59,132 nt of DNA from Acidimicrobiales bacterium (GCA_046543225.1 JBKGZW010000001.1:1-59132); one strand, 5' to 3'. Positions 1-59,132 are shown, counted from the first letter of the stretch. Program-made: numbers and translations. Notes: generated by a model from the sequence alone, not told the origin.

Positions 1-816
1 GCCCTGGCCCGCCGGAACTCGGTGATGGTGTCGAGTGCCTCGAGCTCCTCGTCGCTCAGGTCGGCACCCACTTCGGCGGCGGCCTCGGCGGCGGTGACCC
101 CGCCCATCGTCGCCGGCGGGGCCGGGTCGACCCCGTTGACGATCACCGGGCCGAGGGCGATGCCCAGCTCGTCCTCGAGCTTGTAGGCGGTCTCGATCAA
201 CTCGTTGATCGGGGTCTCCTCGGGGATCGTCACCAGCAGCACCCTGGTGCGGGCCGCGTCGGTGAGCAGGTCGAGGGCCTCGCGCGCCTGGGTGTTGATC
301 GGCCCGACCGACACGGTGTCGAGCAGCGCCCGGGGTGCCCGCAGGAAGCTCACCGCGTGGCCGGCTGCTGGCGTGTCGAGCACGACGAGGCGGTCGGTCG
401 AGGCCCGTTCGATCTGTTTGACCTTCCCCAGCAGGAGGATGTCCTTGATCCCCGGCGCGGCGGTGGAGACGATCTCGAGGGCGCCGCTGCGGACCAGGCG
501 TCGCGACACCCGGTCGAGCCCGTGGTCGGTGAGGTACTCCACCAGCGCGTCGTCGGCGGTGAGCGCCCGCGCGGCCACCGACGCGGCGCCGGGGGGATCG
601 CCCCGTTCCCAGAGGACCGACTCCTGGTAGCCGAGCTCGGGCCGCTCGAACACGGTGGTCAGGCCGCTCTTGCCCTCGACCTCGACGACGAGCGCGGACC
701 GCCCGCTGCGCGCCGCGGCCCTGGCCAGGACGGCGCTCACCGTCGTTTTGCCCACGCCGCCCTTCCCGGCAACGATGGCGAGCCGGGATGCTGCGAAGAA
801 ACGGGCAGGATCCACT
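1..816 (-). CDS. ArsA/Get3-family anion-transporting-type ATPase (partial, C-terminus beyond left edge)
   Basis: Not in the ORF track because it runs off the edge. My minus-strand translation from GTG (816-814) reads VDPARFFAASRLAIVAGKGGVGKTTVSAVLARAAARSGRSALVVEVEGK...RLVVLDTPAAGHAVSFL...VLLVTIPEETPINE. It has the deviant Walker A GKGGVGKT and an ArsA-type DTAPTGH-like motif (DTPAAGH). Confidence 0.75.
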
Positions 817-843
817 ACGTTCCCTTCGCGTCCGGAGAACTCC

Positions 844-2151
844 TTGCGCAGACTAACCAGCGTCGGCGTGCTCTTCGTCGCACTCGCCCTCGTGCTCGGC
901 GCGGCGCCGGTCCACGCCCAGACCGGCGACGACGGCGACCCCGCCCCCGAGGACGACCCGGCCACCGAGGACGACGATCCGGGCTTCATCACCGTCATCG
1001 AGGTGAACGGTCTGATCGACGACATCCTGGTGGATTTCGTCTCCTCTTCCATCGACGACGCCGAGGACTCCGGGGCCCGCTACCTGGTCATCCACCTCGA
1101 CTCCCCCGGAGCGGTGGTCTCCGATGGAGCGCTGGTCGACCTGGCGCGCCAGATCCACGACGCCGAGGTCCCGGTCGCGTCCTGGATCGGGCCGTCGGGG
1201 GCCCAGGCGCTGGGCGGGGCGGCCCAGCTGGCAGCGGTCACCGACCCCATCGGGGTGTCCATCGGTGCCCGCATCGGTCGCACCGGCGAACCGGTCCTTC
1301 CCGAGGACGAGTTCGGTCCGCTCTTCGGTGACGCCACAGCCTCGCTGGTCGACGACACCGTCGGCCACGAGCGGGTCCTCGAGCTCGACATCGCCCCCGA
1401 GCAGGCCCTGACCCTCGGGCAGTTCGCGCTCACCCTCCCGGGCTTCGAGTCGATCGAGGTGATCCAGGACGGCGAGCCGAGCCTCGAACCCAGCACGGTC
1501 GTGCGGTTCAGCCAGCTCGACCTCCCCGCCCAGATCTTCCACACGGTGGCCAGCCCCGAGGTCACCTACCTGCTGCTGGTCATCGGGCTGGCGCTGCTGG
1601 TCTTCGAGCTCTACACCGCGGGGGTCGGCATCGCCGGCCTGGTCGGGGCCGGGTCGCTGGTGCTGGCCTCCTACGGCCTCTGGGTCCTGCCGGTGCGGCC
1701 GATCGCCCTGGTGCTCGTGCTCGTCGCCTTCGTCGGGTTCGCGGTGGACGTGCAGACCGGGGTCCCCCGTTTCTGGACCGCGGTGGGCGGCCTGCTCTTC
1801 GCCATCGGCTCGCTCACCTTCTATGACGCCGCGTCGATCTCGTGGATCACGCTGGTGGTGGCCTTCGTCGGCGTGGTGCTGACCTTCCTCGCCGGGATGC
1901 CGGCGATGGTCCGCACCCGGTTCTCCACCCCCACCATCGGGCGGGAGTGGATGATCGGGGAGGGCGGGCTGGCGCGAGGCACCGTCGACCCCGACGGGGT
2001 GGTGGTGGTCCGCGACGCTCCGTGGCGGGCCCACACCAACCGGGCGACCCCCATCGCCGACGGCGACCCGGTGCGAGTGGTGGCCATCGAGGGCATGGTG
2101 CTCCAGGTCGAGCCCGAGGACCATCCCGCTCGCGATCACCGCGACCGCTGA
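844..2151 (+). CDS. NfeD-family membrane-bound ClpP-class serine protease
   Basis: ORF 655..2151. The 5' part overlaps the divergent ATPase, so I moved the start to in-frame TTG 844 (GTG 868 is an alternative). It has a signal/TM segment LTSVGVLFVALALVLGAAPVHA and a ClpP-like region (VIEVNGLIDD...YLVIHLDSPGA...WIGPSGAQALGGAA). Several TM helices and a C-terminal NfeD OB-fold (VVVRDAPWRAH...VRVVAIEGMVLQVEP) follow. Confidence 0.75.
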   Translation: MRRLTSVGVLFVALALVLGAAPVHAQTGDDGDPAPEDDPATEDDDPGFITVIEVNGLIDDILVDFVSSSIDDAEDSGARYLVIHLDSPGAVVSDGALVDLARQIHDAEVPVASWIGPSGAQALGGAAQLAAVTDPIGVSIGARIGRTGEPVLPEDEFGPLFGDATASLVDDTVGHERVLELDIAPEQALTLGQFALTLPGFESIEVIQDGEPSLEPSTVVRFSQLDLPAQIFHTVASPEVTYLLLVIGLALLVFELYTAGVGIAGLVGAGSLVLASYGLWVLPVRPIALVLVLVAFVGFAVDVQTGVPRFWTAVGGLLFAIGSLTFYDAASISWITLVVAFVGVVLTFLAGMPAMVRTRFSTPTIGREWMIGEGGLARGTVDPDGVVVVRDAPWRAHTNRATPIADGDPVRVVAIEGMVLQVEPEDHPARDHRDR

Positions 2152-2258
2152 CACCTCCTGCAGGTTCGACCCCTTTCGCTGCCTACCGACCCGAAAGTGA
2201 CCCTTGTCGCATCGGCGAGCCCGGTTGTAGGGTCGCGACACGGAAGGGGGGTCTGCGT

Positions 2259-2522
2259 GTGAGTGCACAGAGGACCGAAGATGCCTGGCAGGTCAAAGCA
2301 GCCTGCCGTGGGCCTCAGGCAGCGGTGTTCTTCCCGCCGCCACAGTTCGAACGCAAAGACGAGAAGCTCGAGCGCGAAGCCAGGGCCAAGGCGATCTGTG
2401 CCGACTGCTCGGTACGGCGCCCATGCCTCGACTACGCCATCTCGATCCGTGAACCACATGGCATCTGGGGTGGTCTGAACGAGAACGAGCGGCGCCAGCT
2501 CGTGGCCTCCGAGCTGAGCTGA
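2259..2522 (+). CDS. whiB: WhiB-family (Wbl) Fe-S transcription factor
   Basis: This is the C-terminal part of ORF 1842..2522. GTG 2259 is preceded by GGAAGGGGG. The sequence is VSAQRTEDAWQVKAACRG...AKAICADCSVRRPCLDYAI...HGIWGGLNENERR, showing the four Wbl cysteines (C-X-C-X2-C-X5-C layout) and the GIWGG turn. Confidence 0.88.
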   Translation: MSAQRTEDAWQVKAACRGPQAAVFFPPPQFERKDEKLEREARAKAICADCSVRRPCLDYAISIREPHGIWGGLNENERRQLVASELS

Positions 2523-2570
2523 GGGACCGCACCCTCGCCGACCGCCCGGACCGGTAGCCTTGAGGGTGTC

Positions 2571-3077
2571 ATGCCCCTCATCGCGCTGTTGTTCCTGGCG
2601 GTCCCGATCATCGAGTTGCTCGTGATCGTCTCTGCCGCGCAGGCCATCGGCACGCCCCAGACCCTGGTGCTGCTCCTGGTGGTCAGCATCATCGGCGCGT
2701 GGCTGGTCAAGGTCGAGGGGCTCGGGGTGTGGCGGCGGTTCTCCACCACCCTCGCTCGCGGCGAGATGCCCCACCGCGAGATCGTCGACGGGGTGCTGAT
2801 CCTCGCCGCTGGAGCCTTCATGCTCACCCCGGGGTTCGTCACCGACGCCGTCGGGCTGCTGTTCCTCGCGCCACCGTCACGGGCGGTCATCCGGGCCATG
2901 GTCCTCAAGCGGGTCACCCCCGGGGTCGGGGTCAACGCCCCCTTCGGGTTCGCCGGTGGTGCTGCGGGCCCCGCCGCCGGTGCCTCCGGAGGGGTGTGGG
3001 ACACCACCGGCTGGGAGTCCGACCCCGACCGCCCGGGACCCGACGATCCCCCCGGTCCACGGGGACTCGAGCGATGA
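2571..3077 (+). CDS. fxsA: FxsA-family (UPF0716) inner membrane protein
   Basis: MPLIALLFLAVPIIELLVIVSAAQAIG...LTPGFVTDAVGLLFLAPPSR is the typical FxsA N-terminus and the PGF(V/L)TD motif. The C-terminal tail is Gly/Pro-rich. Confidence 0.8.
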   Translation: MPLIALLFLAVPIIELLVIVSAAQAIGTPQTLVLLLVVSIIGAWLVKVEGLGVWRRFSTTLARGEMPHREIVDGVLILAAGAFMLTPGFVTDAVGLLFLAPPSRAVIRAMVLKRVTPGVGVNAPFGFAGGAAGPAAGASGGVWDTTGWESDPDRPGPDDPPGPRGLER

Positions 3078-3895
3078 CCCAGACCGAGGCGACCAGCGCG
3101 ACCGGGGTCGAGCTTCGTCGGGCCGCCACCGTGATGCTGGTGCGCGACGGCTCCGAGGGCCTCGAGGTGTTCATGGTGCGTCGCAACCCCGCCAGCGTGT
3201 TCGTCGGCGGCGCGTTCGTCTTCCCCGGCGGGGCGGTCGACGACCACGACCACCACGACGTCGATCCCTACTGCGCCGGACTCAGCGACCCGGTCGCGTC
3301 CGCGACGCTCGGTCTCGACCACGGCGGGCTGGCCTACTGGGTGGCGGCGGTCCGAGAGTGCTTCGAGGAGTGCGGGCTCCTGCTCGCCTACGACCGGTCG
3401 GGCCGGGTCATCCGCTTCGACGACCCCGAGGTCGAGTCCCGCTTCGTCGAGCACCGCCGGCGTGTCGACACCGGCGAGCTCCGCCTCATCGATCTGTGCG
3501 CGGACGAAGGTCTCACCCTGGCCTGCGACGCCATCCACTACTTCTCGCACTGGGTCACCCCGGTCGGTCCGCCCCGGCGGTTCGACACGCGCTTCTTCCT
3601 GGCTCGTGCCCCCGATGCCCAGGTCGGGCTCCACGACGACCGCGAGACGGTCGCCAACATGTGGGTCCGGCCCGCCGAGGCGCTCCGGCGGGCAGGCGAC
3701 GGCGAGCTCGAGATCATCTGGCCCACCGCCAGGAACCTCGAGGCCATCGCCCGGTTCGACTCCGCCGACGAGCTGCTCGGGGCAGTCCGCCAGCAGGCCG
3801 AGGTCCCCACCATCGACTCCCGCATCGTGGACGACGAGGGCGGAACCCGAATTCTCTTGCCCGGTGATCCCGGCTACGAAGGAGCTGCATCGTGA
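3074..3895 (+). CDS. NUDIX-family hydrolase
   Basis: In-frame ATG 3074 within ORF 2699..3895 makes an ATGA overlap with the fxsA stop. The sequence reads AATVMLVRDGSEGLEVFMVRRNPASVFVGGAFVFPGGAVD...AAVRECFEECGLL, which is a Nudix box (REcfEEcG). Confidence 0.72.
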   Translation: MTQTEATSATGVELRRAATVMLVRDGSEGLEVFMVRRNPASVFVGGAFVFPGGAVDDHDHHDVDPYCAGLSDPVASATLGLDHGGLAYWVAAVRECFEECGLLLAYDRSGRVIRFDDPEVESRFVEHRRRVDTGELRLIDLCADEGLTLACDAIHYFSHWVTPVGPPRRFDTRFFLARAPDAQVGLHDDRETVANMWVRPAEALRRAGDGELEIIWPTARNLEAIARFDSADELLGAVRQQAEVPTIDSRIVDDEGGTRILLPGDPGYEGAAS

Positions 3896-4440
3896 CCGAT
3901 GACACCGTCGACCTCCCAACCCCCATCGTTCCCGGGGTGGCCCGCGCGCTCAGCCCGCTGGTCCGCCGCATCGCGGTCGACCTCGACGGCGCCGCGGGGC
4001 CCAACACCTACCTGATCGGCATCGACGAGATCGCGGTGATCGACCCGGGACCCGATCTCGACCAGCACCTCGACGCCATCGCCGGATGTGGTGGCGACCG
4101 CATCCGCTGGATCCTCACCACCGGCACCGGCGATCAGGCGGGGATCAAGGGCTTGCGGGCCCGTACCGACGCCCTGGTGCTGGCCGTCGCCGGGATCGGC
4201 CCTGCCGACGCCGACGAGGTGGTCGGCGAGGATCACACCATCTTGGGCACCGAGTTCCGGCTGGTGACGATGCTGGCACCCGGCGGCGCGCCACGGGCCA
4301 TGTTCCTGCTCGAAGAGGAGCGGGTGCTCTTCGGCGGCGACGCGGTCGCGGCGCTCGACGAGGAGCTCCTGGCCGACCGCCGTCTCAAGCGGCTGCGGGC
4401 GGTGGCCCCCGCCGAGGGGCAACTCATCGAGCGGCTGTAG
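3892..4440 (+). CDS. Short MBL-fold-like protein with degenerate metal motif
   Basis: GTG start makes a GTGA overlap with the NUDIX stop. [18 protein letters not shown]...[15 protein letters not shown] resembles a metallo-beta-lactamase-fold N-terminal half. The HxHxDH position reads TGTGDQ. Confidence 0.5.
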
Positions 4441-4452
4441 ACTCGACTCTTC

Positions 4453-6306
<1,854 letters not shown>

Positions 6307-6317
6307 GGCCGCCGCCG

Positions 6318-7520
6318 CTACAGGTCGAGCTCGTCGAGCGCCGATGCTGCGGCGTCGAGCATGCGGGCGCTGCAGCCGGCCATCTCGACCGGTGGGATCG
6401 CTTCGTCGAGGATGCGGTCGGCCAGCGCCCGGAACGCCTCGGCGGCGGGTCCGTCGCCCAGCGCGACCGGGGTGCCGGTGTCGCCGCCGAGGGCGACCGA
6501 CGACTCGAGCGGGATCTGGCCGAGCAGCGGCGCGCCGGCGTCGTCGGCCAGGATCCGGCCGCCGCCGGTGCCGAACAGCGGGTAGGACTCGCCGTGGTCG
6601 CAGATGAAGGCGCTCATGTTCTCGATGACCCCGGCCACCCGAACGTGGCTCTTCTGGGCCATGCTCGCGGCCCGGATGGCCACCTTCTGCGCGGTGGCCG
6701 CGGGGGTGGTGACGACCAGCATCTCGGCGCGGGGGAGCATGCGGGCCAGACCCATGGCGACATCTCCGGTGCCGGGCGGCATGTCGATGAACAGGTAGTC
6801 GAGGTCGCCCCACTGCACGTCCTCGACGAAGTGCTGCACCGCCCGGTTGAGCATGAGGCCCCGCCACATCAGGGCGGTCTCCTCGTCGTCGACCAGCAGA
6901 CCCATCGACACGACCTCGAGCCGTCCCTCGCCCATCTCCTGGACGATGGGGGCGATGCGGGGACGTCCGCCCTCGGCCACCTCCTGGCCCTCGACCCCGG
7001 CGAGGCGGCCCTCGACCCCGATCATGCGGGGCACCGAGAACCCCCAGATGTCGGCATCGAGCACACCGACCGTGTAGCCCTTGGTGGCGATGGCCACCGC
7101 GAGGTTCACCGTCACCGACGACTTGCCGACCCCTCCCTTGCCCGAGGCGATGGCCACCACCCGGGTGGTGGAGGGGATCAGGGTGTCGGGCGCGTTCTCC
7201 TGGGCGTTGAACCGGGCCCGGCTCATGGTCGCCGCCTTCTCCTCGGGATCGAGCTCGGTCCAGTCGAAGGTCACCTCCGAGACACCGGGCATCGACTCGA
7301 CCCGCGCCCTGGTGTCGCGCTGGATCTGGCTCCGCAGCGGACATCCGGCGGTGGTGAGGGCGATCGTGACCCGCACCCGGCCCTCGTCATCCACCCGTGC
7401 GCCCTTGGCCATGCCGAGGTCGACGATGTCGCTGCCGAGCTCGGGATCGATCACCCCGCGCAGCACCTCCATGACATCGGCCTCGGTGGGCAGGGTCGGA
7501 CGTTCGGTCGTGTCGGCCAT
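6318..7520 (-). CDS. mrp: Mrp/ApbC-type Fe-S cluster carrier ATPase with N-terminal DUF59/SufT-like domain
   Basis: Internal ATG (7520) of ORF 6318..7646. EADVMEVLRGVIDPELGSDIVDLGM...TTAGCPL is the DUF59 domain. VVAIASGKGGVGKSSVTVNLA is the deviant Walker A, and CDHG supplies the cluster-bridging Cys. Confidence 0.9.
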   Translation of the reverse strand: MADTTERPTLPTEADVMEVLRGVIDPELGSDIVDLGMAKGARVDDEGRVRVTIALTTAGCPLRSQIQRDTRARVESMPGVSEVTFDWTELDPEEKAATMSRARFNAQENAPDTLIPSTTRVVAIASGKGGVGKSSVTVNLAVAIATKGYTVGVLDADIWGFSVPRMIGVEGRLAGVEGQEVAEGGRPRIAPIVQEMGEGRLEVVSMGLLVDDEETALMWRGLMLNRAVQHFVEDVQWGDLDYLFIDMPPGTGDVAMGLARMLPRAEMLVVTTPAATAQKVAIRAASMAQKSHVRVAGVIENMSAFICDHGESYPLFGTGGGRILADDAGAPLLGQIPLESSVALGGDTGTPVALGDGPAAEAFRALADRILDEAIPPVEMAGCSARMLDAAASALDELDL

Positions 7521-7560
7521 GGGGACGATTTTACCGGGCTTGGCCGTGTAAACTTGCCTC

Positions 7561-8259
7561 GTGGACCAGGAACCATCCCCCGCAGCCCCCCGCAGCGGCG
7601 ACCGACCCGCTCGCCTCGCCATCCTCAAGGCGTTGGGCGACAACACGCGCTATGCCATCTACCTCGAGCTGGCCCGGTCCCCGGTCCCGATGTCCACCGC
7701 CGAGATCGCCGACTCGCTCGACCTGCACGTCAACACGGTGCGTCCCCACCTCGAGCGGATGCGCGAGGTCGGCCTGCTCTCGGTGCGCAGCCAGACCCGT
7801 GGCGGTGTCGGGCGCCCCCAGCACCTCTACTCGCTCGCCCCCGACGCCCCCTCGCTGGGGCTCGAACCGTCGCCCTATCCCACGATCGCCCGGATGCTGC
7901 TCGCCGTCGCCTCGTCCACCGAGCTCGATCCCGAGGCGGTGATCGTCGCCGGGCGCGACCAGGGAGAGCTCGACGCCCGCCCCTGGGACCAGGGCTCCCC
8001 GCCGGTCGAGGCGCTCATGACCGAGCTCGACGCGATGGGGTTCGACCCCGAGATCGTCGTCGAGGACGACACGACCACCATCGCCTTCGCCCACTGTCCC
8101 TTCGCCGAGCTGGCCGAGTCGAACCCCTCGGTGGTGTGCGCCCTGCACCAGGGCATGGTCGAGGGCTTCCTCGACGGCATCGGGGGCCCGTGCCCGTCGG
8201 CGTTCAACACCCTGGTCCATCGCGAACCCTGCCGGGTCGAGCTCCCGGTCCCGGCCTGA
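7561..8259 (+). CDS. ArsR/SufR-like winged-helix transcriptional regulator with C-terminal Cys-containing sensor domain
   Basis: RLAILKALGDNTRYAIYLELARSPVPMSTAEIADSLDLHVNTVRPHLERMREVGLL is the ArsR-type wHTH. The C-terminal half carries AHCPFAEL...VVCALHQG...PCRVEL. It is divergent from mrp across a 40-nt intergenic region. Confidence 0.7.
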   Translation: MDQEPSPAAPRSGDRPARLAILKALGDNTRYAIYLELARSPVPMSTAEIADSLDLHVNTVRPHLERMREVGLLSVRSQTRGGVGRPQHLYSLAPDAPSLGLEPSPYPTIARMLLAVASSTELDPEAVIVAGRDQGELDARPWDQGSPPVEALMTELDAMGFDPEIVVEDDTTTIAFAHCPFAELAESNPSVVCALHQGMVEGFLDGIGGPCPSAFNTLVHREPCRVELPVPA

Positions 8260-8323
8260 TGCGCGACATGGCCCCATCCACCGATATCATCGACAACGTC
8301 CAATCGTATGAGGAGGACCCCGC

Positions 8324-8644
8324 GTGATCACGCTCACGGATTCCGCCGCAGGCAAGGTCAAGCAGCTCATCGAGGCCGAGGGCGACACGTCGCTCGCGCT
8401 GCGGGTCGCGGTCCGTCCCGGCGGCTGCTCGGGCTTCAGCTACGAGATGTTCTTCGACACCGACGTCGCGGCCGAGGACATGGCGATCGAGTACTCGGGG
8501 GTCAAGGTCGTGTCCGACCCCTCCAGTGCCCAGCTGCTCGACGGCGCCACGCTCGACTACAAGGACGGCATCCAAGACGCCGGGTTCGCCATCAACAACC
8601 CGAACGCCAGCCGCACCTGCGGCTGCGGGCAGTCCTTCAGCTGA
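8324..8644 (+). CDS. erpA: HesB/IscA/ErpA-family Fe-S cluster insertion protein
   Basis: 106 aa. MITLTDSAAGKVKQLI...LRVAVRPGGCSGFSYEM...NPNASRTCGCGQSFS shows the canonical C-X(n)-C-G-C signature. Confidence 0.92.
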   Translation: MITLTDSAAGKVKQLIEAEGDTSLALRVAVRPGGCSGFSYEMFFDTDVAAEDMAIEYSGVKVVSDPSSAQLLDGATLDYKDGIQDAGFAINNPNASRTCGCGQSFS

Positions 8645-10182
8645 CCCTCCAGTTCGAGGTCGACGGCCGCCAGGTCGAGGTCGACGACGACGGCGCATCG
8701 CTGCTCGAGGTCCTGCGGGACCGGCTCGGGTCGCGCTCGCCCAAGGACGGGTGCAGCCCCCAGGGCCAGTGCGGATGCTGCACCGTGCTCGTCGACGGCC
8801 AGCCGCGCGTGGCGTGTGTGACCCCGGCTCGTCGGGTCAAGGGTCGCTCGATCACCACCCTCGACGGCATCGACCCGGCCGCACGCGACCGGTGGGCTGA
8901 CGCCTTCTGCGCCACCGGCGCCAGCCAGTGCGGGTTCTGCACGCCGGGGATCATCGTCCGTCTCCACGGGCTGGCGGCCAAGAAGCCCGATGCGTCGATC
9001 GCCGATGCCGAACGGGCGCTACAGGCCCATCTGTGCCGCTGCACCGGGTGGCGCACGATCCTCGACGCCTGGGAGCACCGCGAACAACCGGTCACCCTCG
9101 ACGGCCGCGACCTCGACGCCGCCGCCCGCCGAGCCGAGATCGAAGGCCGCACCCCCCAGGCGGTCGGGCCCCACGTGGCCCGCGGTGCCGGGGGATTCGC
9201 GGACGACACCGCGCCCGCCGACGCGCTGGTCGCGGTGCCCACCGCCGACGGCGACTGGGCCGTGGCCGAGTCCCTCGGCGAGGCCCGCCAGGCCGCGGGC
9301 AAGATCCAGGGACGTCGCACCACCATCGACGTCGAACCACCGCTCGAGCTGCCCGACGGCGACTGGGCGGTCACCCTCCGCACGCCGTGGGTCGAACCCG
9401 CCTATCTCGAGACCGACGCCTCGTGGTGTCGACCCGGTGGTGAGCCGGCCAGCCCGCTGGCCAACGGCGGTGCCTTCGGGGCCAAGCTCGACAGCGTCGC
9501 TCCCGATGCCGCCCGCCGACTCGCCGACGAGCACGATCGGGCGGTGCGGGTCGTGCTGTCGCGAGAGGACGCCGTGCGGATGGGGCCGAAGCGCCCACCG
9601 GTCGCCGCGGGGATCCGCGCCGACGGCACCGGGGTCATCCGAGTCGCGCGCACTCCGGGCATCGCCGACGCGATCCGTGCGGTGGCGCCCGAGCTGGTGG
9701 TCGAGGAGGTGTCGGTCGCCGGTCCGCCGACCTCGGCGGCCATTCGCGCCGCCGGCTGGGCCGAAGCCGCGATCCTGCGGGCGGCGATCACCGGCGAGGC
9801 GACGGTCACCGGCCCCGACGGTGCACGGGCCACCGCCACGGTCGACGACGGCACCATCGCGGTCCGGGTCAGCTGCGGCGACCCCCTCGACGAGGTCGTG
9901 CTGGGCTCCTACTGCGTCGGGGCGGCCCACATGGCGCTCAGCTGGGTCACCTCCGAAGGGCTGGCGGTCGACGACGCCGGCGAGGTGCACGACCTGACCA
10001 TCCGCTCGTTCGGCATCCTTCGGGCGGTCGACACCCCACCCGTCGAGATCGAGATCGCCCCGGCCCCCGGGCCGCCGGTCAACGGTTCCGACACCGTGTT
10101 CGCCGCGGTGGCCGCGGCGGTGTGGATCCACCAGGGCCTGCCCCCGGTCTGGCCCACCGGCCAGACTGTACGCACCAACTGA
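8641..10182 (+). CDS. Fused [2Fe-2S]-binding (CoxS/XdhC-small-subunit-like) protein with truncated XDH/aldehyde-oxidase-like C-terminal domain
   Basis: Frame of ORF 8308..10182. LQFEVDGRQVEV...LLEVLRDRLGSRSPKDGCSPQGQCGCCTVLVDG is the plant-type 2Fe-2S motif. CATGASQCGFCTPGIIV...HLCRCTGW is the second 2Fe-2S motif. About 360 further residues follow, with (G)GAFG and SFGILR-type segments. No ATG, GTG or TTG is available upstream of the first Cys cluster, so I called the start at CTG 8641 (CTGA overlap with erpA). The start is uncertain. Confidence 0.7.
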   Translation: MTLQFEVDGRQVEVDDDGASLLEVLRDRLGSRSPKDGCSPQGQCGCCTVLVDGQPRVACVTPARRVKGRSITTLDGIDPAARDRWADAFCATGASQCGFCTPGIIVRLHGLAAKKPDASIADAERALQAHLCRCTGWRTILDAWEHREQPVTLDGRDLDAAARRAEIEGRTPQAVGPHVARGAGGFADDTAPADALVAVPTADGDWAVAESLGEARQAAGKIQGRRTTIDVEPPLELPDGDWAVTLRTPWVEPAYLETDASWCRPGGEPASPLANGGAFGAKLDSVAPDAARRLADEHDRAVRVVLSREDAVRMGPKRPPVAAGIRADGTGVIRVARTPGIADAIRAVAPELVVEEVSVAGPPTSAAIRAAGWAEAAILRAAITGEATVTGPDGARATATVDDGTIAVRVSCGDPLDEVVLGSYCVGAAHMALSWVTSEGLAVDDAGEVHDLTIRSFGILRAVDTPPVEIEIAPAPGPPVNGSDTVFAAVAAAVWIHQGLPPVWPTGQTVRTN

Positions 10183-10204
10183 TCGCCCCACCCGAGGAGA
10201 CACC

Positions 10205-10552
10205 ATGGCCACCCCAGTCGGTCCCTACACGCCGATCGTCCGGGCCGGTGACTGGCTGATCGTGTCCGGCCAGGTCGGCATCGTCGACGGCAAGCTCGTC
10301 GACGGCGGCACCGCCGGTCAGCTCACCCAGGCCCTGGCCAACATGGAGGCGCTGCTCGCCGGCGAAGGCGCCACCAAGGAGAACGTCGTCAAGACCACCG
10401 TCTTTCTCCGCCACATGAGCGACTACCCGCTGATGAACGACACCTACATCGCGTTCTTCGGCGACCATCGCCCCGCCCGCTCGGCGATCGGGGTCGCCGA
10501 GCTCCCCATCGGGGCCCTCGTCGAGGTCGAAGCCTGGGCTCACGTCGCCTAG
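10205..10552 (+). CDS. ridA: RidA/YjgF-family reactive intermediate deaminase
   Basis: 115 aa. VGPYTPIVRAGDWLIVSGQVG...VKTTVFLRHMSDYPLMNDTY...PARSAIGVAELPIGALVEVEAWA is the typical RidA fold signature. Confidence 0.88.
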   Translation: MATPVGPYTPIVRAGDWLIVSGQVGIVDGKLVDGGTAGQLTQALANMEALLAGEGATKENVVKTTVFLRHMSDYPLMNDTYIAFFGDHRPARSAIGVAELPIGALVEVEAWAHVA

Positions 10553-10562
10553 GATCAGGCCC

Positions 10563-10721
10563 ATGATCGGACCGGCCATCATCGTCGTGGTACTGCTCGT
10601 CGTCATCCCCGTCGGGGTGCTGATCACGGGCGCGGTCATCGCCGGGGTGCTGGGCTGGCTGCTGCGACACAACGGCGAGGTCGAGCACGAGGGCAGCGAG
10701 CTGGTCGAGCTCTACAACTGA
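10563..10721 (+). CDS. Small hydrophobic membrane protein (52 aa, hypothetical)
   Basis: Below the ORF-track cutoff. My translation is [52 protein letters not shown]. It has two TM-like stretches and GC3-rich codons, and starts 11 nt after the ridA stop. Confidence 0.4.
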
Positions 10722-10821
10722 ACGAGCCACGACAACCGAAAGATCTGGCCCTTGCCCCTGTTCGCCGCTGCGCTCGTGGGTTAGCCTGGCGACGCTTCAA
10801 CAGGTGGGTTTCCGGCGAACG

Positions 10822-10850
10822 CCGATCCCAGCACGACGAAAGGGGATCGG
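10822..10850 (+). promoter_or_regulatory. 5'-UTR hairpin occluding the cspA Shine-Dalgarno sequence
   Basis: CCGATCCC (10822-10829) pairs perfectly with GGGATCGG (10843-10850) across a 13-nt loop. The right arm contains the SD-like GGGGA, 6 nt upstream of the TTG start at 10853. Confidence 0.4.
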
Positions 10851-10852
10851 TC

Positions 10853-11053
10853 TTGGCTACCGGTACCGTCAAGTGGTTCAACGCCGAGAAGGGCTACGGC
10901 TTCATCTCGCGCGAGGGTGGGAGCGACGTGTTCGTCCACTTCTCCGCGATCCAGGGCAGTGGCTACCGCTCGCTCGACGAAGGTCAGACCGTCGAGTTCG
11001 AGGTCACGACCGGCCCGAAGGGCGACCAGGCCCAGGACGTTCGACCCGTCTGA
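10853..11053 (+). CDS. cspA: Cold-shock protein (CSD, CspA family)
   Basis: 66 aa with a TTG start. [33 protein letters not shown] contains the RNP1 (KGYGFI) and RNP2 (VFVHF) motifs. Confidence 0.96.
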
Positions 11054-11055
11054 CC

Positions 11056-11087
11056 AGCAACTGAGCAACTGAACAACCGAGCAACGA
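11056..11087 (+). repeat. Four imperfect tandem 8-mers (AGCAACTG AGCAACTG AACAACCG AGCAACGA)
   Basis: Read directly, immediately after the cspA stop codon and upstream of the terminator-like hairpin. Confidence 0.7.
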
Positions 11088-11097
11088 TCGCGACAGT

Positions 11098-11123
11098 GGT
11101 GGCCGTCCTCGGGGGCGGCCACC
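11098..11123. terminator. Hairpin between convergent cspA and the glnR-like gene
   Basis: GGTGGCCG (11098-11105) pairs with CGGCCACC (11116-11123) across a 10-nt loop. There is no U-tract, which fits the I-shaped actinobacterial type. Confidence 0.45.
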
Positions 11124-11160
11124 GCCGCGTGGGCCCGGCAGCGCGGGACCCCGGGGCGGG

Positions 11161-11841
11161 TCAGCTCATCCAGCGCGACTGGCCGAACGAATACCCCACC
11201 GAGCGGATCGTCTGGATGAGGTTGGCGTGCTCCTCGCCGAGCTTGGCCCGCAGTCGCCGGATGTGGACATCCACGGTGCGCGCACCCCCGTAGTACTCAT
11301 AGCCCCACACCCGGCTCAGCAGGGTCTCGCGGGTGAAGACCTTGCCGGGGTGCGCGGCGAGGAACTTCAACAGCTCGTACTCCATGTAGGTGAGGTCGAG
11401 GGGACGCCCGCCGATGGCTGCCTGGTAGGTCTCGAGGTTGAGGACCAGATCCTTGTACTCGATGAGCTCGGGTCGGGTGCCGCGACCGGTGCGCCAGAAC
11501 AGGTGCTTGAGCCTGGCCTCGAGCTCGCGGGGGTGGAACGGGGTGAGCAAGAAGTCGTCGAAGAGGTCGTCGCGCAGCTCGAGGTCGCCGAGCTGGGCCC
11601 CCGAGATCAGCAGGAGGAGCGGTTCGAGGGGGACGTCGCGCTTGCGGAGCTCGCGGCACACCGCGAACGCACCCTCGGGATCGGTGTCGGCACAGACCAC
11701 CGCCCCTGCCCAACCATCGGGCGGCTCCTGGCGGTCGACCGACATCTCGTCGCCCGCGGGCTTCCACGGGTAGCCGCCCAGGTCGAGCGCCTGGGCAAGC
11801 TCCGGTGGAGCCGGATCGGGGAAGAGCAGGAGGGGTTCCAT
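11161..11841 (-). CDS. glnR: GlnR-like OmpR-family orphan response regulator
   Basis: This is the C-terminal 226 codons of ORF 11161..13200, starting at ATG 11841, 8 nt after the stop of the upstream GS gene. It has an atypical receiver (MEPLLLFPDP...VVCADTDPEGAF...LLLLISG). The OmpR winged helix reads YKDLVLNLETYQAAIGGRPLDLTYMEYELLKFLAAHPGKVFTRETLLSRVWGYEYYGGARTVDVHIRRLRAKLG. Confidence 0.8.
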   Translation of the reverse strand: MEPLLLFPDPAPPELAQALDLGGYPWKPAGDEMSVDRQEPPDGWAGAVVCADTDPEGAFAVCRELRKRDVPLEPLLLLISGAQLGDLELRDDLFDDFLLTPFHPRELEARLKHLFWRTGRGTRPELIEYKDLVLNLETYQAAIGGRPLDLTYMEYELLKFLAAHPGKVFTRETLLSRVWGYEYYGGARTVDVHIRRLRAKLGEEHANLIQTIRSVGYSFGQSRWMS

Positions 11842-11849
11842 GTGGGGAG

Positions 11850-13184
11850 CTACCAGTTGGGGAGGTATCGACTCAGCTCGAACTGGGAGACGTGGGCCTT
11901 GTAGTCGGCCCACTCGGCCCGCTTGTTGCGCAGGAACCACTCGAAGATGTGCTCGCCGAGGGTCTCGGCCACCAGCTCGGAGCGCTCCATCTCGTCGAGC
12001 GCCTCGGCCAGCGACTGGGGCAGGGCCCGCAGCCCCGCGGCCTTGCGTTCGAGGTCGGTCATCTCGAACACGTTGGTGGCGGCTTCGGGTGGAAGCTCGT
12101 AGTTGCCCTCGATGCCGGCCAGGCCGGCAGCGAGCATGGTGGAGAAGGCCAGGTAGGGGTTGCACGCCGGGTCGGGCGAGCGGAACTCGATGCGGGTGGA
12201 CGACGCCTTGCCGGCCTTGGTGACCGGGATGCGGATCAGCGCCGAGCGGTTGTTGCGGGCCCACGACAGGAACACCGGGGCCTCGTAGCCGACGATGAGC
12301 CGCTTGTAGGAGTTGACCAGCTGGTTGGTCATCGCGGTGATCTCGGGCGCGTGGTGCAACAACCCGGCGATGAACGACCGACCGACCTTGGACAGCTTGT
12401 AGGGGTCGTCGGCGTCGTAGAACGCGTTGGTGTCGCCCTCGAACAGCGACAGGTGGGTGTGCATGCCCGACCCTTGCTGGCCGGCGAGTGGTTTGGGCAT
12501 GAACGTGGCGTAGGCGCCGTGCTCCATGGCGATCTCGCGAACGACCAGCCGGAAGGTCATCACGTTGTCGGCCATCGACAGCGCGTCGGTGTAGCGCAGG
12601 TCGATCTCGTGCTGGCTGGCGGAGTCCTCGTGGAACGAGTACTCGACCGGGATGCCCATCGCCTCGAGCATGTGGATGGTGCGCTGGCGGATGTTGCCGG
12701 CGACATCGGCGGTGGTGAGGTCGAAGTACGACGCGGTGTCGAGCGGCTCGGGCGCCTTGGTCGGGTCGCCGTTGGCGAAGTAGAAGAACTCCATCTCCGG
12801 CGCGCACAGGAACGAGTAGCCGCGCTCGTGGGCCCGGTCGAGGTTGCGTCGCAGGACCTGGCGGGAGTCGCCGGCGAAGGGACTGCCGTCGGGGTTCTCG
12901 ATGTCGCAGAACATGCGGGCGGTGGTGCCGTCCTCGTTGGCCCACGGCAACAGCTCGAAGCTGTTGGGGTCGGGGCGAGCCAGCACGTCGCTCTCCTGCA
13001 CGCGGGAGAAGCCGTCGATGGAGCTGCCGTCGAAGTGCATGCCCTCGTCGAACGCGGTCTCGAGCTCGGCGGGGGAGATGGCGAACGACTTGAGCTGGCC
13101 CAACACATCGGTGAACCAGAGCCGCACGAGGCGGACCCCGCGCTCCTCGACCGTTCGCAACACGTAGTCCTGCTGGCGTTCCAT
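11850..13184 (-). CDS. glnA: Glutamine synthetase type I, GlnA2-like (444 aa)
   Basis: VRLVRLWFTDVLGQLKSFAI...FDGSSIDGF...PEMEFFYF...GSGMHTHLSLF...RNNRSALIRIP...RIEFRSPDPACNPYLAF are the GS beta-grasp and catalytic motifs. Confidence 0.92.
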   Translation of the reverse strand: MERQQDYVLRTVEERGVRLVRLWFTDVLGQLKSFAISPAELETAFDEGMHFDGSSIDGFSRVQESDVLARPDPNSFELLPWANEDGTTARMFCDIENPDGSPFAGDSRQVLRRNLDRAHERGYSFLCAPEMEFFYFANGDPTKAPEPLDTASYFDLTTADVAGNIRQRTIHMLEAMGIPVEYSFHEDSASQHEIDLRYTDALSMADNVMTFRLVVREIAMEHGAYATFMPKPLAGQQGSGMHTHLSLFEGDTNAFYDADDPYKLSKVGRSFIAGLLHHAPEITAMTNQLVNSYKRLIVGYEAPVFLSWARNNRSALIRIPVTKAGKASSTRIEFRSPDPACNPYLAFSTMLAAGLAGIEGNYELPPEAATNVFEMTDLERKAAGLRALPQSLAEALDEMERSELVAETLGEHIFEWFLRNKRAEWADYKAHVSQFELSRYLPNW

Positions 13185-13235
13185 GGCGCAATGGTGCCAC
13201 GTGGGGCGGTGCGACTCGTCCTCGATCCAGGTCCG

Positions 13236-13273
13236 TTCACATAGCGTTCATACATGTGCAACGGCGGGGAAAC
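13236..13273. promoter_or_regulatory. Candidate GlnR box array (5-6-5-6-5-6-5)
   Basis: TTCAC-atagcg-TTCAT-acatgt-GCAAC-ggcggg-GAAAC sits in the comparatively AT-rich divergent intergenic region between glnA2-like (start 13184) and glnII (start 13344). The layout matches the published gTnAc-n6-GaAAc double-box architecture as I recall it. Confidence 0.45.
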
Positions 13274-13343
13274 GGCCACTGCCTACCGTCATCGGCGACG
13301 GGCCCCATGGCCCACCAATCCCACCGTTGAGAGGACAACACGA

Positions 13344-14342
13344 GTGAGCTACCGGGCTGAGTACATCTGGATCGACGGAAGCGAGCCGACCGGCCGCCTT
13401 CGATCGAAGACCAAGGTCGTTCCTGACGGCACCGAGCCCCCCATCTGGGGCTTCGACGGATCGAGCACCAACCAGGCGCCGGGCGCGAACTCGGACTGCG
13501 TCCTGCGTCCGGTCGCGACCTATCCCGACCCGATCAGGGGCGGCAACGACAAGCTCGTCATGTGCGAGGTGCTGTTGCCGGACATGACCCCCCATCCGAC
13601 CAACACCCGCGCGGCGTGTGCCGAGGTCGCCGAGCGCTACGCCGACCAGGAGCCGTGGTTCGGCATCGAGCAGGAGTACACGTTCCTGCAGAACGGCCAC
13701 CCCCTGGGCTGGCCCCAGGGCGGCTTCCCCGGCCCCCAGGGCCCCTACTACTGCGGTGTCGGCGCCGACGAGATCTGGGGTCGTGACATCGTCGAGATGC
13801 ACACCAAGGCCTGCATGGACGCCGGTCTGGCCATCTCGGGCACCAACGCCGAGGTGATGATGGGGCAGTGGGAGTTCCAGATCGGCCCCGCGAGCCCGCT
13901 CGACGTGTCCGACCAGATCTGGGTCGCCCGCTGGCTGCTCTACCGCTGCGGCGAGGAGTTCGACGTCGCCGCCACCCTCGACCCCAAGCCGGTCCAGGGC
14001 GACTGGAACGGTGCCGGTGCGCACACCAACTTCTCGACCAATGCGATGCGGGAAGGCTACGACCCGATCATCGCTGCCTGTGAGGCACTGGGCGCCAAGG
14101 CCGAGGAGCACATCCGCAACTACGGCCCCGGTGTCGAGCAGCGCCTCACCGGCCTGCACGAGACGGCCCCGTGGACCGAGTTCAAGTACGGCGTGTCGGA
14201 CCGCGGCGCGTCGGTCCGCATCCCGTGGCAGGTCGAGGTCGACAAGAAGGGCTACATCGAGGATCGTCGCCCGAACGCCAACTGCGACCCCTACGTGGTG
14301 ACCCGCATGATCACCGACACCTGCTGCAGCGCCCTGGCCTGA
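13344..14342 (+). CDS. glnII: Glutamine synthetase type II (eukaryote-like GSII)
   Basis: GTG 13344 within ORF 13254..14342 is preceded by GAGAGGA. VSYRAEYIWIDGSEPTGRLRSKTK...WGFDGSSTNQAPG...FGIEQEYTF...PQGPYYCGVGA...GTNAEVMMGQWEFQIGP...GAGAHTNFS...RGASVRIP are the hallmark GSII motifs. Confidence 0.92.
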   Translation: MSYRAEYIWIDGSEPTGRLRSKTKVVPDGTEPPIWGFDGSSTNQAPGANSDCVLRPVATYPDPIRGGNDKLVMCEVLLPDMTPHPTNTRAACAEVAERYADQEPWFGIEQEYTFLQNGHPLGWPQGGFPGPQGPYYCGVGADEIWGRDIVEMHTKACMDAGLAISGTNAEVMMGQWEFQIGPASPLDVSDQIWVARWLLYRCGEEFDVAATLDPKPVQGDWNGAGAHTNFSTNAMREGYDPIIAACEALGAKAEEHIRNYGPGVEQRLTGLHETAPWTEFKYGVSDRGASVRIPWQVEVDKKGYIEDRRPNANCDPYVVTRMITDTCCSALA

Positions 14343-14355
14343 CCGCCACGTCGTT

Positions 14356-14385
14356 CCCCGGCGCGCGTCTGGCCGCGCGCCGGGG
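14356..14385 (+). terminator. Perfect 12-bp GC hairpin after glnII
   Basis: CCCCGGCGCGCG (14356-14367) pairs with CGCGCGCCGGGG (14374-14385) across a 6-nt loop, starting 14 nt after the glnII stop. Confidence 0.55.
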
Positions 14386-14450
14386 ATCCATTGGGGTCGT
14401 CGTCGGCTGCGCACCTAAGCTCCGGTGAAGTCCGCGTCATGGGAGGTCTG

Positions 14451-15875
14451 ATGGAGGAGCGCACGCCCGCCGAGGTGCTGGAGCTGGTCGAACGCGAGGG
14501 CTGCGAGTTCGTCGATCTCCGGTTCTCCGATCTTCCCGGGGTCATGCAGCACGTGTCGATCCCCGCCAACCTGCTCGATGACTCACACTTCGAGGACGGC
14601 CACGGCTTCGACGGCTCGTCGGTGCGCGGGTTCCAGGAGATCCAGGAATCGGACATGGTGCTGGTGGCCGACCCCAACACCGCCTACATCGACCCCTTCC
14701 GGCAGCGGAAGACGGCGGTGCTGCACTGCTTCGTGGCCGACCCGGTCACCGGAGAGAGCTACACGCGCGACCCTCGCTATGTCGCCACCAAGGCCGAGGC
14801 CCACCTCTACGCCTCGGGGATCGCCGACGCCGCCTTCTTCGGGCCCGAGCCCGAGTTCTTCATCTTCGACGACGTGCGGTTCGCGACCAACGGCAACTCG
14901 GCGTTCTACGCGGTCGACTCCGTCGAGGGTCAGTGGAACACCGGCACCGACGAGGGTCCCAACCTCGGCTACAAGCCGCGCACCAAGCAGGGCTACTTCC
15001 CCGCGCCGCCGATGGACCACTACCAGGACCTGCGCTCGGAGATGTCGGCCACGCTGCACGCGGTCGGCATCGACACCGAGTTGCACCACCACGAGGTCGC
15101 CAGTGGTGGTCAGGGCGAGATCGGCATCCGCTTCGCCACGCTGCTGTCCATGGCCGACAACCTCATGACCTTCAAGTACGTGCTCAAGAACGTGGCCTGG
15201 GCGGCCGGCAAGTCGCTCACCTTCATGCCCAAGCCGATCTTCGGCGACAACGGATCGGGCATGCACGTGCACCAGTCGCTGTGGAAGGGCGGCGAGCCAC
15301 TGTTCTTCGCCGAGACCGGCTACGCAGGGCTGTCCGACATCGCCCGCTGGTACATCGGCGGCCTGTTGAGCCACGCCCCGGCCGTGCTGGCGTTCACCAA
15401 CCCCACCACCAACTCCTACAAGCGGCTGGTGCCGGGCTATGAGGCGCCGGTCAACCTGGTCTACAGCCAGCGGAACCGGTCGGCGGCGTGTCGCATCCCC
15501 ATCGCCCAGAAGAGCCCCAAGGCCAAGCGGGTCGAGTTCCGCTGCCCCGACTCCACGTCGAACCCGTACCTGGCGTTCGCGGCGATGATGATGGCCGGTC
15601 TCGACGGGATCCAGCAGCGCATCGAGCCGCCCGACCCGGTCGACAAGGACCTCTACGACCTGCCCCCGGCCGAGCTGGCCAACGTCCCCATGGTGCCCGG
15701 GTCGCTCGAGCAGGTGCTCGACGCGCTCGAGGCCGACCAGGACTTCCTCCTCGCCGGCGACGTGTTCACCCCCGACCTCATCGACACCTGGGTGGCCTAC
15801 AAGCGCGAGAACGAGGTCGACGCCCTGCGCCTGCGCCCGCACCCCTACGAGTTCTCGCTCTACTACGACATCTGA
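14451..15875 (+). CDS. glnA: Glutamine synthetase type I (GSI-beta, adenylylatable)
   Basis: ATG 14451 within ORF 14391..15875 is preceded by [36 protein letters not shown]...[10 protein letters not shown]...[11 protein letters not shown]...[10 protein letters not shown]...[17 protein letters not shown]. The adenylylation-loop Tyr context is KDLYDLPP. 474 aa. Confidence 0.95.
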
Positions 15876-16064
15876 GGGGACGGGCGGCCGCGGTGGCCCG
15901 GTGAATCGCGGGTGACGCCGAAGCGAGGGCCCGACGTCGATGGTGACGAGAGTTCACCCGAACGTGAGGTGAACGTCGGGTCATGGTCCGTTCATGTTCG
16001 ATCCGCGCGTGGATGATCCTCTTCGAGGCACCGCCAACCGGTGCACAGATCGAGGAGGAACCAC

Positions 16065-17207
16065 ATGCAACTCAGATCCCCGCACATCGCACGCATCGTC
16101 GCCGCCCTGTTCGCCGTCGCCATCCTCGCCGCCGCGTGCGGTGACGACGACGGTGATGCCGCGGCCGGCGCCGAGGACGCGGCGGCCGACGGGAGCCCAT
16201 CGGAGCAGGGCGGCGGCGACGATGGCGATGGCGGCGACGACGGCGACGGCGACGGCGAGTGCGAGCCCGAGGACGGAGCGCTCCGCGTCTACATGAACCC
16301 CTGGGGTCCGACGATGAGCGACCGCTTCACCGAGGACACCGGGATCCCCACCGAGATCGCCGACCTGGGTGGTGGCGAGATCCTGTCGCGCATCGCCGCC
16401 GAGGCCAACAACCCGCAGTGGGACGTCGTCGTGCTCGACGGCCACGGCAGCCTGCAGGGTCTGGCCGACCAGGGTGACCTGCTCACCGACTGGTCGGTGC
16501 CGAGCCTCGACAACCTCGACGCCGACGGGCGCGAGCTGCTGCCCGACGACCACTCGTGGGTCCCGATCAGCCTCCACGCCGGTGCGGTCCTCGCCTACAA
16601 CACCGACGCCCTCGGCGACGACGTGCCGTCGACGTGGGCCGACCTCACCGACCCCAGCTATGCGCCGATCGGGATCGCCGATCCCGCCGTCGCCGCGCCC
16701 GCGTACCCGATCGTGTCGTGGTTCTTCGACGACCTCGGCACCGAGTCCGCCCAGGACTACTTCAGCACCCTCGCCGAGAACGGGCTCAACACCTATCCGA
16801 AGAACGGGCCGGTCGCCCAGGCGCTGGCGTCCGGGGAGGTCTCGGTCGCCATGTTGCAGGAGCAGAACGTCTACGGACTCCTCGAGGACGGCGAGCCGGT
16901 CGAGTTCGTCTGGCCCGACGAGGGCGCACCCGGGGTGGTGCGAGCGATGGCGATCAGCGCCGACACGCCACGCCCGTGCGCCGCGCAGGCGTTCGCCGAC
17001 TGGCTCTTCACCCCCGAGACCATGACCTATCTCATGGCCGAGGGCGGGGACGACGGCATCCTCTCCCCGCTGGTGGAGGGAACCGACACCTCGTCGCTGC
17101 CCGAGCAGCGTCCGGAGGACGGCCCGCTGCCGTACCCCAGCGCCGACTACTCGGCCGAGATGGAGGTCGAGATCAAGGACTGGTTCGCCAACCAGCTCCC
17201 CGGTTGA
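16065..17207 (+). CDS. ABC transporter substrate-binding lipoprotein (Fbp/Afu/Pot-type)
   Basis: ATG 16065 is preceded by GAGGAGG. The lipobox is LAAACG, followed by a long Asp/Gly-rich linker. The periplasmic-binding fold reads LRVYMNPWGP...WDVVVLDGHGSLQ...PISLHAGAVLAYN...IADPAVAAPAYP. Confidence 0.8.
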   Translation: MQLRSPHIARIVAALFAVAILAAACGDDDGDAAAGAEDAAADGSPSEQGGGDDGDGGDDGDGDGECEPEDGALRVYMNPWGPTMSDRFTEDTGIPTEIADLGGGEILSRIAAEANNPQWDVVVLDGHGSLQGLADQGDLLTDWSVPSLDNLDADGRELLPDDHSWVPISLHAGAVLAYNTDALGDDVPSTWADLTDPSYAPIGIADPAVAAPAYPIVSWFFDDLGTESAQDYFSTLAENGLNTYPKNGPVAQALASGEVSVAMLQEQNVYGLLEDGEPVEFVWPDEGAPGVVRAMAISADTPRPCAAQAFADWLFTPETMTYLMAEGGDDGILSPLVEGTDTSSLPEQRPEDGPLPYPSADYSAEMEVEIKDWFANQLPG

Positions 17208-17208
17208 C

Positions 17209-19071
17209 GTGAGCTCGACGCAGGTCGCGACCGACCCCGGGCGGGTCCCCCTCCGCCGGCGGTACCGCCCCGACACGGTGCTCGGGTGGTGCATCGTCGC
17301 CGCACTCGCGGTGCTCGTCGGGCTGCCGCTGGTGGCGGTGCTGGCGCAGGGGGTCATCCCGGGTGTCGGTGTGGCCCCGGACTGGTCGGTGCAGCCACAG
17401 CTGCTCGCCGAGCTGTTCGATCGCCCCCTGTGGCAGCGGAGCCTCACCAACTCGATGATCCTGGCCACCGGCGCGATGGTCGTCGGCGGGGCGTTCGGCT
17501 CTGGCCTCGCGCTGCTGCGCCACACGGCTTCGTTCCCTGGCGCGCGGCTGCTCGACGTGGCCGCCTGGGTGATCCTGGTGAGCCCGTCGTTCGTGCTCGC
17601 CCAGGGGTGGGTCCTCTTCGCCTCCCCGAGCGGGGTCGCCGCCAACTCGCTCGGGCTCGACTGGGTCTCGTCGTTCGTGTTCTCGCGACCGGGGCTCGTC
17701 GTGGTGATGAGCCTCACCCAGTTCCCCCTGGCGTACCTGGCGACGGCGGCGGCGCTGCGCTGGGACGACGCGTCCTACCGTCACGCAGCATCGCTCAGCG
17801 GTGCCGGACCGCTGACGGTGCTGCGGACCGTGCGGCTCCCGCTGCTCACCCCCGCCGTGGCGTCGGGAGCGGTGCTGGTCTTCGTGGACTCGCTCGGGGA
17901 CTTCGGCCTCCCGGCCGCCCTCGCCTCGTCGTACCAGTTCCCCACCCTCCCATACTCGATCTACGCGTCGGTCCGCCAGAGCCCCGTCCAGTTCGAGCTC
18001 GCCGGGGTCCTCTCGCTGTATCTCGTCGCGATCCTCGCGGTGGCGGTGGTGATCTACCTCCGCCTCCTCGGACGATCGCGCTACGACTTCATCAGCGCGA
18101 GGGCGTCGTCGGCGCCCGCGGCCCCCGCCGCTCACCCGTGGCTCCGGACCGGACTCACGGTGCTGGTGGTGCTGGTGGTGCTCGGGATCCCCGTCGGTTC
18201 GTCGGCCCAGGTGTCGCTGTCGCACTCGATCTCGGGAGGGCTCACTGCGGAGAACTTCACGCTCGACCACTACGTCGAGGTCTTCGACGGGAGCGGACGG
18301 ATGATGGAAGGCGCAGTCCACTCGCTCACCATCGCCGCCAGCGCCGCGCTGTTGACCACCGTGCTCGGGTTCGCCATCGCGGTGCTCATCACCTTCACCG
18401 GGTTCCGAGGCCGCGGCCTGATCGATCTGGCCGGGACGGCCACGCTCGCGATCCCGGGCATCGTCCTCGCTGTCGGCTACATCTTCGTCTGGAACCAGCC
18501 CGTGCTCGAGCCGCTGGGGCTCGGCCTGTACGGCCGCCCCGTGCTGCTCGTGCTCGCCGCGGTCGCCTCGGCGCTCCCCATCGCCATCCGGCTCCAGCTC
18601 GGGGCACTGGCCCAGGTGCCGGGATCCTTGCTGACCGCCGCGGGGCTCAGCGGAGCTGGACTGCTCACCCGGCTGAGGACGGTGCTGGTCCCCCTCGTCG
18701 CCGCCGCGGTGGTCTCGGCGCTCGCGGCGGTCTTCGCCCTGAGCGTCTTCGACCTCGCCGCGACCACCATGCTCGCCCCGCCCAACTACGTGACGCTCCC
18801 GGTGGAGATCCTGCTGGAGTTCGACCGCGGGCGGTACGGATACGCGACGGCCGGGGCGCTCTTCGCCGCCGCCATCGTCGTGGTCGCCGCGCTCGTCGCC
18901 ACCCGGGTCGGTACCTGGCTGCTGAGCCAGGCCGGTGGGTCCCCGTCACCCGACCCGGGTCGGCGCGGCCACGACCACGACCACGACGACGACCACGAGC
19001 CCGATGACGACACCCCTCCGGGACCGGGTAGGCCGGTCCTGGTGGGATCGACCAGTGGAGGAGACCGATGA
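17209..19071 (+). CDS. ABC transporter permease, duplicated (two BPD_transp_1 halves, FbpB/AfuB-like) with His/Asp-rich C-terminal tail
   Basis: 620 aa with about 12 TM segments. There are two EAA-like loops (AASLSGAGPLTVLRTVRLPLL and AAGLSGAGLLTRLRTVLVPLV). The tail reads GHDHDHDDDHEPDDD. Confidence 0.85.
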   Translation: MSSTQVATDPGRVPLRRRYRPDTVLGWCIVAALAVLVGLPLVAVLAQGVIPGVGVAPDWSVQPQLLAELFDRPLWQRSLTNSMILATGAMVVGGAFGSGLALLRHTASFPGARLLDVAAWVILVSPSFVLAQGWVLFASPSGVAANSLGLDWVSSFVFSRPGLVVVMSLTQFPLAYLATAAALRWDDASYRHAASLSGAGPLTVLRTVRLPLLTPAVASGAVLVFVDSLGDFGLPAALASSYQFPTLPYSIYASVRQSPVQFELAGVLSLYLVAILAVAVVIYLRLLGRSRYDFISARASSAPAAPAAHPWLRTGLTVLVVLVVLGIPVGSSAQVSLSHSISGGLTAENFTLDHYVEVFDGSGRMMEGAVHSLTIAASAALLTTVLGFAIAVLITFTGFRGRGLIDLAGTATLAIPGIVLAVGYIFVWNQPVLEPLGLGLYGRPVLLVLAAVASALPIAIRLQLGALAQVPGSLLTAAGLSGAGLLTRLRTVLVPLVAAAVVSALAAVFALSVFDLAATTMLAPPNYVTLPVEILLEFDRGRYGYATAGALFAAAIVVVAALVATRVGTWLLSQAGGSPSPDPGRRGHDHDHDDDHEPDDDTPPGPGRPVLVGSTSGGDR

Positions 19072-20216
19072 CGAGGAGTGGTGCCGCTCCCGTGCGGCTG
19101 CGCGACCTCACCCGGCGCTACGAGCGCGACCGTGCGGCTCTGGACGGGGTGAGCGTCGACATCGAGCCCGGGAAGACCCTCGGCGTCCTCGGGCCTTCGG
19201 GGTGCGGGAAGTCGACCCTGCTGCGGCTCATCGCGGGCGTCGAGTTGCCCGACGAGGGGACGGTGACCGTCGCCGGTCACCTGCTGTCGAGCCCGGGCAA
19301 TGCGGTCCCTCCGGAGCGACGACGGGTCAACATGGTGTTCCAGGACTACGCGCTTTGGCCCCACCTCACCGTGCGCGACATCATCGGCTACGGGCTCAGG
19401 GTGGGGACCAACCGCACCTCGGCCCGTGCCCGGGCATCCCGGGTCGACGAGCTGATGGCACTGCTCCACCTCGAGGGCCTGGAGAACCGCAGACCAGCGG
19501 AGATCTCAGGGGGTCAGCAGCAGCGGGTCGCGATCGCACGAGCGCTGGCGACCTCCCCGGATCTGCTCCTGTTCGACGAGCCGCTCTCGAACCTGGACAG
19601 CCAGCTGCGGTCCGAGATGCGCGAGGAGCTCGCACTGCTCCTCGGGTCCCTCGGCACCACCGCGGTCTATGTGACCCACGACGTCACCGAGGCGCTGGCG
19701 CTCGCAGACCACATCCTGGTCCTGCACGAGGGCCGCGCCGTGCAGCACGACACCCCCCGCGGGGTGTTCACGCGCCCGCGGTCGGGATGGGTGGCGGGTC
19801 TCGCCGGGTTCTCGTCGGTGGTCGAGCTCGACCGCGCCGAGGCGACGGCAGACGGCCTGGTGCGGGGCGCCGTCGGGGCCGTCGAGATCGCAGGCCGGGA
19901 CTGTGGGCGCGACCGGTACGCCAGCTCGGATGTCCCCGCCGCCTACGTGCACCCGGACGCGGTGCGGCTCGTAGAGCCCGAGGGTGAAGGAGCGGCGACG
20001 GTGGTCTCCAGCGTCTTCGAAGGGCGCTCGCACCGCACCCGGGTCGATCTCGGCCGCGGCCGGACGGTGGTCACGACCACGGCACGGGAGCACGCGGTCG
20101 GCGAGCGGATCGACGTCTCGATCGATCCCGACGCCGTGGTGGTGTTCGGTGCCGGAACCGAGTCAGGAGGAGCAGATGGAGGAGTTGGACCCGACGTGCG
20201 CGACGTCGTCGCGTGA
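19068..20216 (+). CDS. ABC transporter ATP-binding protein (FbpC/PotA-like)
   Basis: ATGA overlap with the permease gene. GPSGCGKSTLLRLIAG is Walker A, LSGGQQQRVAIARAL is the signature motif, and LLLFDEPLSNLD is Walker B. A C-terminal TOBE-like regulatory domain follows. Confidence 0.9.
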   Translation: MTRSGAAPVRLRDLTRRYERDRAALDGVSVDIEPGKTLGVLGPSGCGKSTLLRLIAGVELPDEGTVTVAGHLLSSPGNAVPPERRRVNMVFQDYALWPHLTVRDIIGYGLRVGTNRTSARARASRVDELMALLHLEGLENRRPAEISGGQQQRVAIARALATSPDLLLFDEPLSNLDSQLRSEMREELALLLGSLGTTAVYVTHDVTEALALADHILVLHEGRAVQHDTPRGVFTRPRSGWVAGLAGFSSVVELDRAEATADGLVRGAVGAVEIAGRDCGRDRYASSDVPAAYVHPDAVRLVEPEGEGAATVVSSVFEGRSHRTRVDLGRGRTVVTTTAREHAVGERIDVSIDPDAVVVFGAGTESGGADGGVGPDVRDVVA

Positions 20217-20703
20217 TGGGATCCTCATGGTCTTCACGGGTGAGGGATGGGGAAAGTCGGCTGCGGCGATCGGCTACTCGATCAGGGCCCGGGGGATGGG
20301 ATGGGCCACGACGATGGTCCAGTTCCTGAAGGGTGGTTCGTGGAACGCGGCCGAGATCTCGGCCACCGAACGAATGGGCATCGACTGGCCGGTGCTCTCG
20401 TCGCGACTCACCTGGGCGCCGCGCGATCTCCGAGGGCTCAGCGATCGGGCCTGGGAGCACGCGGCCGGTGCGCTGGAAGGCCCCGGGCCGGCGCTGGTCG
20501 TGCTCGACGAGCTGAGCCATGCCATCGATGGCGGCTGGCTCGACCTCGGTCGGGTGACCAGCGGGCTCGAGTCCAGAGCGCGGCAGGTCAGCGTCATCAT
20601 CACCGGAGCCGACGTCCAGGACGAGCTGTGCGACCTGGCCGACACGGTGACGACCTTCGAGCGCTCCAAGCATCTCGCGAAGAAGGGGGTCCTTGGCCCG
20701 TGA
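20176..20703 (+). CDS. cobO: Cob(I)yrinic acid a,c-diamide adenosyltransferase-like (CobA/CobO/BtuR family)
   Basis: ATG 20176 is preceded by AGGAGG (alternative start ATG 20227). GILMVFTGEGWGKSAAAIGYSIRARGMGWATTMVQFLKG...LVVLDELSHAID...VIITGADVQDELCDLADTVTTFERSKH aligns along its length with CobA. The P-loop reads GEGWGKS instead of GNGKGKT. Confidence 0.72.
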   Translation: MEELDPTCATSSRDGILMVFTGEGWGKSAAAIGYSIRARGMGWATTMVQFLKGGSWNAAEISATERMGIDWPVLSSRLTWAPRDLRGLSDRAWEHAAGALEGPGPALVVLDELSHAIDGGWLDLGRVTSGLESRARQVSVIITGADVQDELCDLADTVTTFERSKHLAKKGVLGP

Positions 20704-21137
20704 CGGCGGTCTCATCGGCGTGTTCGGACGACGGCCGGGACCCGCGCGGGGGAAGGTCGGTGGTGGCTGCAGGGGGCCTGGTGCTGCGTCCGGCACTGAC
20801 CGGGCACGAGGTCATGCTGGTCCACCGGGTCCGCTACCGGGACTGGTCGTTCCCGAAGGGAAAGGTGGAGCGCGGCGAGACCGCGGCGCAGGCCGCGCTC
20901 CGCGAGGTGCGCGAGGAGACGGCACTGCGCTGCGAGCTGGCCGCCTATCTCGGTACCGTGACCTACCTCGACGAGGCGGCGAGCCCGAAGCTGGCCCACT
21001 ACTGGGTGATGACGGTGGTGGGGGCCGACCCCTTCGTTCCCGACGACGAGATCGCCGACCGGCGTTGGTTCTCGATCCCCCGCGCCGCGGAGGTCCTCAC
21101 CCGAGGCGTCGACCGCGGCCTGCTCCGCTCGATCTGA
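20700..21137 (+). CDS. NUDIX hydrolase
   Basis: GTG 20700 makes a GTGA overlap with the cobO-like stop. AAGGLVLRP...VMLVHRVRYRDWSFPKGKVERGETAAQAALREVREETAL is the Nudix box GX5EX7REVXEEXG. Confidence 0.78.
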   Translation: MTAVSSACSDDGRDPRGGRSVVAAGGLVLRPALTGHEVMLVHRVRYRDWSFPKGKVERGETAAQAALREVREETALRCELAAYLGTVTYLDEAASPKLAHYWVMTVVGADPFVPDDEIADRRWFSIPRAAEVLTRGVDRGLLRSI

Positions 21138-21206
21138 GGCCCGGCCCGGTTCGACTGACCGCCGACCGACCCCCGGCCGGGTCCCGCGACGTGGGAAGCT
21201 CGCCGG

Positions 21207-21578
21207 GTGCTGGTGGTCGACGCCGCGAACGTGATCGGATCCCGCCCCGACGGGTGGTGGCGCGACCGTGCGGGTGCGGCGGCACGCTTCGTCGGCCGGG
21301 TGGCCGCCGCGCTGCAGGCAGGGGACCTCGACCCGCCGGTGATCGTCGTGCTGGAGGGACGCTCCCGCGAGGCGGTCTCTGCGGGCGCCACCGACGTCGA
21401 CGGCCTCGAGGTCGTCCACGCGCCGGGCGAGGGCGACGACACGATCGTCGAGGTGACGGGCTCCGGCGAGGAGGCGACGGTGGTCACCGCCGACCGGGCG
21501 CTCGCCGACCGGGTACGGGCCGTCGACGCGCAGGTCGTTGGGCCCCGCTGGCTCCGGTCGCGGCTCGTCGACGGGTAG
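21207..21578 (+). CDS. Hypothetical protein, NYN/YacP-like (PIN-fold) tentative
   Basis: MLVVDAANVIGSRPDGWW...VIVVLEG...GEGDDTIVE...TVVTADRALADRV resembles the YacP-type NYN layout (LVVDGYNV ... DD ... VVTSD). The assignment is from memory only. Confidence 0.45.
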   Translation: MLVVDAANVIGSRPDGWWRDRAGAAARFVGRVAAALQAGDLDPPVIVVLEGRSREAVSAGATDVDGLEVVHAPGEGDDTIVEVTGSGEEATVVTADRALADRVRAVDAQVVGPRWLRSRLVDG

Positions 21579-21707
21579 GTGTCCGGGTCCCACCGGCTCG
21601 GTCGGGCACGACGGCTCACAGCACCGCGACGACAGCTGAACTTACCTTCGAGTAGACCTCGATCGGATTGTTGCGCTGCCGATCAGATAGTGGTGAGGGA
21701 CGCACGA

Positions 21708-23747
21708 GTGGGGGAGTCGACGCAGCGACAGGTCAACCCCACGATCGCGCGGGCGGTGCTGGGGTACGTCGAGACCGCGCTCGGCCCCGAGGGGCTCGTC
21801 GAGCTGACCCGGCACCTGGCAGGCTCTCCCGAGATCGACGAGCTCGCTCGCACCGACCGCTGGTGGAGCCGGGAGGAGTTCACCGAGCTCGCCACCGCCG
21901 CCTTCGAGGTGACCGGCGACATCGACCTCGGACGCAGAGTCGGCGAACAGACCTTTCGCGACACCCTTGGTGGCAGCGTCGCCGAGCTGATCGAGTCCTG
22001 TGGCACCACAGAGGTCGCGTGCACGGTGATGGCCGACTACTCGTCGCGCATGTCGGTCGGCCGGACCATGACCGTGGTCGAGTCGTCGGACTCCCACGTC
22101 CTCATCGAGGGCAGGTATGGCGACGGGGTCACACCGGACCGCTTCTCCTGTGGATTCACCGCGGGCTACTTCGCCTCGCTGCCCGCCCTGTTCGGCAATC
22201 TCGGGACCTCGGCCGAGGTGGAGTGCCAGGGTCGAGGCGCGCCCGCCTGCCGGTTCCGCATCGCCTGGCGCCCCGATCCGAGCCGCACCCACGACGACGC
22301 ACCCGAGAAGCGCGCGGTACAGGGTGCGACCATGCTGGAACAGCTCGAGGCGCAACACGCCCTGTCCGCTCATCTCGTCGATGCCCACGAGCTCGACGAG
22401 GTGCTCGACCGCGTCGTGACCAACGTCGGACTCACCGTCGGCGCGCCCCAGTACGTGCTCGCCGTCCGACTCGCAGCCGACGGCGAGCGGATGGTCCATC
22501 AGGTGGGCTTCGAGGGCAACGATGCCGAGATCCTCATCGACATGCTCGAGGCAGGGGAGCGGTTGGGCGAGCAGTACGTGGTCGTGAAGGTCCGCCACGG
22601 CGACCACACCTATGGTCACCTCGTGGCCGGGTTTCCCCCCGGCGCGACCGGCTCGGCCGTCGACCAACGGGTGCTGCGCTCCTACGCGCGGTACGCGGGA
22701 TCCGCCATCCAGATCGTGGCTGCCCTCGACTCGGCGCGCCGTGACCGCGACACCTCCGAGGCGCTGCTCGACTTCGCCTCGGCCCTCGCCCGAGCCGGCG
22801 ACACGGTGACCGTCGCCCGCAACCTCTGCATCGCGCTGCCCGCCGCATCGGCGTGTGACGTGGCGACGGTCTGGCTGTTCGACTCGATCAGAGGGGTCGT
22901 GCGGCTGGCCGATGCCCGAGACGCTGCTGGCCAGGAGCTCGCGTCCGGCACCGAGTTCGCCTCGGTCGACCTGGCCACCTACCTCAACCGTGATGGTGGG
23001 CTCCGTGAGCCCTTCCTGCTGGAGAGCAACGAGATCTCCGATCGACTCGTGCCGGCGATCGGTTCGGATGGCGCCAGCGAGGTGGCCGTCATCCCCATCA
23101 CCAACGGCGAGGCGGTCATCGGTGTGGCGACCGCTGCCTTCGCTCGACCGCTCGGGCGATCCAGGTCTGACATGATGGCTCGACTGGCAGGCCTGGCCGA
23201 TCAGGCCGTCACCGCGTTCGAGAACGCTCGACTGGTGGAGCAGATGCGACACCGGGCGCTGCACGATGATCTCACCGGCCTGCCGAACCGGATGCTGGCC
23301 GAGGACCGGGGCCGGCTCGCCCTCGCTCGACGCGAGCGCAGCGGCGAGCAGGTGGCGGTGCTGTTCGTCGACATCGACGACTTCAAGGACATCAACGACA
23401 GCCTGGGCCACGCCGCGGGCGACGAGCTGCTGCGACAGGTCGCCGCCCGCTTGACCGGCCAGCTCCGGGCCACCGACACCTGCGCCAGGATCGGAGGGGA
23501 CGAGTTCATCGTGATCGCCACCGGCCCCCCGAGCTCGGGTGGCGTCGAGGGCGTCGGGGCGCGCCTGGTGGAGGCGCTGCAGGAGCCGTTCGTCCTCGAC
23601 GGCCGTCCTCACCACCTCACGGCCAGCATCGGGATCGCCCAAGCCGGGGACCCGGAGACCACCTTCGAGGCGCTGGTCCGCCGCGCCGATGCCGCCATGT
23701 ACGTCGCGAAGGACTCCGGAAAGGCCAGGTTCGTACGCTCGGGGTAG
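21708..23747 (+). CDS. Diguanylate cyclase with V4R-like plus two GAF-like sensor domains (GGDEF)
   Basis: GTG 21708 within ORF 21579..23747. The N-terminal sensor ends SCGFTAGYFASLPALFGNLGTSAEVECQGRGAPACRFRI, which is V4R-like. The C-terminal part reads HDDLTGLPNR...AVLFVDIDDFKDINDSLGHAAGDELL...RIGGDEFIVI. Confidence 0.85.
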   Translation: MGESTQRQVNPTIARAVLGYVETALGPEGLVELTRHLAGSPEIDELARTDRWWSREEFTELATAAFEVTGDIDLGRRVGEQTFRDTLGGSVAELIESCGTTEVACTVMADYSSRMSVGRTMTVVESSDSHVLIEGRYGDGVTPDRFSCGFTAGYFASLPALFGNLGTSAEVECQGRGAPACRFRIAWRPDPSRTHDDAPEKRAVQGATMLEQLEAQHALSAHLVDAHELDEVLDRVVTNVGLTVGAPQYVLAVRLAADGERMVHQVGFEGNDAEILIDMLEAGERLGEQYVVVKVRHGDHTYGHLVAGFPPGATGSAVDQRVLRSYARYAGSAIQIVAALDSARRDRDTSEALLDFASALARAGDTVTVARNLCIALPAASACDVATVWLFDSIRGVVRLADARDAAGQELASGTEFASVDLATYLNRDGGLREPFLLESNEISDRLVPAIGSDGASEVAVIPITNGEAVIGVATAAFARPLGRSRSDMMARLAGLADQAVTAFENARLVEQMRHRALHDDLTGLPNRMLAEDRGRLALARRERSGEQVAVLFVDIDDFKDINDSLGHAAGDELLRQVAARLTGQLRATDTCARIGGDEFIVIATGPPSSGGVEGVGARLVEALQEPFVLDGRPHHLTASIGIAQAGDPETTFEALVRRADAAMYVAKDSGKARFVRSG

Positions 23748-23836
23748 CCGCAGGTGGTCGAGCACCCCGTGGGCTGGCTGAGTAGCGTCGGGGCCACGAA
23801 CCTCACGACCGAGTACGCGGCACAGGAGAGGACGAG

Positions 23837-25489
23837 ATGACCACCACCCACGGAGGGCGACTGGCGGCGATGGCGCTCAAGGCGGCGGGGGTCGAGTGCG
23901 TGTTCACCCTCTCCGGCGGCCATGTCATGGCGATCTACGACGGTTGCCTCGACGAGGACATCCAGGTGGTCGACGTCCGCCACGAACAGGCCGCGGTGCA
24001 CGCTGCCGACGCCTGGGCCCGGCTCAACCCCGGCCGGGTGGGGGTCGCCATCCTCACCGCCGGCCCCGGGGTCACCGATGGCGTCACCGGGGTCGCCAAC
24101 GCCTGGCGGGCGAACTCGCCGGTCGTGGTCATCGGCGGCCAGGGGCCGTTCAACAACCTGCGCCGCGGTTCGCTGCAGGAGATGGACCACGTGTCGGTCA
24201 TGCGGCCGATCACCAAGTGGGCCGATGCCTGCTACCAGACCGATCGCATCGCCGAGTACCTCGAGGTGGCGATCCGTCACGCGATGTCGGGCGTGCCCGG
24301 CCCGGTGTTCCTCGAGATCCCCATGGACATCCTCGGCGGACCCGTCGACCTCGACCGCACGGTGATGCCCCGGTTCCGCGACTACCGGGTGGCCTCGGCC
24401 GCCCCGCCCGACCGGATCGAGGAGGCAGCCCGGCTGGTCGCCCTGGCCGACCGCCCCATGGTGATGGCCGGTACTGCGCTCAAGTGGTCCGAGGGCGGTC
24501 CCGCCCTGCGACGCTTCGTCGAGGCGACCAAGATCCCCTGCTTCACCAACGGCATGGGGCGCGGTCAGCTGCCGATGAGCCATCCCCAGTTCTTCAACCG
24601 CAGTCGCAAGGACGCACTGGCCGACTCCGACCTCGTGGTGCTGGCCGGCACCCCGCTCGACTTCCGCATGAAGTACGGGGCGTCCATCCCCGCCGACACC
24701 CGGCTCGTGCAGCTCGACCTCGACGAGACCCTCATCGGACAGAACCGCTCGACCGACGTGAGCCTCGTCGGCAACCTCGGGGTCAACCTCGATGCGTTGC
24801 GCGAGGCGCTGCTCGCCGGTGACGATCCGGTCGACCACTCCTCCTGGTCGCTACGCCTGCGGGCCATCGAGGACGGGGCCGAGGCCGAGCTCAACGCCCA
24901 GCTGAGCAGCGACGAGCATCCCATCGATCCGCTCCGGTTGTGTGCATCGATCGCCGAGGTGGTGCAGTCGGATCCCGACATGATCGTCATCGGCGACGGC
25001 GGCGACATCGTGGCCCAGGCATCGAAGGTCCTGCGGGTGCCCGATCGGGGTACCTGGATGGATCCCGGGCCGCTGGGCACGTTGGGGGTCGGCATGCCCT
25101 TCGCCCTCGCCGCCCAGATCGCCAACCCCGACAAGCGGGTGTTGATCGTCTACGGCGACGGCGCCTTCGGTCTCAACGGGTTCGAGTTCGACACCGCGGT
25201 CCGGTTCGGTCTCCCCATCGTCGGGGTGGTCGGCAACGACGCCGCGTGGGGCCAGATGATGCGCCCGCAGGCCATGCTCTACGGCGCCGAACGGATGGTG
25301 GCCACCGAACTCACCTACACCCGCTACGACAAGGTGGTCGAGGCCTTCGGTGGCCATGGCGAGCACGTCACCAAGCCCGGCGACATCGTCCCCGCCATCG
25401 AGCGGGCCCTCGCCTCGGGCAAGCCGGCGCTGGTCAACGTGGAGATCCGCAAGGACGTCGACGGCATGAAGGGCTCGACCTACGTCTGA
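23837..25489 (+). CDS. Thiamine-diphosphate-dependent enzyme (acetolactate synthase / 2-hydroxyacyl-CoA lyase / oxalyl-CoA decarboxylase-like)
   Basis: 550 aa. GVECVFTLSGGHVMAIYDGC...VRHEQAAVHAADAWAR...LTAGPGVTDGVTGVANAW is the PYR domain. IGDGGD...YGDGAFGLNGFEFDTAVR...VVGNDAAWG is the ThDP-binding GDG-X-N motif. Confidence 0.85.
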   Translation: MTTTHGGRLAAMALKAAGVECVFTLSGGHVMAIYDGCLDEDIQVVDVRHEQAAVHAADAWARLNPGRVGVAILTAGPGVTDGVTGVANAWRANSPVVVIGGQGPFNNLRRGSLQEMDHVSVMRPITKWADACYQTDRIAEYLEVAIRHAMSGVPGPVFLEIPMDILGGPVDLDRTVMPRFRDYRVASAAPPDRIEEAARLVALADRPMVMAGTALKWSEGGPALRRFVEATKIPCFTNGMGRGQLPMSHPQFFNRSRKDALADSDLVVLAGTPLDFRMKYGASIPADTRLVQLDLDETLIGQNRSTDVSLVGNLGVNLDALREALLAGDDPVDHSSWSLRLRAIEDGAEAELNAQLSSDEHPIDPLRLCASIAEVVQSDPDMIVIGDGGDIVAQASKVLRVPDRGTWMDPGPLGTLGVGMPFALAAQIANPDKRVLIVYGDGAFGLNGFEFDTAVRFGLPIVGVVGNDAAWGQMMRPQAMLYGAERMVATELTYTRYDKVVEAFGGHGEHVTKPGDIVPAIERALASGKPALVNVEIRKDVDGMKGSTYV

Positions 25490-25515
25490 GCGCTGAAATG
25501 GCCGCGCCGCCCACG

Positions 25516-25562
25516 TTCTGTGAAGAGTTCCCAACCCATGCGGTGGGAAACTCTTCACAGAA
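25516..25562. terminator. Long AT-rich 18-bp hairpin between convergent operons
   Basis: TTCTGTGAAGAGTTCCCA pairs with TGGGAAACTCTTCACAGAA as 14 bp, a 1-nt bulge and 4 bp, across a 10-nt loop. It lies 27 nt after the ThDP-enzyme stop and 12 nt after the stop of the minus-strand small ORF. Confidence 0.5.
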
Positions 25563-25573
25563 CACGGGGACGG

Positions 25574-25777
25574 TCAGGGGAGCGGGTCGAGGGGACCGAA
25601 CTCGAGGTCGAACCGGGGCTCGTCGGTGGGTGCGGCGACCACCTCGGCGCCGAGGTCGCGTGGCGGCTTGGGCTCGAGCACGTCGGCGACACCGAGCAAC
25701 ACGGCGGCCAGGATCGCGGCACTGGCGGGCGCCCGGGGCTCGACGATCGGGTGTCCCTGGAGGTCGTAGCGCTGCAC
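25574..25777 (-). CDS. Small hypothetical protein (67 aa)
   Basis: ORF-track entry with a GTG start. Nearly every codon ends in G or C. It lies 25 nt downstream of the ABC-2 permease and just upstream of the hairpin. I recognise no homology. Confidence 0.35.
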   Translation of the reverse strand: MQRYDLQGHPIVEPRAPASAAILAAVLLGVADVLEPKPPRDLGAEVVAAPTDEPRFDLEFGPLDPLP

Positions 25778-25802
25778 CCCGTCAAGGCTATCGACGTTGG
25801 TG

Positions 25803-26552
25803 TCAGAGCTCGCGGGCGTCGTAGCGGGCCATGGCGAAGCCCACCAGCAACGGGGTGGCGACCAGGGTGACCAGCGCCGACCGGAGGTAGTCGGCGGCAG
25901 GAGCCCCCTCGATCAGACCGATGATCGCCCCGAACAGGTGGCTCGGCAGCCACACCTCGATGACCGGGACCAACCCGACGATGGGCATGACGATCAGCAC
26001 CCCCAGGGCGCTCAAGGCGATGGCGGGCACGCTTCGGATCAGCCCGCTGATGGCGGTCACCACCGCGACGGCGAAACCGAGGTAGAGACCGCCGAGCAGG
26101 GTCCCGAGCGCCATGGCCCCCACCGGTAGGCCGCCGAGCAGGCTCGCGGTCAGCGTCCACGCGATGGCGGTCCCGACGACGAGGGCCACGACCGCGGTGA
26201 CGGTCGCGACCGCGAACCTGGGGACCACCAGGTGCCCTGGCTTCGCCACTCTGGTGCGGAGGAACGCCGCCACCTCGGGTCGGGCATCGACCGAGATGGC
26301 GGCCGCAGCGATGAGCACCACCGCGAGCAGGCCGAGCTGGCTGGCGTTGCTGGTGAACTGGATGATGCCGTCGACCGGTCGGGGATCGGGGGCCTCGAAG
26401 ACCACCTCGCCGGTGCCGAAGTGCTCGATGATCTCGTTCAGGTAGCGGGCGGTGAGCGGTCCGAGCACGCCGAAGAAGCCGTAGATGCCGAACAGGGCCA
26501 TCCACCGGTGGGTCCGCACCATCCGCAGGATCTCCAGGCGGGTGAGGGTCAT
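25803..26552 (-). CDS. ABC-2-type transporter permease
   Basis: ATG 26552 makes an ATGA overlap with the ATPase stop. MTLTRLEILRMVRTHRWMALFGIYGFFGVLGP is followed by 6 predicted TM helices. The upstream part of ORF 25803..26720 is discounted. Confidence 0.75.
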   Translation of the reverse strand: MTLTRLEILRMVRTHRWMALFGIYGFFGVLGPLTARYLNEIIEHFGTGEVVFEAPDPRPVDGIIQFTSNASQLGLLAVVLIAAAAISVDARPEVAAFLRTRVAKPGHLVVPRFAVATVTAVVALVVGTAIAWTLTASLLGGLPVGAMALGTLLGGLYLGFAVAVVTAISGLIRSVPAIALSALGVLIVMPIVGLVPVIEVWLPSHLFGAIIGLIEGAPAADYLRSALVTLVATPLLVGFAMARYDAREL

Positions 26553-27721
26553 CGGGTCAGCTCCAAGAACGCCGTCTCGAGATCGGTGGCTGGGTTGAAC
26601 GACACGAGCGGATGTCCAGCCGCGCCGAGGATCGCCGGGATCTCGGCCTCGGCCCTGGCCCCGTCGCTCACCACGATCCGGAACCGACCGGGCGCCACCT
26701 CGGTGGCGTCGGTGACCCACGGTCGGGCGGCGAGGGTCTCGGCGAGCCCGCTGGTGGGAGGGCGGACGTGGAGCAGGTAGCTGGCCGACGTGCGGGCCAG
26801 CAGGTCGGCGAGTGGCCCCTGGAACAGCAGCCGACCCTGGTCGATCACCCCGACGGTGTCACACACCTGCTGCACGTCGGCGAGGATGTGGGTGGACAGG
26901 ATCACCGTCTTGGTGTGGGCCAGCCGGCCGACCAGGTCGAGCACCTCGCGTCGGCCGGCAGGGTCGAGTGCAGAGGACGGCTCGTCGAGCACCAGCACCT
27001 CGGGATCGCCGACGAGGCAGCCCGCCAGGCCGAGGCGCTGGAGCATCCCCCGCGAGAACCCACCGGTGCGGCGATCCATCGCGTCGCCCAGACCGACCTG
27101 GACCAGCACCTCCTCACCGCGGGAGACCTCGATGTCGGGCGCGGTGAGGTGGCGGGCCAGGTCGATGACCTCGCGGGCGGTGAGCCACGGTTCGAACAGC
27201 GGTGTGTCCACGAGCAGCCCCATCCGGCGGCGGTCGACCGCCAGCTCGAGCTCGCCCGAGGTCGGATGTCGCAGCCCCGCGATGATGGAGAGCATGGTCG
27301 TCTTGCCCGCGCCGTTGGGACCGATGAGCCCGTAGGTCGCGCCCGTGGGCACGTGGAGATCGACCGAGTCGAGGGCGAAGGTGTCGCCGTAGCGCTTGGT
27401 GAGCGAACGGGTCGTGATCACCTCGGGCCCCGACGCCGGCGTCGCGGTCACCGTTCGACCGGGCTCGACCAACCTCGAAGCGGTCGCCGAGTGGGGAACG
27501 CCGGCGCGCGCGGGATCGGCCCCCTCCGACGGGATCTCGCCCGCCGGGACCCGGCCGGCGATCCAGTAGATGATGATCCCGAGCGGCACGTTCACCAAGA
27601 CGATGATCAGCGCCCACGCCCACTTGGGCAGCGAGCGGACCTCGTGACGCGACAGGTCGAACAGGGCGACACCGATCAACGCCAGCGCGACGGCGCCGAC
27701 GATGATGAAGATGGCGGTCAT
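26549..27721 (-). CDS. ABC transporter ATP-binding protein fused to an N-terminal PLDc_N-like two-TM domain
   Basis: The N-terminus MTAIFIIVGAVALALIGVALFD...LPKWAWALIIVLVNVPLGIIIYWIAGR is PLD-nuclease-N-terminal-type. GPNGAGKTTML is Walker A, FSRGMLQRLGLAGCL is the signature motif, and VLVLDEPSSALD is Walker B. Confidence 0.85.
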   Translation of the reverse strand: MTAIFIIVGAVALALIGVALFDLSRHEVRSLPKWAWALIIVLVNVPLGIIIYWIAGRVPAGEIPSEGADPARAGVPHSATASRLVEPGRTVTATPASGPEVITTRSLTKRYGDTFALDSVDLHVPTGATYGLIGPNGAGKTTMLSIIAGLRHPTSGELELAVDRRRMGLLVDTPLFEPWLTAREVIDLARHLTAPDIEVSRGEEVLVQVGLGDAMDRRTGGFSRGMLQRLGLAGCLVGDPEVLVLDEPSSALDPAGRREVLDLVGRLAHTKTVILSTHILADVQQVCDTVGVIDQGRLLFQGPLADLLARTSASYLLHVRPPTSGLAETLAARPWVTDATEVAPGRFRIVVSDGARAEAEIPAILGAAGHPLVSFNPATDLETAFLELTR

Positions 27722-27728
27722 GGGGTCC

Positions 27729-28772
27729 TCAGTCGGGAACGATCACCGCTCGCCCGTCGAGGGTGCCGGCGGACATGGCCTCGTAGGCGCTCATGGCGTC
27801 GTCGAGCGGGTACCGCTGCACGTGGGGCTGGATCCTGCCCTGGGCGCCGAGGGCGATGACCTCCATGAGCTCGGGGATCGTTCCCCAGTAGGTGGTGGCC
27901 ACCGACACCTCGTAGGCGATCGAGAAGAAGCCGATCGGCAGGGTGCCCCCACCGATGCCGACGATCGTGAGATGACCGAGGGGCCGGGTGATCGCGGCCG
28001 CGAGCGAGAGGGTGGGGTCGGCCCCGACCATGTCGACGGTCACGTCGACCCCCTTGCCCTTCGACAGCTCGGCGATGGTGGTCGCCGCCTGGTCGTCGGA
28101 GAGCACCCCGTGGTCGGCTCCCGCCGCGGCAGCGCGGTCGAGTCCCGCCTGGTGCTGGTCGACACCGATGACCGTGGCGGGGGTCAGGGCCTTGAGGATC
28201 TGCACCCCCATGTGGCCGAGCCCGCCACCGGCGCCGATGACGACCGCGGTCGACCCGGGCCCGAGCAACGGGAGCGACCGCTTGATGGCGTGGTAGGGGG
28301 TGAGACCGGCATCGGTGAGCGGCGCGGCCTCGACCGGATCGAGATCACCCAGCGGTACCAGCCAGCGGTCGCTCGGGACGAGCATGCGGGGTGCCATGCC
28401 GCCGTCGTGGCCGAGGCCTCCGCCAGCGGCTCCCAGCTCGGCCTGGCGTTCGCAGTAGTTCTCCATGCCGAGCCGGCAACGGATGCAGCGCCCGCAGCCC
28501 CACGGGCCATAGACAGCGACCGGGTCGCCGACCGCCAGGCCGGTCACCCCCGCGCCGATGGCGTCGACCCAGCCGGCGTTCTCGTGGCCGAGGGTGAACG
28601 GCGGTCCCCAGGGAACGACGCCCTCCTCGAACTCGTGCATCAGGTGCAGGTCGGAGTGGCAGGCGCCCGAGCCGCCGACGCGGATCACCACCTGGCCGGG
28701 ACCGGGTTCGGGGTCGTCGACCTCCTGGAGCTCGGGGTCGGTCTTCCATGCGGTCAGTCGTAGTGCCTGCAT
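27729..28772 (-). CDS. Zn-dependent alcohol dehydrogenase (MDR family)
   Basis: ATG 28772 is preceded by GGAGGAG. GACHSDLH...GHENAG is the catalytic Zn site. CGRCIRCRLGMENYC is the structural Zn site. VIGAGGGLGHMG is the Rossmann motif. The gene ends 7 nt before the ABC ATPase start. Confidence 0.9.
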   Translation of the reverse strand: MQALRLTAWKTDPELQEVDDPEPGPGQVVIRVGGSGACHSDLHLMHEFEEGVVPWGPPFTLGHENAGWVDAIGAGVTGLAVGDPVAVYGPWGCGRCIRCRLGMENYCERQAELGAAGGGLGHDGGMAPRMLVPSDRWLVPLGDLDPVEAAPLTDAGLTPYHAIKRSLPLLGPGSTAVVIGAGGGLGHMGVQILKALTPATVIGVDQHQAGLDRAAAAGADHGVLSDDQAATTIAELSKGKGVDVTVDMVGADPTLSLAAAITRPLGHLTIVGIGGGTLPIGFFSIAYEVSVATTYWGTIPELMEVIALGAQGRIQPHVQRYPLDDAMSAYEAMSAGTLDGRAVIVPD

Positions 28773-28922
28773 CGCGGGGCTCCTCCCGTCACGCGGGTCG
28801 TGGCGTCGCCTCCAGCTTCGGCCAGCCGGGATCTGGGGGCAAGGGGCGAAGGTCACCATGTACGGCAGGCCCAGCTTGGGACGGATCCGCGGACTGCGGC
28901 ACCGCCGGTCGTTGCTGATGGA

Positions 28923-30329
28923 CTAGAAGTCGTGGGTGGCGGCCTGCCATTGGCCCTTGCCACTGGCCTTGGCATGCAACAGCGCACCGTCGGCGCGATC
29001 GAGCACCCGGCTGGGATCGATCGGGTGATCGGTCGGGTCGAGCAGCGCGGTGCCGACACTGATGCCGAGGCTGATCTCCTGGTCCTGGACCGTGATCGGT
29101 TCGGCGAAGGTTCCGATGACGCGGTCGGCGAGTTGGTGCAACGCCTCGGTCGTGGTGCCCGGGCACAGGATGGCGAACTCGTCGCCACCGATGCGGGCGG
29201 CCAGGTCGTCGGCGCGGACCTGACCGGCGATGCGTCGCGCCGCGATCTGCAGCACGCGGTCGCCCATGGAGTGGCCCAGCTCGTCGTTGATCGGCTTGAA
29301 GTCGTCGAGATCGCAGTAGAGGATGCCGAAGGGCTGATCGGGTGGGTGGTCGCGGAGCGCCTCGAGCTCGGCGTAGAGCAGCGACCGGTTGGCGAGCCCG
29401 GTGAGCTCGTCGGTGCTGGCCTGGGTCTCGAGCAGCCGCCGGGTGCGGTCGCCTTCGAGGGCCAGCTGCATGAGCCGGATGATGCGGGCGATGCCCTCGT
29501 CGAGGTGGGGTCCGGGACCGCCGGGTGCCCGTCGCCAGAACACCAGCACGTCGCGGTGGGGGGTCCGCTGGTCGAGGGCGAACGCCCAACACCCCAGGAA
29601 CCCGGCCTGAGAGGCGGCGGTGCGGATCGGCTCGGCCAGATCGTCGGTGTCGACGTGCACCTCGCTCTTGCCGTCGAGGACCCCCCTCCATGGAGTGGAT
29701 GAGTCGTCGAGCGGCAGGATCTCGTGGGTGGGGAGCAGCCGCGGCGCCCGGGGGTCGGCGACGACGGTGGTGAACGACGAACCGTCGAAGCCGAGGCCCG
29801 CCGCACCCACCGAGTAGGGCATCTGCTCGGAGGCGAACTCGAGCATGCGGGACAGCGTGGTCTCGACGTCGTCGCCCTGGACCAGTGAGGCGATGGCGGC
29901 GTCGAGCCGGTCGTTGGACTCGGTGCGGCGGATCCACAGCACCAGCCCGTCGAACTCGGGGTTCCCGGAGGGCACGGCCAGGGCACGACACGAGACGCTG
30001 TACCCGGCGACGTGGCGGAGCCTGATGGTCAGTGCCGGCCCCACCCAACCCGTGGTCGGCCGATCCGGTGAGGTGAAGTCCTCGAACGCCTCGATGGCCC
30101 GGTCGCGGCTGTCAGGGTCCAGGACGTCGACCATGTTGGTGCCGACGAGCTGGCTCGCCGGGATGCCGACCAGGTCGTCGGCGGCGTCGCTGGCGAACAG
30201 GATGGTGCCGTCGGCTGCGAGCACCACGTAGGGATGGAAGCTGGCCCGCACCATGTCGGCGAGGAACGCGGCGTCGACCTCGTCGGGTCGTGCTGGCCCA
30301 CCGGCGGGCGGGGTCCCGGATCGTGTCAC
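28923..30329 (-). CDS. Diguanylate cyclase with PAS- and GAF-like N-terminal domains (GGDEF)
   Basis: 468 aa. YVVLAADGTILFASDAADDLVGIPASQLVGTNMVDVL is PAS-like. DELTGLANR...ILYCDLDDFKPINDELGHSMGDRVL...RIGGDEFAIL is the GGDEF domain. Confidence 0.85.
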   Translation of the reverse strand: MTRSGTPPAGGPARPDEVDAAFLADMVRASFHPYVVLAADGTILFASDAADDLVGIPASQLVGTNMVDVLDPDSRDRAIEAFEDFTSPDRPTTGWVGPALTIRLRHVAGYSVSCRALAVPSGNPEFDGLVLWIRRTESNDRLDAAIASLVQGDDVETTLSRMLEFASEQMPYSVGAAGLGFDGSSFTTVVADPRAPRLLPTHEILPLDDSSTPWRGVLDGKSEVHVDTDDLAEPIRTAASQAGFLGCWAFALDQRTPHRDVLVFWRRAPGGPGPHLDEGIARIIRLMQLALEGDRTRRLLETQASTDELTGLANRSLLYAELEALRDHPPDQPFGILYCDLDDFKPINDELGHSMGDRVLQIAARRIAGQVRADDLAARIGGDEFAILCPGTTTEALHQLADRVIGTFAEPITVQDQEISLGISVGTALLDPTDHPIDPSRVLDRADGALLHAKASGKGQWQAATHDF

Positions 30330-30391
30330 CCGGTCAGGATCGCACGCCGGTGGAGCACGCGCCCGTCAGGGCCTGTCGTCTGCAGGCGATG

Positions 30392-31291
30392 TCACCGAAG
30401 GGTGGTGATGGTCTCCCGGCTGGCGAGGTACTCGGGTCGGGGATCGACGGGGCCGAACGGCTGGCCTATCTCGTTCTCGACGCTGTTGTAGACGAAGAAC
30501 GCGTTGCTCCGCGGTGCCGGGGCGAGGTTGACCCCCGACGCGTGCAAGGTGTTGCACTCGAAGAAGATGACCGAGCCCCGCTTGGCCTTCGGCGCGACGA
30601 TGCCGCCCTGGTTCACCATCCAGGAGAGGGTGTCGGCATCGGGCGTGCCGATCTCCTGGCGGCGCAGCGAGGTCTCGTAGTGCCGTTCGGGGGTCTCGCC
30701 GACACAGGACACGAACCAGCGGTGCGAGCCCGGGATGAGCATGAGCGGCCCGTTGAACTCGGTGTTGTCGGTGAGCGCCACCGAGGCGCTGACGGCCCGC
30801 ATGCGTGGCATGCCGTCCTCGACGTGCCAGGTCTCGAAGTCGGAGTGCCAGAAGAACGGCTGTCCGGTGAGGCCGGGCTTGAGGTTGACCCGGCTCTGAT
30901 GGATGTAGACGTCGCTGCCGAGGATCTGCTCGGCGATCTCGACCAGGCGCCGATCGCGGCCGAGCTCTGCGAAGAGCTGGTTCGTGCGGTGCACGGCGAA
31001 CACCGAACGCACCGCGTCGGCGTCGGGTTCGGTGATCGTCTCGGGGCGCCGACGCACCTCGGGGTCGCGGCTGAGCGCGTTCAGCTCGTCGAGGCAGGCG
31101 TCCATCTCGTCGGGGGAGAAGAGGGACTCCATCACCATGTAGCCGTCGCGCTCGAACTCGACGAGCGCCTCGTGGCTGGCGGGGCCGGGGGAGGCGGTCC
31201 CCGCGGGGTGGTGGATGATCGGTTCGCGTCGTTCGGTGACCGACGGCTCGTTGGCGACCCTGGATGGGTAGGCATCGACCACGGTGGTCAC
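30392..31291 (-). CDS. ectD: Ectoine hydroxylase
   Basis: GTG start preceded by AGGAGG. The EctD signature is FFWHSDFETWHVEDGMPRMRAVSASVALTDNTEFNGPLMLIPGSH. Confidence 0.95.
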   Translation of the reverse strand: MTTVVDAYPSRVANEPSVTERREPIIHHPAGTASPGPASHEALVEFERDGYMVMESLFSPDEMDACLDELNALSRDPEVRRRPETITEPDADAVRSVFAVHRTNQLFAELGRDRRLVEIAEQILGSDVYIHQSRVNLKPGLTGQPFFWHSDFETWHVEDGMPRMRAVSASVALTDNTEFNGPLMLIPGSHRWFVSCVGETPERHYETSLRRQEIGTPDADTLSWMVNQGGIVAPKAKRGSVIFFECNTLHASGVNLAPAPRSNAFFVYNSVENEIGQPFGPVDPRPEYLASRETITTLR

Positions 31292-31304
31292 GCTGAAAAC
31301 CTCC

Positions 31305-31691
31305 TCAGGATGTGATCAGTGGATACGTTCCGTTCTCGTCGTGGAGCTCTCGCCCGGTGAGGGCGGGTGTGAACACGCATATCATCCGCAGGTCCGAGTT
31401 CGCACGCAGGATGTGGCGCTCGTGTCCGTTGAGGGTGTAGAGGGTGCCGGGCCCGATCTCGTAGACCTTCTCGTTGTCGAGGTCTTCGAGCTCGCCGTCG
31501 CCCTCGATGCAGTACACGGCTTCGACGTGGTTCTGGTACCACATCTTGGTGACGGTGCCGGCATAGAGCACGGTGTCGTGGAACGAGAACTTGACGCCGT
31601 CGCCGGCCAGGAGCAGGCGGCGGCTCACGAACGTGGGGCCCTCGACGGCTCGGTCGGTGCCTTCGATGTCGGCGAGTGTGCGGACGATCAC
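31305..31691 (-). CDS. ectC: L-ectoine synthase
   Basis: 128 aa cupin. MIVRTLADIEGTDR...SRRLLLAGDG...HDTVLYAG...WYQNHVEAVYCIEGDGE. GTGA overlap with ectB. Confidence 0.95.
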   Translation of the reverse strand: MIVRTLADIEGTDRAVEGPTFVSRRLLLAGDGVKFSFHDTVLYAGTVTKMWYQNHVEAVYCIEGDGELEDLDNEKVYEIGPGTLYTLNGHERHILRANSDLRMICVFTPALTGRELHDENGTYPLITS

Positions 31692-32995
31692 GAGTCGGTT
31701 CCCTTCGTTCCGGCGCCCACGGCGCCGCTGGAGCTGGTGTCGAGACGCTCGGCCACGACACGGGCCGAGTCGGCGATGATGCCGAGGCCCTCCCGGAGCG
31801 TATCGGGCTCGATCGTGAGCGGTGGGAGCAGCTTGAGCACCTCGTCGTCGGGGCCGGCGGTCTCGATGATGAGCCCCCGCTCGAACGCGTGGCGGGCGAT
31901 GCGCGAGGCCACGGCCGGATCGTCGAAGGCGATGCCCTTGATCATCCCGCGGCCCTTGACCTCGCCGCCGAGCTCGGGGTGGGTCTCGGTGATCTCGACC
32001 AGGGCGTCACCGATCTCTTGGCCCTTCACCCGGACGTCGTCGGCGAAGCTGCCGGTGCTCCAGTGCTCGAGGGCGGCGGTGGCGGTCACCATCGCCGGGT
32101 TGTGGCCGCGGAACGTGCCGTTGTGCTCGCCGGGGCTCCACACGTCGAGGTCGGGACGCATGAGCGTCACCGCCAGCGGGAGCCCATAGCCGCTGAGCGA
32201 CTTGGACAGGCAGATGATGTCGGGAGTGATGCCCACGTCGTCGAAGCTGAAGAACTGTCCGGTGCGCCCGCAGCCGACCTGGATGTCGTCGACGGCGAGC
32301 AGGATGCCGTGTCGCTCGCAGAGCGCGGCGAGACGGCGCAGCCAGTCGAACCCGGCGACGTTGATGCCGCCCTCGGCCTGCACGGTCTCGAGGATCACCA
32401 TGGCAGGCACCTCGACCCCGCTGCCGCTGTCCTCGAGGAAGGCCTCGAAGTACTCGATCGAGTCGACCGGGCCGTCGAGGAAGCCGTCATAGGGCATGGC
32501 CACGGCGTTGCCGAGGGCCACGCCGGCACCCTGGCGCTTCATGGAGTTGCCGGTGATGGCGAGCGAGCCGAGGGTCATGCCGTGGAAGGCGTTGGTGAAG
32601 CTGACCACGGTGTCGCGGCCGGTGGCCTTGCGGGCGAGCTTCAGGGCGGCCTCGACCGCGTTGGTGCCGGTGGGGCCGGGGAACATCACCTTGTGGTCGA
32701 ACCCGCGGGGCTCGAGGATCGTGGCGTGGAAGGCCTCGAGGAACTTGCCGCGAGCGACGGTGTGGGCGTCGAGGCTGTGGGTGATGCCGTCGTTCTGGAG
32801 GTACTCGATGAGTGCCGACTTCATCGGCTCGGGGTTGTGCCCGTAGTTGAGCGTGCCGGCTCCGGCGAAGAAGTCGATGTACTGGCGGCCTTCGGTGTTC
32901 CAGATGTGGGCACCTTTGGCCCGTTCGAACACGGTCGGCCAGTTGCGGCAGTAGCTGCGGACCTCGGACTCGTGGGTGGTGAAGATTTCCAACAT
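31688..32995 (-). CDS. ectB: Diaminobutyrate--2-oxoglutarate transaminase
   Basis: 435 aa. MLEIFTTHESEVRSYCRNWPTVFERAKG...DFFAGAGTLNYGHN...DDIQVGCGRTG...LSKSLSGYGLP is class-III PLP aminotransferase with the PLP-binding Lys context. Confidence 0.95.
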   Translation of the reverse strand: MLEIFTTHESEVRSYCRNWPTVFERAKGAHIWNTEGRQYIDFFAGAGTLNYGHNPEPMKSALIEYLQNDGITHSLDAHTVARGKFLEAFHATILEPRGFDHKVMFPGPTGTNAVEAALKLARKATGRDTVVSFTNAFHGMTLGSLAITGNSMKRQGAGVALGNAVAMPYDGFLDGPVDSIEYFEAFLEDSGSGVEVPAMVILETVQAEGGINVAGFDWLRRLAALCERHGILLAVDDIQVGCGRTGQFFSFDDVGITPDIICLSKSLSGYGLPLAVTLMRPDLDVWSPGEHNGTFRGHNPAMVTATAALEHWSTGSFADDVRVKGQEIGDALVEITETHPELGGEVKGRGMIKGIAFDDPAVASRIARHAFERGLIIETAGPDDEVLKLLPPLTIEPDTLREGLGIIADSARVVAERLDTSSSGAVGAGTKGTDS

Positions 32996-33010
32996 GGGGT
33001 GGTCCCTTCG

Positions 33011-33574
33011 TCAGTGGTCGTGGTCGTCGGGCCCGCGGAACGGTCCGACGTAGATCTCGTGCTCGGGCTCGTGGTCGTCGCCGGGGAAGAGCTCGGCGCC
33101 GAAGCAGGGTCGTTCGGTGCACCCGGTGCCGCGGTCGCTGGCGACCGCGTTGAACAGCTTGCGGGATGCCTCGTTGGACGGGGTGACGGTGGCGGTCATC
33201 GAGGTGACGCCGCGGGGCAGCGCCCGCTCGATGACCGCGTGCAGCATCCGCCGTCCGATCCCCCTTCCCCGGAACTCGGGGTTGGTGGCCACCTGCCAGA
33301 CGAACACGGTGTCGGTCTGGTCGGGTGGGATGTAGGCGAGGACGAAGCCCGCCAGGCGCCCGTCGGCTGCTTCGGCGACCACGCTGGTGGAAGCGAAGTG
33401 GTGTCCCGCCAGCAGGTAGGCGTAGGGCGAGTTGAGGTCCAGTCCGCCGGGTTCGCTGGCCAGCAGCCACATGGCGTGGCCGTCGGAGGGAGCCGGGGAC
33501 CGGATGGTGATCGACGCTGGTTCGTCGTCTGGGAGCTTCAAGGTCTCGAGGGTGTCGCGTACAGGTCGCGCCAT
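33011..33574 (-). CDS. ectA: L-2,4-diaminobutyrate acetyltransferase
   Basis: ATG 33574 within ORF 33011..33640. IRSPAPSDGHAMWLL...LDLNSPYAYLL...VWQVATNPEFRGRGIGRRML is the GNAT motif A. The gene is first in the ectABCD order. Confidence 0.9.
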   Translation of the reverse strand: MARPVRDTLETLKLPDDEPASITIRSPAPSDGHAMWLLASEPGGLDLNSPYAYLLAGHHFASTSVVAEAADGRLAGFVLAYIPPDQTDTVFVWQVATNPEFRGRGIGRRMLHAVIERALPRGVTSMTATVTPSNEASRKLFNAVASDRGTGCTERPCFGAELFPGDDHEPEHEIYVGPFRGPDDHDH

Positions 33575-33727
33575 ACCAAGTCGAACACTGTCGAACGATC
33601 GACCCGAGCACAGCTGGTCTGCTCGTGAACAGAACCACAAACGACCATACGGGGTCGTGGCCGCGATCGGTGAATGACAACCATCTCATTTCAAAAAGGG
33701 TCGACACGCTGGGCGAACGCGACGCAG

Positions 33728-33749
33728 ATATGTGCACTGTGCATATACT
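33728..33749 (+). promoter_or_regulatory. Candidate operator (ATATGTGCACTGTGCATAT) overlapping a TATACT -10 box of a probably leaderless marR/ectR-like gene
   Basis: TGTGCA(C/T) occurs as a direct repeat inside an ATATG...CATAT imperfect palindrome (33728-33746). TATACT (33744-33749) ends 6 nt before ATG 33756, and there is no SD. Confidence 0.35.
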
Positions 33750-33755
33750 TTCGCC

Positions 33756-34256
33756 ATGCAGGGACGTGTCGAGAACCTCCTCGGCGCCCTCGCCCTGGCC
33801 CTCGACGACGAGGTGGCGAGCCGCACCGAGGCCGTCGCCGGTCACGGGCCGTCGGCGCCGGCCGCCCTGGTCGCGCTGCTGCGACGACCCGACCAGTCGA
33901 TCGAGCGGTTGCGTCACAGCGCCGGACTGTCGCACTCGGCGACGGTGCGACTCGTCGACCGCCTCGAGCGCGACGGGCTCGTGATTCGTCGATCCGCCCA
34001 GGACGGCCGTGCGGTGAGCGTGGCGCTGTCGGCCCGGGGTCGCCGCATCACCCTGCGGCTGCTCCAGGAGCGGCGGGGGGTGTTGTCGCGAGCGTTGGCC
34101 GGGCTCTCCGAGCTCGACCGGCGCCAGCTCGAATCACTGCTCGAAGCGCTGTTGCGCACCCAGTCCCGCACCCGGGCCGACCCCACCCCCATCTGTCGCC
34201 TGTGCGAGCTGTCGGTGTGCCCGTTGCGCCGATGCCCCGTGCCCGGGGGACGTTGA
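33756..34256 (+). CDS. MarR-family regulator, EctR-like position, with Cys-rich C-terminal tail
   Basis: ATG 33756 (the track ORF begins at GTG 33732). LLRRPDQSIERLRHSAGLSHSATVRLVDRLERDGLVIRRSAQDGRAVSVALSARG is the MarR wHTH. The tail is ICRLCELSVCPLRRCP. It is divergent from ectA. Confidence 0.8.
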   Translation: MQGRVENLLGALALALDDEVASRTEAVAGHGPSAPAALVALLRRPDQSIERLRHSAGLSHSATVRLVDRLERDGLVIRRSAQDGRAVSVALSARGRRITLRLLQERRGVLSRALAGLSELDRRQLESLLEALLRTQSRTRADPTPICRLCELSVCPLRRCPVPGGR

Positions 34257-34344
34257 GGCGGTCGTGACGGCGGGCGACGGTCGGCGAACGCCCTTCCCGG
34301 TCGATGACCTTCGCCCCTGCTCCCCGAACCCCAGCAGGACGACG

Positions 34345-35577
34345 ATGAAGGGCCCCAGCGATTGGACCATCGACATGGAAGCCACCCGCATCTCCCACCC
34401 GCGGATCTCGTTCGCCGCGCTCATCGCGGCGGTGCTGCTGGTCGCCGGCACCGGAACCAGTGCCGCACAGACCGCCACACCGCCCGATCCCATTCCCGTC
34501 GACGCCGTCTGTGCCAACCTCCACGAGGGGTTCGCACCGTTCGAGGACATCGAAGGCGACACCTTCGAGCTCCACATCCGTTGCCTCGCCTCGGCCGAGA
34601 TCACCGAGGGGACCGGCGCCGGGTCCGCCACCGATCCGCGTGACGCGTTCGAACCGGGCACCCCGGTCACCCGCCAGCAGATGGCCAGCTTCATCGCCAG
34701 GCTCATCGACACGGCCCACGCCCTGGCGCCCGACACCGTCACCGCACTCCCCGCCTTCGACGGCGTGTACCAGTTCCAGGACGTTCACCCTGAGTACGTG
34801 CACTTCGAGAACATCAACCGACTCGGCGCGGCAGGGCTCGTCCTCGGTGGCCCCGGATCGCTCGACCAGGACCAGTTCGGACCCTTGCTCACCGTGAACC
34901 GGGGTCAGATGGCCTCGTTCATCGACCGGGCCTACGAGTACATGGTCGGGACCCCCCTGGAAGCCGACGAGACCTACTTCACCGACGTGGCGGGCAACGT
35001 TCACGCACCGGCGATCGACGCCGTCGCCGCCAACGCCATCGCGGTGGGGTTCGGCGACGGAACGTTCGGACCCGGCGAGGCGGTCACCCGGGGTCAGATG
35101 GCGGGCTTCTTGGTCCGCACGCTCGCGACCATGCAGGCCGGCGGCGAGATCCCGGTGCTGGCCGCGCCCGCCGACACCACCACCGCCGAGGTCTGGTTCC
35201 TGCAGGGACAGGTCCTCGAGGCCGAGCATCGAACCGTCCCGGCACCCAGCCCGGCCACCGTGGCGATGGACCGCCTGGCCACCGGTCCGACCACGCCCGG
35301 GCTCGTCAGCGAGATCCCCGACGGGACCGAGGTGCTCGGCGTGACCATCAGCGACGGTGTCGCCACCGTCGACCTGTCGGCCACCTTCGAGGCAGGAGGC
35401 GGTTCGCTCTCGGCCCGGGCGAGGGTCGCACAGGTGGTGTTCACCATGACCCAGTTCGACACGGTCGACGGGGTCCTGTTCGCCATCGACGGTGACCTGC
35501 AGACCACCATCACCAGCGAAGGGATCGTCGTCACCGATCCGCTCGATCGGTCGAACTTCTCGGATCTCCTCGGTTGA
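34345..35577 (+). CDS. Secreted protein with three SLH-like repeats and a C-terminal GerMN domain
   Basis: The start is uncertain (ATG 34345 or 34375). The signal peptide is ISFAALIAAVLLVAGTGTSAAQ. Repeats end TRQQMASFIARL, NRGQMASFIDRA and TRGQMAGFLVRT, which is the SLH hallmark. The GerMN-like tail reads VTISDGVATVDLS...AQVVFTMTQFDTVDGVLFAIDG. Confidence 0.7.
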   Translation: MKGPSDWTIDMEATRISHPRISFAALIAAVLLVAGTGTSAAQTATPPDPIPVDAVCANLHEGFAPFEDIEGDTFELHIRCLASAEITEGTGAGSATDPRDAFEPGTPVTRQQMASFIARLIDTAHALAPDTVTALPAFDGVYQFQDVHPEYVHFENINRLGAAGLVLGGPGSLDQDQFGPLLTVNRGQMASFIDRAYEYMVGTPLEADETYFTDVAGNVHAPAIDAVAANAIAVGFGDGTFGPGEAVTRGQMAGFLVRTLATMQAGGEIPVLAAPADTTTAEVWFLQGQVLEAEHRTVPAPSPATVAMDRLATGPTTPGLVSEIPDGTEVLGVTISDGVATVDLSATFEAGGGSLSARARVAQVVFTMTQFDTVDGVLFAIDGDLQTTITSEGIVVTDPLDRSNFSDLLG

Positions 35578-35590
35578 GGAGCGGCGCCGG

Positions 35591-38275
35591 TCAGGCTTCG
35601 CCGTAGAACTCTCGCTCGACGACCACGCGTGCGCGACGGGTGACCCGCAGGTACTCGTCGCGCAGGCGCGTCGGGCTCGTGTCGAGGGAACGAGCCAGGT
35701 GCCGCAGCGCATCGGGGTCGGGCGGCAGCGAGTCGCCCGGCCCGTTGCGGAGCAGGTGCCAGCGGTTGCGCACCCGCTCGCAGAACTCGTAGGACTCGAA
35801 CAGGATCGCCGCATCGTGGGGCGGGAGCACCCCGTCGGCCTCGAGCGCCTCGATGCCGGTCTCGGTCCCATGGGCGCGGACCTGGTGCTGGAGCTGGAGC
35901 AGCTGCACGCACAGCTCGATGTCGGCCAGCGCTCCCCGCCCGAGCTTGAGGTGAAAGCGCGGATCCTCACCGGCGGGGATCCGTTCGTTCTCCATCCGTG
36001 CCTTCACCATCCGGATCTCTCGCAGCTCGTGCTCGCTCACCGCGCTCCCCCACAGGTGCTGGTCGAGCAGGTCCGACCAGGCCTCGGCCACCTCGGGGTC
36101 GCCGGCGACGGGTCGGGCCCTCACCATGGCGAGGCGCTCCCACGGCGCCGACCAGCGCTGCCAGTAGGCGTCGAAGCCCGAGAGGCTGCGGGCCAGCGGC
36201 CCCTGACGCCCCTCGGGCCGGAGGTCGGGGTCGACCTCGTAGAGCCGCTCGGCCGGGGTGGAGCCGCCGACGAAGCGCATCAGTGCCGACGTCACCCGCT
36301 TGGCCTCTTCCTCGTCGTCGGCACCCGACCCTCCGTGGACGAACAGCAGGTCGAGGTCGCTGTGGTAGGCGAGCTCGTGGCCACCGAGGCGTCCGGCGGC
36401 CACGATGGCGAAGGGCACCGCGGCTTCGACCGCCCCCAGGGCGGCCTCGAGCGTGGCCTCGGCGATGGTGGCCAACCGTCGTCCCGATTCGGCCACCGAG
36501 GCGTCGTCGAGGATCTCGGCCACGGCCACGGCCAGGACCTGACGGTCCTTCCAGCGCCGAAGCCCACCTTGGCGGTCGGTCGGCTCGGCCCTCCAGTCGA
36601 TGGTGCGACGGGCCGATTCGGCCAGCTCCGAGCGCTCGGGGGGTGCCTCGCGGCCGATGCGGGGCAGCCGCGCCACCAGATCGGGGTCGTGGCTCACGGT
36701 GTCGCCGAGCCAGCTGCTGGTGCCCAACAGGATGCAGAGCCGCCTGGCCGTCTCGGGGGACTCCCGGAACATGGCGGTGATCCGCGAGCCCCTGGTCCGG
36801 TCGGTGACCAGGGTGCGGAGGCCGAGCAGGCCCTGGTCGGGATCGGGCGAGGTGGAGAGCCAGTCGAGGATCAGCGGCAGCATCTGGGCCATCAGCCGCG
36901 ACGTGCGGTTGAGTCCCGAGGTGAGCTCGCGGACCGCGGCCCTGGTGCGGTTGGCGTCGGTGAAGCCGAACGCGCCCAGGCGCGCCGCGGCGGTGACGGG
37001 GGTGAGCGCACCGGGGACCTCGGCGAAGGCTTCGAGCAGGGGCCGGAAGTAGAGCCGCTCGTGGATGGAGCGCACCGAGGCCCGGTACCGCTTGCGGTCC
37101 TTGTCGAGCTGCTCGCCGGCGGTGGCCTCGGGGCCGCCCCCGTAGCCCAGCACGCGGGCGATGCGGTCCAGTTCGCCCTGGTCGTCGGGCAGTGAGTGCA
37201 CCTGGCGCCCGTCGGCCAGCTGGACCGCGTGCTCGGCCCGCCGCAGGAACCGGTAGGCCTCGTCCAGGCCGCGGGCGTCATCGGCGTCGATGTAGCCGGC
37301 CCGACCGAGCTCGCGGAGGGCGGGAAGCGTGGCCTGGATCCGCAGCGCCGGATCGGCCTGGCCGTGCACGAGCTGGAGGAGCTGCACCGAGAACTCGACG
37401 TCGCGAATGCCGCCCTGACCGAGCTTGAGGTCACGCTCACCTCCGGCCCGGTTGTCGACGGTGGCCTCGGTGCGCGCCTTCATCGCCCGCACCGACCGCA
37501 GGTCGTCGGGGCCGAACGGACGGTGCCAGACGGCGTTGGTGGCCGCCTTCTCGAAGGCGTCGCCGACGCTCGGATCACCAGCGACCACCGATGCCTTCAT
37601 CAGGGCTTGGAACTCCCAGGGCTCGGCCCAGCGGTCCCAGTAGGCGAGGTACGACGCCACCGAGCGCACCAGCGCGCCGTCGCGCCCCTCCGGACGCAGC
37701 GCGGTGTCGACTCGGTAGCAGCGAGCGGCGGTCTCCACGACCCGTCGGGCGGACCTCGCCAGCCGGGTGCCGTCCCCTTCGCCCACGAACATGAGGTCGA
37801 TGTCGCTCGCGTAGTTGAGCTCGTGGGCGCCGAGCTTGCCCATGCCGACCACCGCCAGCCCTTCGGCGCCGACCAGCTCGACGGCGGTGTCGAGCACCCA
37901 TCCCGCCAGATCGGACAGGGAGGCGGTGGTCTCGACCAGGTCGGCTACCCCGAGCAGGTCGCGGGCGGCCAGGTGCAACATGGTGCGGCGTTGCTCCCGC
38001 AACAGGGTCGATGGGTCCGCGGGCAGCGGATCCCACCGATCGGGCGCCTGGTCGATGGCGCCCAGCACCTCGAGCGCGCCCTCGTCGGCGACGAGCAGCT
38101 CGGTCAGCATCCGGCTGGCCCGCACCACTGTGACGAGGGCCACGGCGAGCGACGGGTCAGCTGCGACGCGATCGCGCGAGGTGGGTCGGCCGTCCAGGAT
38201 CCGGTCGATGGCGCCGGTGACCCAGCCCGGGAGCGGGCCCAGGTCGGTGACGGTGTCCGGAAGGTCCACGCCCAC
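35591..38275 (-). CDS. glnE: Bifunctional glutamine synthetase adenylyltransferase / adenylyl-removing enzyme
   Basis: 894 aa with two nucleotidyltransferase halves (GMGKLGAHELNYASDIDLMFV and AAGRLGGHELAYHSDLDLLFV), each followed by a GlnE C-terminal domain (DTALRPEG / DPDLRPEG). Confidence 0.92.
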   Translation of the reverse strand: MGVDLPDTVTDLGPLPGWVTGAIDRILDGRPTSRDRVAADPSLAVALVTVVRASRMLTELLVADEGALEVLGAIDQAPDRWDPLPADPSTLLREQRRTMLHLAARDLLGVADLVETTASLSDLAGWVLDTAVELVGAEGLAVVGMGKLGAHELNYASDIDLMFVGEGDGTRLARSARRVVETAARCYRVDTALRPEGRDGALVRSVASYLAYWDRWAEPWEFQALMKASVVAGDPSVGDAFEKAATNAVWHRPFGPDDLRSVRAMKARTEATVDNRAGGERDLKLGQGGIRDVEFSVQLLQLVHGQADPALRIQATLPALRELGRAGYIDADDARGLDEAYRFLRRAEHAVQLADGRQVHSLPDDQGELDRIARVLGYGGGPEATAGEQLDKDRKRYRASVRSIHERLYFRPLLEAFAEVPGALTPVTAAARLGAFGFTDANRTRAAVRELTSGLNRTSRLMAQMLPLILDWLSTSPDPDQGLLGLRTLVTDRTRGSRITAMFRESPETARRLCILLGTSSWLGDTVSHDPDLVARLPRIGREAPPERSELAESARRTIDWRAEPTDRQGGLRRWKDRQVLAVAVAEILDDASVAESGRRLATIAEATLEAALGAVEAAVPFAIVAAGRLGGHELAYHSDLDLLFVHGGSGADDEEEAKRVTSALMRFVGGSTPAERLYEVDPDLRPEGRQGPLARSLSGFDAYWQRWSAPWERLAMVRARPVAGDPEVAEAWSDLLDQHLWGSAVSEHELREIRMVKARMENERIPAGEDPRFHLKLGRGALADIELCVQLLQLQHQVRAHGTETGIEALEADGVLPPHDAAILFESYEFCERVRNRWHLLRNGPGDSLPPDPDALRHLARSLDTSPTRLRDEYLRVTRRARVVVEREFYGEA

Positions 38276-38323
38276 ACGGTAGGCCCACCTCGCCCGGGGA
38301 GGATCGGCCGGTAGGCTGCGGCG

Positions 38324-40033
38324 GTGACCCGCCTACGCATCGCGGCCTGCCAGATCGACGCCGTCGTCGGTGATCTCGACGGCAACGTCGAGCGCATCCT
38401 CGCCGCGCTGGGCGAGGCCGAGGAGGCCGGCGCCGACCTGGCGGTGTTCCCCGAGCTGGCCATCACCGGCTACCCACCCGACGACCTGTTGCTGAAGCCC
38501 GGCTTCATCGCCGACAACCTGGCCGCACTGGAACGGGTTGCTGGGGCCACGGGCCGGTGCACGGCCGTGGTCGGCTTCGTCGACGCGGGGCGCGACCTGG
38601 CCAACGCGGCCGCGGTGTGCGCCGATGGCCGGGTGATCGGTGTCTACCGCAAACGTCTGCTGCCCAACTACTCGGTCTTCGACGAGCAGCGGTACTTCGT
38701 CGCCCGATCCACCCCGCCGGACCTCTACGAGATCGCCGGGGTGCGGGTGGGGGTGTCCATCTGCGAGGACGGCTGGGCACCGAACGGGGCCATCGGCGAG
38801 GCCGCGGCCGGGGGCGCCGATCTGGTGGTCAACATCAACGCCTCCCCGTTCCACGCCGGCAAGCAGGCCGAGCGCGAGGCCATGTTCGGCACCCGCGCCT
38901 CCGACGCGGCCTGCCCCGTGGTCTATGTGAACATGGTCGGCGGCCAGGACGAGCTGGTCTTCGACGGGGCGTCGTTCGTCGTGGGACCCGACAGCCACCT
39001 GGTGGCCAGGGCCCCGCAGTTCGTCGAGCACACCATGATCGTCGACCTCGAGGTGCTCCCGGCGTTCCGGAACCGGCTCCTCGACGCCCGCGACCGGCCG
39101 AGCGCGCCTCCGTTGCCGGTGGTCGGCATCAGCAGCGAGCGCGTGGGGTACGAGCCGCTCCCGCTGCCCCCGCTCGCGCCCCTGCTCGATCCCGTCGACG
39201 AGACCTATGAGGCCATCGTGGTCGGCACCCGCGACTACGTCCGCAAGAACGGGTTCACCGACGTCGTCGTCGGGCTGTCGGGCGGCATCGACTCCGCTCT
39301 GGTGGCCACGATCGCCGCCGATGCGCTCGGCCCCGAGCACGTGCACGGTCTGCTCATGCCGTCGCGCTACTCGAGCGACCACTCGCTCATCGACGCCAAG
39401 GCTCTCAGCGAGAACCTCGGGATCGAGCATCGGACCATCAGCATCGAGCCCGCCCACGACGCCTTCCTCGACATGCTCGCTCCGTCCTTCGCCGGGCTGG
39501 CCCCCGACGTCACCGAGGAGAACGTGCAGTCCCGCATCCGTGGCGTCACCCTCATGGCCCTGTCGAACAAGTTCGGTTGGATGGTGCTCACGACCGGCAA
39601 CAAGACCGAGAGCGCGGTCGGCTACACCACCCTCTATGGCGACACCGCGGGTGGGTTCGCCGTCATCAAGGACGTGCCCAAGATGATGGTCTACGCGCTC
39701 TGCCGCCGGCGCAACGAGCGGGCCGGGCGCGAGCTGGTCCCCGAGTCGATCCTCACCAAGGCGCCGTCGGCCGAGCTCCGCCCCGACCAGGTCGACCAGC
39801 AGAGCCTGCCGCCCTACCCGCTGCTCGACCAGATCGTCGAGCACTACGTCGAACACGACAACACCGCCGCCGAGATCGTCGCCATGGGGTTCGAGCCGGA
39901 CATGGTCGACCGCATCGTCCGCCTCGTCGACCTCGCCGAGTACAAGCGCCGTCAGAGTCCCCCGGGTGTGCGGGTCACCCGCAAGGCGTTCGGCAAGGAT
40001 CGCCGGCTGCCGATCACCAACCGGTACCGCTGA
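38324..40033 (+). CDS. nadE: Glutamine-dependent NAD+ synthetase
   Basis: 569 aa. The N-terminal nitrilase/CN-hydrolase domain reads LRIAACQIDAVVGDLDGN...VFPELAITGYP...GVSICED. The C-terminal NAD synthetase domain has the P-loop GLSGGIDSALVA. Confidence 0.95.
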   Translation: MTRLRIAACQIDAVVGDLDGNVERILAALGEAEEAGADLAVFPELAITGYPPDDLLLKPGFIADNLAALERVAGATGRCTAVVGFVDAGRDLANAAAVCADGRVIGVYRKRLLPNYSVFDEQRYFVARSTPPDLYEIAGVRVGVSICEDGWAPNGAIGEAAAGGADLVVNINASPFHAGKQAEREAMFGTRASDAACPVVYVNMVGGQDELVFDGASFVVGPDSHLVARAPQFVEHTMIVDLEVLPAFRNRLLDARDRPSAPPLPVVGISSERVGYEPLPLPPLAPLLDPVDETYEAIVVGTRDYVRKNGFTDVVVGLSGGIDSALVATIAADALGPEHVHGLLMPSRYSSDHSLIDAKALSENLGIEHRTISIEPAHDAFLDMLAPSFAGLAPDVTEENVQSRIRGVTLMALSNKFGWMVLTTGNKTESAVGYTTLYGDTAGGFAVIKDVPKMMVYALCRRRNERAGRELVPESILTKAPSAELRPDQVDQQSLPPYPLLDQIVEHYVEHDNTAAEIVAMGFEPDMVDRIVRLVDLAEYKRRQSPPGVRVTRKAFGKDRRLPITNRYR

Positions 40034-40037
40034 GGCC

Positions 40038-41519
40038 TCACCCGGGCGGCAGGTCCTCGATCGCCGCCACGGCGGCGTCGCGTGCCGCGTCCCGGCCCGC
40101 CACGGTGTCGACCGGCGTCGCCTCTGGCCAGGGATCGGCGACCTCCTCCAGTCGTGCGGCGATGGTGGCATCGGCGTCGGAGGCGTCGCCACCACGGTCG
40201 CCTCGCGCTCGTAGCCGGTCGGCGGCCACGTCGGTGGGGGCGACACAGCGCAGCTCCACCAGGTCGGCAGCGGTCGCGTCGGCGACACGGCGGGCCGCGG
40301 CCCGGTGCCGCTCGTCGCTCCAGGAGGCGTCGATGACCACCGTCTCGCCCATGCCGAGGGCGGTGGCGGCTCGGTCTGCCAGCTCCTCGTAGGTCGCCTC
40401 GGTCACGGCCGGCCGGTAGATCCCCTCGCCGAAGGGAGCGGCCGCAGGCTCGTCGGGGGACCGTCCGGCCAGCTGCTTGCGGACCACGTCCGAGCGCAGG
40501 ACGACCGCGCCCAGCGCGTCGTGCAGCCCGGCAGCGAGGGTGGACTTGCCGGTGCCGGGGAGTCCACCGACCAGGACGAGGCGGACCCGGGCGGACTCGA
40601 GGTGGCGGCGGGCGAGGTCGAGCAGCGCGGCGGACTTCTCCGCCGACCCGGCGACGCCCTGGTCGGCCCGGATGGCGGCCACCTTGGCCCGCACCTGGGC
40701 TCGGTAGGCGATGTGGTGGTGGGCCAGCGATGCCGGCCAGGAGTCACCGCTGTGCTCGCGGTAGGCATCGAGGAAGGTGTCGGCGAGGTCGGCGCGGCCG
40801 AGCCGCTCGAGGTCCATGGCCAGGAAGGCCACATCGGCGAGGGCGTCGTCGAGACGCAGCGCGTCGTCGAACTCGAGGCAGTCCAGTACCCGCGGACCGT
40901 CGTCGAGGACGAAGATGTCGTCGGCGAGCAGGTCACCGTGTCCGTCACAGGCGCGCCCGTCGGCGATCCGCTGCTCGAACAGCGGTCTGCGGCCCGAGAG
41001 GTAGCGGTGGGCCAGCGCATCGACGGCGTGGATCTCCTCGGCGGTCACGTAGCGTCCCGCGAACGCCTCCAGGCCGGCGGTGTTGGACGACCACCGGGAG
41101 GCGAGGGCGTCGGGCCCGGCCGCCGCGTCCGCCTCGGGACCACGCTCGGCGGCGGCGTGGAACTCGGCGAGGCGTCGCGCGAGCCGGTCGAGGTCCTCGT
41201 CGAGCTCGACGTCGGTGCCAACCAAGGTGGACAACCGCCGGTCCTCGGGCATGCGCCGCATGACCACCAGGTGGTCCGACAGCTCACCCGAGGGCCCGAC
41301 GACGTCGGCCACCCCCAGGTACACGTCCGGGGAGAGTCGCCGGTTGAGCTCGACCTCGCGGTGGCAGGCGTGGTGGCGGGCCTCGCGGGTCGTGAAGTCG
41401 AGGAAGCCGAGGTCGACCGGCTTCTTGAGCTTGTAGGCCCGGTCGCCGACGAAGAACACGAGTCCCGAGTGGGTCTCGGCCACGCCCGGCGGACCGTCGT
41501 TCACCTCGTCGGTGCCCAT
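40038..41519 (-). CDS. Bifunctional APH-like phosphotransferase / P-loop (AAA-type) kinase protein
   Basis: ATG 41519 within ORF 40038..41579. The N-terminal half is an aminoglycoside-phosphotransferase-like kinase fold (AYKLKKPV...CDGHGDLLADDIF). The C-terminal half has VLVGGLPGTGKSTLA. Confidence 0.75.
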   Translation of the reverse strand: MGTDEVNDGPPGVAETHSGLVFFVGDRAYKLKKPVDLGFLDFTTREARHHACHREVELNRRLSPDVYLGVADVVGPSGELSDHLVVMRRMPEDRRLSTLVGTDVELDEDLDRLARRLAEFHAAAERGPEADAAAGPDALASRWSSNTAGLEAFAGRYVTAEEIHAVDALAHRYLSGRRPLFEQRIADGRACDGHGDLLADDIFVLDDGPRVLDCLEFDDALRLDDALADVAFLAMDLERLGRADLADTFLDAYREHSGDSWPASLAHHHIAYRAQVRAKVAAIRADQGVAGSAEKSAALLDLARRHLESARVRLVLVGGLPGTGKSTLAAGLHDALGAVVLRSDVVRKQLAGRSPDEPAAAPFGEGIYRPAVTEATYEELADRAATALGMGETVVIDASWSDERHRAAARRVADATAADLVELRCVAPTDVAADRLRARGDRGGDASDADATIAARLEEVADPWPEATPVDTVAGRDAARDAAVAAIEDLPPG

Positions 41520-41654
41520 GCCGCCAGCATGCCACTCCCCGTTGCGGTCCCGACACGGGCCGAGGTGGGTCGGATGCACCGTGCCGTCCCATGTCGTACG
41601 CTGTACAGGCGCGCCGCGCCGATCGAGTGTGGCCGGAGGGGAGAAGCAGAACCG

Positions 41655-42317
41655 ATGCCAGAGCCGTCAACACCGCGACCGGCGTTCGCTCCGTGGGACC
41701 GCCGCGAGCTGCCGGGTTCGTTCACCGTCGAGGAGTCGGCGAAGCGGGCAGGCCACTACAAGTGGATCGAGATGAGGCTGTTCGAAGCGCTCGGAGGGTG
41801 GGTGGCCACCGTGCCCGAGCTCGACGTCAAGATGCGCCTCGGCACCCACTGCTACCACCACGCCTGGCACGCCGAGCTGTGGCACAAGCGACTTCCCGAG
41901 CTGCGCGAGATGAACCCCGACCGGCTCACCGAGCCGCCCAACGACGACATGGTCCGCTTCGTCGACGCGCTCACCGAACCCGAGGCTCCCGAGCTCACCC
42001 TCGAGAAGCTCGTCGGCGTCTACCGGGTGCTGATCCCGCACAAGATCGCGGCCTACACCTATCACCTGAACAACACCAGCACGATCACCGACGCGCCCAC
42101 GATCCGGTCGATCAGATTCATCCTGCAGGACGAGTTCGACGACTGGCGCGACGGCGAGATGATGATCCAGTCGCTCATCGCCACGCCCGAGGACGTGCAG
42201 CGGGCGGCCGACCGCCAGCGCGACCTCGAGACCATCATGGTCGCAGCCGGCGGGATCTGCGGCCCCGGAACCATCGGCAGCACCGAGATCGACGACCACC
42301 AGGAGGTGTCGGCATGA
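41655..42317 (+). CDS. Hypothetical helical protein (His-rich helix HCYHHAWHAELWH), first gene of a tricistronic operon
   Basis: ATG 41655 is preceded by GGAGGGGAG. This is the last 220 codons of ORF 40305..42317; the upstream part is antisense to the kinase gene. I recognise no family with confidence. Confidence 0.6.
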   Translation: MPEPSTPRPAFAPWDRRELPGSFTVEESAKRAGHYKWIEMRLFEALGGWVATVPELDVKMRLGTHCYHHAWHAELWHKRLPELREMNPDRLTEPPNDDMVRFVDALTEPEAPELTLEKLVGVYRVLIPHKIAAYTYHLNNTSTITDAPTIRSIRFILQDEFDDWRDGEMMIQSLIATPEDVQRAADRQRDLETIMVAAGGICGPGTIGSTEIDDHQEVSA

Positions 42318-43141
42318 GGAAGAGCTTCCCGCCCGAGGATCTGGCCCGCGACTCCCGCTTCTCGCGGGTCAACCGCATGGAACAGATCTCCGATCCGCGC
42401 GCCGCCAGCGGGGCCTCGCGTGGCCGTCCCAACGCGCGGCTCACCCCCGAGCGGCCCGAGGCCGCCGACGCCGCCCGCAGCCTGATGCACGGCATCTTCG
42501 TCGGCGAGATCCAGGCGCTCGAGGGTGCTGGCCGTACCTGCTGGGACTTCGAGACCGGCAGCGAGGGTGCCCCGTTCGCGCTCAAGCTCGACATGGCCCG
42601 CCAGTGCTGGGACGAGGCCCGCCACTGCGAGATCTCGGTGAAGCTCTCCGAGCACATGGGCACCGAGATCGGCGAGTTCGGCGAGTCGGCGTTCCTCTAC
42701 GAGGCCGCGTGCAACCCCGACCCGGTGCTGCGCCTCACCGGGGTCAACCGGGCGCTGGAGGGCCTCGCCATCGATGTGTTCAACACCATGAAGGAGTTCG
42801 GTGACCTCTCGGGCGACCCGGTGCTCGAGTTCTGCGAGGACTGGATGCTCGCCGACGAGGTGACCCATGTGAAGATGGGGTCGGACTGGTTGCGCAAGCT
42901 CACCGAGTCCGATCCCGAGCGGCGCGCCAACGCCCTCGAGTTCCAGCGCGTGGTCGACAAGCTGTTCAGCTTCGGCGGCTTCCGCGGCGAGGACGACGAG
43001 AGCCCCATCAAGCTGGCCCGTCGCTTCCGCGAGCTCGCCGGGTTCCAGGACGAGGAGATCGACGAGATCGCCGAGGTCTCACTCGAGGCCCGGGCCGAGG
43101 CCAAGGCCATGCGGGCCGGAGCGGGCGCGGGCGCCGAGTGA
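42314..43141 (+). CDS. Ferritin-like di-iron protein (DUF455-like)
   Basis: ATGA overlap with the upstream gene. There are two E-x-x-H helices (CWDEARHCE and LADEVTHVKMG) plus the partner carboxylate-containing helices VGEIQALEGAG and RALEGLAIDV, as in DUF455/MiaE-like four-helix bundles. Confidence 0.68.
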   Translation: MRKSFPPEDLARDSRFSRVNRMEQISDPRAASGASRGRPNARLTPERPEAADAARSLMHGIFVGEIQALEGAGRTCWDFETGSEGAPFALKLDMARQCWDEARHCEISVKLSEHMGTEIGEFGESAFLYEAACNPDPVLRLTGVNRALEGLAIDVFNTMKEFGDLSGDPVLEFCEDWMLADEVTHVKMGSDWLRKLTESDPERRANALEFQRVVDKLFSFGGFRGEDDESPIKLARRFRELAGFQDEEIDEIAEVSLEARAEAKAMRAGAGAGAE

Positions 43142-43698
43142 CCGTGGCCAGCCTCGAGATCACCCCCACCAGCTTCGAGAACGTCTTCTTCGAGGTCGAC
43201 CAGATCGACGCCGTGGCGCGACGGCTCATCGACCAGATCGGTCTGGAGGCCGACGTGCGCATCGAGGTGGACGAGTCCACGCCGCTGGCCAAGGTGCGGC
43301 TCACCTCGCTCGACCCGGTGGTGCTCGCCGTCGAGAGCGGCGCGCTCGAGGACAACCGGCGGCCCCGACAGTTCGGCGACACCCAGGCGGCCGACGCGCT
43401 CGGCCGAGCCCTCCTGAAGGTCGCCGATCGTCTCGATCCGTCCTTCGGGGCACCCCCGCTCGACGAGCAGCCGGCACTGCCGCACGCGGTGGCCTGGGAC
43501 ACCTACGCCGTCGGTCGTCTCACCCGCCTCGGCTACCCTCCCCAACGCCAGCGGCGGGTCTACGCCTTCGAGCTGCGCCACGGGTTCACCGATGCCGCGC
43601 TCGCGGCCTTCGAGCGGCTCTGGACCGCCGAGGCGCTCACCTGGTCCGACATCGTCGCCATCAGCGACGAGACCCGCTCGGTCATCGACGCCGCCTGA
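43138..43698 (+). CDS. Hypothetical protein (186 aa), third gene of the operon
   Basis: GTGA overlap with the DUF455-like gene. Codons are GC3-rich. I recognise no family. Confidence 0.55.
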   Translation: MTVASLEITPTSFENVFFEVDQIDAVARRLIDQIGLEADVRIEVDESTPLAKVRLTSLDPVVLAVESGALEDNRRPRQFGDTQAADALGRALLKVADRLDPSFGAPPLDEQPALPHAVAWDTYAVGRLTRLGYPPQRQRRVYAFELRHGFTDAALAAFERLWTAEALTWSDIVAISDETRSVIDAA

Positions 43699-43772
43699 AC
43701 CCCAGGGGTTCGGTCCGCGGCCCCGGCGGGTAGGTCACCCACCGAGCCCGGAGACGACGTCGAGGAGCAGGG

Positions 43773-45275
43773 ATGGACATCAACGAGTCGAGACCGCATC
43801 GCTGGTCGCTGCTGGCGTTGGTCGTGGTGGTCGGGCTCGGCGTCGCGACGTTCGGAACCACGCCGGCTCCGGTCGCGGCTCAAGAGGAGTCCGACGACCA
43901 GGCGTCGCCCGATTCGATCGAGGCCTTCATCGACGCGGCCTACCAGGGGTTGTTGGGCCGAGCCCCCGATTCGTCGGGCCGCGAGTACTGGCGGTCCGAG
44001 ATCGAGCAGGGGGTGTCACCCCGTCGGGTGCTGGTCGCGCTGGGCGACTCGCTCGAGCATCGACGTCACCTCCTCACCGGGACCTATGACACCTTCCTGC
44101 GCCGCGACCCCGATGCCGGCGGGCTCCAGTGGTGGACCGAGCGCCTCGGCCGCACCCGCTCGGTCACCTCGTTGCGGGCCGACATCCTCGCATCGTCGGA
44201 GTACCGGTCGGTGCAGGGAGACGGGACCGACGCGGGGTTCGTCGACGCCGTCTACCGGGACGTGCTCGGCCGTTCACCCGACGCCACGGGGCGCGCCTAC
44301 TGGACCGACCGGCTGGCAGCCGGCGTGTCCCATCGTCGGGTCGCCCACTCGATCCTGGTGTCCTCGGAGGCCTTCCGGTTCACCGACCTGCCGGTCACCT
44401 CGGTCGATCCCCGTCCCGGTTCGACCGCCTGGGACCTCGAGATCGAGGCGGACCTCGACGCCGCGCTGTTCACCGACGCCTCGACCATCGATGTCAGCGT
44501 CGACGGTCGACGCCTCGAGGGCACGGTCGAGGTCGACGGCGGCACCATCGCCTTCACCCCCGACGCCCGACCCGCCTGGGTGCCGTTCGACTCCACCGCC
44601 GAGGTCGTCGTCACCGTGTTCGGCTACGACGGCCAGATCCTCGACCGCATGGACTACGCGTTCACGTACCACTCGCCGACGGCCGTGTCGTCCTTCACCA
44701 CCCCGCTCGTGCCCGGCCAGTCCCGCAACACCAACATCCAACGGGCCGCCGAGCTCATCAACGGCGACGTGATCGCCCCGGGTGCGACCTACTCGCTCAA
44801 CGAAGCGATCGGTGAGCGAACCAGCGCCCGTGGCTTCGTCGAGAACGGCTTCATCGGCGGGGAGGGCGAGACGGTCAGCACCGTCGGCGGTGGCGTCAGC
44901 CAGGTGTCGACGACGGTCATGAACGCGGCGTGGGAGGCGGGCCTCGACGTCTCGTTCCGGCCCCACACGATCTACTTCCCCCGGTACCCGATGTGCCGGG
45001 AGGCGACCATCGTCTGGGGTCAGCTCGACATGGTGACGGTGAACAACTCGCCCTACGAGATCATCGTGGCCACCTCGGCGTCGGAGTCGGAGGTGACGGT
45101 GACCTTCTACAGCGCGCCGTGGGCCAGCGTCGACTCCTGGATCGGTGAGCCGTTCGACGTCGGTGGCGTGGGTGGACCGTTCACCGTCGAGTGCGGGCGC
45201 ACCATCTCCTACCCGGACGGGACCTCCGACGAGGAGCGCTACACCTGGAGCTACGACGAGGGCTATCCCGGCTGA
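43773..45275 (+). CDS. Secreted DUF4214-repeat / VanW-domain protein
   Basis: The signal/TM segment is WSLLALVVVVGLGVATFG. Three DUF4214-like repeats are present (AAYQGLLGRAPDSSGREYW, TFLRRDPDAGGLQWW, AVYRDVLGRSPDATGRAYW). The VanW-like C-terminus reads PGATYSLNEAIGERTSARGF...GGGVSQVSTTVMNAA. Confidence 0.8.
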   Translation: MDINESRPHRWSLLALVVVVGLGVATFGTTPAPVAAQEESDDQASPDSIEAFIDAAYQGLLGRAPDSSGREYWRSEIEQGVSPRRVLVALGDSLEHRRHLLTGTYDTFLRRDPDAGGLQWWTERLGRTRSVTSLRADILASSEYRSVQGDGTDAGFVDAVYRDVLGRSPDATGRAYWTDRLAAGVSHRRVAHSILVSSEAFRFTDLPVTSVDPRPGSTAWDLEIEADLDAALFTDASTIDVSVDGRRLEGTVEVDGGTIAFTPDARPAWVPFDSTAEVVVTVFGYDGQILDRMDYAFTYHSPTAVSSFTTPLVPGQSRNTNIQRAAELINGDVIAPGATYSLNEAIGERTSARGFVENGFIGGEGETVSTVGGGVSQVSTTVMNAAWEAGLDVSFRPHTIYFPRYPMCREATIVWGQLDMVTVNNSPYEIIVATSASESEVTVTFYSAPWASVDSWIGEPFDVGGVGGPFTVECGRTISYPDGTSDEERYTWSYDEGYPG

Positions 45276-45297
45276 GCCGGGGCGCATGCTGGTGCGG

Positions 45298-45615
45298 TCA
45301 CCCGAAGGGTCCGGGCCGCCACCGCGCGCCGTTCTCGTAGGTGCACACCCATCCCGGAGGCCACCAGTCCCAGCGCGAGACGACGCTGGTGTGCTCGGGC
45401 TCGATCCGGCCATCGGCCTCGAGCTCGTCGGCGTGTTGCAGGCATTCGAACCCCACCGAGTCGGGCCCGTGACCGCCCGCCGCGACGTAGAGCGAGATGG
45501 CGGCGATCGCCATCGCCGCCACGGCCGTCAGGAGGATCTTGGTCCGAGTCCTCGACCGGACCCACAGATCCCGGAGCAGTCCCTCCTCACGGGCTCGGCG
45601 TCGTCGTTCACGCAC
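45298..45615 (-). CDS. Small membrane-anchored hypothetical protein
   Basis: GTG 45615 within ORF 45298..45828. The TM segment is ILLTAVAAMAIAAISLYVAAG, followed by a Trp-rich ectodomain (SRWDWWPPGWVCTYENGARW). It starts 11 nt after the ABM gene stop. The start is uncertain. Confidence 0.35.
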   Translation of the reverse strand: MRERRRRAREEGLLRDLWVRSRTRTKILLTAVAAMAIAAISLYVAAGGHGPDSVGFECLQHADELEADGRIEPEHTSVVSRWDWWPPGWVCTYENGARWRPGPFG

Positions 45616-45626
45616 CGGTCCGGGCG

Positions 45627-46004
45627 CTACGCCAGGTCGTGGGCGCTGATGCCCTCGTAGAGGTCGATGTCGGGGGGTCCGGTGAGCAGACCGGTGCAGG
45701 CCTGGGCCATCTCGACCATGTCGGAGGAGTCGAAGTGGGTCTGCTGGGCGGCAGGGGAGTCCCACTTGGACACGATGGTGTGTCGCAGCGGATCGGTCAC
45801 CGACACCAACAGGTCGATGTTGCGGCACCCGGGGTGGCCGCGGCTCATCACCACGTACTTGGACAGCACGCCCTGCAGCGCCACGGGGTCGGCGGCGTCG
45901 AAGCGCATGATCACCACCGTCAGCTCGACCTCCTCCGGTGACCCGGAGCGTTCGCCCCCTGTGGATGGATCGTCGAGCACGCTTTCGCCTCCTCCTGTGG
46001 ACAA
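45627..46004 (-). CDS. ABM-domain (antibiotic biosynthesis monooxygenase-like) protein
   Basis: LTVVIMRFDAADPVALQGVLSKYVVMSRGHPGCRNIDLLVS...TIVSKWDSPAAQQTHF is the ferredoxin-like ABM fold. The true start may be the internal GTG at 45917, downstream of GGAGGAGG. Confidence 0.6.
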   Translation of the reverse strand: MSTGGGESVLDDPSTGGERSGSPEEVELTVVIMRFDAADPVALQGVLSKYVVMSRGHPGCRNIDLLVSVTDPLRHTIVSKWDSPAAQQTHFDSSDMVEMAQACTGLLTGPPDIDLYEGISAHDLA

Positions 46005-46223
46005 CCCCCGAAAACTAGCGGCTGACCAGGTCGTTCGACAGATGTTCGTCTACCCGGGTGGGTGCCCTTGACCGGACCGGTATCGTTACAGAGGTCAGTC
46101 CACCCGACAATGCGTGGCCACCTCCGCCACCCAGCGTTTCCCTGGATCAGGGTCACGTCGGGTGCGTGCACACCCTGCACGAGGCGGCCCGACGGTTCAT
46201 CCCTGCCAAGAGAAGGTGCCGCT

Positions 46224-47159
46224 GTGGCAAAGGAGCGAGTCGAGCGGGACGAGGAAGACCTCGTCCGCTTGTATCTCACCGACATCGGGCAGTACCCACT
46301 GCTCACCAAGAACGACGAAGTGCGTCTCGCCCAGGCCATCGAGGCCGGCAACGAGGCGCGGACCGAGCTCGAAGCCTCCACCGACCTCACCCCGGCCCGC
46401 AAGCGCGAGCTGCGTCGCGCTGCCCGCAAGGGCGAAGACGCCGAGAGCACCTTCGTGCAGTCCAACCTGCGTCTGGTGGTGTCGATCGCCAAGAAGTACC
46501 AGGCCTCGGGGCTGCCGCTGCTCGACCTCATCCAGGAGGGCAACCTGGGCCTCATGCACGCGGTCGAGAAGTTCGACTGGCGCAAGGGGTTCAAGTTCTC
46601 CACCTACGCCACCTGGTGGATCCGCCAGGCCATCACCCGCGGCATCGCCAACACCGGCCGCACCATCCGCCTCCCGGTCCACGCCGGCGACACTCTCGCC
46701 CGTCTCCAGAAGGCCCGTGCCCGCCTCGAGCTCAAGCTCGGGCGCCCCGCCACCCTCGCCGAGCTCTCGGCCGAGGTCGAGATGCCCGAGGACAAGGTCA
46801 CCGAGGCGCTGCGCTTCGCGGCCGAGCCGCTGTCGCTGTCCGAGCCGTTGCGCGAAGACGGCGATGCCGAGCTCGGCGACGTGGTCGAGGACCGCTCGGC
46901 CGAGTCGCCCTTCGAGGTGGCCGCCACCGCACTGTTGCCCGAGGAGATCAGCCGGCTGCTCGCTCCCCTCGACGAGCGCGAGCGCGAGATCCTCAAGCTG
47001 CGCTTCGGTCTCGACCGCGGCGAGCCCCGCACCCTCGAAGAGGTCGGCGAGCACTTCAACCTCACCCGTGAGCGCATCCGCCAGATCGAGGCCAGGGCCA
47101 TGTCGAAGCTGCGGCACCCGTCCTCCGACACCGGCGCACGCGACCTGCTCGCGGTCTAG
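46224..47159 (+). CDS. RpoD-family sigma-70 factor without region 1.1 (group 2-like)
   Basis: GTG 46224 within ORF 46062..47159. [17 protein letters not shown] is region 1.2. [38 protein letters not shown] is region 2. [30 protein letters not shown] is region 4.2. Confidence 0.9.
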
Positions 47160-47167
47160 CCGATTCT

Positions 47168-47186
47168 GCGCCGGCGGTGCCGGCGC
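47168..47186 (+). terminator. 8-bp GC hairpin after the sigma factor gene
   Basis: GCGCCGGC-ggt-GCCGGCGC starts 9 nt after the TAG stop. Confidence 0.4.
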
Positions 47187-47227
47187 CTAGACTGCGGCGA
47201 TGAAGAAGCTCGTGCTGTTCGCTGTGC

Positions 47228-48103
47228 TCATCGCCCTCGCCGTCGTGGCATCCAAGAAGCTGCGGGACGTCTGAACCAACCCCGCACCTGAACCGAGCGC
47301 CCGGCGAACCCGTTGCCGGGCGCCTTGTCGCGCAGCAACCACCACAGGGCGAGCCCTGCGACGCCGAAGGCCACCATGGCACCGCCGCCGATCCCCGCCG
47401 CGGCACGGATCGGGACCGGACGGCGCGACCGCATCGAGATCGGGCGCTCGAACACCCGGATCTCCCACCCGTTCTCGCTCGCCGCCTTGAGCAGCTCGCG
47501 GTCGGGGTTGACCGCCACGGGGTTGCCGACGGCCTCGAGCATCGGCAGGTCGGTGGCCGAGTCGGTGTAGGCGTAGGACCGATCCAGGTCGATCCCCAGG
47601 CGCTCGGCCTCGTCGCGCATGGCCTGGGCCTTGAACGGGCCGAAGGCGTAGAACTCGACATCACCGGTGTAGCGGCCGTCCTCGTCGAGGCGGGCGCGGG
47701 TGGCGATGGCCTGGTCGGCACCGAGGTGGCGGGCCAAGGGGGCGACGACCTCCTCGGGTGAGGCCGAGACGACATAGACCCGGCGGCCGGCCGCACGGTG
47801 CTCGCGGATCAACTCGAGCGCCTCGGCGTAGATGATCGGGTCGATGACCTCGTCGAGGGTCTCCTCGACCAGCTCGCGGATGTGGGCCTGGGGCCAGCCC
47901 TTGGTGACCCGCAGCGCCGACTCGCGCATCCGGGCCATGCGGTCGTCGTCGGCGCCGAAGTAGTGGAACACGAACTGGCCGTACAGCGCCCGCAGGACGA
48001 GCCATCGCGACAGATACCCCGCCCGGTGCAGCGGCCGGCTGAAGGCGACCAGCGCGGCCCTGGCGATGATCGTCTTGTCGAGGTCGAAGAACGCGGCCTG
48101 CAC
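47228..48103 (-). CDS. HAD-IB family hydrolase (SerB-like) with C-terminal TM segment
   Basis: AAFFDLDKTII is HAD motif I. VYVVSASP is motif II. AYTDSATDLPMLEAVGNPVAVNP is motif IV. The C-terminal TM segment is GGGAMVAFGVAGLALWWLL. Confidence 0.85.
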   Translation of the reverse strand: MQAAFFDLDKTIIARAALVAFSRPLHRAGYLSRWLVLRALYGQFVFHYFGADDDRMARMRESALRVTKGWPQAHIRELVEETLDEVIDPIIYAEALELIREHRAAGRRVYVVSASPEEVVAPLARHLGADQAIATRARLDEDGRYTGDVEFYAFGPFKAQAMRDEAERLGIDLDRSYAYTDSATDLPMLEAVGNPVAVNPDRELLKAASENGWEIRVFERPISMRSRRPVPIRAAAGIGGGAMVAFGVAGLALWWLLRDKAPGNGFAGRSVQVRGWFRRPAASWMPRRRGR

Positions 48104-48152
48104 CCGGCCAGCCTATGGCGCGCCGGCCGGTGAACGAGGCCATCCCGATCCC

Positions 48153-48180
48153 TTGCACCTCGCGCTACACCTGATAGCAT
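48153..48180 (+). promoter_or_regulatory. Candidate sigma-70-type promoter for the Tad-like operon
   Basis: TTGCAC (48153-48158), a 16-nt spacer, then TAGCAT (48175-48180), about 65 nt upstream of ATG 48245. This rests on pattern match only. Confidence 0.3.
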
Positions 48181-48244
48181 TTCATGCACTTCCCACCACA
48201 CCTCCCCCTCCATCCGAACACGAACAGCTTCACGGGGAGGACCC

Positions 48245-48901
48245 ATGGTCGTGTCCTGCTGGTCCGCCAAGGGCGGCTCCGGCACCACCGTGGTGGCGGC
48301 TTCGCTGGCGCTGGTGCTGGCTCGGGCCCCTGGCGACGAGGTGCTGCTGGTCGACCTCGCCGGCGACGTCCCGGCCGCGCTCGGTCTGGCCGAGCCCGCC
48401 GGCCCCGGCGTCATGGACTGGGCGGAGGCGGGCAGCGATGTCCCCGCCGACGCGCTGGCCCGCCTCGAGGTGCCGGTCGGGCCCCGGGTGGCGCTGCTGC
48501 CGAGGGGAGCGGGTCCTGGTGTCGTCGCCACCGAGCGGATGGAGCTGCTGGCAGCGATGCTCGCCGCCGACGACCGCACGGTGGTCGTCGACTGCGGCAC
48601 CCTCACCGCCGAGACGGTCGCGCTCCCCATGGCGGCGGGAGCCACCGTCTCGCTCCTGGTCACCCGGGCCTGCTACCTGTCGCTGCGGCGGGCCGTGGCC
48701 GCCCCCATCCGCCCCAGCGCGGTGGCCCTGGTCAACGAACCGGGCCGGGCGCTCGACCGTCGCGACATCGAATCGATCCTCGGCGTGCCGGTCACCGCCG
48801 AGATCACCGTCGATCCCGGTGTGGCCCGGGCCGTCGACGCCGGGCTGTTGGCCAGCCGGCTCCCCCGGAGCCTGCAGCGGGCGCTGCGTGATGCCGGGTG
48901 A
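48245..48901 (+). CDS. CpaE/Ssd-like ParA-superfamily protein of the helicase/secretion neighbourhood
   Basis: MVVSCWSAKGGSGTTVVAASLALVLA is a degenerate deviant Walker A. The gene is first in the Tad-like gene set. Confidence 0.75.
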   Translation: MVVSCWSAKGGSGTTVVAASLALVLARAPGDEVLLVDLAGDVPAALGLAEPAGPGVMDWAEAGSDVPADALARLEVPVGPRVALLPRGAGPGVVATERMELLAAMLAADDRTVVVDCGTLTAETVALPMAAGATVSLLVTRACYLSLRRAVAAPIRPSAVALVNEPGRALDRRDIESILGVPVTAEITVDPGVARAVDAGLLASRLPRSLQRALRDAG

Positions 48902-50085
48902 GCGATCCATCGGTGCTGGCCCTGGTCGACACCGTGCACCACCGTCTGCTCGCCGAGTGGGGTGACGAGCACGCAGGCGACACCTCTCAGGTGGCGGCCG
49001 GCGAGGACCGCGTCCGCGCCCTGGTGCACCACGAGGCGCCCCTGCTGCCGAGCGACCGGCTCGCGGCGGTCGTCCGTGCCGTGCAGGCACGGGTCACCGG
49101 GCTCGGTCCCCTCGAACCGCTCCTCGCCGACCCCGCGGTCACCGAGGTCATGGTCAACGGTGCCGGCCCGGTGTGGGTCGAGCGGGCGGGCGAGGTCACC
49201 GCCACCACCACCGAGCTCGACGAGCCCACCGTGTCGCGACTCATCGAGCGCATCGTCGCTCCCCTGGGCCTGCGGGTCGACCGCTCGTCGCCGATGGTCG
49301 ACGCCCGGCTCCCCGACGGCTCGCGCGTCAACGCGGTCGTGCGCCCCCTGGCCATCGACGGTCCGTGCCTCACCATCCGCCGGTTCGGATCCAAGCCGGT
49401 CCCCCTCCCCGCCTTCGCCGACGGGCCGGTCGCCGAGCTGTTGGGTCAGGTGGTGCACGAACGACGCAACGTGGTGGTCTCGGGCGGCACCGGGGCGGGC
49501 AAGACCACCCTGTTGAACGCGCTGGCCGGCGAGATCCCCCTGACCGAGCGGGTGGTCACCATCGAGGACAGCGCCGAGCTGCGCCTCCCCGGCGACCACG
49601 TCGTGCGGCTCGAGGCCCGTCCCGCCAGCGCCGACGGGCTCGGGGCGGTGTCGATCCGCGACCTGGTCCGCAACGCACTGCGCATGCGCCCCGACCGCAT
49701 CGTCGTGGGCGAGGTCCGCGGGGCCGAGGCACTCGACATGTTGGCGGCCATGAACACCGGCCACGACGGCGCCCTGTCCACCTGCCACGCGAACAGTCCC
49801 GAGGACGCCCTGCGTCGGCTCGAGACCCTCAGCCTCCTCGCAGGGGTCGATGTGCCGCTCGACGCCATCCGCGAGCAACTGGTCGCCGCGGTCGACCTGG
49901 TGGTACAGGTCGCCCGGTGCCACGACGGCGCCCGCCGGGTCGTGTCGGTCGGCGAACCCGTCGAGGGCGGTCAGCGGACTCGCTTGCGGTGCCGTCCGGT
50001 CGTCGACGACCGGGGCCGGGTGGCGGCGCCCGAGCGCCCACCACGCGGCGGGAGCGCCCATCCCGACGAGGCGGCGATCCCATGA
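48898..50085 (+). CDS. TadA/CpaF-family secretion ATPase
   Basis: GTGA overlap. VMVNGAGPVWVER...DARLPDGSRVNAV...LTIRRF...VVSGGTGAGKTTLLNAL is Walker A. RIVVGEVRGAEALDML...TGHDGALSTCHAN are the Asp and His boxes. Confidence 0.92.
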   Translation: MSDPSVLALVDTVHHRLLAEWGDEHAGDTSQVAAGEDRVRALVHHEAPLLPSDRLAAVVRAVQARVTGLGPLEPLLADPAVTEVMVNGAGPVWVERAGEVTATTTELDEPTVSRLIERIVAPLGLRVDRSSPMVDARLPDGSRVNAVVRPLAIDGPCLTIRRFGSKPVPLPAFADGPVAELLGQVVHERRNVVVSGGTGAGKTTLLNALAGEIPLTERVVTIEDSAELRLPGDHVVRLEARPASADGLGAVSIRDLVRNALRMRPDRIVVGEVRGAEALDMLAAMNTGHDGALSTCHANSPEDALRRLETLSLLAGVDVPLDAIREQLVAAVDLVVQVARCHDGARRVVSVGEPVEGGQRTRLRCRPVVDDRGRVAAPERPPRGGSAHPDEAAIP

Positions 50086-50972
50086 GCCCGGTCACCTTCG
50101 CTGCCGCGGCCGCGTCGTCGGCGGTGCTGGCGGCTGCCGCGGCGTGGGTGCGTCCGCTGGCGTTGACGGCGACCGCACGCCCACGCGTCCTGGAGCCCTC
50201 CGGCGCGGCGCCCGCACAGGCGGCACCCGCCTGTCCCGGCTGGTTCGCCGAGGCTGCCGCCCGGGCCGATCTCCCCGAACCGCTCGATCGGTGGTGGTGG
50301 TCGGCGATCGGCAGCGTCGTCGCGGCCGCTCTCGCCGGGTGGGCGCTCGGCGGTCCGGTGCTGGCGATCCTGTGCTCGGGTGGGGTCGCCGTCGCCGCCA
50401 TCGCAGTCCTGCGCGCCGCCCGGCACCGGCGCGACGAACGGCTCGCCCGCTCGGTGCCCGACGCGCTCGAGGCGATCGCCCGGTCGACCAGGGCTGGCTC
50501 GTCGGTCGTGCAGGCGATGGCCTCGCTCGCCGGCGACGGAGCCAGTCCCGCCGATCGCCTGTTCGCATCCGTCGCCACCCGGGTGCACCGCGGCGAGTCG
50601 CTCCCCGACGCCCTCGAGGGGGTCGTCGCCACCAACGAGTTGGTGGCGGTCCGCCTGGCCGTCGCGGCGCTGCTGGTCGGCGCCGAGACCGGGGCCGCCC
50701 CTGGTCGGGCGGTCGAGGGGGTCGCCGCGACCCTGCGCGACCGGGCTGCGCTCGACCGAGAAGCGACCGCCAACGCCAGCCAGGCCAGGGCATCGGTGGC
50801 GGTGCTGGTCCTCGCTCCGCTGGGGTTCGGCGTGTTCGCGGTGGCGACCGATCCACGGGTGGGCGAGTTCCTGTTCCGCTCCTGGGTGGGGTGGGTGTGC
50901 TTGGGGCTGGGACTGGGTCTCGATGCGCTGGGGTGGCTGTGGATGCGGTCGATCATGAGGGCCGCGAGGTGA
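50082..50972 (+). CDS. TadB-like type II secretion system F-domain membrane protein
   Basis: ATGA overlap, in the frame of ORF 49173..50972. The T2SSF-like core is PDALEAIARSTRAGSSVVQAM...ESLPDALEG, flanked by TM helices. Confidence 0.75.
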   Translation: MSPVTFAAAAASSAVLAAAAAWVRPLALTATARPRVLEPSGAAPAQAAPACPGWFAEAAARADLPEPLDRWWWSAIGSVVAAALAGWALGGPVLAILCSGGVAVAAIAVLRAARHRRDERLARSVPDALEAIARSTRAGSSVVQAMASLAGDGASPADRLFASVATRVHRGESLPDALEGVVATNELVAVRLAVAALLVGAETGAAPGRAVEGVAATLRDRAALDREATANASQARASVAVLVLAPLGFGVFAVATDPRVGEFLFRSWVGWVCLGLGLGLDALGWLWMRSIMRAAR

Positions 50973-51748
50973 CCCCCGCCCTTCCCGCGCTCCTGGCGGG
51001 GGCGGCGGTGCTGGCGCTGGCCGGGGCGAGGCGGCCGGTGGCGTCGGACCGGGCCCGGGCCCTGGCGCAGCCGGCGGTCGATGCCCCGCGTCGTGGTCGT
51101 GGGCCGCTGGAGGCGATCGGCGGACCGGTCCGCCGTGTGCTCGGCCGGCCACCGGATCCCCGCGCCGATCGGCGGGTGGGGTGGGCGATCCTGATCGGGT
51201 TCGGGCTCGTCGCCGTCATGCCACCGATGGCACTCGTGTGGGGCGCGGGGTTCGGCGTGGTCTCGGTGGTCCGTCGTCGTCGTGGACGGGAACGGGCCGA
51301 ACGGGCGATGTTCGACGAGCTTCCCGAGGTCGTCGACCTGCTGTCGCTGGCGGTCTCGGCGGGGCTCACCGTGCCCCTCGCACTGGGAGTGGTGGCCGAC
51401 CGCGGTCACGGGCGACTGGCCGGGGAGCTCGGGCGGGCACGGCGCGCCGCCGAGCTGGGGACCGGTCTCGCCGACGCCATCGACGCCATCCCCGCCCGGT
51501 TGGGCGACGAGGTCCGGCCCATCACCCGGCTGCTGTCCGCGTCGTTGCGCGACGGCACCTCCATCGCCGATGCGCTGGGCCGGGTCGCGGGAGAGGTCCG
51601 CACCGAGCGCCGCCGCCGTGCCGAGGTACGAGCCCGCAAGGTCTCGGTCCGCCTGCTGTTCCCCCTCGTGTGCTGTGTGCTGCCCGCCTTCGCGCTGCTC
51701 ACCGTCGTCCCCCTCCTCGCCGGATCGCTCAGCTCCATCTCGTTCTGA
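50969..51748 (+). CDS. TadC-like type II secretion system F-domain membrane protein
   Basis: GTGA overlap, in the frame of ORF 49850..51748. ELPEVVDLLSLAVSAGLTVPLAL...GTSIADAL, with C-terminal TM helices. Confidence 0.75.
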   Translation: MTPALPALLAGAAVLALAGARRPVASDRARALAQPAVDAPRRGRGPLEAIGGPVRRVLGRPPDPRADRRVGWAILIGFGLVAVMPPMALVWGAGFGVVSVVRRRRGRERAERAMFDELPEVVDLLSLAVSAGLTVPLALGVVADRGHGRLAGELGRARRAAELGTGLADAIDAIPARLGDEVRPITRLLSASLRDGTSIADALGRVAGEVRTERRRRAEVRARKVSVRLLFPLVCCVLPAFALLTVVPLLAGSLSSISF

Positions 51749-51823
51749 TCGCCGCCCGGTCCGGCTCCCCACCTCCCCCGTCGACTCCCCCTCCATCCTG
51801 CTCCACGCCTTGGAGGCATCCTC

Positions 51824-52132
51824 ATGTCCACGTCGAACCCCGTCGCGCTCGCCCTCGTCGACCTCGATCCGCCCCCGACCCCACCGGCCCCACGCCGCCG
51901 CGACCTGGTGCTGCGGGCCGCCGCGGCGGCGCACAGCACCGGGGCGATCGCCCTCGAACGGCTCCGTGGGGGCCGTGGCGACGACCGCGGCCAGTCCACC
52001 GCCGAGTACGCGCTGGTCATCCTGGGCGCGGCCGCGGTGGCGGCGCTCCTGGCCGCATGGGCCGGTCAGACCAACAAGATCGGCGAGCTCCTCGACGCCG
52101 TGCTCGACAAGATCATCAGCCAGTTCCGGTGA
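51824..52132 (+). CDS. Flp-type pilin-like protein (DUF4244 family)
   Basis: The Flp motif RG/QSTAEYALVILGAAAVAALLAAW is present. The ATG 51824 ORF gives a leader of about 56 aa, and an internal GTG near 51906 would give a more typical length. Confidence 0.7.
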   Translation: MSTSNPVALALVDLDPPPTPPAPRRRDLVLRAAAAAHSTGAIALERLRGGRGDDRGQSTAEYALVILGAAAVAALLAAWAGQTNKIGELLDAVLDKIISQFR

Positions 52133-52497
52133 CACCCGCACGGGAGGACGACGGCCAGGCCGCGGTCGAGCTGGCGCTCGTCCTCCCGCTGGTGTGTCTG
52201 CTGCTGCTGGCGGTGGTCCAGATCGGACTGGTGGTCCACACCCAGCTCGTGGTGGCCCACGCGGCACGCGAGGGAGCGCGGGCGGCGGCGGTCGACGAGC
52301 ACCCGCTCGCCGCCGAGGCGGCGGTGGTCGCGGGCACCCCTCTCGACCGCGACCGGGTGGCCGTCGACGCCCGCACCGCGGGCGAGCGCGTCGAGGTCGA
52401 GGTCCGCTACCAGTACCCCACCGATCTGCCCCTGATCGGCGTGGTCGTGCCCGACGTCGAGCTCTCGGCCACGGCCACCATGCGACGAGAGGAGTGA
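52129..52497 (+). CDS. TadE-family pseudopilin-like protein
   Basis: GTGA overlap, in the frame of ORF 51181..52497. DDGQAAVELALVLPLVCLLLLAVVQIGLVV is the TadE N-terminal motif. Confidence 0.75.
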   Translation: MTPAREDDGQAAVELALVLPLVCLLLLAVVQIGLVVHTQLVVAHAAREGARAAAVDEHPLAAEAAVVAGTPLDRDRVAVDARTAGERVEVEVRYQYPTDLPLIGVVVPDVELSATATMRREE

Positions 52498-52503
52498 GGC
52501 GCT

Positions 52504-52519
52504 ACGAACACCTGTTCGT
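52504..52519. promoter_or_regulatory. LexA-type SOS box (ACGAAC-acct-GTTCGT) overlapping the promoter of the alkB-like gene
   Basis: This is a perfect 16-bp palindrome whose CGAAC-N4-GTTCG core matches the actinobacterial TCGAAC-N4-GTTCGA consensus. TAGGCT (52521-52526) is a -10-like hexamer ending 7 nt before ATG 52534. Confidence 0.55.
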
Positions 52520-52533
52520 CTAGGCTGGTTGCG

Positions 52534-53142
52534 ATGAGCATCCAGGAGTGCTGGCAGCCGTCACTGCTCGACCAAGGCCCCCAGCGCGGCGGCCTGAGCT
52601 TCGCCCACGCGCACCGGCACGACCTGGGTCGGGGAGCGTGGGTCGAGGAGATCCCCTTCGCGGCGACCGGGACCGACGAGCTGTTCGAGCAGGTGCATGG
52701 CCGCGCGCCGTGGGGCGGGGTCGAGACCCGACCGATGTATGACCGCATCGTCGAGGTCCCGCGCCTGCACAGCGGGGTGTGGCCCGACCCGCCACCGCCG
52801 GTGCCGGCCATGGCCGAGGCGCTCTCGGTTCGCTACGGCACCGCGCTCAGCAGCATCTCGGCCAACCTCTACCGCGACGGACGCGACTCGGTCGCCTGGC
52901 ACGGCGATCGGGTCGGCCGTCACCGGGCGGTCACGGTGGTGGCCATCCTCACCCTCGGGTGCCCCCGCCGCTTCCTGCTGCGCCCCAACGGCGGCGGGCC
53001 CTCGTGGGCGTTCGAGCCGGGGCCCGGCGACCTGCTGGTGATGGGTGGCACCTGCCAGCGCACCTTCGAGCACTCGGTGCCCAAGCGGGCCAGGGCCGGG
53101 CCCCGCATCTGCGTGATGTTCCGCGAACCCGGCGGCAACTGA
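52534..53142 (+). CDS. alkB: AlkB-like Fe(II)/2-oxoglutarate-dependent dioxygenase (alkylated nucleic-acid repair)
   Basis: 202 aa. SANLYRDGRDSVAWHGD contains the HxD motif. The sequence continues GDLLVMGGTCQRTFEHSVP with the distal His, then GPRICVMFRE (RxxxTFR-like). Confidence 0.8.
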   Translation: MSIQECWQPSLLDQGPQRGGLSFAHAHRHDLGRGAWVEEIPFAATGTDELFEQVHGRAPWGGVETRPMYDRIVEVPRLHSGVWPDPPPPVPAMAEALSVRYGTALSSISANLYRDGRDSVAWHGDRVGRHRAVTVVAILTLGCPRRFLLRPNGGGPSWAFEPGPGDLLVMGGTCQRTFEHSVPKRARAGPRICVMFREPGGN

Positions 53143-53157
53143 CGCCGCCGACGAGGT

Positions 53158-54288
53158 TCAGGTGCCGGCGCCGGAGAGCGCCACGGGCACCCCTCGGCGT
53201 TGGTCACGATCGACGTGGTCCCGCAGGTACTCGATCAGCTCGCCCCGCCCGCAGCACTCGTCGCGGTGACCGGGATCGTGGCGCTCCTCGAGCGACCGCT
53301 GGTGCGGGCATCCCCCGTGGCAGACCTCGAAGTGCTCGCAGCCCGTTCGTTGTTCGGCCGCGGCGGCGTCGGCGGCCCGTCGCTCGAGCAGCCGGACGTT
53401 GCGACGGATGCGGGTGAAGTCGCCGGTGAGGATCGACCCGAACTGGTAGCGCTCGTCGCCGAGGAAGCGGGCGCAGTGGGCCACGTCGCCGTTGGGTTCG
53501 ACCATGAAGAAGGTGCCGACGCAGTCGCCGGCCAGGGTGCAGGTCGACCCGGCCCCGCCCCGGATCTGGGCCACCAGCGAGTCCAGCTCGCGGATGCGCA
53601 GACCGGGGTCGCCGTGGTCGAGCCAGCAGCGGTGCAGCTCGATGAGGAAGGCGTTCATCTCGGCCCGGCTCAGGTACTGGTCGCCGGCCTCACCGGCGGG
53701 CAGCGAGTTCGGGGGGCGCACGGCGTTGAACCCCACCCCACGGGCGCCGAGCGCGACCAGGACCTCGAGGGTGTGTTCGGCACCGGCGGCCACCGTCTCC
53801 CGATCCACCGTCAACAGGATCCCCGGGTCGACGCCGTGGGCCCGGAGCCGCTCGAGCCCCTCGATCACCGCGTCGTAGGACCCCGACCCGTCGACCCGGA
53901 TGCGGGTGCGGTCGTGCGCCTCGCGGGGCCCGTCGACGCTGACCCCCACCCCGAAGCGCTCGCGGGCGAGAAAGCGCGCCCACTCGTCGGTCACCAGGGT
54001 GGCGTTGGTCTGGAGGCTGTTGCGGACGAGCTGCCCCGGCCGCCGGTAGCGGGCCTGCAGCTCCAGCGCGGTCTCATAGAACCGGATCGGAAGCACCAGC
54101 GGCTCGCCGCCGTGCCAGCCGAAGTCGACCGCGTCGTGGTGCGGGTCGGTGCAGGCGGCGTGGACCAGGTGGGCGAGCACCTCGAAGCTCATCGTGTTGC
54201 CGGGGCCCGCCCGCCAGTCGTCGCAGTAGCTGCAGCGCAGGTTGCACAGCCGGGTGGCCTTCACGGTGAGCGCCAGCTGGCGGGTCAT
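53158..54288 (-). CDS. Radical SAM / SPASM-domain enzyme (anSME / peptide-maturase-like)
   Basis: 376 aa. The CX3CX2C motif sits at residues 16-23 (LCNLRCSYC). GGEPL is present. The C-terminal SPASM Cys clusters are CTLAGDC...VAHCARF and CEHFEVCHGGCPHQR...ECC. There is no N-terminal extension that could hold an RRE. Confidence 0.9.
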   Translation of the reverse strand: MTRQLALTVKATRLCNLRCSYCDDWRAGPGNTMSFEVLAHLVHAACTDPHHDAVDFGWHGGEPLVLPIRFYETALELQARYRRPGQLVRNSLQTNATLVTDEWARFLARERFGVGVSVDGPREAHDRTRIRVDGSGSYDAVIEGLERLRAHGVDPGILLTVDRETVAAGAEHTLEVLVALGARGVGFNAVRPPNSLPAGEAGDQYLSRAEMNAFLIELHRCWLDHGDPGLRIRELDSLVAQIRGGAGSTCTLAGDCVGTFFMVEPNGDVAHCARFLGDERYQFGSILTGDFTRIRRNVRLLERRAADAAAAEQRTGCEHFEVCHGGCPHQRSLEERHDPGHRDECCGRGELIEYLRDHVDRDQRRGVPVALSGAGT

Positions 54289-54545
54289 CGGTCCGACCCC
54301 CCGGTCGGGCCACCAGGAAGGCCGCCACGCTCGGCCTCGAGACGATCGAGCACCGAGCGTTGGTCGTCGTCGAACCCCGACCCGAGGTGGCGGCGCCGGT
54401 CGAGCGGGTCCATGGCCGACACCAACACCGCCCGCAGGAGGCGGCGCTCGGTGTCGGGGAGCTCCTCGTCGAGCTCGGCCAGTCGTGCCGCCAGCGCCGC
54501 CACGTCCTCGTCGGTGGCGGGGTCGTCGGCGGTGGGATCGTCCAT
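54285..54545 (-). CDS. Small acidic Cys-free protein B (86 aa), paralogous to protein A
   Basis: Internal ATG 54545 of ORF 54285..54782. Its stop overlaps the radical SAM ATG (ATGA), and its ATG shares one nt with the stop of protein A (TGATG). The sequence is MDDPTADDPATDEDVAALAARLAELDEELPDTERRLLRAVLVSAMDPLDRRRHLGSGFDDDQRSVLDRLEAERGGLPGGPTGGSDR. Confidence 0.6.
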   Translation of the reverse strand: MDDPTADDPATDEDVAALAARLAELDEELPDTERRLLRAVLVSAMDPLDRRRHLGSGFDDDQRSVLDRLEAERGGLPGGPTGGSDR

Positions 54546-54841
54546 CACGTCGGCGGATACCACTCGTCGTAGGCGCGCAGCACCCACGGGTCCTTCTGCT
54601 GGGCCATGGGGCTGAGGGCGTCGGTGGCCAGGGAGTCGAGCTTGGGCAGGCTCCCCCCGCCGCCGGAGAACGTGGAATCGGGGAACGAGGTGGAGCCGAA
54701 CCCCTCGACCTCGGACTCCTCGGTCTTGGCGAGCAGCGCGTACAGCAGCGAGCGCTCGCGCTCGGGCAGCGATCCGCCCCACTCGTCGAGCTTGCGGGCG
54801 AAGGCCTCGACCTCCTCCTGGGTGAACTGATCGTCGGACAT
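54545..54841 (-). CDS. Small acidic Cys-free protein A (98 aa), candidate precursor or partner of the radical SAM enzyme
   Basis: Internal ATG 54841 of ORF 54545..55003 is preceded by GAGAGGAG. The sequence is MSDDQFTQEEVEAFARKLDEWGGSLPERERSLLYALLAKTEESEVEGFGSTSFPDSTFSGGGGSLPKLDSLATDALSPMAQQKDPWVLRAYDEWYPPT. Confidence 0.65.
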   Translation of the reverse strand: MSDDQFTQEEVEAFARKLDEWGGSLPERERSLLYALLAKTEESEVEGFGSTSFPDSTFSGGGGSLPKLDSLATDALSPMAQQKDPWVLRAYDEWYPPT

Positions 54842-54926
54842 CACCACTCCTCTCGTCGCACGCTCTCTCTGAGCGTCCCGAGCCGCACGACGGTACGCCG
54901 GTGGATCGGTTACAGCCGGGGGAGGC

Positions 54927-55544
54927 TCAGGCTGCCGGGACCGATGCCTCGAGGAGCCACGTGTGGCCCCAGACCCGTCGCCCGGTGACCGTGGCCCCGG
55001 CATCGACCACCCATCGCTCGGCCTCGTCGGGGTGCACCTGGTGGTCGTGGAACGCGCCGAGGATCCCGTGCACGCCCCGCCACTCGGGCACCACGTCGAT
55101 GCCGTGCCCCGACACCAGCAGCGTGGCGCCGGGTCTGGTGAGCGCCGCCATGGAGGCGACGGCGGTGGCTGGGTCGTCGACGTCGTCGATCATCAGCGAG
55201 GCGACGACCAGGTCGAACGACCCCGCCCGCAGGGGCGGGGCCAGGACGTCTCCGAGCATCGGAGCGATCCGACACGGGCCGATCGAGGGAGGACCGGCAC
55301 GGTGGAACGACTCGGCCACGGCCTCGACGTCGAACGGGACGACCAGCTCGGTGGAGCCGGGCAGGGCGCCCGTCGCCAGGCAGCCACCGACGAAGGTGGC
55401 GCGGCGGTCGCAGCCCTCGCCCACGCTGAGGACCGTGCGCGGGGCGATGCGTGCGAGGACCCCGGCCATCTCCCGCCGGAGCGCTTCAATGTCGTCGTCC
55501 TGGCCGGCGCGGATGGCGCGCACCTGCTCGGCGGTGAGGGTCAC
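54927..55544 (-). CDS. Class I SAM-methyltransferase-fold protein (degenerate glycine loop)
   Basis: This is the last 205 codons of ORF 54927..56729. GTG 55544 makes a GTGA overlap with the helicase stop. VLSVGEGCD takes the motif I position. ELVVPFDVE carries the acidic residue of motif II. FDLVVASLMIDDVDDPATAVASMAALTRPGATLLVS is Methyltransf_11-like. Confidence 0.55.
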   Translation of the reverse strand: MTLTAEQVRAIRAGQDDDIEALRREMAGVLARIAPRTVLSVGEGCDRRATFVGGCLATGALPGSTELVVPFDVEAVAESFHRAGPPSIGPCRIAPMLGDVLAPPLRAGSFDLVVASLMIDDVDDPATAVASMAALTRPGATLLVSGHGIDVVPEWRGVHGILGAFHDHQVHPDEAERWVVDAGATVTGRRVWGHTWLLEASVPAA

Positions 55545-57814
55545 CCGTCCAGCATCGCGCGGAGCAGGGCGACCGCCCCGGCCTTGTCGAGGGGGTCGTT
55601 GCCGTTGCCGCACTTGGGCGACTGCACGCACGACGGGCAGCCCTCGGCGCAGTCGCAGCGCTCGAGCAGCTCGAGGGTGGCGCCGAGGTGACGGTCGGCC
55701 GCCGCGTAGCCGAGCTCGGCGATGCCGGTGCCGCCGGGGTAGGCGTCGTGGACGACGATGGTGGGCAGCCCCGTGTCGGCCTGCAGCGCCGTCGACACGC
55801 CGCCGACGTCCCAGCGGTCGCAGATGGTGAACAGCGGCAGCAGCGAGATCGCCGCGTGCTCGATGGCGTGGAGCGTGCCCGGTACCGCGGCGGGTGGCAC
55901 CCCGGCAGCGGCCAGCAGCGACGGCGGGACCGTGTACCAGAACCCCCGGGTGTCGAGCACCGTGGCCGGCAGGTCGAGCTCTTCGGTGCCGAGCACCTCG
56001 CGGGTGCGCACGTCCTTGCGCTGGTAGCCGACCACCTGCGAGTGGATCCGGACCCGCCCCACCGACAGCTCGGCGGCACCGACCCGGCGGCTGTGGTCGG
56101 CGTCGACGATCTCCACCGCGGTCTCGGTCCGGGCCTGGGTGTAGGTGTCGCCGGGGTCGGGCTCGACGATGGCGGTCAGGTCGTCGAGGTCGAGCTCGAC
56201 GACGCGCCAGGTGCGCCCCTGGTGGAGATAGATCGCCCCCGGGTGCACCACCGAGTGCGAGCGCGACTCGTCGACGGTGCCGACCGACCGCCCGTCGACG
56301 GTGGCGATCGTGACCTCCCGCGCCGACCCCGAGCGCAGACCGACCCCGCGCGACGGCCAGCCACGACCCGCCCACACCGCCCGCGGCCCTCCGCTGCGGG
56401 CTCGACGGATCCGGAGACGGTCGGCCAGCACCAGGTCTCGCACCCCGTCGTCGAGCAGCTCGCCCCAGAAGCGGGCGTCGTCGTGGGTGAGGGGCCGCTC
56501 GTAGGCGGCGCAGGCCAGGTGCGGGGCCAGGACCTCGGGGTTGGACGGGTTGATCACCGCCGGCTCGGGCGGCCGGCAGAACAGATCGAGGGGGTGGGTC
56601 ATGAACCAGCGGTCGAGCTGGTCGTCGCCGGCCACCAGCACCGCCACCGACTCCTGGTGCTCGCGTCCGGCCCGGCCGACCTGTTGCCACAGCGAGGCGA
56701 TGGTGCCCGGATAGCCGTCGATCACGCACGCGTCGAGGCCCCCGATGTCGACCCCGAGCTCGAGCGCGGTCGTGGCCACCACGCCCCGGAGCTCACCGCT
56801 GAACAACGATCGCTCGATGTCGCGGCGCTCGCCGGGGAGATAGCCCCCGCGGTAGGAGCGCACCGAGTCGGCGAGGTCGGTGTCGAGGCGGTCGCGGACG
56901 TCGGCGGCCAGCAGCTCGGTGCCGGTGCGGCTGCGGCTGAACGCCAGGGTGCGGTGCCCGCGCCGGATCAGTTCGGACATCACCGACGCCGACTCGGCGT
57001 GGCCCGATGAGCGGACTCCTGTCACCGGGTCGAGCACCGGCGGGTCGAGCAGCGCCACCGTGCGTGGGCCCTTGGGGGAGCCGTCGTCGCAGATCTCGTC
57101 GACCTCGAGCCCGCACAGCTCGCCGGCCAGGGCGCCGGGTCGGCCGATGGTGGCCGAACAGAAGATGAACGTCGGCGAGGACCCGTAGTGCTCGCACAGG
57201 CGACGCAGGCGTCGAAGCAGGTGGGCCACGTGGGTGCCGAAGACGCCTCTGAGCAGGTGCAGCTCGTCGATCACCACGTAGCGCAGACGGTGCAGGTAGG
57301 TGGCCCAGCGTCCGTGGTGGGGCAGGATGCCGGCGTGGAGCATCTCGGGGTTGGTGAGCACCACGTTGGCGTTGCGTCGGGCCCAGGTGCGGGCCGCGGC
57401 TGAGGTGTCGCCGTCGTAGGTGACCGCCACCAGATCCCTCACCTCCAGCTCGGTCAGCGCCCGCAGCTGGTCCTGGGCGAGGGCCTTGGTGGGAAAGACC
57501 GCCAGGGCGCTCGCCGGTGTCGCCCCGTCGGCGATGGCCTCGACGATGGGCAGCTGATAGCACAGCGACTTGCCCGACGCGGTGCCGGTGGCGACCGCGA
57601 CCGAGCGACCCGCCCGGAGGCGGTCGATGGCGGCGGCCTGGTGCGTCCACAGGCCGCTGGGCGGCGTCCGGGACGCGGCGACGGGCCCGAGCGGGTCGGC
57701 CAGCGCGGCGAACCGGGCTGGTCGGGCCGGCAGGCGCTCGACGTGGACGAGTCGGCCATCGGCGGCGAGTTCGGCGAGCAGGGTGTCGAGCGAGCCCGCG
57801 TCGGTGAGGGTCAT
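55541..57814 (-). CDS. DEAD/DEAH-box helicase with C-terminal DUF1998 (MZB) Zn module (YprA/MrfA, helicase/secretion-neighbourhood type)
   Basis: 757 aa. ATGTASGKSLCYQLP is motif I. VVIDELH is motif II. SATIG is motif III. The C-terminal four-Cys module is CDCAEGCPSCVQSPKCGNGNDPLDK. Confidence 0.92.
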   Translation of the reverse strand: MTLTDAGSLDTLLAELAADGRLVHVERLPARPARFAALADPLGPVAASRTPPSGLWTHQAAAIDRLRAGRSVAVATGTASGKSLCYQLPIVEAIADGATPASALAVFPTKALAQDQLRALTELEVRDLVAVTYDGDTSAAARTWARRNANVVLTNPEMLHAGILPHHGRWATYLHRLRYVVIDELHLLRGVFGTHVAHLLRRLRRLCEHYGSSPTFIFCSATIGRPGALAGELCGLEVDEICDDGSPKGPRTVALLDPPVLDPVTGVRSSGHAESASVMSELIRRGHRTLAFSRSRTGTELLAADVRDRLDTDLADSVRSYRGGYLPGERRDIERSLFSGELRGVVATTALELGVDIGGLDACVIDGYPGTIASLWQQVGRAGREHQESVAVLVAGDDQLDRWFMTHPLDLFCRPPEPAVINPSNPEVLAPHLACAAYERPLTHDDARFWGELLDDGVRDLVLADRLRIRRARSGGPRAVWAGRGWPSRGVGLRSGSAREVTIATVDGRSVGTVDESRSHSVVHPGAIYLHQGRTWRVVELDLDDLTAIVEPDPGDTYTQARTETAVEIVDADHSRRVGAAELSVGRVRIHSQVVGYQRKDVRTREVLGTEELDLPATVLDTRGFWYTVPPSLLAAAGVPPAAVPGTLHAIEHAAISLLPLFTICDRWDVGGVSTALQADTGLPTIVVHDAYPGGTGIAELGYAAADRHLGATLELLERCDCAEGCPSCVQSPKCGNGNDPLDKAGAVALLRAMLDG

Positions 57815-57973
57815 GGCAGCTCCCTTGGGCCACGCAGTCTAGGGGTGGTGAGGCCCAGATGACAGGGCTGTGATTTGCCACCGTGGGGCGCTCGACGGTG
57901 GAGTTGAGCCGAATCCGTGCGATCCTTGTCACCGCAACGGTTCGCAACGTTTCCCGCCAGGAGGTGACCCACG

Positions 57974-58306
57974 GTGCTGGTGCTCGATGTCGAGGAGCGG
58001 CCGCTCGGGCGCGTCCTGATCGTGTCCGGCGACCTCGACGTGGCCACCGCACCGCAGGTGCGCAGCGAGGTGGTCAGGTTGCTCGGCGGCGGCAGCTCCG
58101 ACCTGGCGATCGACCTGACCCGGGTCGACTTCATCGATTCGTTCGGCCTGGGGGTGCTCGTCGGGGCCCTCAAGCGGGTGCGGGGAGCGGGGGGCCACCT
58201 GGGGCTGGTGATCACCGAGCCCCGGGTCCGCAAGGTCTTCGAGGTGACCGGCCTCGACCGGGTCTTCGACCTGACCGAGACCGTCGACGCCGCACTGGAG
58301 CGCTGA
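57974..58306 (+). CDS. STAS-domain anti-sigma factor antagonist (RsbV/SpoIIAA-like)
   Basis: 110 aa with a GTG start. LIVSGDLDVATAPQVR...IDLTRVDFIDSFGLGVLVGALKR has the phosphorylatable Ser in the DSFG context. Confidence 0.85.
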   Translation: MLVLDVEERPLGRVLIVSGDLDVATAPQVRSEVVRLLGGGSSDLAIDLTRVDFIDSFGLGVLVGALKRVRGAGGHLGLVITEPRVRKVFEVTGLDRVFDLTETVDAALER

Positions 58307-58313
58307 GGCGGCC

Positions 58314-58760
58314 ATGAGCGAGATCGTCGAGCTGGAGATCCCCGCCAGGCCGGACTTCATCTCGCTCGCCCGCCTCGTCATCACCGGCGCCGCCACCATC
58401 GAGCCGACCTTCTCCGACGACCGCATCGAAGACCTGCGCCTGGCCGTGTCCGAGGCGTGCACCAACGCGATCGAGGCCCACGCCAGCGCCGGCCAGGACG
58501 ACCGGATCGTCATCCACTGCGACCTGGCCGAGGACCGCATCGAGGTCGAGGTGACCGACCGTGGAGGCGGGTTCGACCCCGACGAGGCCTCCTCGGCCCC
58601 CGACCCCGAACATCCCGAGCGGCTGCTGCACGAGAGCGGGCTGGGGATCCCCCTCATGAAGATCCTCGTCGACGAGACCAAGTTCGAGCTCACCCCCAGC
58701 GGCACCGTGGTCCGTCTCGTCGTCGCCCGTCCACCCCGGCCCGGCTCCGACGAGGGGTGA
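58314..58760 (+). CDS. Anti-sigma factor / Ser kinase (RsbW/SpoIIAB-like, HATPase_c)
   Basis: 148 aa. LAVSEACTNAIEH is the N-box, DRGGGFD is G1, and GLGIPLM is G2. Confidence 0.85.
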   Translation: MSEIVELEIPARPDFISLARLVITGAATIEPTFSDDRIEDLRLAVSEACTNAIEAHASAGQDDRIVIHCDLAEDRIEVEVTDRGGGFDPDEASSAPDPEHPERLLHESGLGIPLMKILVDETKFELTPSGTVVRLVVARPPRPGSDEG

Positions 58761-59026
58761 TGATCCGCTGGTGGTTCCAGAACCGCAACACCGGCGAGCT
58801 CACGATCGCGCAACCGCCGAACCCGCCCATGATCGTGTTCGTGGTCGCCTGGGTGCTGCGGTGGCTGCTCTCGCCGGCCGGGACGGCGGGACGCACCCTC
58901 GGCCTCGTCGCCGGTGCCGCGATCCTCTGGTGGGGCGTCGACGAGGTCCTCCGCGGGGTCAACCCGTGGCGCCGCGTGCTGGGTCTGATCGTGCTCTCGG
59001 TGCTCGGCTGGCGGCTGGTCCGGTGA
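58760..59026 (+). CDS. Small membrane protein (hypothetical, about 88 aa)
   Basis: ATG 58760 (or GTG 58757) overlaps the rsbW-like stop. MIRWWFQNRNTGELTIAQPPNPPMIVFVVAWVLRWLL...AAILWWGVDEVLRGVNPWRRVLGLIVLSVLGWRLV has 3 TM-like segments. Confidence 0.5.
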   Translation: MIRWWFQNRNTGELTIAQPPNPPMIVFVVAWVLRWLLSPAGTAGRTLGLVAGAAILWWGVDEVLRGVNPWRRVLGLIVLSVLGWRLVR

Positions 59027-59072
59027 CCGCCGTTGTTGACAGGGCCCCGGCCCGGGCCCTTACCTGTCGGTT

Positions 59073-59132
59073 GTGAGCAAGCCCCTCGTCATCGTCGAGT
59101 CGCCCGCCAAGGCGCGCACCATCGGAGAGATC
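59073..59132 (+). CDS. topA: DNA topoisomerase I, N-terminal fragment (continues beyond right edge)
   Basis: My translation from GTG 59073 is VSKPLVIVESPAKARTIGEI, the canonical Toprim N-terminus of bacterial TopA. Confidence 0.8.
   Translation, partial: MSKPLVIVESPAKARTIGEI

Follow-up and report, generated by a model that had tools for sequence, protein, structure and literature searches.

We found that the window, the whole stretch of 59,132 nucleotides analysed here from an Acidimicrobiales bacterium (GCA_046543225.1 JBKGZW010000001.1:1-59132), carries what its sequence and conservation indicate to be a real, conserved RiPP locus. The cassette appears to consist of four genes, in the order methyltransferase, A, B and radical SAM/SPASM enzyme, and peptide A is probably cross-linked by this enzyme, which would belong to the darobactin family. 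Our reading, to which we assign a probability of about 70%, is that A, B and the enzyme form a darobactin/triceptide-type RiPP system in which A is the precursor and B a separate precursor-binding domain. Its unusual feature would be that the peptide-binding domain of the enzyme seems to be made as a separate small protein resembling the leader of the enzyme's own substrate.

Organization of the cassette

All four genes lie on the minus strand: a class I SAM-dependent methyltransferase with a GTG start (54927..55544, 205 aa); gene A, encoding a 98-aa Cys-free putative precursor peptide (54841..54545), which starts at an ATG with GAGGAG five nucleotides upstream; gene B, encoding an 86-aa Cys-free accessory protein predicted to be all-helical (54545..54285); and the radical SAM/SPASM gene (54288..53158, 376 aa). 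As the original prediction had stated, neither small protein contains cysteine and the last three genes are chained by overlapping stop and start codons. The TGA of A (54547-54545) overlaps the ATG of B (54545-54543) in TGATG, and the TGA of B overlaps the ATG of the enzyme (54288-54286) in ATGA. The GTG start of the methyltransferase in turn overlaps the stop codon of the helicase gene. The cassette would be transcribed on the minus strand, probably jointly with this upstream helicase, and the synthesis of A, B and the enzyme may be coupled through their overlapping stop and start codons. Scans for promoters, terminators, Rfam families and tRNAs were all empty.

Both small ORFs are under purifying selection. 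Compared with a 94%-identical relative (L158), dN/dS was 0.20 for A, 0.34 for B and 0.13 for the enzyme, and because of the values for A and B we consider the two ORFs to be real genes.

A 6-bp hairpin (ACGCUC-AGAGA-GAGCGU; 54860..54876, minus strand) had been pointed out in the 85-nt untranslated leader of A. It is indeed present at 54876-54860; L158 retains the stem, and in L160 the same place holds a hairpin with another sequence. However, it is not demonstrably special, since the folding energy of the 85-nt leader was no better than that of shuffled sequences (z = +0.41) and similar hairpins arise in any GC-rich 90 nt. Covariation read from the alignment of the leaders is unreliable because the sequences are out of register.

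The radical SAM/SPASM enzyme

The enzyme scored 66.7 bits with the Pfam model Radical_SAM (PF04055; cut-off 29.5). Its CX3CX2C motif, C15-x3-C19-x2-C22, begins at Cys15 rather than at residue 16 as first given and is preceded by no N-terminal extension; as predicted, no RRE is fused to the enzyme. The Pfam SPASM model gave 17.4 against a cut-off of 21.5, the C-terminal part contains eight invariant cysteines (250, 256, 272, 317, 323, 327, 345 and 346), and the alignment to anSME spans residues 6-336.

The enzyme had been described as an orphan, whereas HMM scores and an NJ tree place it within a clade related to DarE, PasB and DynA. The best NCBIfam model was DarW (NF041300), with 320 bits or about half of the cut-off of 650, followed by DarE (NF038005, 271 bits against 650), anSME (TIGR03942, 215.5 against 349.45 bits) and DynA (199), all under their cut-offs. 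The cyclophane models also scored below theirs: GrrM/OscB 119.6 bits (cut-off 310), YhhB 107.9 (445), XyeB 69.4 (450), FxsB 102.8 (370) and AmcB 139.5 (425). None of the NCBIfam cut-offs was reached by the window enzyme or by the seven relatives tested. In the NJ tree, the clade that holds the enzyme is related to the DarE/PasB-type enzymes of Yersinia and Photorhabdus. These data suggest a peptide maturase of the DarE/DarW/DynA-related clade. The earlier assignment of a radical SAM/SPASM peptide-maturation cassette is thereby upheld, and the guess of darobactin-like or cyclophane chemistry agrees with DarW and DarE being the best HMM matches. A whole-word search of the literature for DarW found nothing.

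The closest solved structure is that of an anSME (4K37, E 4e-31), with which the enzyme shares its domain layout, including a CX3CX2C at the extreme N-terminus and a SPASM region rich in Cys. Together with the 215 bits of the anSME model and the finding that DarE can make formylglycine on Ser variants (PMC10705402), this would fit an anSME-like protein modifier, forming formylglycine or acting on a protein encoded elsewhere, with A and B being unrelated small proteins. We regard this as highly improbable. The score lies under the anSME cut-off of 349 and under the DarW and DarE scores, and the C/S-x-P-x-R motif is absent from A and B. Moreover, anSMEs differ in their context: no sulfatase lies near the window enzyme or in any of 13 annotated neighbourhoods, a dedicated small-peptide partner is never missing, and the association of A, B and the enzyme persists across phyla. 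The sactipeptide and ranthipeptide readings, which had been dismissed along with the anSME one, likewise appear unlikely.

The putative precursor A

A consists of a leader, a linker, a second conserved motif and a C-terminal core. The leader module QEEVEAFARKLDEWGGSLPERERSLLYALLA (about residues 8-38; 54728..54820, minus strand) is predicted to form a helix-turn-helix hairpin. The linker is acidic and ends in EVEGF, the second conserved motif is LPKLDSLATDALSP, and the putative core DPWVLRAYDEWYPPT (about residues 84-98; 54548..54592, minus strand) contains three aromatic-X-X triplets, W86-V-L, Y91-D-E and W94-Y-P.

The leader is the only strongly conserved block in 22 aligned precursors (K17, L18, L25, E29 and L33), and W94, near the C-terminus, is invariant in all 22. 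Precursors in the subfamily of the window keep to the pattern W-x-[LM]...Y-x-x-(x)-W-x-P, with the triplets WVL, YDE and WYP conserved. The elements singled out previously, GGSLP twice in A, GGLPGG in B and the tail QQKDPWVLRAYDEWYPPT of A, are all present, but GGSLP and the Gly-Gly motifs are not conserved in relatives. In the structural model of an A-B fusion, the helices equivalent to the leader have a pLDDT of 80-93 and the region equivalent to the core is disordered. A thus combines the hallmarks of a RiPP precursor: it is a small ORF beside a modifying enzyme, evolves under purifying selection, and joins a conserved leader to a hypervariable core. With its leader conserved, its middle variable and its Trp near the C-terminus invariant, A behaves, at the level of sequence, as a precursor.

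The two small proteins had not been matched to any named RiPP class. We find that the family of A numbers at least 94 sequence clusters and that of B about 230. Every one of the at least 94 clusters homologous to A is annotated 'hypothetical', 88/94 are without Cys, and a DarE-like radical SAM gene adjoins in every locus examined. The precursors of relatives end in WTYRF, WQYRF, WRFRW, WTFRW or WAYHW, which match the published W-T-[F/Y]-R-F daropeptide cores (PMC9055067). Relatives with a fused B carry aromatic-X-aromatic triplets (e.g. WTF, WTY, WAY and WGW), and their W-x-[FYW]-[RH]-[FW] cores liken them to daropeptide cluster IV (PMC9055067). The data point to a large unnamed family, or more than one, of daropeptide-like precursors in soil metagenomes. 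The A of the window contains no aromatic-X-aromatic triplet. As the daropeptide class is defined by a DarE-like enzyme together with aromatic1-X2-aromatic3 at the precursor C-terminus and an ether cross-link (PMC9055067, PMC10849128), the window, with its DarE-like enzyme and an A lacking this motif, falls outside the class.

The small protein B

A and B were predicted to share an N-terminal module, and this similarity goes beyond chance. In a single BLASTP comparison the two modules are 46% identical over 37 aa (E 5e-4), and the profiles of the two families align by hhalign with a probability of 96.5% (E 8.7e-10, 45 columns). We conclude from these comparisons that the A leader and the N-terminal module of B are homologous, the hairpin of B being a paralogue of the A leader.

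Such a homology would be expected if A and B, like the partners of a two-peptide RiPP, were both precursors of one enzyme and the shared module their common leader. Many B proteins moreover carry an aromatic residue or His after the conserved AMDPxxRxR (e.g. RRRH, RRRW, RTRF), and two true precursors exist at some related loci (L010). Nevertheless, B has no hypervariable core; it is conserved over its full length, in split and fused forms alike. The aromatic position is lost in many members (RMRV or RMAA; missing from fused forms), the predicted structure of B is that of a folded helical protein, and in several lineages B is a covalent part of the enzyme. That both small proteins are substrates is accordingly disfavoured, and we consider it improbable.

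B is fused in frame at the N-terminus of the radical SAM enzyme in at least seven loci (L007, L008, L010, L011, L012, L018 and L021) and in two database proteins (P0035 and P0038). The C-terminal helix of B, FDDDQRSVLDRLEAE, directly precedes the radical SAM core in these fused forms. B is also found at the C-terminus of A-like precursors in four database proteins (P0204, P0221, P0234 and P0314), which come from short metagenome contigs, that of P0204 being only 1.26 kb, and may contain some assembly errors; a further protein, P0229 (735 aa, 7 stretches), was excluded as a low-complexity repeat false positive. The B family comprises 230 representatives at E<=1e-3, and in 3/3 loci retrieved through B alone a radical SAM gene lies immediately downstream. 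We propose, on the strength of this gene-level evidence, that B is a detached precursor-binding adaptor of the radical SAM enzyme and not a second substrate. Of the possibilities raised in the original prediction, this favours a division of roles between one recognition partner and one substrate, since relatives have B joined to the enzyme.

We also considered that B, as a mimic of the leader, might serve regulation or protection, either as a competitive inhibitor or timer at the leader site or as a chaperone shielding A from proteolysis. The homology of its N-terminal module to the A leader would suit such a role. Furthermore, a stabilising partner for A is plausible because unmodified DarA is degraded fast in E. 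coli and the solubility of DarE needs the precursor (PMC9055067, PMC10705402). Permanent fusion to the enzyme N-terminus or to the precursor would however be unexpected for an inhibitor, and translational coupling and invariable co-occurrence better fit an obligatory subunit. We therefore give this explanation only a small chance and retain B as a precursor-binding adaptor.

The AlphaFold2 model of B shows four helices and no strands (pLDDT 73), and no structural match was found in the PDB (best E 1.4). Pfam and NCBIfam returned nothing meaningful for A or B, and B has no family in either. An RRE is a winged helix of three helices and three beta-strands matching a PqqD-type HMM; judged by this definition B is not RRE/PqqD-like, having no Pfam or NCBIfam match and no beta-strands in its model.

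PqqD, in PQQ biosynthesis, and MftB, in mycofactocin biosynthesis, are stand-alone RREs encoded between the precursor and the radical SAM/SPASM enzyme. B resembles them in gene order and, as they do, exists as a free protein or as part of the enzyme depending on the lineage. In contrast to them, B is predicted to be all-alpha, has no PDB structural match, is homologous to the very leader it is proposed to bind, and is also found fused to the substrate.

DarE likewise has no RRE. It reads the leader through a helical region ahead of the radical SAM core; these ~60 N-terminal residues are predicted to hold DarA, and their deletion abolishes processing (PMC10705402). The window enzyme differs in lacking such an extension, and B is the candidate equivalent in trans. 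On the basis of its position, its fusions and the phylogeny, we propose B as the counterpart of the DarE N-terminal extension. By hhalign, the expected motif of the two aligns in register, but the probability is 6% (P 0.006) and the homology is not significant. When B was compared with the relatives that have a single precursor, its C-terminal helix aligned with their follower motif over 17 columns (P 5.6e-4, probability 30%), which is suggestive only. Profile comparison of the A leader with the precursors of the same relatives gave nothing.

Conservation of the locus and the methyltransferase

Loci combining A-like, B-like and radical SAM genes are present in Acidimicrobiales, Streptomyces, Jatrophihabitantaceae, Planctomycetota, Flammeovirgaceae and further groups, and their flanks are unrelated. 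In a metagenome scan, L081 was the sole close relative among the matches listed, the others being distant radical SAM proteins. The cassette extends the family to Acidimicrobiia and Streptomyces, adding new core sequences and the linkage of a methyltransferase.

The methyltransferase scored 29.9 with Pfam Methyltransf_11 (cut-off 21.2), and its dN/dS against L158 is 0.30. Four loci (L158, L168, L160 and L162) have it immediately upstream of A, and together, in the order methyltransferase, A, B, radical SAM, they represent three distinct flanking contexts, L158 and L168 sharing that of the window. The original prediction had grouped an alkB gene and a methyltransferase-fold gene with the cassette. 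The methyltransferase does belong to it, as its linkage is kept in relatives, but the alkB-like gene does not. Given the overlap with the helicase, the methyltransferase might serve the helicase and not the peptide; this reading is weakened because L162 keeps the methyltransferase without the helicase. We regard the methyltransferase as a candidate tailoring enzyme of the cassette.

The cassette had also been taken for an insertion. The GC content is flat, at 0.71-0.75, over the cassette and its flanks and gives no sign of a recent insertion. Neither a protease nor an exporter is present within the cassette, and there is no ABC transporter in it or in its copies L158 and L168. The same machinery could then make an intracellular peptide-derived cofactor or signal, like PqqA-PqqD-PqqE or MftA-MftB-MftC, and not a secreted RiPP. 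Several features would agree with this: the shared order of small precursor, small chaperone and radical SAM/SPASM enzyme, the lack of a protease, exporter and immunity gene, and the stable housekeeping-type neighbourhood, with uniform GC, in three related genomes. Yet there is no sequence relationship to the components of the PQQ or mycofactocin systems, and the nearest characterised relatives make macrocyclic peptides. Other loci carry accessory genes typical of variable RiPP tailoring, namely an ABC transporter (L164), an ATP-grasp gene (L167) and a second radical SAM gene (L166 and L170). We find a cofactor or signal unlikely, with some weight left to it, and keep to a RiPP of the darobactin/triceptide type.

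Proposed mechanism and product

The analysis shows the gene structure, the homologies, the co-occurrence and fusions of the genes, purifying selection and a predicted fold; we infer the binding roles, the site and type of the cross-links, the methylation step, the final product and its biological role. B would dock onto the enzyme by its C-terminal part and hold the A leader through its own leader-like hairpin, and the disordered core of A would thereby be fed into the active site. The enzyme would then reductively cleave SAM and, within an aromatic-X-X triplet, abstract a C-beta hydrogen from residue three and join that carbon to the aromatic ring. The product may finally be tailored by the methyltransferase.

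As judged from the core, the peptide would probably become a macrocycle of the cyclophane type, formed on WVL, YDE and WYP. None of these triplets has an aromatic third residue (L88, E93 and P96), which makes C-C cyclophane bonds (-2 Da each) more probable than ethers of the darobactin type (+14 Da). DarE itself forms C-C links if position 3 is non-aromatic (PMC10705402). In the triplet W94-Y-P96 the acceptor in third position would be a Pro, which would be unusual. The PasB-like MicB installs three C-C cyclophanes on a precursor with aromatic-X-X, not aromatic-X-aromatic, motifs (PMC12912966). The window resembles this minviopeptin system (PMC12912966) in its DarE/PasB-related enzyme and in the several triplets it offers, WVL, YDE and WYP. 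In triceptides, aromatic1-X2-X3 motifs of the core are cross-linked by a radical SAM/SPASM enzyme (C-C, -2 Da each), and the candidate triplets of this kind in A are W86-V-L, Y91-D-E and W94-Y-P.

The window shares with darobactin and the daropeptides (DarA/DarE; PasA/PasB for photorhaptin) an anSME-like radical SAM/SPASM enzyme, theirs being the best HMM matches, and a Trp-containing core at the extreme C-terminus of the precursor. Unlike darobactin, its core DPWVLRAYDEWYPPT does not follow W-N-W-x-[KR]-x-F, there is no DarBCD transporter, a methyltransferase is linked, and the host is an Acidimicrobiales-type actinobacterium and not a Gammaproteobacterium. In addition, minviopeptin (PMC12912966) and darobactin (PMC9055067, PMC10705402) are described as precursor plus enzyme only, with no separate B-type partner.

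Significance

More tentatively, and as a reading less likely than not, B may represent a novel type of RiPP recognition element derived from a duplicate of the substrate, whose leader-like hairpin would pair with its homologue in the A leader in a pseudo-symmetric helical bundle and which would dock to the radical SAM enzyme via its C-terminal helix. If true, the B module, whether free, enzyme-fused or a follower on the precursor, would be a portable adaptor, and a substrate-derived B might explain substrate recognition by RRE-less DarE-type enzymes generally.

Darobactin-type enzymes make strained macrocycles that inhibit BamA. The cassette and its relatives amount to a natural dissection of the recognition domain, in that it exists on its own, as part of the enzyme and as part of the substrate, and this makes RRE-less substrate recognition by darobactin-type enzymes directly testable. 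If B is a portable adaptor, it could serve to redirect these enzymes to engineered peptides.

The cassette and its conservation

The coding sequences proposed in the original prediction, their overlaps, the absence of cysteine from the two small proteins and the motifs quoted for them all match the sequence. On the minus strand, gene A (54841..54545, 98 aa, ATG start with GAGGAG 5 bases upstream) is followed by B (54545..54285, 86 aa) and by the radical SAM/SPASM gene (54288..53158, 376 aa); the TGA of A overlaps the ATG of B as TGATG, and the TGA of B overlaps the ATG of the enzyme gene as ATGA. The CX3CX2C motif of the enzyme, previously placed from residue 16, has Cys15 as its first cysteine. 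Measured against the 94%-identical relative (locus L158), the enzyme has a dN/dS of 0.13, and A, B and the upstream methyltransferase have values of 0.20, 0.34 and 0.30, respectively; A and B are real genes.

Related loci were fetched via the enzyme and, independently, via B. The closest relatives are L158, L168 (Acidimicrobiales MAG GCA_034521975.1), L160 and L162 (GCA_034522155.1), and in all four a 205-209-aa class I methyltransferase is followed by A, B and the enzyme. Three distinct sets of flanking genes are represented: the helicase and the Tad genes are both missing from L162, and L160 has the helicase and lacks both Tad and alkB. Since the gene order is kept throughout, we regard methyltransferase-A-B-radical SAM as the conserved unit. 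The alkB-like oxygenase gene is retained only where the entire neighbourhood is retained (three syntenic genomes).

At more distant loci the A-B-radical SAM trio is constant and the other accessory genes vary: a second radical SAM enzyme (L166, L170), an MvdD-type ATP-grasp protein with an aminotransferase (L167), an ABC transporter (L164), or a 2OG/DUF6817 protein, different from the AlkB-like protein of the window, encoded after the radical SAM genes of the Streptomyces relatives L170 and L167. Such a fixed core of three genes with changing neighbours is what RiPP gene clusters typically show. None of the annotated neighbourhoods contains a sulfatase gene. Two paralogous DarE-like radical SAM genes occur in three Streptomyces loci (L003, L006, L170), in tandem after a single A-B pair, and in an Acidimicrobiaceae locus (L004), one upstream and the other downstream of B.

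The enzyme belongs to a DarE/DynA/anSME-like branch

The enzyme scores well over the Pfam Radical_SAM threshold, eight cysteines in its C-terminal third are invariant among 25 homologues, and its nearest solved structure is anSME. Although it had been described as an orphan, NCBIfam placement gives DarW (radical SAM/SPASM peptide maturase; 320 bits, cut-off 650), DarE (darobactin maturase; 271 bits, cut-off 650), the anaerobic sulfatase maturase anSME (215 bits, cut-off 349) and DynA (dynobactin maturase; 199 bits, cut-off 450) as the best models, and several cyclophane-forming maturase models score 70-140 bits. Because neither the enzyme nor any of seven relatives tested reaches an NCBIfam cut-off, we place it, by sequence, within the DarE/DynA/anSME-like branch, as a member that has no name of its own. 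Its homologues form about 45 protein clusters (38-94% identity) from Acidimicrobiia, Streptomyces, Jatrophihabitantaceae and metagenomes. In a neighbour-joining tree of catalytic cores, enzymes carrying a fused B and accompanied by a B12-binding partner group as sister to the DarE/PasB clade. Next to branch is the split-B clade, window included, within which one fused (L007) and one short-extension (L164) enzyme are nested.

A is the likely precursor

Twenty-two A-like proteins align well in the leader only (consensus xVxAFAxKLxxWxxxLPExERxLLxxxL), and outside it a single further residue is invariant, a Trp near the C-terminus (W94 in the window). A profile search retrieved 94 clusters, every one annotated as "hypothetical protein", nearly all of 96-110 aa and 88 of them devoid of cysteine. 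Their C-termini are mostly IGPVKIW[TA][FY][RH]W, WTYRF or SWGW; the published core of cluster IV daropeptides is WT(F/Y)RF (PMC9055067). The window subfamily (window, P0113 at 95% identity, P0115, P0161, L160, L162 and L164) keeps L[SR]P-x6-W-x-[LM]-x-A-Y-D-x-W-x-P. We therefore read A as the precursor from its sequence family.

This subfamily pattern comes to three aromatic-X-X triplets (WVL, YDE and WYP in the window) and includes no aromatic-X-aromatic motif. DarE forms ethers only if position 3 is aromatic, and C-C links otherwise (PMC10705402), and the PasB-like MicB installs three C-C cyclophanes in a precursor with aromatic-X-X motifs only (PMC12912966). By analogy with both, C-C cyclophanes would be the more likely product of A.

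B is probably an accessory domain rather than a second substrate

The N-terminal module said to be shared by A and B is borne out by comparison of the two family profiles (hhalign probability 96.5%, E 8.7e-10, 45 columns); the two window N-termini are 46% identical over 37 residues (E 5e-4 as a single comparison). B had been proposed as either a recognition partner or a substrate. It is conserved from end to end, through the helices LxxxLxxh and ERxxLxxLL, the turn A-h-D-P-h-x-R and the last helix LxxxExxxLxxLxxE, and this conservation, together with the fusions described below, favours the recognition partner over the substrate. The AlphaFold2 model comprises four helices (mean pLDDT 73, rising to about 90 in helices one and two), Foldseek returned no structural neighbour in the PDB, and no Pfam or NCBIfam family matched; on these grounds we ruled out that B is an RRE.

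In seven loci (L007, L008, L010, L011, L012, L018, L021) a B-like sequence lies in frame and directly N-terminal to the enzyme with no intervening stop, ending a few residues ahead of the KATRLCNLRC motif, and two gene calls in the database, P0035 (473 aa) and P0038 (447 aa), show the same fusion. The nearest such relative, P0011 (55% identity), has half of B, and P0014 and P0018 have only a short helix. B-fused loci carry A-like precursors downstream of the enzyme and an approximately 630-aa B12-binding radical SAM gene upstream. Among 1.84 billion representative proteins, 230 are B-like at E<=1e-3, nearly all free-standing (64-110 aa). Four metagenomic proteins (P0204, P0221, P0234, P0314; 184-212 aa) join an A leader, the core GPSWNKGAW and a complete B in a single chain; this putative A-B fusion is seen in protein sequence, and the one contig looked up (P0204) is 1.26 kb long. 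In the AlphaFold2 model of P0204 a disordered core is flanked by two confidently modelled helix hairpins (pLDDT 80-93). Occurring free, enzyme-fused and substrate-fused, B behaves as expected of an adaptor contacting both partners, and we regard the fusions as the decisive sequence evidence that it is an accessory domain.

DarE lacks an RRE. Its N-terminus is extended by about 60 residues; DarA is predicted to wrap around this extension, and processing is lost when it is deleted (PMC10705402). The window enzyme, in contrast, has no such extension, and B takes that position when fused. Since hhalign, aligning the last helix of B with LLDxxELxIF of the extension (probability 6%, P 0.006), does not demonstrate homology, we propose B as the counterpart of the DarE extension by position, phylogeny and function. 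The last helix of B also shows a suggestive resemblance to the follower [FL][ST]xEE[IF]xxLxxL of single-precursor, Trp-rich relatives (P 5.6e-4, probability 30%).

Proposed mechanism

Going by the stop/start overlaps, A, B and the enzyme would be made together by translationally coupled synthesis. The C-terminal part of B would then dock on the enzyme, its paralogous hairpin would bind the leader of A, and the disordered core would enter the active site. There, the 5'-deoxyadenosyl radical would take a C-beta hydrogen from the third residue of a triplet, and the carbon radical would add to the aromatic ring (indole or phenol) of the first triplet residue, with an electron passing to the auxiliary clusters. 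The methyltransferase may tailor the product, and leader removal and export would depend on functions encoded elsewhere.

Genomic surroundings

The GTG start of the methyltransferase gene overlaps the stop of a DEAD/MZB (SftH/MrfA-type) helicase gene (55541-55544), as it does in L158 and L168, so helicase, methyltransferase, A, B and enzyme probably form one five-gene operon. This arrangement suggests that a DNA helicase shares its transcript with, and is translationally coupled to, a cassette for peptide maturation. On the other side, the AlkB-like 2OG-Fe(II) oxygenase gene (52534-53142, plus strand) converges on the enzyme gene across a 15-nt gap without a terminator-like site. Peptide cleavage by an alpha-KG enzyme is part of minviopeptin biosynthesis (PMC12912966), so the AlkB-like protein may have a role in processing. 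Scans around the cassette for promoter-like and terminator-like sites, for Rfam families and for tRNAs gave no hits.

Upstream of A, the 6-bp hairpin noted earlier is present (54876-54860) and folds no better than shuffles. The hexamer GTAACC (about 54905-54910, minus strand) is invariant at equivalent positions in four members of the window subfamily (the window, L158, L160 and L162) within an otherwise divergent region. It precedes the start of A by about 65 nt in the window and in L158, by about 70 nt in L160 and by about 100 nt in L162, where 33 nt are inserted in between, and may serve in regulation or processing.

The cassette had been suggested to be an insertion. GC content is flat (0.71-0.75) across cassette and flanks and so bears no mark of a recent one. 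An older insertion would be compatible with the topA - SftH-type helicase - tad/ssd neighbourhood, which is conserved in Actinobacteria, as in the Mycobacterium tuberculosis genome. A STAS anti-sigma-factor antagonist and a HATPase_c_2 anti-sigma kinase (57974-58760 and neighbours, plus strand) lie just past the helicase, as also in L158 and L168, with topoisomerase I next in L168; they are ordinary conserved actinobacterial context.

Related families and novelty

A distinct related family (L008, L010, L011, L018, L021, L025) combines an approximately 630-aa B12-binding radical SAM protein, a DarE-like enzyme with N-terminally fused B and one or two downstream precursors (in L021, 3766-5676, 5677-7077 and 7081-7458) that end in IGPVKIW[TA][FY][RH]W, WTYRF or SWGW. 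This type, none of it named, accounts for most of the 94 metagenome precursor clusters. More distant DarE-like enzymes (L009; L013/L014, Larkinella; L016, Thermoleophilaceae; L020, a Bathyarchaeia archaeon and the one archaeal locus; L026; L081) each accompany one precursor of about 115-155 aa, in which a leader is succeeded by a Trp-rich core (e.g. LRIWFRIWVRFWFRI, GWDKSWLNLIIWDKSW) and then by the conserved C-terminal follower.

Both the type of chemistry and the enzyme family were known before. No precedent turned up in the literature searched, a 2023 JACS survey lying outside it, for two genes that pair a precursor with a free-standing adaptor which is not an RRE and is homologous to the leader of that same precursor. 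This arrangement is of real interest for specialists in RiPPs and radical SAM enzymes, and of moderate interest more widely.
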